From: Centroscyllium fabricii
Taxonomy: Eukaryota
Direction: 5' to 3'
Length of the DNA: 64,000 nt
NCBI GenBank assembly: GCA_051313645.2
Contig: JBNRSN020000012.1
Location: forward strand, 147,250,001 to 147,314,000
A model generated the notes under the pieces. It was not told the origin of the DNA, ran no database searches, and was given only the letters and a program-made list of their open reading frames with translations. Both the position numbers and the translations under genes were made by a program. Positions 1 to 64,000 of this stretch are shown one piece after another. The stretch's first letter is position 1; each line of letters opens with the position of its first letter.

Positions 1-82
1 AAGTTGTCAAAAATTAATAAGAAATATCCTATTTTTAAGAGGATGTTTGTAAATGTCAAATATATTGTTTTAAAGTTAAAGT

Positions 83-327
83 TGTAGCGGCACACCCGCT
101 GGGAGATCGAATCTGCCAACGGGGCTCCGCGGAGCGCAGCCCGCTCATCCGCGTGATGCGACTACGTCACCACGTCGGCGGACGTGATGACGTCACCAAC
201 GGCGGGACTGTTTTAAATATGTTTGTACCGCGTGGTTCTCTCTCTTCCATGTTGAAAGCAGTTGAGTAAAGGTGTGTTTTTCCTTAGCTCTGGCTCTGTG
301 TTATTTCTGAGTACCTGCAGCACAACA
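83..327 (+). repeat. 5' LTR of Gypsy copy 1
   Basis: TGTAGCGG...CACAACA; identical to 4298-4542 except T114 vs C4329. Confidence 0.97.
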
Positions 328-328
328 G

Positions 329-343
329 TGGTGACCCTCGACG
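329..343 (+). promoter_or_regulatory. Primer binding site, tRNA-Trp-like
   Basis: TGGTGACCCTCGACG one base after the LTR; matches the complement of the tRNA-Trp 3' end (TGGTGACCCCGACG) with one extra T. Confidence 0.8.
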
Positions 344-426
344 ACTGGAACGAATTCCAGTAAAGAAAAAAGCTGCTACAGGATTTAGGAACCCCAGCCA
401 AGGACTTAAAAAAAACAAAAAAAAAC

Positions 427-3400
427 ATGTCCAACACAAGGAACCAAGCTCCACGATCACAGGGAGCTGGACGGAGCACCGGGCGCGGACTTGTTTTGCC
501 CGAGTTCTGGGAGCAACGGCCAGCGGCCTGGTTCAGCTGCATAGAAGCCAGCTGCCGTTCAAATGGCATCAACGGGGACGACCGCTACGACTTGCTGTTC
601 ACAGCCCTGCCCCAAACGACCGTCGATAGGATGTGGTCAACGATCCAGCGCGTGCCCTCTGCAGGCAGGTATGAAACGCTTAAGGCCGCGCTAATTAAAA
701 AGTTTACCCCTTCCCAGTTTGAGCGCGACTGCCAGCTCCTCGACCTCCCCGAACTCGGGGACACCGACCCATCGGACCTCCTAGGTCAGATGCAGGCGCT
801 CACTCCCAATCCTGCCACCCTATTCCGCACGGTCTTCCTCCTCAAATTGCCCCGCGCCATCAGACCGGCCTTGGCGGCCCTAGCCCATCGTAGCGACGAT
901 GAACTCGGCGAGGAAGCCGACAGGCTGATGGCAGCGCAGCGCACCAGCTCCACCACGTGCGCCCCTAACTCGGCATCGGTAGAGCGCAACTATTCACCCC
1001 CCAGGCACAATTTTACGCCCGAACCTAAGGCCCCGCGCCCGCCTAGACAACCGCGTCCCTCTAGCACCGGCTGGTGCTACTATCACACGCGGTTTGAGCA
1101 CAAAGCGCACCGCTGCGTACAGCCATGCACTTTTAAACCCAGACCCAACTCAGCCTCCACCATGTCTGTAGGCCACACAGGAGCACTCCTCTTCGCCACA
1201 GACAGCGGCACCGGCCTCAGGTTCCTCTGCGACACAGGCGCGCAGCACAGCATCGTGCCAGCCTCCCCCGCAGAAACCAAACGGGGCACCCGGGGCCCGC
1301 CACTAGCGGCAGCCAACGGGTCCAACATTAAAACGTACGGCACCCGCGAGCTTACCATTACACTTGCAAGCCACACGTACACCTGGGAGTTTGTAACGGC
1401 CCAGGTCACCTCTCCCCTCCTCGGGGCAGACTTCCTCTGCGCTAACGGCCTACTGGTCGATGTAACTCGGCGCCGCTTGGGGAACTTAAACACCATGACG
1501 ACCATCCCATGTTCCACAGGGCCCGCACTCCTGGCCCACGCGGCAGCCCAATGCCGCTCCAAGGACCGCGATGCCTACGGCACGCTCCTGGCGGAATTTC
1601 CCGCCCTTACCAACCCCACGTTCACCGCCCGCAAGGCCAAACACGGGGTGGAACACTATATAACTACCACAGGTCCTCCCGTCCATGCACACGCCCGTAG
1701 GCTCGACCCAGCCAAGCTGGAGATCGCAATCACCGAGTTCCGCACTATGGAGCAACTCGGTATAATTCGCCGCTCCAGCAGCCCCTGGTCCTCCCCGCTC
1801 CACATAGCCCCCAAGCCCGACGGAGGTTGGCGCCCCTGCGGCGACTATCGCCGCCTCAACAACGCCACCACCCCGGATAGGTACCCAGTACCCCACATCC
1901 AGGATTTTTCCGCCAGATTGGCAGGGCGTACGATCTTTTCTAAGATCGACCTGGTGCGTGGCTACCACCAGGTGCCCGTACACTCGGCGGACATTCCCAA
2001 AACGGCCGTGATTACCCCCTTCGGGCTCTTCGAATTCATGAGGATGCCCTTCGGCCTTAAAAATGCGGCCCAGGCCTTCCAGCGCCTCATGGACTCAGTC
2101 CTACGGGACTTGAAGTTCATTTTCGTTTATTTAGATGACATCCTCGTGGCCAGCTCCTCCCCTCAGGAACACCTCCTGCACCTCAGGACTCTGTTCCAGC
2201 GCCTCACCGAACACGGCCTTATCCTTAGCCCCATCAAGTGTAAATTCGGCCTAGAGACTATCGACTTCCTCGGCCACCGTATTTCCCAAGCAGGGGCCAT
2301 ACCCCTACCCTCTAAGGCACAGGCGGTACAGGAATTTCCCCGCCCGCACTCTATTAAGGGGCTGCAGGAATTTTTAGGCATGGTCAACTTTTATAACCGC
2401 TTCATCCCGGGAGCAGCCGCTCTCATGGCCCCCTTATACCAGGCCACCCGCGGGCAGTCCAACAAGGCTGCAGTCGAGTGGACGGCCGAAGCCGCCACCG
2501 CATTCACCGCAACCAAAACCGCCCTGGCAAACGCCACCCTCCTAGCCCACCCTAGGCCCAACGCCAGAGTAGCCCTCACCACCGACGCCTCCGACTATGC
2601 CGTCGGGGCCGTTTTTGAGCAGTGGACCGGCAACGCATGGCAACCCCTGGCCTTTTTCAGTCGGCAACTCCGGCCCCCAGAGGTAAAATACAGCGCCTTC
2701 GATAGGGAGCTACTAGCTCTCCATCTGGCGGTGCGACACTTTCGTTTCCTCCTGGAGGGCCGACACTTTACAGTCTTCACCGACCACAAGCCACTCACGT
2801 TTGCGATGGCTAAGGCCGCTGAACCCTGGTCGGCCAGGCAGCAGCGCCAAATCACGGCCGTGTCGGAATTTACAACCGACATTCAACATATTTCCGGCCA
2901 CGACAATGTGGTCGCTGACTGCCTTTCACGCCCCACTATCAACGCCGCCCAAATGGCAGTTGATTACGCCCAGCTGGCCGTGGACCAGCTGACCGACCCC
3001 GACCTACTCAACGCAGCCACCAAACTTCCCGGTCTACGCTTGGCCAATGTCCCGCACGGCCCCGCTGCCACCGTCGTTTGCTGTGACGTTTCGTTATCGC
3101 AACCCAGGCCCGTCGTACCCCCCGCTTGGAGGGAACGAATCTTTACGACCCTCCACGACCTGTCCCACCCCGGCGTCCGCGCGTCCACTAAACTTATATC
3201 GGCCCGGTTTGTATGGCGCGGCCTGCGCAAAGACGTCCGCGCCTGGGCCACATCCTGCATAGCCTGCCAGCGCTCCAAAGTGCACAAGCACATCAGGGCA
3301 CCGCTGGAAAATTTTAAGGTACCGGCCAGACGCTTTGACCACGTCCATATCGACCTCGTCGGGCCACTACCACCATCCCGCGGACACACGCACCTACTGA

Positions 3401-4254
3401 CCATGGTCGACCGCAACACTCGCTGGCCTGAAGCAGTGCCCCTTACTGCCACCAACACCACGGACCTGGCCAGGGCGTTCATCGCCACATGGGTCGCCCG
3501 ATTCGGCGTGCCCACGGACATCACCTCCGACAGAGGACCCCAGTTCACGTCGACATTATGGGCGGCCATCGCCCGCGACCTTGGGGTGACACTACACAGG
3601 ACCACCGCATACCATCCACAGGCGAACGGCCTATGCGAACGGTTCCACCGCTCAATGAAGGCATCGCTTCGGGCCACAATGAAAGACGCTTCATGGACCG
3701 ATCGCCTTCCATGGGTTCTCCTCGGGCTGCGGTCGGCAGTTAAAGAGGACCTCAACGCCTCAGCAGCAGAGCTCGTCTACGGCCAGGCTTTAACGGTACC
3801 GGGCGAATTTTTGGCTGAGGCCAACACCCCCTGGTCAGCAGACCAGTATTTAAAGGACTGGGCAAACCCGGCACGAGCTTTTCAACCATTACCAGTGGCC
3901 CGGCATGGAGAGCCGGCAGCTCGGGTGCCAGAAGACATCAAAAACGCCAAATGGGTGTTCATCCGACGAGACGGGCACCGAGCCCCTTTACAGCCACCTT
4001 ACGATGGCCCTTATAGAGTGCTTCGGGCGGGAAACAAGACTTTTGAATTGCAAATGGGCAAAAGGACTGAAACGGTAACAATAGACCGGCTCAAGCCGGC
4101 ACATGTGACAGCGGGCGAGACCACGGTCCCCGCACAACCACCTCAACGCGGTCGCCCTCCCGCACCAAAACCCGCCCACACTCCAACGCAGAACCAGCAA
4201 CAGCTAGCAACACGGTCCGGCCGCATCATCCGACCGCCCCAACGGCACACATAG
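427..4254 (+). CDS. gag-pol: Gag-Pol polyprotein, 1275 aa, uninterrupted
   Basis: Gag LPEFW..P..WF start and C-x2-H-x9-C-x3-C knuckle (1075-1128); protease LCDTGA...LGADFL; RT DYRRLN, MPFGL, YLDD; RNase H TDAS, DRELLA, TDHKPL, ADCLSR; integrase HHCC, HIDLVGP, SDRGPQF, CERFH; GPY module. Confidence 0.96.
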
Positions 4255-4286
4255 ACACTTTAATCTATTTCTCCCGGACGAATTCT

Positions 4287-4294
4287 GGGGGGAG
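4287..4294 (+). promoter_or_regulatory. Polypurine tract
   Basis: GGGGGGAG three bases upstream of the 3' LTR. Confidence 0.8.
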
Positions 4295-4297
4295 CTG

Positions 4298-4542
4298 TGT
4301 AGCGGCACACCCGCTGGGAGATCGAATCCGCCAACGGGGCTCCGCGGAGCGCAGCCCGCTCATCCGCGTGATGCGACTACGTCACCACGTCGGCGGACGT
4401 GATGACGTCACCAACGGCGGGACTGTTTTAAATATGTTTGTACCGCGTGGTTCTCTCTCTTCCATGTTGAAAGCAGTTGAGTAAAGGTGTGTTTTTCCTT
4501 AGCTCTGGCTCTGTGTTATTTCTGAGTACCTGCAGCACAACA
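4298..4542 (+). repeat. 3' LTR of Gypsy copy 1
   Basis: Direct repeat of 83-327, followed by TSD AAGT. Confidence 0.97.
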
Positions 4543-6883
4543 AAGTGTACATTTATATTCCAAGGCGGCAGGTTTACGTGTGTGGTTCTATTACAAGTTG
4601 GCGGATTTAGGGCTTTTGTTCTATTACAAGGTGGCAGGTTTAGGGGTTAAGTTCAATTACTAGGCAGCAGGTTTAGGGGTTTGGTTCTATTACAAGGTGG
4701 CAGGTTTGGGGGTTCCGTTCTATTACAAGGTGGCAGCTTTAGGTGTTCAGTGCTATTACAAGGCGGCAGATTTAGGGATTCCATTCTGTTACAAGGTGCC
4801 AGTTTTAGGGGTTCCGTTCTATTACAAGGTGGCAGGTTTGGGGGTTCTATTACAAGGTGTCAGGTTTAGGGGTTCAGTTATATTACAAGCTGAAAGGTTT
4901 AGGGGTTCTGTTCTATTACAAGGTGCCTGTTTTACGGGTTCGGTTCATTTAAAGGGGGAGGTTTTGGGGGCTCAGTTCCTTTACAAGGTGGCAGCTTTGG
5001 GGGTTCCGTTCTATTACAAGGCGGCAGCTTTGGGGGATCAGTTCTATTACTAGGTGGCAGGTTTATGGGTTCAGTTCTATTACAAGCCGACAGGTTAAGG
5101 GGTTCAGTTCTCTTACAAGGGGGCAGGTTTAGGGGTTAGGTTCTAATACTAGGCAGCAGCCTTAGGAGTTCATTTCTATTACAAGCTGACTGATTTAGGG
5201 GTTCAGTTCTGTTGCAAGTGTCATTTTTAGGGGTTTAGTTCTATTACTAAGCGGTATATTTAGGGGTTCGGTTCTATTACAAGGTGGCAAGTTTGGGGTT
5301 CAGCTCTATTACAACGTGTCAGGTTTAGGAGTTGAGTTCTATTACAAGCCGACAGTTATAGGGGTTCTGTTCTATTACAAGATGCCAGTTTTAGGGATTC
5401 AGTTCTATTAAAGGGGGCAGGTTTGTGGTTCAGTTCTATTACTAGGTGGCAGGTTTAGGGGTTTGGTTCTTCAGTTCTCTTACAAGGTGACAGGTTTAGG
5501 GCTTTAGTTCTAATTCTAGGCAGCAGCCTTAGGGGTTCATTTCTATTACAAGCCGACTGATTTAGGGCTTCAGTTCTATTGCAAGTGTCATTTTCAAGGT
5601 TTTAGTTCTATTACTAAGTGGTATGTTTAGGGGTTCAGTTCTATTACAAGGCGGCAGGTTTGGGGTTTAGCTCCATTACAAGGTGGTGGGTTTGGGCGAT
5701 CAGTTCTATTACAAGGTATCAGGTTTGCGGGTTCATTTCTACTATTGGTGTCAGGTTTAGGGGTTCCGTTCTATTACATGGCAGCAGATTTAGGGTTTCA
5801 ATTCTATTACAATGTGTCAGCTTTAGGGGTTCAGCTCTACTACAGTTTGTCAGGTTTAGGGGTTCAATTCTTTTGCAGTGTGTCAGCTTTAGGCATTCAG
5901 TTCTATTACAAGGTGACAGGTTTAGGGGTTCAGCTCTATTAAAAAGTGGCAGGTTTAGGGGTTCCATTTTATTACAACAGCGCAGGTATAAGGGATCAGT
6001 TCTATTGCCAGGTGGTACATTTAAGGGTTCAGTTTTATTACAAGGCAACATATTTAGGGGTTCCATTCTATTACAAAGTGTCAGGTTCAGGGGTTCCGTT
6101 CAATTACTAGACAGCAGGTTTGGGGTACGGTTCTATTACAAGGTGGCAGGCTTGGGGGTTCCATTCTAATAAAAGGTGGCAGCTTTAGGTGTTCAGTTCT
6201 ATTACAAGGCTGCAGGTTTAAGGGTTCCATTCTATTACAAGGTGCCAATTTTAGGGGTTCAGTTCTATAACAAGGTGGCAGGTTTGGGGGTTCTATTACA
6301 AGGTGTCAGGTTTAGGGATCATTTCTATTACAAGCTGACAGGTTATGGGGTTCTGTTCCATTACAAGGTGCCAGTTTTAGGGTTTCAGTTCTATTACAAG
6401 GTGCCAGGCTTGGGGGTTCAGTTCTATTGCAAGGCGGCAGGTTTAGGGGTTCAGTTCTATTACAAGGTGTCAGGATTAGAAATTCAGTTCTGTTACAAGC
6501 CGACCAAATTAGAGGCCCTGTTCTATTACAATGTGGAAGTTTGAGGGGTTCAGTTCTATTAAAGGGGGCAGGTTTGGGGGTTCAGTTCTATTACTAGGCG
6601 GCAGGTTTAGGGGTTCAGTTCTGTTACAAACCAACCGGTTGAGGTGTTCAGTTCTCTTACAAGGTGACCGGTTTAGGAGTTCAGTTCTAATACAAGGCAG
6701 CAGCCTTAGGGGTTCATTTCTGTTACAAGCTAACTGATTTAGGGGTTCAGTTCTACTGCAAGTGTCATTTTTAGGGGTTTAGTTCTATTACTAAGTGGTT
6801 TATTTAGGGGTTATTTCTATTACAAGGTGGCAGGTTTGGGGTTCAGTTCTATTACAAGGTGTCAGGTTTAGGAGCTCAGTTCT

Positions 6884-7560
6884 GGTATTTCTGGTTCTGA
6901 CTTCCTCCTCAAAGCGAAGTTAAATCGGCCGCCATCCATCCATGAGGAGCCCGGCGTGGACGGTAGGATGAGGGAAGGCAGTCGGGAGCGAGCAGGTGAA
7001 TGGGGAGCCCGGAGGACTCAGGAAGCCGGCAAGGCGCCAGGCCGAGGGCTAGGCCTCAGGCCTCCAGGCGCTGCTCCCGGAGCTCAGCGGACTCGGCTGG
7101 AGCTGCGAGGCAAGGAACCAGGGCCTTCGAACGCGCCCCCCGGAGCCCAAGTTCCGAGAGGGTTCGGGGGGAGCCCAAGAGGCTGGTCACAGGCCTCCAG
7201 GCACTTCGGAGCTCGGCGGATTCGGAAGGAGCCGGCATGCCGGACAAAGGGGTAGGCCCAGGGCCTTCGAATGCTGCACCCGGAGCCCAGGCCTATTGAG
7301 ACGATGCAGGGGGTGAGTGAAACAACAGAAGACGGTCGGTGAGTGAAACAGCAGGAAGGACCTTTGAGAACCTTAAGAACCTTAAGAACTTTAAGAACCT
7401 TAAGAACTTTAAGAACTTTAAGAGCTTTGCGTGCAGGAGTGGCCAGAGCGTTATGAGAATGGGACTTGTGATTGATGACGCTGGTGAGGTGGCTGCTTAG
7501 TGTTCTTTGTTGCACGGTGCGTTTGAACAAATAAAAATAAAATTGAAATTGAAATTGATG
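6884..7560 (+). mobile_element. Unclassified GC-rich non-autonomous retroelement (copy A, internally deleted)
   Basis: Interrupts a satellite unit (CAGTTCT | TCTATTACAA); ends AATAAAAATAAA(ATTGAA)n; near-copy at 12445-13188. Confidence 0.7.
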
Positions 7561-10500
7561 TCTATTACAAGCCGACTGGTTTATGGGTTCTGTTCTATTA
7601 CAAGGTGCCCGTTTTAGGGGTTCAGTTCTATTAAAGGGGGCAGGTTTAGGGTTCAGTTCTATTACGAGGTGGCAGGTTTAGGGGTTCCGTTCTAGTACAA
7701 GCTGACAGGTTAAGGAGTTCACTTCTCTTACAAGATGACAGGTTTAGGGGTTTAGTTCTAATACTCGGCAGCAGCCTTAAGGGTTCATTGCTATTACAAG
7801 CCGACTGATTTAGGGCTTCAGTTCTATTGCAAGTGTCATTTTTAGTTCTATAACTAAGCGATATATTTAGGGGTTCAGTTCTATTACAAGGCAGCAGGTT
7901 TGGGGGTTTAGTTCTATTACAAGGTGGCAGGTTTGGGCATTCAGTTCTATGACAAGGTATCAGGTTTGCGGGTTCAGTTCTTTTATGGTGTCAGGTTTAA
8001 CGGTTCCATTCTATTACAAGGCGGCAGGTTTAGGGTTTCAATTCTATTACAATGTGTCAGGTTTGCAGATTCAGTTCTGTTATAAGGCAACAGGTTTCAG
8101 GGTACAGTTCTATTACAAGGTGGCAGGTTTGCGGGTTCAGTTATATTACAAGGTGGCTGTTTTAGGGGTTCAGTTCTATTACAAGGTCACAGGTTTCGGG
8201 GTTCAGTTCTATTACAAGGCGGCAGGTTTAGAGGTTCAGTTTTTTATAAGGTGACAGGCTTGGGGACTCGATTCTATTCCAAGGTGGCAGGATTAGGGGT
8301 TCAGTATATTAGAAGGTGTCAGGTTTAGGGGTTCCATTCTATAACAAACAACAAGTTTAGGGGTTCAGCTGTATTACAAGGTGGCAGGTTTAGGGATTCA
8401 GTTGTATTAAAAAGGGAATGTTTAGGGGTTCCGTTCTATAACAAGGCGGTGCATTTGAGGGTTCAGTTCTAATACAAGGTGTTGGGTTAAGGGGTTCAGT
8501 TATATTACAAGGCGGCATGTTTAGTGGTTCAGTTCTATTACAATGTGTCAGGTTTAGGGTTTCAGTTCTATTACAATTTGTCAGGTTTAGGGGTTCCGTT
8601 CTGTTACAATGTGGCAGGATTTTGGGTTCAGTTTTATGACATGGCAGCAGGTTTGGGGGTTGAGTTCTATTCCAAGGTATCAGGTTAGGGGGTTCAGTTT
8701 GATAACAAGGTGATATTTGGGGGGGTTCTGTCTATTACAAGGAGGTGGGTTTAGGCATTCAGTTCTATTCAAATGCAGCAGATTTAGGGGTTCTGTTCTA
8801 TTACTAGATGTCAGATTTGGGGTTCAGTTCTATTACAAGAAGGCAGATTTAGACTTCAGTTCTATTACAAGGTGTCTGGTTTCGGGGCTCAGATCTATTA
8901 CAAGGTGAAAGGTTTAGGGGTTCAGTTCTGTTACAATGAGACAGGTTTACGGGTTCAGTTATATTACATGGTGACAGGTTTAGGGGTTCAGTTATATTAC
9001 AACTTAGGGGTTCAGTTCTTTTACAAGGTTTCAGTTTTCAGGGTTGAGTTATATTCCAATGTGGCAGGTTTATGGGTTCAATTCTATTACAAGGTTTCAG
9101 TTTTCAGGGTTCAGTTATATTCCAACATGGCAGGTTTATGGGTTCAATTCTGTTATAAGGTGTCGGGTTTTGAGGTTCTGTTTATTACAAGATGGCAGGT
9201 TTAGGTTTTCAGTTCTATTACACGGTGGTAGGTTTAGGGGTTCATTTCTATTACAAGGCGTCAGGTTCAGGGGTTCAGTTTTGTTACAAGGTGAGAAGTT
9301 TAGGGTTCAGTTCTATTACAAGTTTTCAGTTTTCAGGGTTCAGTTATATTCCAATGTGGCAGGTTTATGGGTTCAATTATATTACAAGGTGACAGATGTA
9401 ATGGTTCAATTGTATTACAAGGTGTCGGGTTTAGGGGTTCAGTTCTATTACAAGATGGCGGGTTTAGGTTTTCAGTTCTATTACACGGTGGTAGGTTTAG
9501 GGGTAAATTTTGATTACAAGGCGGCAGGTTCAGGGGTTCACTTCTGTTACAAAGTGACAGGTTTAGGGTTCAGTTCTATTACTTGGTGTCAGATTTAGGG
9601 GCTCTGTTCTATTACAAGGCAGCAGGTTTAGGGGATCAGCTCTTTTATAAGGTGTTAGGTTTAGGTTTTCATTTCTATTACAGTGTGTCAGGTTTAGGGG
9701 TTCAGTTATTTTACAAGTTGTCAGGTTGAGGGGTTCAGTTCTACTACAAGGTGTCAGGTTTAGGGGTTCAGTTCTATTACAAGATGACAGGTTTAGGGGT
9801 GCAGTTCTATTACAAGGTGGCAGATTTGGGGCTTCAGTTCTATTGCTAAACTGCAGGTTTAGGGCTTCATTTCTATTACAAGATGGCAGGTCTGGGGGTT
9901 CAGTTCTATACGAAGGTGGCAGGTATAGGGGTTCAGTTCTATTACCACACGGTAGGTTTAGGGGTTCAGTTCTATTACAAAGTGTTGGGTTTAGGGTTTC
10001 AGTTATATTACAAGGCGGCATGTTTAGGGGTTCAGTTCTATTACCAAGCGGCAGGTGTAAGGTTTCAGTTCTATTATAATGAGTCAGGTTTAGGGGTTCA
10101 GCTCTATTACAAAGTGGCAGGTTTGGGGTTCAGTTTTATTACAACAGGGCAGGTATAAGGGATCAGTTCTATTACCAGGTGGCACATTTAAGGGTTCAGT
10201 TCTATTACAAGGCAACACATTTGGGGGTTCCGTTTTATTACAAGGCTTGATGTTTAGGGGTTCAGTTCTATACAAAGTGTCAGGTTTATTACAATGTGTC
10301 AGGTTTAGAAGTTAAGTTTTGTTACAAGCCGACTGATTTAGGGGTTCTGTTCTATTACCAGTTTGGGGGTTCAGTTCTATTACTAGGTGGCAGATTTAGG
10401 GGTTCCGTTCTATTACAAGGTCACAAATTTAGGGGTTCAGTTCTATTACCAGGCGGCAGCTTTTCAGGATTCAGTTCTATTACAAGGCGGCATGTTTAGA

Positions 10501-11799
10501 GGTTCAGTTTTCTTATAAGGCGACAGGCTTGGGGGCTCAGTTCTTCCAAGGTGGCAGGATTAGGGGTTCAGTTATATTACAAGGTGTCAGGTTTAGGGGT
10601 TCCATTCTATAACAATACGACACGTTTAGGGGTTCAGCTATATTACAAGGTGGCAGGTTTAGGGATTCAGTTGTATTAAAAGGGACAGGTTTGGGGTTCA
10701 GTTCTATTACTAGGTGGTACATTTAAGGGTTCAGTTCTATTACAAGTCAACAAGTTTGAAGGTTCAGTTTTATTACAAGGTAGCATGTTTAGGGGTTCAG
10801 TTCTATTACAAAGCAACAGGATTAGGGGTTCCATTCAATTACTAGGCAGCAGGTTTAGGGTACGGTTCTATTACAAGGTGGCAGGTTTGGGGTTCCATTC
10901 GATTACAAGGTGGCAGCTTTAGATGTTCAGTTCTATTACAAGGCGGCAGGTTTAAGGTTTCCATTCTATTACAAGGTGCCAGTTTTAGGGGTTCAGTTCT
11001 ATTGCAAGAAGACAGGTTTAGGGGTTCTGTTCCATTACAAGGTGCCAGTTTAGGGTTTCAGTTCTATTAAAGGGGGCAGTTTGGGGGGTTCAGTTCTATT
11101 ACAAGGTGCCAGGTTTGGGGGTTCAGTTCTATTGCAAGGTGACAGGTTTGGGGGTTCAGTTCTATTGCAAGGTGACAGGTTTGGGGCTTCAGTTCTATTA
11201 CAAGGTGTCAGGTTTAGAAGTTCAGTTCTGTTACAAGCTGACCAATTTAGGGGTTCTGTTCTATTACAGTCTGCCAGTTTTAGGGATTCAGTTATATTAA
11301 AGGGGACAGGTTTGGGGGTTCAGTTCTTTTACTGGGCGGCAGGTTTAGGGGTTCAGTTCTATTACTAAGCGGCAGGTGTAAGGTTTCTGTTCTAGTACAA
11401 TGAGTCAGGTTTAGGGGTTCAGTTCTATTACAATTTGCCAATTTTGGGGGTTCAGTTATATTACAATGTTGCAGGATTTTGGTTTCAGTTTTATGACATG
11501 GCAGCAGGTTTGTGGGTTCAGTTCTATTACAAGCTGTCAGATTATTGGGTTCAGTTCGATAACAAGGTGACAGGTTTGGGGGTTCTTTCTATTATAAGGA
11601 GACGGGTTTAGGCATTCAGTTCTATTGCAATGCGGCAGATTTAGGGGTTCTGTTCTTTTACTAGGTGTCAGGTATAGGGCTTCTGTTCTATTACAAGAGG
11701 GCAGATTTAGGACTTCAGTTCTATTACAAGGTGTCTGGTTTCGGGGCTAGGTTTCGGGGCAATGTGTCAGGTTAAGGGGTTCCGATCTATTACAAGGTG

Positions 11800-12190
11800 G
11801 CATAGTGGTTAGCACTGTTGCCTTACAGCACTGGAGACCCGGGTTCAAATCCAGCCTCGGGTACTATCTGTGTGGAGTTTGCACATTCTCCCCGTGTCTG
11901 CGTGGGTTTCCTCCGGGTGCTCCGGTTTCCTCCCACAGTCCAAAGATGTGCGGGTTAGGTTGATTGGCCAGGATAAATTGACCCTTAGTGTTAGGGGGAT
12001 TAAATATGTGGGGTTACGGGGATAGGGTGGGATATGTGTCGGTGCAGGCTCGATAGGGATCGAGGGATATGGGGAGAGGGTATGGGACGGGGTACTGGGT
12101 TTGGATGATCAGCCATGATCTCATTGAATGGCGGAGCAGGCTCGAAGGGCTGAATGGCCTACTCCTGCTCCTATCTCCTATCTTCTATGT
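11800..12190 (+). mobile_element. V-SINE (HE1-like), slightly 5'-truncated
   Basis: tRNA-like A/B boxes (TGGCATAGTGG, GGTTCAAATCC); V-domain TGTGGAGTTTGCACATTCTCCCCGTGTCTGCGTGGGTTTCCTCCGGGTGCTCCGGTTTCCTCCCAC; CR1-type tail; TSD AAGGTG. Confidence 0.92.
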
Positions 12191-12444
12191 AAGGTGTCAT
12201 GTTTAGGGGTTCCGTTCTATTACAATGTGTCATTTTTAAGGGTTTTATTAAAAGGTGAAAGGTTTAGGGGTTCAGTTCTATTACAATGAGTCAGGGTTAG
12301 GGGTTCAGTTCTATTACAATGTTTCAGGATTTGGGGTTCAGTTATATTACAAGGCGACGGGTTTAGGTGTTCATTTCTATATCAATGTGGCAGGTTTAGG
12401 TGGTCAGTTCTATTAAAAGGTGTCAGGTTTAGGAGTTCAGTTCT

Positions 12445-13188
12445 GGCGTTTGCGGTTCTGACCTCCTCCTCAAAGCGAAGTTAAATCGGCCGCCATCCGT
12501 CCGTGAGTAGCCCGGCGTGGACGGTAAGATGAGGGAAGGCAGTCGGGAGCGAGCAGGGGAACGGGGAGCCCGGAGGACTCGGGGAGCCGACAAGGCCTCG
12601 GGCCAAGGGCTAGGCCTCAGGCCTCCGGGCGCTGCTCCCGGAGCTCGGCGGACTCGGCTGGAGCCGCGAGGCAAGGAACCAGGGCGTTCGAACGCGCCCC
12701 CCGGAGCCCAAGTTCCGAGAGGGTTCGGGGGGAGCCCAAGAGGCTGGTCACAGGCCTCCAGGCACTTCGGAGCTCGGCGGATTCAGAAGGAGTCAGCATG
12801 CCGGACAAAGGGGCAGGCCCAGGGCCTTCGAATGCTCCACCCGGAGCCCAGGCCTATTGAGATGACGCAGGGGGGTGAGTGAAACAACAGAAGAAGGTCG
12901 GCGAGTGAAACAGCAGAAAGGACCTTTCAGAACCTTAAGAACCTTCAGGTCTTTAAGAACTTTAAGAGCTTTGCGTGCAGCAGTGGCCGGAGCGTTCTGA
13001 GAACGGGACTTGTGATTGATGGCGCTGGTGAGGTGGCTGCCATCTCACGGGCTCCGGGCGTGTCAGGCAGCTTAGTGTTCTTTGTTGCGCGGTGCGTTCG
13101 AACCATGAAAAAAGCATTTCACTGTCTAGATTGCACTTGTATTTAGTACATGTGACAAATAAAAATAAAATTGAAATTGAAATTGATG
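12445..13188 (+). mobile_element. Unclassified GC-rich non-autonomous retroelement with Rex1/Babar-like tail (copy B)
   Basis: Tail CATTTCACTG...ATGTGACAAATAAA(ATTGAA)n; same satellite flanks as copy A. Confidence 0.7.
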
Positions 13189-15560
13189 TCTATTACAAGT
13201 CGACTGGTTTAGGGGTTCTGTTCTATTACAAGTCAACTGGTTTAGTGGTTCTGTTCTATTAAAGGGGGCAGATTTGGGGTTCAGTTCTATTACAAGGTGT
13301 CAGGTTTAGGGGTCCAGTTCGATTTCAAGCCAACCGGTTTAGAGGTTCAGTTCTATTACAAGGTGACACGTTTAGGGGTACAGTTCTATTACAAAGTGTC
13401 ATGTTTAGTGGTTCAGTTCTATTACAAGGTAGCAGGTTTTGGGATTCAGTTCTATTACAATATTTAAAGATTTGGGGTTAAGTTATATTACAAGGTGACA
13501 GGTTTAGGACTTCATTTCTATTACAAGATGGCAGGTTTGGGGTTTCAGTTCTATATCAAGGTGGCAGGTATAGGGGTTCAGTTCTATTACATTGTGGTAG
13601 GTTTAGGGGTTCAGTTCTATTACCATGTGGTAGGTTTAGGGGTTCAGTTCTAATACAAGGTGTTGGGTTTAGGGTTTCAGTTATATTACAAGGCGGCATG
13701 TTTAGGGGTTCAGTTCTATTACTAAGCGGCAGGTTTAAGGTTTCAGTTCTATTAGAATGAGTTAGGTTTAGGGGATCAGTTCTATTACAATTTGTCAGTT
13801 TTTGGGGTTCAGTTATATTACAATGTGGCAGGATTTTGGCTTCAGTTTTATGACATGGCAGCAGGTTTGGGGGTTCAGTTCTATCACAATGTGTCGGGTT
13901 AGGGGGTTCAGTTCAATAACAAGGTGACAGGTTTGGGGGTTCTGCCTATTACAAGGAGGCAGGTTTAGGTCTTCAGTTCTATTGCAATGCAGCAGATTTA
14001 GGGGTTCTGTTCTATGACTAGGTGTCAGGTTTAGGGGTTCAGTTCTATTACAAGAAGGCAGATTTAGGACTTCAGTTCTATTATAAGTTGTATGGTTTAG
14101 GGGCTCAGACCTATTACAAGGTGAAAGGTTTAGGGGTTCAGTTCTATTAAAGGGGCAGGTTTGGGGTTCAGTTCTATTACAATTTGTCAGTTTTCGGGGT
14201 TCAGTTCTAGTACAAGCCGACAGGTTAAGGAGTTCAGTTCTCACAAGGTGACAGGTTTAGGGGTTTAGTTCTAATACTAGGCAGTTGTCTTAGAAGTTAA
14301 TTTCTATTACAAGCCGACTGATTCAGTTCTATTGCAAGTGTCATTTTCAGGGGTTTAGTTCTATAACTAGGCGGTATATTTAGGGGTTTAGTTCTATTAC
14401 AAGGTGGCGGGTTTGGGGGTTTATTTCTATTATTGGTGTCAGGTTAAAGGATTCCATTCTATTACAAGGTGGCAGGTTTGGGCATTCAGTTCTATGACAA
14501 GGTATCAGGTTTGCGGGTTCAGTTCTTTTATTGGTGTCAGGTTTAACGGTTCCATTCTATTACAAGGCGGCAGGTTTAGGGTTTCAATTCTATTACAATG
14601 TGTCAGGTTTGCAGATTCAGTTCTGTTACAAGGCAACAGGTTTAGGGGTACAGTTCTATTACAAGGTGGCAGGTTTGGGGATTCAGTTCTATTACAAGGT
14701 GGTTGTTTTAGTGGTTCAGTTCTATTACAAGGTCACAGGTTTAGGGGTTCAGTTCTATTACAAGGCAGCAGCTTTTCAGGATTCAGTTCTATTACAAGGC
14801 AGCATGTTTAGAGGTTCTGTTTTCTTATAAGGCGGCAGGCTTGGGGGCTCAGTTCTATTCCAAGGTGGCAGGATTAGGGGTTCAGTTATATTAGAAGGTG
14901 GCAGGTTTAGGGAATCAGTTGTATTAAAAGGGGCAGGTTTGGGGTTCAGTTCTATTACTAGGTGGTACATTTAAGCGTTCAGTTCTATTACAAGTCAACA
15001 ATTTTGGGGGTTCAGTTTTATTACAAGGTGGCATGTTTAGGGGTTCAGTTCTATTACAAAGTGACAGGTTTAGGGGGTCCGTTCAATTATTAGGCAGCAG
15101 GTTTAGGGTATGGTTCTATTACAAGGTGGCAGGTTTGGGGGTTCCATTCTATTACAAGGTGGCAGATTTAAGGGTTCCATTCTACTACATGGTGCCAGTT
15201 TTCGGGTTTCAATTCTATTACAAGCTGACAGGTTTAGGGGTTCAGTTCCATTACAAGGTGCCAGTTTAGGGTTTCAGTTCTATTAAAGGGGGCAGTTTGG
15301 GGGGTTCAGTTCTATTACAAGGTGCCAGGTTTGGGGGTTCAGTTCTATTGCAAGGTGGCAGGTTTGGGGGTTCAGTTCTATTACAATGTGGCAGGTTTGG
15401 GGCTTCAGTTCTATTACAAACTGTCAGGTTTAGAAGTTCAGTTCCATTACAAGCTGACCGATTTAGGGGTTCTGTTCTATTGCAGTGTGCCAGTTTTAGG
15501 GGTTCAGTTCTATTAAAGGGGACAGGTTTGGGGGTTCAGTTATATTACTAGGCGGCAGGT

Positions 15561-17386
15561 TAGAAACATAGAAACATAGAAAATAGGTGCAGGAGTAGAC
15601 CATTCAGTCCTTCGAGCCTGCACCACCATTTAATGCGTTCATGGCTGAACATGCTACCTCAGTACCCCATTCCTGCTTTCTCGCCATACCCCTTGATCCC
15701 CCTAGTTGTGAGTATTATATCTAACTCCCTTTTGAATATATTTAGCGAACTGGCTTCAACAACCTTCTGTGGCAGAGAATTCCACAGATTCACCACTCTC
15801 TGGGTGAAGACGTTCCTCCTCATCTCAGTCTTAAATGGCCTCCCCTTTATCCTTAGACTGTGACCCCTGGTTCTAGTCTTCCCTAACATTGGAAACATTC
15901 TGCCCGCATCTAACTTGTCTAAACCAGTCAGGATTTTAAATGTCTCTATAAGATCCCCCCTCATTCTTCTGAACTCCAGACGATACAAGTTCAGTTAATC
16001 CAGTCATTCTTGATATGTCAGTCCGGCCATCCCAGGAATCAATCTAGTGAACCTTCGCTGCACTCCCTCAATAGCAAGAATGTCCTTCCTCATGTTAGGA
16101 GACCAAAACTGCACACAATACTCCAGGTGTGGCCTCACCAAGGCCCTGTACAACTGTAGCATCACCTCCCTACTCCTGTACTCAAATCCCCTTGCTATGA
16201 AGGCCATCATGCCATTTGCTTTCTTGAACGCCTGCTGCACTTGCATTCCCACCTTCAGTGACTGATGTACCATGATGCCCAGGTCTCGTTGCACCTCCCT
16301 TTTCCCTAATCTGCCACCATTCAGATAATAGTCTGCCTCTCTATTTTTACCACCAAAGTGGATAACCTCACATTTATCTACATTGTACTTCATCTGCCAT
16401 ACATTTGCCCATTCACCCAACCTGTCCAAGTCACTCTGTAGCCTCCTAGCATCCTCCTCATTGTTCACACTGCCTCCCAATTTAGTGTCATCCGCAAATT
16501 TGGAGATACTACAATTAATCCCTTCATCCAAATCATTAATATATAATGTAAACAGCTGGGGCCCCAGCACCGAACCCTGCGGTACCCCGCTGGTCACTGC
16601 CTGCCATTCTGAAAAGTACCCATTTACTCCTACTCTTTGTTTCCTGTGTGCCAACCAGTTCTCAATCCACTTCAACACATTACCCCCAATCCCATGTGCT
16701 TTAACTTTGCACACCAATGTCTTGTGTGGGACCTTGTCGAAAGCCTTCTGAAAGTCCAAATACACCACATCTACTGGTCCCCCCCACCCCGCCCCCACCC
16801 CCCGCCCCCGTCCACCCTATTGGAAACATCCTCCAAAAATTCCAGAAGATTTGTCAAGCATGATTTCCCTTTCACAAATCTATGCTGACTTGGACCTATC
16901 ATGTCGCCACTTTCCAAATGGTCTGCTATGACATCCTTCAATTCAATTCAATTCAATTCAAGTTTTATTGTCATTGCAGAGTACTAGTACAATACAACGA
17001 GACGAAGACTCGACTCTCCCGAGAGTAGTGCAAACAAAATAAATAAATTACATGAAAATTGCATACAGTAAAGTTCATTATCAGGCGTGCAGGTACCGGA
17101 GTTTCTTTTTAGAGTTCAGGAGGCTGACAGCCCTGGGGAAGAAGCTGTTCTGAAATCTAGTCGTGCGGGTGCAAATTGCTCTGTAGCGTCTCCCAATAAT
17201 CTCCCAATAGTCTCCCAATAATCCTTAATAATTGATTCCATTATTTTACCCATCACCGATGTCAGGCTGTTTTCTCCCTCCCTCCTTTTTTAAAAAGAGG
17301 GGTTACATTAGCCACCCTCCACTCCATCGGAACTGATCCAGAGTCTAAGGAATGTTGGAAAATGATTGTCAATGCATCCACTATTT
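15561..17386 (-). mobile_element. 5'-truncated CR1 (HER1-like) LINE, subfamily 1
   Basis: RT motifs LDFQKAFD, GVPQGS, FADD, YCVQFWSP; (TTTCTATG)n tail; in-frame stop; nested Rex1 fragment. Confidence 0.95.
16939..17220 (-). mobile_element. Rex1/Babar LINE 3' fragment nested in the CR1
   Basis: Minus strand encodes GRRYRAICTRTTRFQNSFFPRAVSLLN (Rex1-type C-terminus) and ends ATGACAATAAAAC(TTGAA)n; TSD ATCCTT (16933-16938 / 17221-17226). Confidence 0.88.
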
Positions 17387-20300
17387 TGAACGGTTTAGGG
17401 GTTCAGTTCTATTACTAAGCAGCAGGTGTAAGGTTTCTGTTCTATTACAATGAGTCAGGTTTAGGGGTTCAGTTCTATTACAATTTGTCCATTTTTTGGG
17501 TTCAGTTATATTTCAATGTTGCAGGATTTTGGGTTCAGTTTTATGACATGGCAGCAGGTTTGTGGGTTTAGTTCTATTACAAGGTGTCAGGTTATAGTGT
17601 TCAGTTCGATAACAAGATGACAGGTTTGGGGGTTCTTTCTATTATAAGGAGGCGTGTTTAGGCCTTCAGTTCTATTGCAATGCGGCAGATTTAGGGGTTC
17701 TGTTCTTTTACTAGGTGTCAGGTTTAGGGCTTCTGTTCTGTTACAAGAGGGCAGATTTAGGACTTCAGTTCTATTATAAGGTGTCTGGTTTTGGGGCTAT
17801 GTTTCGGGGCAATGTGTCAGGTTAAGGGGTTCCGGTCTATTACAAGGTGTCATGTTTAGGGGTTCAGTTCCATTACAATGAGTCAGGGTTAGGGGTTCAG
17901 TTCTATTACAATGTTTCAGGATTTGGGGTTCAGTTATATTACAATGTTTCAGTTTACAGGGTTCAGTTATATATCAATGTGGCAGGTTTAGGGGTTCAGT
18001 TCTATTACAAGGTGGCAGCTTTTCATGATTCAGTTCTATTACAAGGCGGCAGGTTTAGGGTTTCAGTTCTATTACAATGTGTCAGGTTTAGGGGTTCAGT
18101 TCTATTACAATTTGTCAGGTTTTGGGGTTCCATTATATTACAATGTGGCAGGATTTTGGCTTCAGGTTTATGACATGGCAGCAGGTTTGGGGGTTCAGTT
18201 CTATCACAAGGTGTCAGGTTAGGGGGTTCAGGTCGATTACAATGTGTCAGGTTTAGGGGTCCAGTTCGATTTCAAGCCAACAGGTTTAGAAGTTCAGTTC
18301 TATTACATTGTGCCAGGTTTAGGGGTACAGTTCTATTACAAGACGACAGGTTTAGGGGTACAGTTCTATTACAAAGTGTCATGTTTAGTGGTTCAGTTCT
18401 ATTACAAGGTGGCAGGTTTTGGGATTCAGTTCTATTTGTTTAAAGATTTGGGGTTAAGTTATATTACAAGGTGACAGGTTTAGGACTTCATTTCTATTAC
18501 AAGATGGCAGGTTTGGGGTTTCAGTTCTATACCAAGGTGGCAGGTATAGGGGTTCAGTTCTATTACATTGTGGTAGGTTTAGGGGTTCAGTTATATTACC
18601 ATGTGGTAGGTTTAGGGGTTCCATTCTAATACAAGGTGTTGGGTTTAGGGTTTCAGTTATATTACAAGGCGGCATGTTTAGGGGTTCAGTTCTATTACTA
18701 AGCGGCAGGTTTAAGGTTTCAGTTCTATTAGAATGAGTTAGGTTTAGGGGATCAGTTCTATTACAATTTGTCAGTTTTGGGGGTTCAGTTGTATTACAAT
18801 GTGGCAGGATTTTGGCTTCAGTTTTATGACATGGCAGCAGGTTTGGAGGTTCAGTTCTATCACAATGTGTCAGGTTAGGGAGTTCAGTTCGATAACAAGT
18901 GACAGGTTTGGGGGTTCTGCCTATTACAAGGAGGCAGGCTTAGGCCTTCAGATCTATTGCAATGCAGCAGATTTAGGGGTTCTGTTCTATGACTAGGTGT
19001 CAGGTTTAGGGGTTCAGTTCTATTACAAGAAGGCAGATTTAGGACTTCAGGTCTATTACAAGTTGTCTGGTTTAGGGGCTCAGATCTATTACAAGGTGAA
19101 AGGTTTAGGGGTTCAGTTCTATTACAATGAGTCAGGTTTGGGGTTCAGTTCTATTACAATTTGTCAGTTTTCGGGGTTCAGTTATATTACAATGTGGCAG
19201 GTATTGGGTTCAGTTTTATGACAAGGTGGCAGCTTTTCAGGATTCAGTTCCATTACAAGGCGGCAGGTTTAGGTGGTCAGTTCTATTACAAGGGGTCAGG
19301 TTTTGGGGTTCAATTCTATTACAATGTGGCAAGTTTTGTCATTTAGTTCTCTTGAATGTGTCAGATTAAGGGGTTCCGGTCTATTACAAGGTGCCATGTT
19401 TAGGGGTTCAGTTCTATCACAATGTGTCATTTTTAGGGGTTCTGTTTTATTACAAGGTGTCAGGTTTAGGTATCCAGTTCGATTTCAAGCCAACAGATTT
19501 AGGGGTTCAGTTCTATTAAATTGTATGGTTTATGGGTACAGTTCTATTACAAGGCAACAGGTTTAGGGCTACAGTTCTATTACAAAGTGTCATGTTTAGT
19601 GGTTCAGTTCTATTACAAGGTGACAGGTTTAGGGGTACAGTTCTAGTACCAGGTGGCAGGTTTTGGGCTTCAGTTCTATAGCTAAACTGCAGGTATAGGG
19701 GTTCATTTCTATTACAAGGTGGTAGGTTTACGGGTTCACTTCTATTACCATGCGGTAGGTTTATGGGTTAAGTTCTATTACAAGGTGTTGGGTTTAGGGT
19801 TCAGTTATTTTACAAGGCGGCATGTTTAGGGGTTCATTTCTATTACTAAGCGGCAGGTTTAAGGTTTCAGTTCTATTACAATGAGTCATGTATAGGGGTT
19901 AAGTTCTATTACAATTTGTCAGTTTTTGGGGTTCAGTTATATTACAACATGGCAGGTATTGGGTTCAGTTTTATGACATGGCAGCAGGTTTGGGGGTTCA
20001 GCTCTATTACAAGGTGTCAGATTATGGAGTTCAGTTCGATAACAAGGTGACAGGTTTGGGGGTTCTGTCTATTACAAAGAGGCAGGTTTAGGCCTTCAGT
20101 TCTATTGCAATGTGGCAGATTTAGGGGTTCTGTTCTATTACAAGGTGTCTGGTTTAGGGGCTCAGATCTATTACAAGGTGAAAGGTTTAGGTGTTCAGTT
20201 CTATTACAATGAATCAGGTTTAGGAGTTCAGTTCTATTACAATTTGTCAGTTTTCGGGGTTCAGTTATATTACAAAGTGGCAGATTTTGGGTGCAGTGTT

Positions 20301-20469
20301 ATGACATGGCAGCAGGTTTGGGGGTTCAGTTCTATTACAAGGTGTCAGGTTATGAGGGTCAGTTCAATAGCAAGACGACAGGTTTGGGGTTGTCTGTTAC
20401 AAGGGTTTAGCCATTCAGATCTATTACAATGTGGCAGATTTAGGGGATCTGTTCTTTTACTAGGTGTCA

Positions 20470-22730
20470 GGTTTAGGGGTTCAGTTCTATTCCAAGAAGG
20501 CAGATTTAGAACTTCAGTTCTATTACAAGATGTCTGGTTTAGGGGCTCAGATCTATTACAAGGTGAAAAGTTTAGGGGTTCAGTTCGATTACAATGAGTC
20601 AGGTGTAGGGGTTCAGTTATATTACAATATGCCAGGTTTAGGGGTTCAGCTATATTACAAGGTTTCAGTTTTCAGGATTCAGTTATATATCAGTGTGGCA
20701 GGTTTAGGGGTTCAGTTCTATTACAAGGTGGCAGCTTTTTCAGGGTTCAGTTCTATTACACGGCAGCAGGTTTAGGTGGTCAGTTCTATTACAAGGTGTC
20801 AGGTTTACGAGTTCAGTTCTATTACAATGTGGCAAGTTTAGGCGTTCAGTTCTCATGGATGTGTCAGGTTAAGGGGTTCCGGTCTATTGCAAGTTGTTGT
20901 GTTTAGAGGTTCAATTCTTTTACAATTTGTCATTTTTAGGGGTTCCGTTTTATTACAAGGTGTCAGGTTTAGGGGTCCAGTTCGATTTCAAGCCAACATG
21001 TTTTAAGGTTCAGTTCTATTACATTTTGTCAGGTTTAGGGGTACAGTTCGATTACAAGGAGGCAGGTTCAGGGGTACAGTTCTATTACAATGTTTCACGA
21101 TTTGGGGTTCAGTTATATTGCACGGTGACAAGTTTAGGGGTACAGTTCTATTACAACACTGCAACTTTAGGGGTTCGTTTGTATTGCAAGGTGTCATGAT
21201 TAGGGGTTCATTTATATTACAACTGTGCAGGTTTAGGGGTTCAGTTGCATTACAAGGTGGCAGGTTTTGGGCTTCATTTCTATTACAAGATTGCATGTTT
21301 GGGGGTTCGGTTCTATTCCAGGGTGGCAGGTGTAGGGGTTCAGATATATTACAAGGTGGAAGGTTTAGGGGTTCAGTTCTATAACCATGTGGTAAGTTTA
21401 GGGTTCCATTCCATTACAAGGTGTCAGGTTTCGGGGTACAGTTATATTACAAGTTGGCAGGTTTACAGGTTCAGTTGTATTACAATGTGTCAGGTTTAGG
21501 GGTTCAGTTCTATTACAAGGTGACAGATTTATGGGTTCAATTCAGTTTCAAGCTAGCAGGTTTATGGATTCAGTGCTTTTACAATGTGTTAGGTTTAGGG
21601 GTACCGTTCTATTACAAGAAGGCAGATTTAGAACTTCAGTTCTATTACAAGATGTCTGGTTTAGGGGCTCAGATCTATTACAAGGTGCGCCGTTTAGGGG
21701 TTCAGTTCTATTACAATGAGTCAGGTGTAGGGGTTCAGTTCTATTACAATGTGCCACGTTTAGGGGTTCAGTTATATTACAAGGTTTCAGTTTTCAGGAT
21801 TCAGTTATATATCAGTGTGGCAGGTTTAGGGGTTCAGTTCTATTACAAGGTGGCAGCTTTTTCAGGGTTCAGTTCTATTACACGGCAGCAGGTTTAGGTG
21901 GTCAGTTCTATTACAAGGTGTCAGGTTTACGAGTTCAGTTCTATTACAATGTGGCAAGTTTAGGCGTTCAGTTCTCATGGATGTGTCAGGTTAAGGGGTT
22001 CCGGTCTATTGCAAGTTGTTGTGTTTAGAGGTTCAATTCTTTTACAATTTGTCATTTTTAGGGGTTCAGTTTTATTACAAGGTGTCAGGTTTAGGGGTCC
22101 AGTTCGATTTCAAGCCAACATGTTTTGAGGTTCAGTTCTATTACATTTTGTCAGGTTTAGGGGTACAGTTCGATTACAAGGAGGCAGGTGCAGGGGTACA
22201 GTTCTATTACAATGTTTCACGATTTGGGGTTCAGTTATATTGCACGGTGACAAGTTTAGGGGTACAGTTCTATTACAACACTGCAACTTTAGGGGTTCAT
22301 TTGTATTGCAAGGTGTCATGATTAGGGGTGCATTTATATTACAACCGTGCAGGTTTAGGGGTTCAGTTGCATTACAAGGTGGCAGGTTTTGGGCTTCATT
22401 TCTATTACAAGATGGCATGTTTGGGGGTTCAGTTCTATTCCAGGGTGGCAGGTGTAGGGGTTCAGATCTATTACAAGGTGGAAGGTTTAGGGGTTCAGTT
22501 CTATTGCCATGTGGTAAGTTTAGGGGTTCCATTCCATTACAAGGTGCCAGTTTAGGGGTACAGTTATATTACAAGTTGGCAGGTTTACAGGTTCAGTTGT
22601 ATTACAATGTGTCAGGTTTAGGGGTTCAGTTCTATTACAAGGTGACAGATTTATGGGTTCAATTCAGTTTCAAGCCAGCAGGTTTATGGATTCAGTGCTT
22701 TTACAATGTGTTAGGTTTAGGGGTACAGTT
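20470..22730 (+). repeat. Tandem higher-order duplication, period 1122 bp (34 x 33)
   Basis: Diagnostic variants recur at +1122 (20496/21618, 20894/22016, 21541/22663); outer limits approximate. Confidence 0.9.
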
Positions 22731-23524
22731 CTATTACAAGTTGGCAGGTTTACGGGTTCAGTTCTATTACAATGTGTCAGGTTTAGGGGGTCAGTTCTAT
22801 TACAATGACAGATTTATGGGTTCAATTCAGTTTCAAGCCAGCAGGTTAATGGATTCAGTACTTTTACAATGTGTTAGGTTTAGGGGTACTATTACAAGGC
22901 AACAGGTTTAGGGGTACAGTTCTATTACAAAGTGTCCTGTTTAGTGGTTCAGTTCTATTACAAGGCGGCTGTTTTAGGGGTTCCATTCTATTACAAAGTC
23001 GCAGGTTTAGGGATTCAATTCTATTACAGGGCGGCAGGTTTAAGGTTTCAGTTCTATTACATGGCGGCAGGTTTACGGGTTCAGTTCTCTTACAAGGCGA
23101 CAGGCTTAGTGGCTCAGTTTTATTACAAGGTGGCAGTTTAGGGGTTCGGTTATATTACAAGGTGTCAGGTATAGGGGTTCAGTTCTATAACAAGGCAAAA
23201 TGTTTAGGGGTTCAGTTAAAATACAAGATTGCCGGTTTAGGAGTTCAGTTGTATTAAATGGTGGCAGGTTTAGGGGTTCCGGTCTATAAAAAGGTGGCAC
23301 CTTTAAGGGTTCAGTTCTATTACAAGGTGGCAGGTTTAGGGGTTCCGTATTTTTACAATGTATCAGGATTAGGGGCTCAATTCCATTACAAGGTGTCAGT
23401 TTTTGGAGTTCAGTTATATTACAATGTGGCAGGATTATGGGTTCAGTTTTATGACATGGCATAAGGTTTGGGGGTTCAGTTCTATTAAAGGTGGCAGGTT
23501 TAGGACTTCAGGTCTCTTCAATGT

Positions 23525-23926
23525 GGGCGGCACGGTGGCACAGTGGTTAGCACTGTTGCCTCACAGCACTGGAGACCCGGGTTCAAATCCAGCCTCGGGT
23601 GACTATTTGTGTGGAGTTTGCACATTCTCCCCGTGTCTGCGTGGGTTTCCTCCGGGTGCTCCGGTTTCCTCCCACAGTCCAAAGATGTGCGGGTTAGGTT
23701 GATTGGCCAGGATAAATTGACCCTTAGTGTTAGGGGCATTAAATATGTGGGGTTACAGGGATAGGGTGGGATATGTGTCGATATAGGGATCGAGGGATAT
23801 GGGGAGGGGGTAGGGGCAGGGTGCTGGGTTTGGATGATCAGCCATGATCTCATTGAATGGCGGAGCAGGCTCGAAGGGCCGAATGGCCTACTCCTGCTTC
23901 TAGTTTCTATGTTTCTATGTTTCTAT
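23525..23926 (+). mobile_element. Full-length V-SINE (HE1-like)
   Basis: Starts GGGCGGCACGGTGGCACAGTGG; B box; V-domain; CR1 tail with (TTTCTATG)n; short TSD TGTG. Confidence 0.93.
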
Positions 23927-26197
23927 TGTGTCAGGTTAAGGGGTTCAGTTCTATTACAAGGTGACAGGTTGAGAGGTTCAGTTCTATTACAAGGTGGCAA
24001 GTTTAGGGTTTCTGTTCTTTTACAAGGTGTCAGTTTTGGGGGTTTTGTTTCATTACTAGGCGATGGGTTTAGGGGTTCCATTCTATTACGAGGCAGACGT
24101 TTTAGGGGTTCAGTTATATTACAAAGTGTCAGATTTGAGGCTTCAGTTATATTACAAAGTGGTAGGTTTAGGGTTTCCATTTTATTACAAGGTGGCAAGT
24201 TTAGGGGTTCAGTTCTATTGTAATGCCGTACGTTAAAGGTTCAGTTTTATTACAACACTGAATGTTTTGGGTTCAGTCCTATTACAATGCTGGCGGTTTA
24301 GGGGTTCCATTCTATTACAAGGTGTCAAGTTTAGGGGTTCTGTTCTATTGCAAGGTGGTAGGTTTAGGGGTTCAGTTCTATTACTACATGGTCATTTTAG
24401 GGGTTCAGTTCTATTACATGGTGGCATGTTTAGGGGTACAGTTCCATTATAATGTGGCAGAGTTAGGGATTCCGTTTTATTACAAGGCGGCAGGTGTAGA
24501 GGTGCAATTTTATTACATGGTGACATGTTTAGGGGTTTAATTCTATTACAATGTGACAGATTTAGGGGTTCAGTTCCATTACAATGTGTCAGATTTGGTG
24601 GTTCAGTTATATTACATGGTATCAGGTTTGGTGTTCAGTTCTATTACAAGGCGACAGGTTTAGGGGTTCAGTTCCATTACAAGGTGTCAGATTTGGGGGT
24701 TCAGTTATATTACAAGGTGTCAGGTTTAGGGGTTCAGTTCTATTACAAGGCAGAAGCTTTCTGGCTTCAGTTCTATCACAAAGCGGCAGGTTTAGGAGTT
24801 CAGTTCTATTACAAGGTAACGGGTTTAGGAGTTCAGTACTATTTAAAGGTGTAAGATTTGGGGGTTCAGTTATATTACAAGGTGTCAGGTTTAGAGGTTC
24901 AGTTCTGTTACATTGTGGCAGGTTTAGAGGTCCAGCACTATAATAAGGCGGTAGGTTTAGAGGTTCAGTTCTATTAAAACACTGCAGGTTTAGTGGTTCA
25001 GTTATATGACAACACTGCTTTTTAGGGGTTCAGTTCTATTACAAGGTGTCAGGTTTAGATGTTTAGTTCTATTACAAGGTGGCAGTTTTAGGGGTTTGGT
25101 TCTACTACAATGTGTCAGGTTTAGGGGTTCAGTTATATTACTAGGCGACATGTTAGGGGCTTCAGTTATGTTACAAGGTGTCAGGTTTAGGGGTTTAGTT
25201 CTATGACAAGGTGACAGGTTTAGGGGTACAGCACTATAACAAGGCTGTAGGTTTAGAGGTTCAGTTCTATTACAACACTGAAGGTTTAGGGGTTACATTC
25301 CACTGCAGGGTGTCAGGTTTAGGGGTTCAGTTATATTACGAGGCAACATGTTAGGGGCTTCCATTCTATTACAAGGTGTCAGGTTTTGGGGATCAGTTCT
25401 ATTATAAGCCAGCAGCTTTATGGGTTCTGTTCTATTACAAGGTGGCATGTTTAGGGGTACAGTTCTATTAGACGGTAACAGGTTTAGGGGTTCAGTTCTA
25501 TTATATGGTGTCAGATTTGGGAGTTCAGTTAGATTACAAGGTGTCAGGTTTGGGGTTCAGTTATATAACAAGGCGACAGGTTTAGTTGTTCAGTTCTATT
25601 ACAAGGCGGAAACTTTCTGGATTCAGTTCTATTACAAAGCGGCAGGTTGAGGAGTTCAGTTCTATTACTATGTGGTAATTTTAGGGGTTCAGTTCTATTA
25701 CAAGGTGGCATGTTTAGGGGTACAATTCCATTATAATGTGGCAGAGTTAGGGATTCTGTTTTATTAGAAGGCGGCAGGTGTAGAGGTGCAATTTTATTAC
25801 ATGGCGACAGGTTTAGGGGTTCAGTTCTATTACAACACTGAAGTTTTAGGGGTTAAGTTCCACTGCAAGGTGTCAGGTTTAGGGGTTCAATTCTATTACA
25901 AGGTGACCGATTTGGAGGTTCAGTTACGTTACAAGGTGTCAGGTTTAGGGGTTTAGTTCTATGACAAGGTGACAGGTTTGGGAGTACAGCACTGTAACAA
26001 GGCCGTAGGTTTAGAGGTTCAGTTCTATTACAACACTGAAGGTTTACGGGTTAAGTTCCACTGCAAGGTGTCAGGTTTAGGGGTTCAGTTATATTACTAG
26101 GCAACAGGTAGGTGATTGGTTGGTGAGTATTTTCTCTCTCTTTTTCTCTAATAGCTAAAGGGTACATCATATATTGGTTTTAAGTAAATCTTAGGTA

Positions 26198-26842
26198 GTG
26201 CAGGAGTCCCCTGCGGTCATCTCCCTCCAAAACAGATATACCGTTTTGGATACTGTTGGGGGAGATGACCTACCAGGGGTTCATGGTACCATGGCTGGCT
26301 CTGCTGCACAGCAGGGTGGGAAAAAGAGTGGTAGAGCTATAGTGATAGAGGACTCAATTGTAAGGGGAATAGACAGGAGTTTCTGTGGCCGCAACCGAGA
26401 TTCCAGGATGGTATGTTGCCTCCCTGGTGCAAGGGTCAAGGATGTCTCGGAGCGGCTGCAGAACATTCTGGAGAGGGAGGGTGAACAGCCAGCTGTCGTG
26501 GTGCATGTAGGTACCAACGATATAGGTAAAAAGCGGGAAGAGGTCCTACAAGCAGAATTTAGGGAGCTAGGAGCTAAATTGAAAAGTAGGACCTCAAAGG
26601 TAGTAATCTCTGGATTGCTACCAGTGCCACGTGCTAATCAGAGTTGAGAGAACAGGATAGCGAGATTAAATACGTGGCTTGAGCAGTAGTGCAAGAGTAA
26701 GGGATTCAAATTCCTGAGGCATTGGAACCAGTTCTGGGGGAAGTGGGACCTGTACAAAAGGGACGGTCTGCACTTGGGCAGGACTGGAACCGATGTCCTC
26801 GGGGTAATATTTGCTAAGGCAGTTCGGGAGGATTTAAACTAA
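26198..26842 (+). pseudogene. CR1 ORF1, SGNH/GDSL esterase domain, with stops
   Basis: IVIEDSIVRG (GDS-like), CLPGARV, HVGTND, DGLHL motifs; in-frame TGA/TAG. Confidence 0.85.
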
Positions 26843-26889
26843 TATGGCAGGGGAATGGGAACCTATGTAGCGAAACAGGGGGAAGTAAT

Positions 26890-29830
26890 ATGCACTCAGA
26901 AACAAATGTTAGAAGGGTGAGAAACAATAGGGGAAGGCCGAGTAAACAAAGGCATGAAACACAAAGGGCCATACTAAATCATAAGTCTAAAAGGGCAAAG
27001 GGTGTTAATAAAACAAGCCAAAAGGCTCTGTGTCTTAATGCAAGGAGTATCCGTAATAAGGTGGATGAATTGACTGTGCAAATAGATGTTAACGGATATG
27101 ATGTGATTGGGATTACAGAGACATGGCACCAGAACAATCAAGGCTGGGAACTGAACATCCAGGGGTATTCAACATTCAGGAAGGATAGAATAAAAGGAAA
27201 AGGGGGTGGTTAAAGAGGAGATTAATGCAATAGCTGGTTAAAGAGGAGATTAATGCAATAGCTAGAAAGGACATTAGCTTGGAGGATGTGGAATCAATAT
27301 GGGTTGAGCTGCAGAACACCAAAGGGCAGAAAACATTAGTGGAAGTTGTGTACAGACCTCCAAACAGTAGTAGTGAGGTGGGGGAGGGTATGAAACAGGA
27401 AATCAGAGATGCGTGCAAAAAAGGCACAGCAGTTATCATGGGTGACTTTAATATGCATATAGATTGGGCTACTCAAACTGGAAGCAATACGGTGGAGGAG
27501 GATTTCCTGGAGTGTTTAAGGGATGGTTTCCTAAACCAATATGTTGAGGAACCAACTAGAGGGGAGGCCATCCTGGACTGGGTGTTATGTAATGAGGAAG
27601 TACTAATCAGCAATCGTGTGTTGCGAGGCCCCTTGGGGAAGAGTGACCATAGTATGGTGGAGTTCTACATTAGAATGGAGAAGGAAACAGTTAATTCAGA
27701 GACCATGGTCCAAAACTTAAATAAGGGCAACTTTGAGGGTATGAGGCGTGAATTGGCGAGGTTAGATTGGCAAGCGATATTTAAGGGGTTATCAATGGAA
27801 GGGCAATGGCAGACATTTAGAGATCGCATGGATGAACTACAACAATTGTACATCCCTGTCTGGCGTAAAAATAAAAAAGGGAAGGTGGCTCAACCATGGC
27901 TAACAAGGGAAATCAGGGATAGTATTAAAACCAAGGAAGTGGCATACAAATTGGCCAGAAGTAGCAGCAAACCCAGGGACTGGGAGAACTTTAAAACTCA
28001 GCAGAGGAGGACGAAGGGTTTGATTAGGGCAGGGAAAATAAAATATGAAAGGAAGCTTGCAGAGAACATTAAAACGGACTGCAAAAGCTTCTATAAATAT
28101 GTAAAAAGAAAAAGGTTAGTAAAAACAAACGTAGGTCCCCTGCAGTCAGAAACAGGGGAAGTCATAATGGGGAACAAATAAATGGCAGATCAATTGAATA
28201 AGTACTTTGGTTCGGTGTTTACTGAGGAGGACACAAACAACCTTCTGGAAATAAAAGGGGTCAGAGGATCTGGTAAGAGGGAGGAGCTGAGGGAAATCCT
28301 TATTAGTTGGGAAAAGGTGTTGGGGAAATTGATGGGACTGAAGGCTGATAAATCCCCAGGGCCTGATGGTCTGCATCGCAGAGTATTTAAGGAGGTGGCC
28401 TTGGAAATAGTGGATGCATTGACGATCATTTTCCAACATTCCTTCGACTCTGGATCAGTTCCGATGGAGTGGAGGGTGGCAAATGTAACCCCTCTTTTTA
28501 AAAAAGGAGGGAGGGAGAATACAGGGAATTATAGACCGGTCAGCCTGACATCGGTGGTGGGTAAAATGATGGAATCAATTATTAAGGATGTCATAGCAGA
28601 CCATTTGGAAAGTGGCGACATGATAGGTCCAAGTCAGCATGGATTTGTGAAAGGGAAATCATGCTTGACAAATCTTCTGGAATTTTTGGAGGATGTTTCC
28701 AATAGGGTGGATGGGGGGGAACCAGTAGATGTGGTGTATTTGGACTTTCAGAAGGCTTTCGACAAGGTCCCACACAAGACATTGGTGTGCAAAGTTAAAG
28801 CACATGGGATTGGGGGTAATGTGTTGAAGTGGATTGAGAACTGGTTGGCACACAGGAAACAAAGAGTAGGAGTGAATGGGTAATTTTCAGAATGGCAGGC
28901 AGTGACCAGCGGGTACCGCAGGGTTCGGTGCTTGGGCCCCAGCTGTTTACATTATATATTAATGATTGGGACAAAGGAATTAATTGTAGTATCTCCAATT
29001 TGCAGATGGCACTAAATTGGGAGGCAGTGTGAACAATGAGGAGGATGCTAGGAGGCTACAGAGTGACTTGGACAGGTTGGGTGAATGGGCAAATGTATGG
29101 CAGATGAAGTACAATGTGGATAAATGTGAGGTTATCCACTTTGGTGGTAAAAATAGAGAGGCAGACTATAATCTGAATGGTGGCAGATTAGGGAAAGGGG
29201 AGGTGCAATGAGACCTGGGCGTCATGGTACATCAGTCACTGAAGGTGGGAATGCAAGTGCAGCAGGCGGTCAAGAAAGCAAATGGCATGATGGCCTTCAT
29301 AGCAAGGGGATTTGAGTACAGGAGTAGGGAGGTGATGCTACAGTTGTACAGGGCCTTGGTGAGGACACACCTGGAGTATTGTGTGCAGTTTTGGTCTCCT
29401 AACTTGAGGAAGGACATTCTTGCTATTGAGGGAGTGCAGCGAAGGTTCACTAGATTATTTCCTGGGATGGCCGGACTGACATATCAAGAAAGACTGGATC
29501 AACTGAACTTTTATCCTCTAGAGTTCAGAAGAATGAGGGGGGATCTTATAGAGACGTTTAAAATCCTGACTGGTTTAGACAAGTTAGATGCGGGCAGAAT
29601 GTTTCCAATGTTAGGGAAGACTAGAACCAGGGGTCACAGTCTAAGGATAAAGGGGAGGCCATTTAAGACTGAGATGAGGAGGAACGTCTTCACCCAGAGA
29701 GTGGTGAATCTGTGGAATTCTCTGCCACAGAAGGTTGTTGAGGCCAGTTCGCTAAATATATTCAGTTAGATATATTACTCACAACTAGAGAGATTAAGGG
29801 GTATGGCGAGAAAGCAGGAATGGCGTACTG
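26890..29830 (+). pseudogene. CR1 ORF2 (APE endonuclease + RT), disrupted
   Basis: CLNARSI, GITETW, VYRPP, MGDFN, SDH, KSPGPDG, NYRPVSL, LDFQKAFD; several stops and frameshifts; 28-bp tandem duplication at 27207-27262. Confidence 0.93.
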
Positions 29831-32800
29831 AGGTCGCATGTTCAGCCATGAACGCATTAAGTAGCAGTGCAGGCTCGAAGGACCGAATGGTCTACTCCTG
29901 CACCTATTTTCTATGTTTCTATGTTTCTATGTTAGGGGCTTCCGTTCTATTACAAGGTGTCAGGTTTCAGGGATCAGTTCTATTACAAGGCAGCAGCTTT
30001 ATGGGTTCTGTTCTATGACAAGGTGGCATGTTTAGGGGTACAGTTCTATTACAAGGTAACAGTTTTAGGGGTTCAGTTCTATTACAATGTGCCATATTTG
30101 GGGTTCAGTTATATTACAAGGTGACAGGTTTAGTTGTTCAGTTCTATTACAAGGCAGAAGCTTTCTGGCTTCAGTTCTATTACAAAGTGGCAGGTTTAGG
30201 AGTTCAGTTCTATTACAAGGTAACAGGTTTAGGAGTTCAGTACTATTTCAAGGTGTAAGATTTGGGAGTTCAGTTATATTACAAGCTGTCAGGTTTAGGG
30301 GTTCAGTTCTATTATATTGTGGCAGGTTTAGGGGTCCAGCAGTATAATAAGGTGGTAGGTTTAGAGGTTCAGTTCTATTATAACACTGAAATTTTAGTGG
30401 TTCAGTTATATGATAACACTGCTTTTTAGGGTTTCAGTTCTATTACAAGGTGTCGTCAGGTTTATGGGTTCAGTTCTATTACACTGCGACAGGGTTAGGT
30501 GTTCAGTTCTATTACAAGTTGGCAGGTTTCTATGTTCAGTTCTATTACAAGGCAGCAGTTTTAGGGGATCATTTCTGCTACAAGGTGTCAGGTTTAGGGG
30601 TTCCGTTATATTACAAGATGTCAGGTTTTGGGGTTCTGTTCTATTAGAAGTCAAGTGCATTAGAGGTTTAGCTCTATTATATGGCAGTAGGTTTAGGGGT
30701 TCAGTTCTATTACATGGTAGCAGGTTTAGGGGTTCCGTTCTATAATGAGGTGGCAGGTTTAGGCATTCAGTTCTATGACAAGGCAGTAGTTTTAGGGGAT
30801 CAGTTCTATTACATGACAGCAGGTTTAGGGGTTCAGTTCTATTAAAAATGCGGCAAGTTTAGGGAACAGCTTTATTACATGGTGGCAGGTTTAGGGGCTC
30901 AGTTCTATTGCATGACAACAGGTTTAGGGGTTCAGTTCTATTACGAGGCGACAGGTTTGGGCATTCAGTTCTGTTACAATGCGGTAGGTCTAGGGGTTCA
31001 GTTCAATTACGAGGCAATGGGTTTTGGGGTTCCCTTCTATAGATGGCGGTTCTTTTAGGAGTTCTGTTCTATTACAATGTGGCAGGTTTAGGGGTTCTGT
31101 TCTATTACATGGCGGCAGGTTTATGGGTTCAGTGCTATTACATGGCAGCAGGTTTAGGGGTGCAGTTCTATTATATGGTGGTGGGTCTAGGGGTTAAGTT
31201 CTATTACATGGCAGCAGGGTTAGGCATTCAGTTCTATTACAATGCGGCAGGTGTAGGCATTCAGTTCTATTACAAGGCGGTAGGTTTAGGGGTTCAGTTC
31301 TATTACTAGGCGATGGGGTTAGGCATTCCATTGTATACAAGGCGGTTGTTTTAGCAGTTCAGTTCTATTGCAACGTGGCAGGTTTAGGGGTTCATGTCTA
31401 TTACTAGGCGACAGGTTTACCGGTTCAGTTCTATTACTAGGTGGCATGATTATGGGTTCAATTCTATTACAAGGTGTCAGGTTCAGCAGTTCGGTTCCAG
31501 TACAAGGTGTCAGGTTTAGGGGTTCAGTTCTATTTCTAGGTGGCAGATTTAGGGGTTCAGTTCTATTACAAGGTAGTGTGTTTATGTTTAATTACAAGAT
31601 GACAGGTGCAGGGGTTCAATTCTATTACAAGGCAACAGGTTTAGAGGTTCTGTACTATTACAAGGTGGTAGGTTTAGGGGTTCAGTTCTATTACAAGGTG
31701 GTATGTGTAAGCATTCATTTATATTGCAAGGCGGCAGGTTTAGGGGTACAGTTGTATTACATGGTGACAGGTTTAGGGGTTCTGTTCTATTACAAGGTGG
31801 CCGGTTTGGGGGTTCAGTTCTATTATATGGTGGTAGATTTAGGGGGTGAATTCCATTACAAGGCTGTAGGTTTAGGGGATCTGTTCTATTACTATATAAT
31901 GGGTTTAGGGGTTCTGTTCTATTACAAGGTGAACGTTTTATGGGTTCAGTTCTATTACAAAGTGTCAGATTTGGGGGTTCAGCTCTATTACAATGTGGCA
32001 GGTTTAGGGGTTCGGTTCAATTATAATGCCGTACGCTAAAGGTTCAGTTTTATTACAACGCTGAAGATTGATGGGTTCAGTTCTATTACAACACTGCCGG
32101 TTTTGGGGCTCCATTCTATTTCAAGGTGTCAGATTCAGGGGTTCAGTTCTATTAAAATGTGGCAGGTTTAGGGGTTCAGTTCTATTACAATGTGACAGAT
32201 TTGGGGTTCAGTTATGTTACAAGGTGTCAGGTTTAGGGGTTTACTTCTATGACAATATGATAGGTATAGGGGTACAGCACTATAAAAAGGCTGTAGGTTT
32301 AGAGTTTCAGTTCTATTACAACACTGAAGGTTTAGGGGTTCAGTTGTATGACAACGCTGCTCATTTAGGGGTTCAGCTCTATTACAAGATGTCAGGCTTA
32401 AGGGTTCAGGTCTATTACAATTCAACATGTTTAGGGGTTCCAATCTATTACAGTGCAACAGGGTTATGTGCTCAGTTCTATTACAACGCAGCAGGATTAG
32501 GTGTTTGGTTCTATTACAGGCTGTAGTTTTAGTTGTCCAGTTTTATTACTAGGTGTCAGGTTTAGGGGATCAATTCTATTATGTGGCAGAAGGATTAAGG
32601 GTTCAGTTATATTACAAGGTGGCAGGTTTAGTGGTTTTGTTTTATTACATGGCAGCCGGTTTAGGGCTTCAGTTATATTACAAGGTTGCAGGTTTAGTGG
32701 TTCAGTTCTGTTCGAAGGTGGTAGGTTTAGGTGTTCAGTTCTATTACTAGGTGGCAGGTTTAGGGGTTTAGTTCTATTACATGGTGACAAGTTTAGCGAT

Positions 32801-33204
32801 TCTGTTCTATTACAATGTGGCAGGTATAGGGGTTCAGTTCTATTACAAGGTGGTATGTTTAAGGTTCAGTTTTATTACAATGCTGGAGGTTTAGGGGTTC
32901 CGTTCTATTACACGGCAGTAGATTTAGCAGTTCAATTCCATTACACGGCGGTAGGTTTAGGGAATCAGTTCTATTACTATACCGTAAGTTTAGGGGTTCA
33001 GTTCTATTACTAGGCAACAGGTTTAGCTGTTCAGTTCTATTACAAGATGGAATGTTTAGGGGTTCTGTTCTTTTACAAGGTGTCATGTTTGGGGGTTCAG
33101 TTCTATTACTAGATGATGGATATAGGGGTTCCATTCTATTACACGGCGGATGTTTTTGGGGTTCAGTTCTATTACAAAGTGTCAGATTTGGGGGTTCAGG
33201 TCTA

Positions 33205-33407
33205 TTAGTGTTAGGGGGATTGAATGTGTAGGGTTGCGGGGATAGGGTGGGATATGTGTAGGTGCATGCTCAATGGGGATCAAGGGATATGGGGACAAGG
33301 CAGGGACAGGGTACTGGGTTGGATGATCAGCCATGATCGCATTGAATGGCGGAGCAGGCTCGAAGGGCCGAATGGCCTACTCCTGCCCCTATCTTCTATG
33401 TTTCTAT
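33205..33407 (+). mobile_element. V-SINE 3' half (5'-truncated)
   Basis: Matches the 3' half of the other SINEs, including GATCAGCCATGATC...GAATGGCCTACTCCTG. Confidence 0.88.
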
Positions 33408-36400
33408 ATTACAAGGTGGTAGGTTTAGGGTTTCAGTTTTATTACAAGGTGGCAGCTTTAAGGGTTCAGTTCTATTATAAGGTACTATGTTAAAGGTTCA
33501 ATTTTATTACAACACTGAAAGTTTAGTAGTAAAACTAGGCGGCAGGTTTAGGGGTTCAGTTCTATTATAAGGCGGCAGGTTTAGGAATTCAGTTCTATTA
33601 TTAGGTGGTAGGTTTAGGGGTTATGTTCTACTACAAGGTGGCAAGTTTAGGTGTTCAGTTCTACTACAAGGTGTCAGGTTTAGGGGTTCAGTCATATTAC
33701 TAGGCGACATGTTCGGGGCATCAGTTCTATTACAAGATGTCAGGTTTTGGGGTTCCAATCTATTATTAGGCAGCAGCTTTATGGGTTCTGTTCTATTACA
33801 AGGTGGCATGTTTAGGGGTACAGTTCTATTACAAGTTGTAAGATTTGGGGGTTCAGTTATATTACAAGGTGGCAGGGTTAGGGGTGCAATTCTATTATAA
33901 GGCGGTAGGTTTAGAGATTCAGTTCTATTGCAACAGTGAAGGTTTAGGGGTTCAGTTCTACTACAACACTGCCGGTTTAGTGGTTCAGTTCTATTAGAAG
34001 GTGTCAGGTTTAGGGGTTCTTTTCTATTACAAGTCAAGAGGATTAGGGTTCAGTTCTATTACATTTCAGTATGTTTAGGGGTTCTGCTAAATTACTAGGT
34101 GATGGGTTTAGGGGTTCTATTCTATACATGGCAGTTATTTTAGGGGTTCCATTCTATTACAAGGTGGTAGGTTTAGGGGTTCCATTCTATTACAAGGTGG
34201 TAGGTTTAGGGGTGCATTTCTATTACATGGCAGTAGGTTTAAGCATTCAGTTCTATTACAAGGTGGTTGTTTTAGGGGATCCGTTCTATTACATGGCAGC
34301 AGGTTTAGGGGTTCAGTTCTATTACAATGAGGTAGGTTTAGGGTACAGATCTATTACATGGCAGCAGGTCTATGGGTGCAGTACTATTCCATGGCAGCAC
34401 ATATAGGGGTTCAGTTCTATTACACGGCAGTAGGTTTACGGGGTCAGTTCTATTACATGGCAGTAGGTTTAGGGGTTCAGTTCTATTGCGATGTGGCAGG
34501 TTTAGGCATTCAGCTCTATTACAAGGTGGCAGGTTTAGGGGTTGATTTCTATTGCATGGCAGTAGGTTTAGGGTTTCAGTTCTATTACAAGTCGACAGGT
34601 TAAGGGGTTCAATTCTATTACAAGGCGACAGGTTTAGGGGTTCAGTTCTATTACATGGTGACAAGTTTAGGAGTTCTGTTCTATTACAAGGAGGTGGTTT
34701 TAGGGGTTCAGTTATATTACAAGGTGGTAGGTTTAGGGGTTCAATTCTATAAAAAGGTGGTAGGTTTAGGGGTTCAGTTCTATTACTAGATGGAAGGTTT
34801 CTGAATTCAGTTCTATTACAAGGCGGCAGGTTTAGGGGCTCAGTTCTATTACAAGGTGGCAATTTTAGGGGTACAGCACTATAACAAGGCGGTAGGTCTA
34901 GAGGTTCAGTTCTATTACAACACTGAAGGTTTAGGGGTTCAGTTATATGACAACACTGCTTATTTAGGGGTTCGGTTTTATTACAGGATGTCAGTTTTAA
35001 AGGGTTCAGTTCTATTACAATTCAACATGTTTAGGAGTTCAGTTCTATTACAGTGCAACAGGGTAATGTGTTCAGTTCTATTACAAGGTGGCAAGTTTAG
35101 GGCTTATGTTCCTTTACAAGGTGTCAGGTTTGGGGGTTCCATTAAATTACTAGGCAACAAGTTAGGCACTTCAGTTCTATTACAAGGTGTCAGGTTTCGG
35201 GGTTCAGTTCTATTACAAGGCAGCATCTTTATGGTTTCCGTTCTATTACAAGGCAGCATGTTTGGGGGTACCGTTCTATTACAAGGTAACATGTTTAGGG
35301 GTTCTGTACTATTACAATGTGTCAGATTTGGGGGATCAGTTATATTACAATGTGTCAGGTTTAGTGGTTCAGTTCCATTACAAGGTGGCAGCTTTAGGGG
35401 TTTAGTTCTATTACAAGGTGGCATGTTTAGCAGTCCAGTTCTATTAATAGGTGGCAGATTTAGGGAATCTGTTATTTTAAAAGGTGGCGGGTTTAGGGGT
35501 TAAATTTTATTACAAGGTAGCAGGTTTAGGTGTTCAGTTCCATTATAAGGTGACATGTTTAAGGGTTCAGTTCCATTACATGACAGGTTTGGGGGTTCAG
35601 TTATATTACAAGGTGTCACATTTGGGGGTTCAGTTCTATTACAAGATGTCAGGTTTACTGGTTGTGTTTTATTACAAGGTGGCAGGATTCAGGGTTCAGT
35701 TTTATTACAAGCTGGCAGGTTTTGGGGTTCAGTTTTATTACAAGGTGGCAGGTTCTATTATTATTAGGTGGTAGGTTTAGAGGTTCAGTTCTATTGCAAC
35801 ACTGAAGGTTTAGTGGTTTTGTTCTATTACAAGGTGGTAGGTTTAGGGGTTCCATTATTTTACATGTCAAGAGGATTAGGGGTTCAGTACTATTACATTG
35901 CAGTAGGTTTACAGGTTCAGTTCTATTACATGGCAGCAGGTTAAGGGGTTCTGTATTATTACAAGGTGGCAGGTCAAGGCATTCAATTCTATTACAAGGC
36001 GGTAGGTTTAGGGGTTCAGTTCAATTAATAGGTGATGGGTTATGGGTTCTATTCTATACATGGCAGTTGTTTTAGGGGTTCAGTTCTATTACAAGGTGGT
36101 AGGTTTAGGGGTGCAGTTCTTTAACAAGGCAGTAGGTTAAAGCATTCAGTAGTTTTAGGGGATCAGTTCTATTACATGGCAGTAGGTTTATTGGTTCAGT
36201 TCTATTACAATGCGGTAAGATTAGGGGTTCAGTTCTATTACATGGCGGCAGGTTTATGGGTTCAGTACTATTACATGCCAGCAGATTTGGGGGTTCAGTT
36301 CTATTACATGGCAGTAGGTTTAGGGGTTGTGTTATATTACATGGCACCACATTTAGGAGTTCAGTTCTATTACGAGCTGGCAGGTTTAGGCATTTAGTTC

Positions 36401-37748
36401 TATTGCAAGGCGGTAGGTTTAGGGGTTCAGTTCTATTACTAGGTGATGGGTTTAGGGGTTCAGTTCTATTGCTAGGTGATAGGTTTAGGTGTTCAGTTCT
36501 ATTACTAGGTGGCAGGGTTAGGCGTTCAGTTATATTATAATGCAGCAGGTTTAGGGGTTCAGTGCTATTACAAGATAACAGGTTTAGGGGTTCAGTTCTA
36601 TTACAAGTTGTCAGATTTATAGTTTCAGTTATATTACAATGTGCCAGGTTTAGTGGTTCAATTCTATTACAAGGTGTCAGATTTGGGGGTTCAGTTATAT
36701 TACAATGTGTCAGGTTTAGTGGTTCAGTTCTATTACAAGGCGGCAGCTTTAGCGGTTTATTTCTATTACAAGGTGACATGTTTAGTGGTGCAGTTCTATT
36801 AAAAACTGCCAGATTTAGGGACTCAGTTATTTTACAAGGCGGCAGGTTTAGGGGTTCAATGTTATTACAAGCAGCAGGTTTAGGTGTTCAGTTCCATTAC
36901 AAGATGACATGTTTCAGGGTTCAGTTCTATTGCATGACAGGTTTGGGGGTTAAGTTATATTACAAGGTGTCAGATTTGGGGGTTCAGATATATCACAAGA
37001 TATCAGGTTTACTGGTTGTGTTGTATTACAAGGTGGCAGGTTTTAGGGTTCAGTTTTATTACAAGGTGGCAGGTTTAGGGGTACAGTTCTATTATAAGGC
37101 GGTAGGTTTAGAGGTTCTGTTCTATTGCAACACTGAAGGTTTAGGGGTTCCGTTCTATTGCAACACTGATGCTTTAGTGGTTCAGTTCTATTAGAAGGTG
37201 TCAGGTTTAGGGGTTCCATTATATTACAAGGCAAGAGGATTGGGGCTTCAGTATGATTACATTGCAGTAGGTTTAGGGATTCAGTTCTATTACATGGCAG
37301 CAGGTTAAGGAGTTCAGTTCTATTACGAGGTGGCAGGTTAAGGCATTCAGTTCTATTACAAGGTGGTAGGTTTAGGGTTTCAGTTCAATTACTAGGCGAT
37401 GGGTTTAGGGGTTCCATTGTATACATGGCGGTTATTTTAGAGGTTCAGTTCTATTACAAGGTGGTAGGTTTAGTGGTACAGTTCTATTACAAGGCAGTTG
37501 GTTTAAGCATTCAGTTCTATTACAAGGCGGTAGTTTTAGGGGATCAGTTATATTACATGGCAGCAGGTTTAGGGGTTCAGTTCTATTACAATGCATTAAA
37601 TTTAGGGGTTCAGTTCTATTCCATTGCGGCAGGTTTGTGGGTTTGGTACTATTACATGGCAGCAGGTTTAGGGGTTCAGTTCTATTACATGGCAGTAGTT
37701 TAAGGGGTTCAGTTCTACTACATGGCAGCAGGTTTAGGGGTTCAGTTA

Positions 37749-37923
37749 TATTACGAGGTGGCAGGTTTAGACATTCAGTTCTATTGCAAGGCGGTAGGTT
37801 TAGGGGTTCAGTTCTATTACTAGGCGATGGGTTTAGGGGTTCCATTGTATACACGGCGGTTGTTTTAGGGGTTCAGTTCTATTACAAGGTGGCAGGTTTA
37901 TGGGTTCATGTCTATTACTAGAT
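37749..37923 (+). repeat. Left copy of a 175-bp direct duplication flanking the CR1
   Basis: Matches 40828-41002 with 3 mismatches and shares rare satellite variants. Confidence 0.9.
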
Positions 37924-40827
37924 CATAGAATCATAGAATCATAGAAGATAGGAGCAGGAGTAGGCCATTCGGCCCTTCGAGCCTGCTCCGCCATTCAACG
38001 AGATCATGGCTGATCTTACACGTTCAGTACCCAGTCCCTGTCTTCTCCCCATATCCCTTTAGCCTGAAGAAATATATCCAGTTCCCTCTTGAATATATTC
38101 AATGAACCGGCCTCCACCGCCCTCTGTGGTAAGGAATTCCACAGGTTCACCACTCTCTGTGTGAAGAATTTCCTCCTCATCTCAGTCCTACAAGGCTTAC
38201 CCCTTATCCTTAGACTATGCCCCCTGGTTCTCGACTCCCCGGCCATCGGAAACATCCTTTCTGCCTCTAACCTGTCCACGCCTGACAGAATTTTATAAGT
38301 CTCGATGAGATCCCCTCTTAATCTTCTAAACTCCAGCGAATATAAGCCCAGACTACACAATCTCTCCTCATAAGTCATTCCTGCCATCCCAGGTATCAGC
38401 CTGGTGAATCGTCGCTGTACTCCCTCCATGGCAAGAACATCCTTCCTCAGATGCGGCGACCAAAACTGCACACAATACTCAAGGTGTGGCCTCACCAAGA
38501 CCCTGTACAGCTGCAGCAAGACATCCCTATTCCTATACTCAAACCCTCTTGATATAAAGGCCAACATACCATTTGCCTTTTTAACCGCCTGCTGCACCTG
38601 CATGCTCACCTTCAGTGACTGGTGCACAAGAACACCCAGATCTCTTTGCACTTCCCCATCTCCCAATCTATTGCCATTCAAATAATACTCTGCCTTTCTG
38701 TTTTTGCTACCAAAGTGGATAACCTCACATTTATCCACATTATAGTGCATTTGCCATGTGTTCGCCCAATCCCCCAATCTGCCCAGGTCGCTCTGGAGCT
38801 TCCCGACATCCTCCTCAGAGCATACTCCCCCTCCAAGCTTAGTGTCATCTGCGAATTTGGAGATGTTACATCCAATTCCCTCATCCAGGTCATTAATATA
38901 TATTGTGAACAGCTGGGGTCCCAGTACTGACCCCTGTGGTACCCCACTAGTCACTGCCCGCCAATCAGAAAACAACCCGTTTATCCCAACTCTCTGTTTT
39001 CTATCTGCCAACCAGTTCTCTATCCATGCCAATACCTTGCCCCCAATCCCATGAGCCTTAATTTTGCCTGCCAATCTCCTATGAGGGACCTTGTCAAAGG
39101 CTTTCTGGAAGTCCAGATAAACCACATCTACTGGCTCTCCCCTATCTATTTTATCGGTTACATCCTCGAAGAATTCCAATAGATTAGTCGAGCAGGATTT
39201 ACCTTTTGTAAATCCATGTTGACTGTGTCCGATCCCGTCACTCTTAGTCAAGTGATCTGCTATTACGTCCTTAATAATGGACTCTAACATTTTGCCCACA
39301 ACCGATGTAAGGCTTACCGGTCTATAATTCCCCGCCTTCTCTCTACCCCCCTTTTTGAATAGTGGGGTAACATTAGCTACCCTCCAATCCCTGGGCACCA
39401 TTCCAGAGTCTATTGAGTTCTGGAAAATGATCCTCAAAGCATCTGATATCTCCAGGGCCACTTCCTTAAGCACCCTAGGATGCAGATTATCAGGCCCTGG
39501 GGATTTGTCGGCCTTTAATCCTTTCAATTTCCCGGACACCATATCCTTAGAGATATTGATTTCTTTCAGTTCCTCCCTCTCATTAGTCCCTATGATTCCC
39601 GACATCTCCGGGAGGCTATTTGTGTCCTCCTCCGTGAAGACAGAACCAAAATATGAATTTAATTGGTCCGCCATTTCCATGTTCCCCATTATATAATCTC
39701 CTGATTCGGACTGCAGGGGCCCGACTCTGGATTTCACCAGTCTCTTCCTTTTAATGTATCTGTAAAAGGTTTTGCAGTCAGTTTTTATGTTTGCCGCAAG
39801 CCTTCTTTCGTAATCTATTTTCCCCTTCTTAATTAATCCCTTTGTCCTCCTTTGCTGTATCCTGAATTGTTCCCAATCTTCAGGTTTGCTGCTTTTTTTG
39901 GCCAGTTGATACGCCCTTTCTTTGGTTTTTATGTTATCCCTAATTTCCCTTGTTATCCACGGTTGAGTCACCTTTTTTGGTTTATTTTTATTCCAAACTG
40001 GTATAAACAAGCTCTGCGCTTCTTCCATTCGATCTTTGAATGCCTGCCATTGTTGATCCACCATCAGCCCCCTGAGCGACACCCCTCAATCAATTGTACC
40101 CAACTCTCGTCTCATACCATCATAGTTCCCTTTTCTTAAATTTAGGACCTTAGTCTCCGAGTCAATTTCTTCCCTCTCCATTCTGAGTGAGAATTCGATC
40201 ATATTATGATCGCTCCGCCCCAATGGGCCTCGTACAACAAGATTGCCAATCAATCCCTTCTCATTGCACAGTACCCAGTCTAAGATGGCCTGATCCCGAG
40301 TTGGTTCCTCGACATATTGGTCCAGGAATCCATCTCGTATACACTCCAGAAATTCCTCCTCCATCGTGTTGTTACTAATCTGGCTAGTCCAATCTATATG
40401 TAAATTAAAGTCACCCATGATGACAGCTGTGCCCTTATTGCACGCTTCTTTAATTTCCCTTTTTATGCCTTCCCCAACCTCCATATTACTATTTGGCAGT
40501 CTATATACCACTCCCAGCAACATTTTTCACCCCTTGCTATTCCTCAGTTCTACCCATACAGATTCTGCATCATCCGAGTTAATATCAGTCCTTTCAATTG
40601 AGTTAATCCCCTCCCTCACCAGTAATGCCACCCCACCTCCCTTTCTTTTTTGCCTATCCTTCTTAAATATTGTATACCCTGGTATGTTAAGTTCCCAGCC
40701 TTGTCCACCCTGCAGCCATGTTTCTGTAATCGCAACCAAATCATATTTGTTTGCCTCTATTTCTACAGATAATTCATCTACCTTGTTCCGAATGCTTCTT
40801 GCATTAAGATACAAGGTTTCAGGCTTG
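37924..40827 (-). mobile_element. 5'-truncated CR1 LINE, subfamily 2
   Basis: APE and RT domains; (ATTCTATG)n tail; clearly diverged from subfamily 1. Confidence 0.96.
38016..40814 (-). pseudogene. CR1 ORF2, near-complete, two in-frame TGA stops
   Basis: Track ORFs 40527-40814, 40086-40523 and 38016-40082 are one frame broken by TGA at 40527-40529 and 40086-40088; YLNARSI, ETW, GDFN, SDH, PQGS, FADD motifs. Confidence 0.93.
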
Positions 40828-41002
40828 TATTACGAGGTGGCAGGTTTAGACATTCAGTTCTATTGCAAGGCGGTAGGTTTAGGGGTTCAGTTCTATTACT
40901 AGGCGATGGATTTAGGGGTTCCATTGTATACACGGCGGTTGTTTTAGGGGTTCAGTTCTTTTACAAGGTGGCAGGTTTATGGGTTCATGTCTATTACTGG
41001 AT
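40828..41002 (+). repeat. Right copy of the 175-bp direct duplication
   Basis: Matches 37749-37923. Confidence 0.9.
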
Positions 41003-44000
41003 GACAGTTTTCCAGTTCAGTTCTATTACTAGGTGGCATGTTTAGGGTTTCAATTATATTACAATGTGTTAGATTTAGCGGTTCAGTTCTGGTATAATGT
41101 GTCAGGTTTAGGGGTTCAGTTCTATTACTAGCTGGCAGGTTTAGGGGTTCAGTTCTATTACAAAGCAGTAGGTTTAGTGGTTCAGGACTTTTACAAGATG
41201 ACAGGTTCAGGGGCTCAATTCTATTACTAGGTGACAGGTTTAGAGGTTCAGTTCAATTGCAGGGCGGTATGTTTAGGCATTCATTTCTACTGCATGGTGG
41301 TAGTTTTAGGGGTACAGTTCTATTACATGGTAACTAGTTTAGGGATTCTGGTCTATTACAAGGTGGCAGTTTTAGGGGTTCACTTCAATTATAAGGTGGT
41401 AGGTTTAGGGGTTCAATTCGATTACAAGACGGTAGGTATAGGGGTTCAGTTCGATTACTAGACAATGGGTTTAGGGGTTCCGTTTTATTACAAGGCAAAA
41501 GTTTTAGTGGTTTATTTCTATTACTCAGTGTCAGATTTAGGGGTTCCATTCTATTTTAATGCAGTAGGTTTAGGGGTTCAGTTCTCTTACAAGGCAGAAG
41601 CTTTCTGGCTTCAGTTCTATTACAAGGCGGCGGTTTAAGAGTTCAGTACCATTACAAGGTAACAGGTTTAGGGGTTCAGTTCTATTACAAGGCGACAGGT
41701 TTATCGGTTCAGTCTATTACAAGGCGACAGGCTTCTGTCTTGAGTTCTATTACAAGGCAACAGGATTAGGGGTTCAGTACTATTACAAGTCCGAAGGTTT
41801 CTGGCTTCAGTTCTATTACAAAGCGACAGGTGTCAGTTTTTCAGGTTCAGTTATATTACAATGTGGCAGGATTATGGGTTCAGTTTTATGACATGGAAGC
41901 AGGTTTGGGGGTTCAGTTCTATTACAAGGTGGCAGGTTTAGGACTTCAGTTCTCTTGAATGTGTCAGGTTAAGGGGTTCAGTCCTATTACAAGGTGGCAA
42001 GTTTAGAGGTTCTGTTCTTTTACATGGTGTCAGTTTTGGGGTTCCATTTTATTTCTAGGCGATGAGTTTAGGGGTTCCATTCTATTACAAAGTGTCAGAT
42101 TTGGGGCTTCAGTTATATTACAAGGTGGTAGGATTAGGGTTTCCGTTTTATTAAAAGGTGGCAGGTTTAGGGGTTCCGTTCCACTGCAAGGCGGTAGGTT
42201 TAGAGGTTCCATTCTACACTACATGGTAATATTAGGGGTTCTGTTCTATTAAAAGGTGGCATGTTTAGGGGTACAGTTCCATTGCAATGTGGCAGAGTTA
42301 AGGATTCAGTGTTATTACAAGGCGACAGATGTAGGGGTTCAATTTTATTACATGGTGACAGGTTTAGGGGTTCAGTTCCATTACAATGTGACAGGTTTAG
42401 GGGTTCAGTTCTATTGCAAGGCAGAATGTTTCTGGCTTCAGTTATATTGCAAGGCAGCAGGTTTAGGAATTCAGTTCTATTACAAGGTTACAGGTTAAGG
42501 GGTTCAGTTCTATTACAATGTGCAATTTTGTGGGTTCAGTTATATTACAAGGTGTTAGGTTTAGGGGTCCAGTTCTATTACAAGGTGGCAGATTTAGGGG
42601 TTGAGCACTATAGTAAGATGGTAGGTTTAGAGGTTCAGTTCTATTATAACACTGAAGGTTTAGTGGTTCCGTTATATGACAACACTGCTCGTTTTGGGGT
42701 TCAGTTCCATTACAAGGTGTCAGGTTTACGTGTTCAGTTCGATTAAAATGTGGCATGTTTAGGGGTACAGTTTCATTACAATGTGGCAGCATTAGGGATT
42801 CAGTGTTATTACAAGGCGGCAGGTGTAGGGGTTCCATTTTATTACATGGCAACAGGTTTAGGGGTTCCATTCTATTACAATGTGTCAGATATGGGGGTTC
42901 AGTTATATAATATATTACATGGTGTCATGTTTGGGGTTCAGGCCTATTACAAGGCGACAGGTTTAGGGGTTCAGTTCTATTACAAGGCAGAAGGTTTCTG
43001 GCTTCAGTTGTATTGCAAGGCGGCAGGTTTAGGAGTTCAGTTATATTACAAGGTGTCAGGTTTAGGGGTCCAGTTCTATTACAAGGTGGCAGGTTTAGGG
43101 GTCCAGCACTATAATAAGGTGGTAGGTTTAGAGGTTCAGTTCTATTATAACACTGAAGGTTTAATGGTTCAGTTAAATGACAACACTGCTCGTTTAGGGG
43201 TTCAGTTCAATTACAAGGTGTCAAGTTTAGGGGTTCAGTTCTTTAATAATTTAACATTTGTTGAGGTTCAGTTCTATTACACTGCGACAGGGTTAGGTGT
43301 TCACTTCTATTACAAGGCAGCAGGTATAGGGGTACAGTTCTCTTACAAGGTAACAGGTTTAGGGGTCCAGGTCTTTTTCAAGGTGTCTGATTTGGGGGTT
43401 CAGTTATATTACAAGCTGTCAGTTTGGTGTTCAGTTCCATTACAAGGCGGCAGGTATAGGGGTACAGTTCTATTACAAGGTAACAGGTTTAGGGGTTCAG
43501 GTCTATTACAAGGTGACAGATTTGGGGTTCAGTTATATTACAAGGTGTCAGGTTTGGGGTTCAGTTCTATTACAATGTGGCAGCTTTAGGGGTTCAGCAC
43601 TATAATAATGCTGTAGGTTTAGAGGTTCAGTTCTATTATAACACTGAAGGTTTAGTGGTTCAGTTATATGACAACACTGCTTTTTAGGGGTTCAGTTGTA
43701 TTACAAGGTGTCAGGTTTATGGGTTCAGTTCTATTACACTGTGACAGAGTTAGGTGTTCAGTTCTATTACAAGGTGGCAGGTTTAGATGTTCAGTTCTAT
43801 TACAAGGCAGCAGGTTTAGGGGTTCAGTTCTACGACAAGGTGTCAGGTTTAGGGGTTCAGTTATATTACTAGGCAACATGTTAGGGGCTTCAGTTCTATT
43901 ACAACGTGTCAGGATTTGGGGTTCCATTCCATTAAAGGTCAAGTGGATTAGGGGTTCAGCTCTATTACATGGTGACAAGTTATGGGGTTCTGTTCTATTA

Positions 44001-47000
44001 CATGGTGGCAGATTTAGTGGTTCAGTTCTACTACAAGGCGGTAGGTTTAGGGGTTCAATTATATTACATGGCAGTAGGTTTAGGGGTTGAATTCTATTAC
44101 ATGGCAGCAGGTTTAGGGGTTCAGTTCTATTACGAGGCGGCAGGTTTAGGCATTTAGTTCTATTGCAAGCTGGTAGTTTTAGGGGTTCTGTTCAATTACT
44201 AGGCGATGGGTTTATGGGTTCCATTGTATAAAAGGCGGTTGTTTCAGGGGTTCAGTTCAATTACTAGGCGACAGGTTTACTGGTTCAGTTCTATTACTAG
44301 GCGGCATGTTTAGGGGTTCAATTATTTTACAAGGTGTCAGATTTAGTGGTTGAGTTCTAGTGCAAGGTGTCAGGTTTAGGGTTTCAGTTCTATTACTAGG
44401 TGGTAGGTATCGGTGTTCAGTTCTATTTATTATAAGGCGGCAGGTTTAGGTATTCAGTTCTATTACAAGGCTGCAGATTTAGGGGTTCCATTCTATTACA
44501 AGGTAACAGGTTTATCGGTTCAGTTCTATTTCAAGGTGTCAGGTTTGGAGGTTCAGTTATATTACCATGTGCCAGGTTTAGTGGTCAGTTCTATTAAAGG
44601 TGTCTGATTTGGGGGTTCAGTTATATTACAATGAATCAGGTTTAGTGGTTCAGTTTTATTACAAGGCGGCAGCTTTAGCGGTTTAGTTCTATTACAAGGT
44701 GGCATGTTTAGGGGTTCAATTTTATTACAAGGCAGCAGGTTTATGTGTTCAGTTCCTTTACATGATGACATGTTTAGGGGTTCAGTTCTATTTCATGACA
44801 GGTTTGGGTGTTCAGTTATATTACAAGGTGTTAGATTTGGGTTTCAGATATATCACAAGATGTCAGGTTTATTGGTTGTGTTTTATTACAAGGTGGCAGG
44901 TTTCAGGGTTCAGTTTTATTACAAGGTGGCAGGTTTAGGGGTGCAGTTCTATTATAAGGTGGTAGGTTTAGATGTTCCTTTCTATTGCAACACTGAAGGT
45001 ATAGGGGTTCAGTTCTATTACAATACTGCCAGTTTGGTGGTTCAGTTCTATTAGAAGGTGTCAGGTTTAGGGGTTCTGTTATATTACAAGTCAAGAGGAT
45101 TAGGGCTTCAGTACTATTGCATTGCAGTAGATTTAGGGATTCAGTTCTATTCCATGGCAGCAAGTTAAGGGGTTCAATTCTATTATGAGGTGGCAGGTTT
45201 AGGCATTCAGTTCCATTACAAGGCAGTAGGTTTAGGGGTACAGTTCAATTACTAGGCGATGGGTTTAGGGGTTCCATTCTATACATGGCGGTTGTTTTAG
45301 AGGTTCTGTTCTATTACAAGGTGGTAGGTTAGGGGTGCAGTTCTATTACAAGGCAGTAGGTTTAAGCATTCAGTTCTATTACAAGGCAGTAGTTTTAGGG
45401 GATCAGTTCTGTTACATGGCAGCAGGTTTAGGGGTTCAGTTCTATTCCATGGTGTCAGGTTTATGGGTTCAGTACCATTACATGGCAGCAGGTTTAGGGG
45501 TTCAGTTATATTACATGGCAGTAGGTTTAGGGGTTCAGTTCTCTTACGAGGTGGCAGGTTTAGGCATTCAGTTCTATTGCAAGGCGGTAGTTTTAGGGGT
45601 TTAGTTCTATTAATAGGCGATGGGTTCAGGGGCTCAATTGTATACAAGGTGGTTGTTTTAGGGGTTCAGTTCTATTACAAGGTGGCAGGTTTATGGGTTC
45701 ATGTCTATTACTAGACAACAGGTTTACCAGTTCAGTTCTATTACTAGGCTTCAGGTTTAGGGGTTCAATTCTATTACAAGGTGTCAGGTTTAGGGGTTCC
45801 ATTCTATTACTAGGTGGTAGGTGTAGGGGTTCAATTCTATTACAAGGCAGCAGGTTTAGGGGTTCAGTTCTATTACAAGATGACAGGCTCAGGGGCTCAA
45901 TTCTATTACTGGGTGACAGGTTTAGAGGTTCAGTTCTATTGCAAGGTGATATGTTTAGGCATTCATTTCTATTACACGGTGGTTTTTTTAGGTGCACAGT
46001 TCTATTACATGATGACTAGTTTAGGGGTACTGTTCTATTACAAGGTGGCAGTTTTAGGGGTTCAGTTCGATTATAAGGTGGTAGGTTTAGGGGTTCAATT
46101 CTATTACAAGATGGTAGGCTTAGGGTTGGAAAGTTTAGGGGTTCTGTTCTTTTACAAGGTGTCAGGTTTTCAGGGTTCAGTTCTATTAATAGACAATGGG
46201 TTTAGGGGTTCCTTTCTATTACAAGGCATACGTTTTAGGGGTTCAGTACAATTACAAAGTGTCAGACTTGGTGGTTAATTCTATTACAAGGTGGTAGGTT
46301 TAGGTTTCAGTTTTATTACAAGGTGGCAGGTTTAGGGTTTCAGTTCTATTATAAGGCGGTATGTTAAAGTTTCTTTTTTATTACAACACTGATGGTTTAG
46401 GGGTTCAGTTCTATTACAATGATGCCGATTTAAGGGTTCCATTCTATTACAAGGTGTCAGCTTCAGGAGTTCATTTCTATTACAAGGCGACAGGTGGAGG
46501 GTTTCAGTTCTATTACAAGGCGGAAGGTTTCTTGGTTCAGTTCTATTACAAGGCGGCAGGTATAGGGGTTCAGTTCTATTACAATGGGACAGGTTTAGGG
46601 GTTCCATTCTATTACAAGGTGTCATATTTGGGGGTTCCGTTATATTACAAGGTGTCAGCTTTGGGGTTCATTTCTATTACAAGGCGACAGGTTTAGAGGT
46701 TCAGTTCTATTAAAATGCGGAATATTTCTGGCTTCAGTTCTATTACAAGGTGGCAGGTTTAGTAGTTCAGTTCTATTACAAGGTAACAGGTTTAGGGGTT
46801 CAGTACTATTATAAGGCAACAGGTATAGGCGTTCAGTTCTATTACAAGGCGGAATGTTTCTGGCTTCAGTTCTATTACAAAGCGGCAGGTTTAGGAGTTC
46901 AGTTCATTACAAGGTGTCAGGTTTAGGGGTTCTGTTCTATTAGAATGTGGCAGGTTTAGGGGTCCAGCACTATAATAAGGCAGTAGGTTTAGAGGTTCAG

Positions 47001-50000
47001 TTCTATTATAACACTGAATGATTAGTGGTCGAGTTATATGACAACACTGCTCGTTTAGGCGTTCAGTTCTATTACAAGGTGGCAGGTTTAGATGTTCGGT
47101 TCTATTATAAGTTGGCAGTTTTATGGATTCAGTTCTACTACAAGGTGGCATGGTATGGGGCACAGTTCTATTACAAGGTAACAGAATTAGGGGTTCCGTT
47201 CTATTACAAGGTGTCAGATTTGGGGGTTCTGTTCTAGAACAAGGTGTCAGTTTTAGGGGTTCTGTTCTATTACAAGGCGGTAGGTTTAGGGGTTTAGTTC
47301 TATTATTGCACTGTAAGTTTAGGGGTTCCATTCTATTACTCAGCGGCAGGTTTGGCGGTTCAGTTCTATTACAACGTGGCAAGTTTAGGGGTTCTGTACT
47401 TTTACACGGTGTCAGGTTTGGTGGTTCAGTTCTATTACTAGACAATGGGTTTAGGGGTTCCATTCTATTACAAAGCAGAAGTTTTAGGGGTTCAGTTCTA
47501 TTCCAAAGTGTCAGTTTTGGGGGTTCAGTTCTATTACAAGCTGGTAGGTTTAGGGTTTCAGTTTTATTACAAGATGGCAGGTTTAGGGGTTCCATTCTAT
47601 TATAAGGCAGTACGTTAAAGCTTCCGTTTTAATACAACACTTAAGGTTTAGGGGTTCAGTTCTATTACAATGCTGCCAGTTTAGGGGTTCCATTCTATTA
47701 CAATATGTCAGGTTTAAAGGTTCCGTTCTATTACAAGGCGGTAGGTTTATGGGCTCAGTTCTATTACTAGACGGAAGGTTTCTAGGTTCATTTCTATTAC
47801 AAGGTGGCAGGTTTAGGGGTTCAGTTCTATTACAAGGTGGCAGGTTTAGGGGTCCAGCAATATAACAAGGCGGTAGGTTTAGAAGTTCAGTTCTATTAAA
47901 ACACTGAAGGTTTAGGGGTTCTGTTATATGACAACACTGCTCATTTAGGGGTTCCATTTTATTACAGGATTTCAGGTTTAGGGGTTCAGCTCTATTACAT
48001 TTCAACATGTTTAAGGGTTCAGTTCTATTGCAGTGCAGCAGTGTTGGGTGTTCAGTTCTATTACAAGGTGGCAGGATTTGGTGTTTGGATGTATTACAAG
48101 GCAGTAGGTTTAGGGGTCCAGTTCTATTTCTAGGCGTCAGGTTTAGGAGTTCAATTCTATTACATGACAGCAGGTTTAAGGGTTCAGTTCTGTTACAAAG
48201 CGGCAGGTTTATGGGTTCAGTTTTATTACATGATAGCAGGTTTAGAGTTTCAGTTCAATTAAAATGCGGCAGGTTTAGTGTCTCAGTTCTATTACAAGGT
48301 GTCAGGTTTCGGGGTTCAGTTCTATTACAAGGCAGCAGGTTTAGTGGTTCACTTCTCTTACAAGGTGGCAGCTTTAGGGTTTCAGTTCTATTGCAAGCTG
48401 GTATGTTTAGGCATCCATTTCTATTGCAAGGCAGTAGGTTCAGGGGTACAGTTCTATTACATGGTGACAAGTTATTGGGTTCTGTTCTATTACATGGTGG
48501 CAGGTTTAGCGGTTCAGTTCTACTACAAGGAGGTAGGTTTAGGGGTTCAATTCTATTACAAAGTGTCAGATTTGGGGGTTCAGTTCTATTACCAGATGAC
48601 AGGTTTATGTTTTCAGTTTCATTACAAGGTGTCAACTTTAGAGGGTCCATTCTATTATAATGCGGTACGTTAAAGGTTCAGTTTTATTACAACACTGAAG
48701 GTTTAGGGGTTCCGTTCTATTACAAGGCTGCCAGTTTAGGGGTTGCATTCTATTACAAGGTGTCAGGTTTAGTGGTTCCATTCTATTACAAGGCGGTAGG
48801 TTTACGGGTTCCGTTCTATTACTACACCATAAGTTTAGGAGTTCAGTTATATTACTAGGCGACAGGTTTAGCAGTTCAGTTCTACCACAAGGTGTCAATT
48901 TTAGGGGTTCTGTTATTTTACAAGGTGTCATGTTTTGGGGTTCCATTTTATTACTAGACGATGGGGTTAGGGGTTCCAGTATATTCAATGGTGGAAGTTT
49001 TAGGGGTTCAGTTCAATTAAAAATTGTCAGATTTGGGGCTCCAGTTCTATTACAAGGTGGTAGGTTTAAGGCTTCAGTTTTAGTACAAGGTGGCAGGCTT
49101 AGGGGTTCAGTTCTTTATAAGGCAGTACGTTAAAGGTTCAGTTTTATTACAACACTGAAGGTTTAGGGGTTCAGTTCTATTACAATGCGAAGGTTTAGGC
49201 GTTAACTTCTATTACTATGTGGTAATTTTAGGGGTTCAGTTCTATTACAAGGTGGCATGTTTAGAGGTACAGTTCTGTTACAAGCTGGCAGATTTAGTGA
49301 TTCAGTTTTATTACAAGGCAGCAGTTGTAGGGGTTCAATTTTATTACATGGCGACAGGTTTAGGGGTTCAGTTCTATTACACGGTGACAGGTTTACAGGT
49401 TCACATCTATTACAAGGCAGCAGGTTTAGGGGTCCAGCACTATAATAAGGTGTTCTATTATAACACTGAAGGTTTAGTGGTTCAGTTATATGACAACACT
49501 GCACGTTTAGGGGTTCAGTTCTACTACAAGGTGTCAGGTTTAGGGGTTCAGTTCTATTAAATTTCAACATGTTTAGGGGTTTAGTTCTATTACACTGTGA
49601 CAGGGTTAGGTGTTCAGTTCTATTACAAGGTGGCAGGTTTAGATGTTCAGTTTTATTACAATGCGTTAGGTTTAAGGGTTCAGTTTATCACTAGGTGACA
49701 GGTTTAGGGGTTCCATGCTATTACACGGCAACAGGTTTAGGTGTTCCATTCTATTACAAGTCAGCAGGTTTAGGGGTTCAGTTCTGTTACATGGCAGCCG
49801 GTTTAGGGGTTCAGTTCTATTACATGGCAGCAGGTTTAGGGGTTTAGTTATATTACAAGGTGGGTGGTTTAGAGGTTCAGTTCTATTACAAGGTGGCAGG
49901 TTTAGGGGTTCCGTTCTATTACAAGGTGGTAGGTTTAGATGTTCAGTTCTATTAATTGGTCGCAGGTTTACGGGATCAGTTCTATTACAAGGCAACAGGT

Positions 50001-50192
50001 TTAGGGTCCAGGTCTATTACAAGACGGCAGCATTAGGGGTTCAGTTCTATTACAAAGTGGCATTTTTAGGGGTACAGTTCTATTAAAAGGTGGCAAATTT
50101 AGGGATTCAGTTATAATACAAGGTGTCAGGTTTAGGGTCTCAATTTTATTACAAGGCAGCGGGTTTAGGGTTTCATTTCAAATACAATGTGA

Positions 50193-50437
50193 TGTTGTGC
50201 TGCAGGTATCCAAAAACCACACAGAGTCAGAGCTAAGGAAAAACACACCTTTACTCAACAGTTATAAACATGGAAGAGGCAGAACCACGAGGTACAAAAC
50301 ATATTTAAACGGTCCCGCCGTTGGTGACGTCATCACGTCCACCGACGTGGTGACGTAATCGCATCACGCGGATGAGCGGGCTGCGCTCCGCGGAGCCCCG
50401 TTGGCGGATTCGATCTCCCAGCGGGTGTGCCGCTTCA
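50193..50437 (-). repeat. 3' LTR of Gypsy copy 2
   Basis: Direct repeat of 54401-54645; PPT adjacent. Confidence 0.95.
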
Positions 50438-50480
50438 CAGCTCCCCCCAGAATCCGTCCGGGAGAAATAGATTAACGTGT

Positions 50481-53400
50481 CTATCTGTGCCGTTGGGGCG
50501 GTCGGATCATGCGGCCGGACCGTGTTGCTAGCTGTTGCTGGTTCTGCGTTGGAGTGTGGGCGGGTTTTGGTGCGGGAGGGCGACCGCGTTGTGGTGGTTG
50601 TGCGGGGACCGTGGTCTCGCCCGCTGTCACGTGTGCCGGCTTGAGCCGGTCTATTGTTACTGTTTCAGTCCTTTTGCCCATTTGTAATTCAAAAGTTTTG
50701 TTTCCCGCCCGAAGCACTCTATAAGGGCCATCGTAAGGTGGCTGTAAAGGGGCTCGGTGCCCGTCTCGTCGGATGAACACCCATTTGGCGTTTTTGATGT
50801 CTTCTGGCACCCGAGCTGCCGGCTCTCCATGCCGGGCCACTGGTAATGGTTGAAAAGCTCGTGCCGGGTTTGCCCAGTCCTTTAAATACTGGTCTGCTGA
50901 CCAGGGGGTGTTGGCCTCAGCCAAAAATTCGCCCGGTACCGTTAAAGCCTTGCCGTAGACGAGCTCTGCTGCTGAGGCGTTGAGGTCCTCTTTAACTGCC
51001 GACCGCAGCCCGAGGAGAACCCATGGAAGGCGATCGGTCCATGAAGCGTCTTTCATTGTGGCCCGAAGCGATGCCTTCATTGAGCGGTGGAACCGTTCGC
51101 ATAGGCCGTTCGCCTGTGGATGGTATGCGGTGGTCCTGTGTAGTGTCACCCCAAGGTCGCGGGCGATGGCTGCCCATAATGTCGACGTGAACTGGGGTCC
51201 TCTGTCGGAGGTGATGTCCGTGGGCACGCCGAATCGGGTGACCCATGTGGCGATGAACGCCCTGGCCAGGTCCGTGGTGTTGGTGGCAGTAAGGGGCACT
51301 GCTTCAGGCCAGCGAGTGTTGCGGTCGACCATGGTCAGTAGGTGCGTGTGTCCGCGGGATGGTGGTAGTGGCCCGACGAGGTCGATATGGACGTGGTCAA
51401 AGCGTCTGGCCGGTACCTTAAAATTTTCCAGCGGTGCCCTAATGTGCTTGTGCACTTTGGAGCGCTGGCAGGCTATGCAGGAAGTGGCCCAGGCGCGGAC
51501 GTCTTTGCGCAGGCCGCGCCATACAAACCAGGCCGATATAAGTTTAGTGGACGCGCGGACGCCGGGGTGGGACAGGTCGTGGAGGGTCGTAAAGATTCGT
51601 TCCCTCCAAGCGGGGGGTACGACGGGCCTGGGTTGCGATAACGAAACGTCGCAGCAAACGATGGTGGCAGCGGGGCTGTGCGGGACATTGGCCAAGCGTA
51701 GGCCGGGAAGTTTGGTGGCGGCGTTGAGTAGGTCGGGGTCGGTCAGCTGGTCCATGGCCAGCTGGGCGTAATCAACTGCCATTTGGGCGGCGTTGATAGT
51801 GGGGCGTGAAAGGCAGTCAGCGACCACGTTGTCGCGGCCGGAAATATGTTGAATGTCGGTTGTAAATTCCGACACGGCCGTGATTTGGCGCTGCTGCCTG
51901 GCCGACCAGGGTTCAGCGGCCTTAGCCATCGCAAACGTGAGTGGCTTGTGGTCGGTGAAGACTGTAAAGTGTCAGCCCTCCAGGAGGAAACGAAAGTGTC
52001 GCATCGCCAGATGGAGAGCTAGTAGCTCCCTATCGAAGGCGCTGTATTTTACCTCTGGGGGCCGGAGTTGCCGGCTGAAAAAGGCCAGGGGTTGCCATGC
52101 GTTGCCGGTCCACTGCTCAAAAACGGCCCCGACGGCGTAGTCGGAGGCGTCGGTGGTGAGGGCTACTCTGGCATTGGGCCTAGGGTGGGCTAGGAGGGTG
52201 GCGTTTGCCAGGGCGGTTTTGGTTGCGGTGAATGCGGTGGCGGCTTCGGCCGTCCACTCGACTGCAGCCTTGTTGGACTGCCCGCGGGTGGCCTGGTATA
52301 AGGGGGCCATGAGAGCGGCTGCTCCCGGGATGAAGCGGTTATAAAAGTTGACCATGCCTAAAAATTCCTGCAGCCCCTTAATAGAGTGCGGGCGGGGAAA
52401 TTCCTGTACCGCCTGTGCCTTAGAGGGTAGGGGTATGGCCCCTGCTTGGGAAATACGGTGGCCGAGGAAGTCGATAGTCTCTATGCCGAACTTACACTTG
52501 ATGGGGCTAAGGATGAGGCCGTGTTCGGTGAGGCGCTGGAACAGGGTCCTGAGGTGCAGGAGGTGTTCCTGAGGGGAGGAGCTGGCCACGAGGATGTCAT
52601 CGAAATAAACAAAAATGAACTTCAAGTCCCGTAGGACTGAGTCCATGAGGCGCTGGAAGGCCTGGGCCGCATTTTTAAGGCCGAAGGGCATCCTCATGAA
52701 TTCGAAGAGCCCGAAGGGGGTAATCACGGCCGTTTTGGGAATGTCCGCCGAGTGTACGGGCACCTGGTGGTAGCCACGCACCAGGTCGATCTTAGAAAAG
52801 ATCGTACGCCCTGCCAATCTGGCGGAAAAATCCTGGATGTGGGGTACGGGGTACCTATCCGGGGTGGTGGCGTTGTTGAGGCGGCGATAGTCGCCGCAGG
52901 GGTGCCAACCTCCGTCGGGCTTGGGGGCTATGTGGAGCGGGGAGGACCAGGGGCTGCTGGAGCGGCGAATTATACCGAGTTGTTCCATAGTGCGGAACTC
53001 GGTGATTGCGATCTCCAGCTTGGCTGGGTCGAGCCTACGGGCGTGTGCATGGACGGGAGGACCTGTGGTCGTTATATAGTGTTCCACCCCGTGTTTGGCC
53101 TTGCGGGCGGTGAACGTGGGGTTGGTAAGGGCGGGAAATTCCGCCAGGAGCGTGCCGTAGGCATCGCGGTCCTTGGAGCGGCATTGGGCTGCCGCGTGGG
53201 CCAGGAGTGCGGGCCCTGTGGAGCATGGGATGGTCGTCATGGTGTTTAAGTTCACCAAGCGGCGCCGAGTTACATCGACCAGTAGGCCGTTAGCGCAGAG
53301 GAAGTCTGCCCCGAGGAGGGGAGAGGTGACCTGGGCCGTTACAAACTCCCAGGTGTACGTGTGGCTCGCAAGGGTAATGGTAAGCTCGCGGATGCCGTAC

Positions 53401-54308
53401 GTTTTAATGTTGGACCCGTTGGCTGCCGCTAGTGGCGGGCCCCGGGTGCCCCGTTTGGTTTCTGCGGGGGAGGCTGGCACGATGCTGTGCTGCGCGCCTG
53501 TGTCGCAGAGGAACCTGAGGCCGGTGCTGCTGTCTGTGGCGAAGAGGAGTGCTCCTGTGTGGCCTACAGACATGGTGGAGGCTGAGTTGGGTCTGGGCTT
53601 AAAAGTGCATGGCTGTACGCAGCGGTGCGCTTTGTGCTCAAACCGCGTGTGATAGTAGCACCAGCCGGTGCTAGAGGGACGCGGTTGTCTAGGCGGGCGC
53701 GGGGCCTTAGGTTCGGGCGTAAAATTGTGCCTGGGGGGTGAATAGTTGCGCTCTACCGATGCCGAGTTATGGGCGCACGTGGTGGAGCTGGTGCGCTGCG
53801 CTGCCATCAGCCTGTCGGCTTCCTCGCCGAGTTCATCGTCGCTACGATGGGCTAGGGCCGCCAAAGCCGGTCTGATGGCGCGGGGCAATTTGAGGAGGAA
53901 GACTGTGCGAAATAGGGTGGCAGTATTGGTAGTGAGCGCCTGCATCTGACCTAGGAGGTCCGATGGGTCGGTGTCCCCGAGTTCGGGGAGGTCGAGGAGC
54001 TGGCAGTCGCGCTCAAACTGGGAAGGGGTAAACTTTTTAATTAGCGCGGCCTTAAGCGTTTCATACCTGCCTGCAGAGGGCACGTGCTGGATCGTTGACC
54101 ACATCCTATCGACGGTCGTTTGGGGCAGGGCTGTGAACACCAAGTCGTAGCGGTCGTCCCCGTTGATGCCATTTGAACGGCAGCTGGCTTCTATGCAGCT
54201 GAACCAGGCTGCTGGCCGTTGCTCCCAGAACTCGGGCAAAACAAGTCCGCGCCCGGTGCTCCGTCCAGCTCCCTGTGATCGTGGAGCTTGGTTCCTTGTA
54301 TTGGACAT
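50481..54308 (-). pseudogene. gag-pol: gag-pol with a premature stop in RNase H
   Basis: CGA>TGA at 51972-51974; YLDD>YFDD; otherwise collinear with copy 1. Confidence 0.94.
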
Positions 54309-54400
54309 GTTTTTTTTTTAAAGTCCTTGGCTGGGGTTCCTAAATCCTGCAGCAGCTTTTTTCTTTACTGGAATTCGTTCCAGTCGTCGAGGGTCACCAC

Positions 54401-54645
54401 TGTTGTGCTGCAGGTATCCAAAAACCACACAGAGTCAGAGCTAAGGAAAAACACACCTTTACTCAACAGTTATAAACATGGAAGAGGCAGAACCACGAGG
54501 TACAAAACATATTTAAACGGTCCCGCCGTTGGTGACGTCATCACGTCCGCCGACGTGGTGACGTAATCGCATCACGCGGATGAGCGGGCTGCGCTCCGCG
54601 GAGCTCCGTTGGAGGATTCGATCTCCCAGCGGGTGTGCCGCTACA
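54401..54645 (-). repeat. 5' LTR of Gypsy copy 2
   Basis: TG...CA on the minus strand, followed by the PBS. Confidence 0.95.
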
Positions 54646-56380
54646 GTGACATGTTTAGGGGTTTCGTTCTATTACATGATAGGCTTAGGGGTTCAGTTAT
54701 GTTACAAGATGTCAGATTTGTGGGTTCAGTTATATTACAAGGTGTCAGTTTTAGGGGTTCAGTTCTATTACAAGGTGGCAGGTTTAGGGTTTCAGTTCTA
54801 TTGCAAGACGGTATGTTTAGGCATTCATTTCTATTACAAGGAGATAGGTTTAGGGGTACAGTTCTATTACATGGTGACAAGTTATGGGGTTCTGTTCTAT
54901 TACATGGTGGCATGTTTAGTGGTTCAGTTCTACTACAAGGAGGTAGGTTTAGGGGTTCAATTCTATTTAATGGGGATATGTTTAAGGGTTCAGTTCTACT
55001 ACTAAACGATGGGTTTAGGAGTTCCGTTCTATTACAAGGCAAAGCTTTTAGGGGTTCAGTTCTATTACAATGTGTTCAATTTGGGGGTTTAGTTCTATTA
55101 CCAGGTGATAGGTTTATGTTTTCAGTTTCATTACAAGGTGTCAGTTTTAGGGGCTCTGTTCTATTATAATGCGGTACATTAAAGGTTCAGTTTTATTACA
55201 ACACTGAAGGTTTAGGGGTTCAGTTCTAGTACAATGCTGCCGGTTTAGGGGTTCCATTTTATTACAAGGTATCAGGTTTAGGGGTTCTGTTCTATTACAA
55301 GGCAAATGTTTAGGGGTTCCGTTTTTTTACTACATGGTAATTTTAGGGGTTCAGCTCTATTACAATGTGGCATGTTTAGAGGTACAGTTCTATTACAAAC
55401 CGGCGGATTTAGGGATTCAGTTTTAGTACAAGGCAACAGTTGTAGGGGTTCAATGTTATTACATGGCGACAGGTTTAGGGGTTCACATCTATTGTCAGGT
55501 TTAGGGATTCAGTTATATTACAAGGTGGCATGTTTAGGGGTACAGTTCTATTAAAAGGTGTAAGGTTTAGGGTCTCAATTTTATTACAAGACAGCAGGTT
55601 TAGGGTTTCAGTTCTATTACAATGCAACATATTTAGGGGTTCAGTTCTGTTACATGATAGGTTTAGGGGTTCCGTTATATTACAAGGTGTCAGATTTGTG
55701 GGTTCAGTTATATTACAAGGTGTCAGGTTTAGGGTTTCAGTTTAATTACAAGGTGGCAGGTTTAGGGGTACAGCTCTATTATAAGGGGGTAGGTTTAGAA
55801 GTTCATTTCCATTACAACAATGAAGGGTTAGGGGTTCCATTCTATTACAAGTCAACAGGGTTAGGGGTTCAGTTCTATTACAAGGTGGTAGGATTAAGTG
55901 TTCAGTTCTAATATAAGTTGGTAGGTTTAGGTGTTCAGTTCTATTACAAGGCGGTAGGGTTAGGAGTTCAATTCTATTACATGGCGGTAGGTTTAGGGAT
56001 TCAGTTCTATTACTAGGCGATGGGTTTAGGGGTTCCGTTCTATTATGAGGCGGTAGTTTTAGGGGTCAGTTCTATTACATGGCAGCTGGTTTAGGGGTTC
56101 AGTTCTATTACAAGGCAGCAGGTTTAGGCATTCAATTCTATTACAAGGTGGTAGGTTTAGGGGTTCTGGTCTATTACAAGGCAGTAGGTTTAGGGGTTCA
56201 GATCTATTACAAGGCAGTAGGTTTAGAGGTTCAGTTCTATTACATGGTGATAGGTTTAGGATGGGTGTGCTGCCTCGAGTGGCTTGAGCTGGGGACTCTC
56301 TAATAGTTCTACCAGGCGATGGCACCCCTCAATGTTCAATTGAGGTGCGAGCCCACTCGGGGTTCTATTGCATTGAGAAC

Positions 56381-57737
56381 TGTAGGGGGTTTAGCTGGGT
56401 GGTGTGCGAGGTCGGTTTGGCCCGTACCTGCCCGTGAGCAGTTTCGATGCACTCCCATTCCCCCTCCTGATTCTGGACACTAGGCTTATTGCCAGACTAC
56501 TGATGGTGCAATAACACAGGTAGACAAATGACTTGCGTGAGTCAAACAAACGTAAAGGTTTTATTGAAAAGAAAATTATTGATAGCACACTACAGGTAAA
56601 AACAATTCAATCGCTATATATTGGTACAGGTTTGGGAAGCGCACAACACATCGAGGGATATAAATGACAGTTTTAGCAATCCCTTAACCTTAATTCCCTC
56701 CCCCCCTATACCTATACCTAACCTGGTCAACTACCAAGGGCCAGAATTCATGCTCACCAGAGTGGGATTAATAAAACAAGGTTTTGAGTTTAGGCTCTGG
56801 TCTTTCAGGCATTCCGTCTTGACGTAGTCTTCAGGGCTGCAGTGCGTACATGCCACGCAACTTCTCGGCCCTCAGGGCTGAACGCATCGTAGTCTCACAT
56901 TTGCTGAGGCGATGAATCTTCTTCTTCTTCTTCTGAGTTGATGGAACTTCTTCTGGCAAATGAGTGCTGGGGGCCCGATCATTCGAAGCTTACCCCAGCC
57001 ACCCCAGATGCCAGCTTATCGACTTTAAACTCGCGGACAGCCACTAGTTTGGAGCGACAAATCCGTCACTCCCTTTTCTTGGGCGAGGCCTACCCTTGCT
57101 CCGGTCCGTACTGAGGTGTTTTTCACTGTCCCGCTTAGTACCTGGCCCCAGTTGAGTCCCTGCCTCATGGTATGGCATGGGCGATGGCCAAGGAGGAGTG
57201 TGGACTACAGTACGGACCGGGGTCGTGCCTGTGCATGGACCAGAGCACGAACTTTCTTCAGTTGCCCACCTTCAAGCATTCCCAAATGTCTCCGGCTGTT
57301 GTTCTCATTCACTGTCATTCCCCTGTTATACTCTTTGAATAGTGCCTTATCTTGGTGCCAAAATCAGGTTAGTCCTTTGTTTAATTTTGGCAGGCTACTG
57401 TGTATCAAAAGTCGTTACTTAATTTGAAACAACCTCAAAATGGTTGATCTCCTTCTAATGGCCTTATTTACGGCCTGGCTTTGTGTGATCTGTACCTTAA
57501 CACTGGTATGTGTAGCTGAATAGAAGTGACTTGTTTTGATGTTTTGCCCATAATAAACGCTGATCGTTATCCCATTAAGTGTCTTTTGTTTTAGCTCTGT
57601 TGCTGGGGAAAAATGACTAGTTTTTAGCTGCGGACATGTGATCCCAGACTTAATTTTGTCCATTTTTAAATGTGTCCATTTTACTGCAAGCTCCTTTGCA
57701 TGGGCTGGGAAAAGCAGGACATTTTGTGAATCCTACA
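56381..57737 (-). mobile_element. Probable solo LTR (1357 bp) of a different LTR family
   Basis: TGTAGG...CCTACA termini; 4-bp TSD GAAC (56377-56380 / 57738-57741); AATAAA on the minus strand at 56560-56565; no coding capacity. Confidence 0.8.
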
Positions 57738-58216
57738 GAACTCTCTCATGCTCCCTTGAGTTGAGTCTAGGGTTACAATGTAGCTGTGACAAAATTCTGG
57801 AGTTCTATAGCACAGTGAGTCATACCTCCATGTGGTCCCACTAGGCAGCACCCTGGCTAAACGACTCGCTGAGAAACTCCAACAAATTAGGCAGAGTAAG
57901 CAAACTTACTCAGCATCTTGCGAGTTACCGCAGGGCCATGAGCAGCTCAGGGAGCCTCAGGTCTGTAAGTCTTTCATCTCAATACTGGGGAGCCAGTGTT
58001 ACAAGTAGCTGTGGCTTCTTTTGAGTTGTAAGTCATGGTGGGTCGTACCATAAGGTTGTCCTGCTGGCGACACAAGGGTGTAGCCAAACTGACATGGGAG
58101 TAACTCAAACATGATCGGCGGCGATCATTCCTTCCCGTAGGAGGGGACTGAACAAAGAAAACAAAGCTTGATACCCTGCAGGGGTCAGACTGAGTCAAGG
58201 CCTCAGACAAGCGCCT

Positions 58217-58755
58217 ATGCCCACCACCAAATGCATCTTCCCATCACCTCCCCTTTCCGCATTTCATAGGGACCACTCCCTCCGTGACACCCTAGTCTAC
58301 TCCTCTGCCACCCCCAGCACCCCTTCCCCTTCACCCAACACCTTCCCGTGCAAGCGCAGGAGATGCAACACGTGCCCTTATAACCCCCCCTTCCCACTGT
58401 CCAGGGCCCCAAACACCCCTTCCAGGTGAAACAGCGATTTACGTGTGCTTCCTGCAATTTAGTATACTGCATTCGCTGCTCACGATGTGGTCACCTCTAC
58501 ATCCGGGAGACCAAACGCAGATTGGGTGACCACTTTGCGGAACACCTCCGTTCAGTCCGTAAGAGGGACACCAAGCTTCCGGTGGCCTGTCACTTTATTT
58601 CTCGACTCCTCTCCCATTCAGACCTCACTCTCTGTGGCCTGTTGCATTGCTCCACGGAAACTCAGCGTAAACTCGAGGAACAGCACCTCATCTTTCGCTT
58701 TGGCACTCTACAGCCCTCTAGACTAAACATAGAGTTCAACAATTTTAGATCATAA
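58217..58755 (+). pseudogene. Penelope-like (Neptune-type) Cys-linker + GIY-YIG endonuclease fragment
   Basis: FPCKRRRCNTC linker, then a frameshift, then NLVYCIRCSRCGHLYIRETKRRLGDHFAEH...VACHF...EQHLIFRFGTLQPSRLN. Confidence 0.9.
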
Positions 58756-58786
58756 CCTCGGACCCTACCACACTTTTTTATATATA

Positions 58787-59379
58787 CAGGTTGAGCACCA
58801 TTAATCCGGCACGGGCGGGACCAGGCCAGTGCCGGGAAAGTGAAAATCCCGAACGATTGAAGCTTCGGAGAGCGCATGCGCAGACCATTCAAAATGGCCA
58901 CCGTGAAATGACGGCGGCCAGTTGGAGTGATCAGCGCAAATCATTCGGCGAGTCCCGGCCCAGCATCATTCGGATGGTCCCGGCCCACGTTCGGAAATTC
59001 TTGCCCAGCCCGCGTTCGAGGAATCCCGGCCCAGCCCGCGTTCGGGGAATCCTGGCCCAGCCCGCGTTCGGGGAATCCCGGCACAGCCCGCGGTCGGGGA
59101 ATCCCGGCACAGCCCGCCTTTGGGGAATCCTGGCCCAGCCCGCGTTCGGGGAATCCTGGCCCAGCCCGCGTTAGGGGAGTCCTGGCCCAGCCCGCTATTG
59201 GCTCGGAGAGACTATTGTGAATGATCTGCGCATGCACTCGCCGTTCGGCGGCGCATGCGCAGATCATTTGCCGAAGCATCAATCGCGCCGGCCATTTTGC
59301 GCGGCGCAGTCAGGGAAATTATTGCCGGACGTTCGAAGCTGCCGGTTTTTCGGGTAACGGATTAACGGTGCTCAACCTG
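58787..59379. mobile_element. Tc1/mariner Tigger-like MITE (593 bp)
   Basis: 22-bp TIRs CAGGTTGAGCACC(A/G)TTAATCCG with one mismatch; TA TSD on both sides. Confidence 0.9.
59004..59195 (+). repeat. 26-bp GC-rich minisatellite inside the MITE (~7.5 units)
   Basis: CCCAGCCCGCGTTCGGGGAATCC(C/T)GG at 26-bp spacing. Confidence 0.92.
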
Positions 59380-59617
59380 TAAATATTTTCTCTCTTTTTT
59401 CAATCCACACTTTCATCTGGGCTTTTTTTCTTTTTTCTCTTTTTTCTTTACTCTGCCAGAGCTGTTCACACCTATCCAGAGCCATCCTGTGTTCCTTGAA
59501 TTTCTCCCTATGTCTCTTATCTCCCCTGCCTTCTAGCCTGTCGCTGAATCCCCTTTGTTCTTTCAGCCCCTCCCCCTTTCCCCAGCCCCCACCAGCTTTC
59601 AAATCTATCCCCTCTCC

Positions 59618-59654
59618 AGTTCTGACGAAGGGTCTTCGACCTGAAACGTTAACT
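59618..59654 (+). ncRNA. Minimal type I hammerhead ribozyme in the Penelope pLTR
   Basis: AGTT-CTGACGA-AGGGTCTTCGACCT-GAAAC-GTT-AACT: intact core, stem I AGTT/AACT, stem II hairpin, palindromic ACGT stem III. Confidence 0.85.
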
Positions 59655-62558
59655 CTGTTTCTCGCTCCACCGATGCTGCCTGGCCTGCTGAGTTTCTCCA
59701 GCGTTTTCTGTTGTTGTTTTGGATTTCCAGCATCCGCAGTGTTTTGCTATCGCGATAGGTTTAGGGGTTCAGTTCTATTACTAGGCGATGGGTTTAGAGG
59801 TTCCATTCTATTACAAGGCAGCAGGTTTAGGGGTTCAGGTCTATTACTAGGCGACAGGTTTAGGGCTTCAGTTTTATTACTAGGTGGCCTCTTTAGGGGT
59901 CCAATTCTATTACAAGGTGTCAGGTATAGGGGTTCAGTTATATTACTAGGTGGGCGGTTTAGCGGTTCAGTTCTATTACAAGGCGGTAGGTTTGGGGTTA
60001 TATTCTATTACAAGACGACAGGTTCAGGGTTTCAGTTCTATTACAAGGTGGCAGGTTTAGGGGTTCAGTTCTATTTCTAAGCGGCAGGTTTAGGGGTTTA
60101 ATTCTATTACAAGGTGTCAGGTTTAGGGGTTCAGTTCTTTTACTAGGTGGCAGGTTTCAGTGTTCAATTCTATTACAAGGTGTCAGGTTTAGGGGTTCAG
60201 TTATATTACAAGGTGTCAGGTTTAGGGGTTCAGTTATTTTACTTGCCGACAGGTGTAGGGGTTCAGTTCTAGTACTAGTTGGCAGGTTTATGGGTTCAGT
60301 TGAATTACAATGTATCAGCTTTAGGGGTTCCATTCAATTACAAGGAGGCAAGTTTAGGGGTTCAGTTTTATTAGATGATGTCAGGTTTAGGGGTTTAGTT
60401 CTATTACTAGGTGACAGGTTTAGCTGCTCAGTTCTATTACAAGCTGAGAGGTTTAGGGGCTCGGTTATTTTACTAAGTGTCAGGTTTCGGGATTCAGCTC
60501 CATTACAAGGCGACAGGTTTAGGGGTTCCGTTCTTTTACAAAGTGTTAGGTTTGTGGGTTCTGTTCTATTACAAAGTGTCAGGTTTGTGGGTTCAGTTCT
60601 ATTACTAGATAGCAGATTTAGTGTTCACTTCTATTACAAGGTGGCAGGTTTACGGGTTCAGTTCTATTACTTAGCAGCAGGTTTACGGGTTCAGTTCTTT
60701 TACTAGGCAGCAGGTTTTGGTGTTCAATTCTATTATAAGTTGTCAGGTTTAGTGGTTCAGTTATATTACAAGGTGTCAGGTTTAGGGGTACAGTTCTATT
60801 ACTAAGCGGCAGGTTTAAGGGTTCAGTTCTTTTACTAGGCGGCAGCTTTTGGATTTCAATTCTATTACAAGTTGTCATGTTTAGGGGTTCAGTTCTATTA
60901 CTAGGTAGCAGGTTTAGTGTTCAGTTCTATTACTAAGGGGCAGGTTTAGGGGTTCAGTTCTTTTACTAGGTGGCAGGTTTTGGTGTTCAATTCTATTACA
61001 AGTTGTGAGGTATAGGGGTTCAGTTCTATTACTTGGTGGTAGGTTTAGGGTTTCAGTTCTATTACTAGGTGGCAGGTTTAGGGGTTCAGTTCCATTACAA
61101 CATGTCAGGTTTAGGGGTTCAGTTCTATTACAATGTGTCAGGTTTAGAGGTTCAGTTCCATTACAAGATGGCATGTTTAGGGGTTCAGTTCAATTACAAG
61201 ATGGCATGTTTAGGGGTTCAGTTCTATTAGAAGGTGTCAGGTTTAGGGATTCTGTTCTATTACAAGATGGCATGTTTAGGGGTTCAGTTCTATTACCAGG
61301 AGGCAGATTTAGGGGTTCAGTTCTATTGCAAGGTGACAGGTTTAGATTATCATTATCCATTTATTTCACTGTGTGAAACCGCAGTCTGACAGAGAACATG
61401 CATCCTATAAAATAGAAAATTAAACCCCTGTCTTTACCTGAGCCAAAGTTCTAATTCCAGAATTCTCCAGCTGATGAAATCTTACGTGGGCTGGCAGATG
61501 TGGTTGGTTGGTTGACCTAAAGGATTTGACCTCTGACGGAAAGAGCATCAATTTCTCCTTCTTTCTTTTCAGTTTTTTTTTGTCAGCTGCCTGTCACCAA
61601 ATATCATTCTCTAGCTATGAGGGCGAGGGAATCGAAGGCAATGGCTTGTCCGTGGTTGCAATTTGTGCTGTTAACAATCGTTCAGCAAGAAATGACACTG
61701 ACCTGACTTGGAATCAACAGCACCAGTTGGGCCTCTCCATCTCCCCAAAATGGAACCTCTTAATTCGTATATCGCCTGGCAATCTGGCTGAACTGACGAC
61801 AGTCCTGTGCCTTAAATATAAAATCTTTTATTTGGGAGTCAAGCACTCAACTATTTGATCTCTAAGGCCAGCCAGAAAGAAAGTGACTCAATGATCGCAC
61901 TACCCAGATAATTCTGCTGTGACCTTAATTTTCAGATAGTTTTGAATTTCCGCCTTTTGGTAAGTCAACAGAGCAGCTAGGTATATTTTATGGTACCGAT
62001 GATGGGAAAGCCAAGAATCCACTTAGACAAATTCCCAGAACAGAAAGAGATGCATCTCTTAATGCATTGCAGGAGGGGTAAAAAAAACACTTGGGAGCTG
62101 TAATCAGAGACAGACTGTACACATGTCAATGGTTTCATGTGCTTTGCCCACAGACAAATTCTGCACACAGCTGCTGTCAGTGTTATTTGTGATCAAACTC
62201 AGGATCAGTCAGCTAGACTGGTTATCTTCATTTCTTCAGCACAGTCTCAACTTCTGCCACTTACAGCTACCTGTCACTTGCAGTAGCAGTGAGGCTTTGA
62301 CATGGGTGATTTTTTTTGTTGCAGTTTCCATTAACAATAAGTAAGAACTGAAATGCAAAACCTCTTTGATGCCAGACTTTTTCCTGGAATAAGTCTCCAG
62401 TGCAGAAGGAGGGTTAAATATATCAGAACTGCTTTGACTGCCAATGAGACAGAAATTGATTTTATACAGACACTTTAACCTTTTTATCTTAACTTATGTC
62501 CCTCCCCTTTCCATTTATCATTTGCCACCCACATTCTCCCCTATCCCCATCCCCCCAC

Positions 62559-62953
62559 CATAGAAACATAGAAGATAGGAGCAGGAGTAGGCCATTCGGC
62601 TCTTCGAGCATGCTCCGCCATTCAATGAGATCATGGCTGATCATCCAAACCCAGCATTTTGTACCTGCCTTGTCCCCATATCCCTCTTGAGCCTGCAGCG
62701 ACACATATCCCACCCTATCCCCATAACCTCACATATTCAATCGCCCTAACACTAAGGGTCCATTTATAATGGCCAATCAACCTAACCCGCACATCTTTGG
62801 ACTGTGGGAGGAAACCGGAGCACCCGAAGGAAACCCACGCAGACACGGGGAGAATGTGCAAACTCCACACAGATAGTACCCGAGGCTGGATTTGAACCCG
62901 GGTCTCTAGTGCTGTAAGGCAACAGTGCTAACCACTATGCCACCGTGCCGCCC
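62559..62953 (-). mobile_element. Full-length V-SINE (HE1-like)
   Basis: Reverse complement of the 23525-23926 family: tRNA-like head, V-domain, CR1 tail. Confidence 0.93.
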
Positions 62954-64000
62954 ACTGCTACTTTCCTTCAGGTCTTCCAGCCAGGAGGATGAGATGCTGT
63001 GGACCACAAATTTCCACCCAGATATCTGAACAGACATGGTTCATGTGCTAGCATCAGTCCTTTATTTTTTTAACCTCCTAAACAGAGCCCTCCACCATAG
63101 AAAAGTGCTCCTTCTACCTAAGAAGACAACCCATATCTAAAAAATGTATCTTTGGAGACCAACTGAGTTTTAACGAAAGTGGAAGCTGGAATTTGCACAC
63201 AAGTCCCGATGTTTGAGTACCACAAGAGAAGCAAGACATTTTAAAAAAAGAGACAAGACCATTCTCCCACAAAACAATATATTTTTCAGAACTGAAGCCT
63301 CTTAACAGCTTATATGTTGGTGTAAAAACAGCCAATTAAAATTTCATGCACTTCAGGGAATCACCCAGTCAGTTATCAAGACTCACCAGGGCACAGGAAA
63401 TTTTAATCAACAGATTCCACTGTAAATGGACGGCCACACTGATAACCAACAGCTACTCTCGAGAGCCCCAAGGACAACCACTTGGAGAGCCTTAATCAGC
63501 CGCCCGCCATGATGCTGCCCTTCCTTGCGTCTCCATTTTGGATTCACTGAAGCAATTCAAGGCTGTAAAGGTTGCAATTTTACCGATTCAGAAACGACAG
63601 GAGACAGCCGGTTTAAATTGGACATTTTATTGAACAAAATGGTTACAGAACAGAGAGGCTGCAGCTTGTTGAAAGGAAAAGACAGAAAGGGGCCCCAAAG
63701 ATGGCCGCTAGACCCCGTGACAAGCCGACCAGAACTCTCGAGACATCGGAATATACTTAGCTGCCGTTAAGACAAAACCTTATGCATAGTTTTCCTGAAA
63801 ATACATGAGCCCTGCAAAAGCCCGCGAAACCCAGCCAGCGCCCAGACATGGAGGCGCTGAGGAGTAACACTTGTTTGTAAAGAACTAACAAGCCCCCCCC
63901 AGAACCGATTGTTGGACCCGTTTAGCCCAACATTAAAGAAGCATCTTTTAATGAATAAATACGATACTGCCAGAGATCGATTAACTGACCCAGATGGTCA

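Follow-up and report, generated by a model that had tools for sequence, protein, structure and literature searches.

How did a non-coding, hairpin-dense leader and the 3′ end of a Penelope-like element come to lie end to end inside a satellite array? The initial annotation of the window (the whole 64,000-nucleotide stretch of Centroscyllium fabricii DNA that was analysed) had taken them for a single inserted unit bounded by a probable target duplication, either a template-switch chimera or a non-autonomous family. The single unit is borne out; with small corrections to the earlier coordinates it spans 56261–59753, with an exact 12-bp duplication on either side, and is composed as follows.

54646–56260, plus strand: left-hand flank of the insertion, a 33-bp satellite array
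56249–56260, plus strand: 12-bp target-site duplication, left copy
56261–56380, plus strand: R2-SIDE 5′ part A (J1/2 region of the HDV-like ribozyme)
56381–57737, no strand assigned: solo LTR with TG...CA ends, a later insertion from an independent dispersed family
56377–56380 and 57738–57741: 4-bp duplication of the solo LTR
57742–58219, plus strand: R2-SIDE 5′ part B, reaching family nt ~638
57815–57871, plus strand: HDV-like ribozyme core (P2, P3, L3, P1 3′ strand, P4 remnant), degraded in the window copy
57857, plus strand: putative catalytic C of the HDV-like core
57890–58095, plus strand: second, degenerate HDV-like module (P1, P3 and the J4/2 C kept, L3 altered)
58220–58755, plus strand: end of a Penelope-like ORF, 5′-truncated and frameshifted (linker and putative GIY-YIG-type endonuclease)
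58756–59753, plus strand: Penelope pLTR and tail, MITE-interrupted, stopping where many family copies stop
58787–59379, no strand assigned: MITE with TA duplication, terminal inverted repeats and an internal 26-bp tandem repeat, a later insertion
59617–59657, plus strand: minimal type-I hammerhead motif of the pLTR, core read from the sequence
59754–59765, plus strand: 12-bp target-site duplication, right copy
59754–61345, plus strand: 33-bp satellite array, right of the insertion and in phase

The duplication had been put at a probable 14 bp; it is genuine, and is cut to 12 because the other two bases belong to the Penelope 3′ end and are present in other copies. The fusion, annotated near 58217, lies between 58219 and 58220, where two halves of the same orientation meet bluntly with zero shared bases. 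Microhomology was suspected at this point and dropped, as Penelope copies have a different preceding base. The leader, estimated earlier at ~590 nt, comprises 56261–56380 and 57742–58219 (598 nt in all). Its hairpin density holds for part B, where the folding of 57739–58217 beats 100 of 100 shuffles (z −3.5), and weakly for part A (56261–56381, z −1.75). The nested solo LTR and MITE are later insertions, and the LTR is an independent dispersed repeat, 85–91% identical to the best 40 of 3098 candidates, which were scored.

Comparison with related copies identifies the leader, which had been thought undescribed, as the 5′ half (nt ~39–638 of ~1,300) of a non-coding, SIDE-like derivative of R2. 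The head of this family is 28S rRNA sequence starting at position −28; 11 of 16 heads begin exactly there and the remaining 5 at most 4 nt away, with no head reaching further upstream. Its 3′ end is common to the autonomous R2 in the same genome's 28S genes, with which it shares the terminal ~50 nt, two matching hairpins and an identical last 12–13 nt. The ORF of this R2 matches solved R2 proteins at E 1e-158, and of its 3′ ends (n=16) 9 lie in 28S, 4 more in tandem and 3 elsewhere. The SIDEs themselves have no coding capacity: the longest stop-free frame is 89 aa in one copy (L002) and 98 aa in the young form, and tblastn of the R2 protein against SIDEs gave only weak traces (E 0.007 and 0.17). 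The family numbers tens of copies in two age classes. Of the older form, 30 loci were sampled: 28 have no 28S in the 1.5-kb flanks beyond the head, and 2 sit at the 28S R2 site, where 7 of 18 pattern matches to a young sister form are also found. A search with the SIDE 3′ end returned 44 candidates and the exact motif 13 matches; a figure of thousands of copies was rejected, as the 1983 candidates behind it likely derive from the Penelope part of the query.

An R2-type HDV-like ribozyme fold, predicted to cleave at −28, occupies the SIDE 5′ end. It could be parsed in 28 of 31 cores, is common to SIDE and autonomous R2, and keeps the putative catalytic C in 27 of the 28. Fold cells are paired in 90% of cases, compared with 18–43% when the fold is slid, and three compensatory changes separate the lineages; pairs with two-sided change number 3 against 2.7 in shuffles, so that the covariation comes from few events. 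By our parse P1 has 6 bp in the SIDE and 7 bp in autonomous R2. Rfam gave no ribozyme family match on the window region or on six SIDE loci. The window copy of the motif is broken, for it lacks the leading ~38 nt of the family, and with them the P1 5′ strand of 28S origin and the cleavage site, and carries four further lesions (substitutions in P1, P1.1 and P2 and a deletion in P4). The proposal of different self-cleaving motifs at the two ends holds by descent, HDV-like 5′ and hammerhead 3′, and is unsupported as a claim of two working ribozymes. A retrozyme, the kind of element with tandem or LTR-flanked hammerheads and circular RNA, would have two flanking ribozymes of the same type; the unit has one hammerhead and no direct terminal repeats.

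On the Penelope side, the sequence of 15 other copies runs on upstream into the ORF. RT-less Penelope as a class is therefore not supported, and the state of the window copy, judged by these siblings, is a plain 5′ truncation. The 123-aa endonuclease piece has no Pfam match and nothing significant in a PDB sequence search; its homologues (E 1e-31) show weak GIY-YIG matches below the cut-off, one of them together with RVT_1. The family's hammerhead motif gave 37 matches across 40 loci, sibling copies include inverted-pLTR forms, and the hammerhead of the unit is by its motif of the usual Penelope minimal type, with traits as in the Penelope-like elements of PMC4209133. Rfam misses the core at 59617–59657, and single-strand folding of the region yields another fold (z −0.46), as expected if the hammerhead works as a dimer.

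The junction between the halves appears to be unique. The initial annotation had proposed a genome-wide check for multiple copies. In each of two genome DNA searches, with the best 40 of ~1,950–1,983 candidates scored, the junction is crossed by 0 of the 39 other matches, and a 30-nt junction pattern allowing up to 3 mismatches has one match, the window itself. Contigs from four sequencing runs cover both halves, and among the pieces listed (of about 81,900) 0 of 32 bridge the junction, an uninformative count; no RNA run was listed as containing the sequence. The chimera is supported and the family is not. The halves also look equally old: private non-CpG changes number 11/375 in the SIDE, 13/399 in the Penelope endonuclease part and 7/292 in the pLTR (Fisher p=1.0, at low power). 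A consensus-based variant, with 21/432 for SIDE against 24/817 for Penelope, leaves open a slightly older SIDE. One duplication around both parts, the same orientation and, within the low power of the age test, the same age are the traits of a chimeric retrotranscript.

The duplication itself points to Penelope. Repeats of 11–17 nt at both ends occur in 8 of 29 Penelope copies, compared with a duplication of 4 nt or more in 0 of 18 SIDE insertions; on these comparisons the 12-bp duplication is a Penelope signature and the 5′ junction in the window is not R2-type. The annotation had named satellite periodicity as the explanation of the flank match that would undo its reading. The 12-mer occurs five times in the window, two of these being the unit flanks, and its GATA variant is carried by 9 satellite units among 953 and by 6 among the 86 local ones. 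This rarity makes periodicity alone an unlikely cause (~1% by our estimate, phase included). The end of the duplication at TTAGG, which the annotation had pointed out, is shared by 0 of 8 other Penelope duplications, and a target preference was discarded.

Taken together, the unit is a single-copy fusion of a SIDE 5′ half with a 5′-truncated Penelope, and probably arose when, during a single Penelope insertion, the RT moved onto SIDE RNA. We infer the following course. SIDE master copies resident in 28S would be co-transcribed with rRNA and freed at −28 by the HDV-like ribozyme, giving abundant free RNA. A Penelope endonuclease would then make a staggered cut of 12 nt in the satellite, with the pLTR tail as the starting point of reverse transcription. 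After about 940 nt the enzyme may have jumped end to end onto a fragment of SIDE RNA whose end lay near nt 638; alternatively, the Penelope and SIDE RNAs may have been ligated beforehand. Synthesis would halt ~38 nt before the SIDE 5′ end, and the cDNA would be joined to the target. Because its halves share one orientation, a template switch or RNA ligation fits the unit and twin priming does not, as these are described in PMC13174262. Without RT and without the P1 strand the product would have been dead on arrival, and hence would have founded no family. Template jumping by Penelope RT is proposed rather than shown in the relevant part of PMC3846280, and no Penelope chimera of this kind was found in the literature searched. 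In favour of the fusion in one event, no SIDE 3′ half lies in the window, in the 10 kb before it or in the 20 kb after it. Against it stand its single copy, a jump without microhomology and a SIDE RNA end at nt 638 for which we have no explanation. SIDE copies also lose their 3′ parts by other routes, and 21 of 29 Penelope copies are without a clear duplication.

An unlikely course, and the weakest form of the hybrid-family idea in the initial annotation, is co-mobilisation, in which a Penelope fragment lay inside a SIDE donor (for example in rDNA, since purged) and the read-through RNA was copied in trans by Penelope proteins. An internal start at the pLTR tail would drop the SIDE 3′ half, so that the missing half and the blunt junction need no jump. 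PLE reverse transcription does start internally (PMC11167929), the authors of PMC3846280 concluded that pLTRs are enough for mobilisation in trans, and R2/R1 hybrid SIDEs exist (PMC3414825). However, neither donor nor sibling was found by the genome searches (best 40 candidates scored) or the 30-nt junction pattern, and by analogy with an anole element, whose RNA needs ORF sequence downstream of its start sites (PMC11167929), such sequence would be missing from a nested copy that stops at the tail.

Sequential insertion followed by deletion we consider improbable. Here a SIDE entered the satellite, Penelope landed just downstream, one deletion took the SIDE 3′ half with the Penelope 5′ part, and the flank match is periodicity. 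Penelope is very abundant and lies in or beside other SIDE copies (L057, L061), 3′-incomplete SIDE copies exist (2 of 9 followed up did not resume their 3′ part within about 16–17 kb), and the SIDE is slightly more diverged by one measure. Nevertheless, both flanks would have to carry the rare satellite variant in a duplication-like phase (about 1%), over a length typical of Penelope, and the three-point ages are equal. There is also an outside chance that what survives here is one copy of a two-ribozyme R2/Penelope hybrid passenger that was short-lived, born from a SIDE lineage already outside rDNA, released from rRNA by its HDV-like ribozyme and inserted by Penelope via its hammerhead pLTR; it would then be a non-autonomous element bridging two retroelement classes. 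It is very improbable that R2 drove a 3′-truncated SIDE into a site precisely at the 5′ border of a resident Penelope copy. SIDE copies do enter degenerate sites, but at 20 of 25 SIDE 3′ junctions the element has its full-length end and TAG comes next, whereas the window SIDE stops internally with no TAG after it, and the site would have to coincide to the base with the duplication edge.

The proposed fusion in one event has counterparts in known systems. Chimeric LINE-1 insertions with U6, 28S, Alu and other RNAs likewise carry a foreign RNA, often only a fragment, on the 5′ side of a truncated retroelement, in the same orientation and within one duplication (PMC13174262); here the enzyme would be of the PLE class, and the RNA it captured would be the passenger of another retroelement. 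Endonuclease-bearing Penelope-like elements share the putative GIY-YIG-type C terminus, minimal-hammerhead pLTR, tail end, short duplication and frequent 5′ truncation (PMC4209133, PMC3846280, PMC11167929), whereas the 5′ side of the window unit is foreign sense RNA rather than the usual inverted pLTR. The chimera would count as evidence, from a genome, that an enzyme of the Penelope class is able to join its cDNA to unrelated RNA, a step by which new passengers arise.

The parent family matters more. R2 SIDEs have been described in the rDNA of Drosophila (Eickbush and Eickbush 2012, PMC3414825) and, like ours, are non-coding, with an R2 ribozyme head and R2 3′ end; the 28S R2 site holds the Drosophila elements and a part of ours. 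Ours differ in their vertebrate host and in an older lineage mostly outside rDNA. The Drosophila R2–R1 hybrids join the R2 ribozyme head to another retroelement's 3′ end and adopt its duplication, yet they are multicopy with active ribozymes, while the window hybrid is single, has a Penelope partner, lies in satellite and has lost its P1 strand (PMC3414825). R2 HDV-like ribozymes cleaving at −28 also have a P1 5′ strand of 28S sequence, a long J1/2 and, at their 5′ junctions, 24–28 nt of duplicated upstream 28S (Eickbush et al. 2013, PMC3774820); in contrast, the SIDE has its 6-bp P1, a second degenerate module follows, and cleavage is a prediction. Flatworm R2-lineage copies share the non-rDNA location (2016, PMC5035012), although those families are autonomous and have lost specificity, whereas the helper R2 here is still mostly in 28S. 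No vertebrate or dispersed SIDE was found in the literature searched, and the family may be catalogued in Repbase or Dfam. It combines a vertebrate lineage and two age classes with a coexisting helper and tens of non-rDNA copies.

R2 protein would mobilise these SIDEs, inserting them at a low rate at ordinary sites with TAG(C) just downstream of the nick. A search for empty host sites among the retrieved loci gave 2 approximate matches for one site and 0 for another, so whether the target or the RNA supplies the TAG is settled only in part. In human cells, the off-targets of engineered R2 follow the same TAG(C)-downstream-of-nick pattern (PMC11371274), and the non-rDNA SIDE sites, with TAG(C) in 20 of 25, may thus be a natural record of R2 target choice.

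The unit at 56261-59753 breaks into an array of a 33-bp satellite, which is interrupted by several unrelated insertions within the window, and no second copy of the unit was found there. The features are as follows.

4556-61345: 33-bp satellite, about 950 units, most of the window
56249-56260 and 59754-59765: exact 12-mer flanking the unit
56381-57737: solo LTR nested in the unit, with its own short duplication
58220-58755: Penelope-like ORF end
58787-59379: MITE nested in the unit, with its own short duplication
3′ end at 59753: pLTR

Without the LTR and MITE, the unit consists of a 598-nt leader, the Penelope-like ORF end, and the pLTR. The initial annotation had described one inserted unit with a target-site duplication; indeed, the exact 12-mer encloses both halves, with the size corrected to 12 bp. 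This 12-mer occurs five times in the window, and the variant distinguishing it is carried by 9 of 953 satellite units (6 of the 86 nearby). A chance match of the flanks, phase requirement included, would have a probability of about 1% by our estimate, which argues against satellite periodicity as its source.

The leader, initially described as hairpin-dense non-coding sequence, is half of another element, a SIDE-type (non-coding) R2 derivative. When the genome was searched with 57850-58300, 39 matches besides the window were scored, every one ending at or before the junction with the Penelope part. In 29 other fetched loci the two leader halves are contiguous, in none of them does Penelope follow, and the family extends about 690 nt further, giving an element of ~1,300 nt without a long frame. 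Its head is 28S rRNA sequence from upstream of the R2 site, with which the Rfam LSU match agrees. An exact 25-mer search with the head returned 18 matches: 28S without an insert (2), heads of a ~4.55-kb element (5), a young 1.19-kb element (7), very short inserts (3), and a dispersed copy (1). The protein of the ~4.55-kb element matches solved R2 proteins (E 1e-158), and this R2 has a ribozyme core and a structured 3′ end in common with both the young element and the dispersed family.

Sibling Penelope copies extend upstream of 58220 into the ORF; thus, the missing RT reflects plain 5′ truncation, not an RT-less element as had been proposed. Among the homologues of the Penelope part is a skate protein that carries RT together with a weak GIY-YIG match, and the pLTR bears a minimal hammerhead with the traits described in PMC4209133 (37 motif matches over 40 loci). 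An 11-17 nt repeat was present at both ends of 8 of 29 Penelope copies, the other 21 being weak or unresolved, and none of the eight ends in TTAGG, the motif at which the duplication had been said to end.

The two halves meet bluntly at 58219|58220. A non-autonomous ribozyme-bearing family sharing this junction had been suggested. However, a 30-nt junction pattern (≤3 mismatches) matched only the window, and none of the 39 other matches scored with a junction-centered query (40 of 1950 candidates scored) crosses the junction. The locus is real, single-copy, and inert, and not the new system for which it had seemed the best candidate.

The unit probably arose in one Penelope insertion, with SIDE RNA either reached by a template switch or ligated to the Penelope RNA; all of these enzymatic steps are inferred. 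We favor a single event because the duplication is of the Penelope and not the R2 type, it encloses both halves, and the halves have the same direction and similar age. Of the earlier alternatives, the chimera is favored over the family. No duplication of at least 4 nt was found in 18 SIDE copies with both ends (19 given). Private non-CpG changes do not differ between the SIDE part (2.9%), the Penelope endonuclease part and pLTR (3.3% and 2.4%), and the LTR (3.1%), and a consensus-based count gave 4.9% (SIDE) versus 2.9% (Penelope). Co-mobilization of the unit from a lost donor is improbable, the window holding the only junction match in the pattern search and among the candidates scored. Sequential insertion plus deletion is likewise improbable, given the estimate for the flanks. 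The SIDE 3′ half is absent from the window, from the 10 kb before it, and from the 20 kb after it. Among nine other apparently 3′-cut SIDE copies followed, seven resume past a nested insertion and two do not.

Template jumps and capture have been proposed for rotifer Penelopes (PMC3846280); internal initiation has been shown for an anole Penelope element (PMC11167929). The unit resembles R2/R1 hybrid SIDEs (PMC3414825) and LINE-1 chimeras (PMC13174262) as described there, but does not behave as a family. The leader's family agrees with SIDEs as characterized in PMC3414825 in three tested features, but differs in being vertebrate and mostly dispersed. R2 is already known from cartilaginous fish (PMC13188248, PMC5035012). 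In the literature, repeat databases and supplements aside, we found no vertebrate SIDE or Penelope/SIDE chimera. The value of the unit lies in a likely Penelope capture event and in pointing to a vertebrate family of R2 passengers that is dispersed.

A genome search with the SIDE 3′ end gave 44 candidates, and therefore SIDE copies number in the tens. No 28S was found past the head within 1.5 kb at 28 of 30 loci. The 3′ junction was obtained at 26 of 32 loci examined; 25 are distinct, though not all independent, since some share a common host repeat and two are 28S itself. Among these 25, TAG follows in 20 and TAGC in 14, matching the sequence that follows the R2 nick. Off-targets of engineered R2 have sequence in common immediately downstream of the nick (PMC11371274). 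R2 helper 3′ ends are mostly on target (28S 9, tandem 4, elsewhere 3; n = 16), and purging of old rDNA copies may inflate the off-target share. Two positions in abundant host repeats were hit repeatedly by independent SIDE insertions and one R2 insertion (loci L005, L020, L024, L047, L061, L139 and L006, L013, L028, L156), making them natural off-target hot spots. The young 1.19-kb non-coding element occupies the 28S R2 site at L032-L034, L039-L041, L046, L054, and L055. Most copies are 96-99% identical. The element is colinear with the dispersed family, has a last 25 nt of its own, and carries a short duplicated 3′ end; it may still be active, or may rely on another R2 lineage.

An HDV-like fold, with P1 built from 28S position −28 (relative to the R2 site) onwards, was parsed by motif anchors in 28 of 31 cores; those of the window copy, L002, and L017 were not parsed because of deletions. 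P1.1 is paired in all 28 and the putative catalytic C is present in 27. Three positions changed on both sides between lineages in this parse. In a tool count, 90% of cells were paired versus 18-43% in slid controls, from an alignment that misplaces R2 rows, and pairs with two-sided change were not above shuffles. Of 16 heads, found with a pattern anchored on the head itself, 11 start at −28, five within 4 nt downstream, and none reaches further into 28S. These starts fit the cleavage at −28 described for many R2s in PMC3774820. Helix naming and the function assigned to the C follow that paper and the general picture of HDV-like ribozymes. From the loss of the first ~38 nt of the family, together with four more lesions, the window copy is predicted to be inactive. 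A second, degenerate HDV-like module lies ~155 nt after the first (57890-58095) and is present in all SIDE lineages checked (L002, L019, L022-L024, L028-L030, L054, L055), with a compensatory change in P1 relative to module 1, P3 and the J4/2 C retained, and L3 altered.

Autonomous R2 copies lie head to tail, the second inside or behind the first, at L050, L052, and L053 (contigs C745 and C945 of the C. fabricii assembly, G000), and the L052 frame has three N-terminal zinc-finger motifs. Downstream of R2 in L050 sits a frame similar to the 781-aa one at 51972-54317 (minus strand) of the window, which resembles LTR-retrotransposon gag-pol. Two same-strand copies of the solo-LTR family, about 11.8 kb apart at G000:C1:263116123-263129140, are probably a full-length LTR element of that family.
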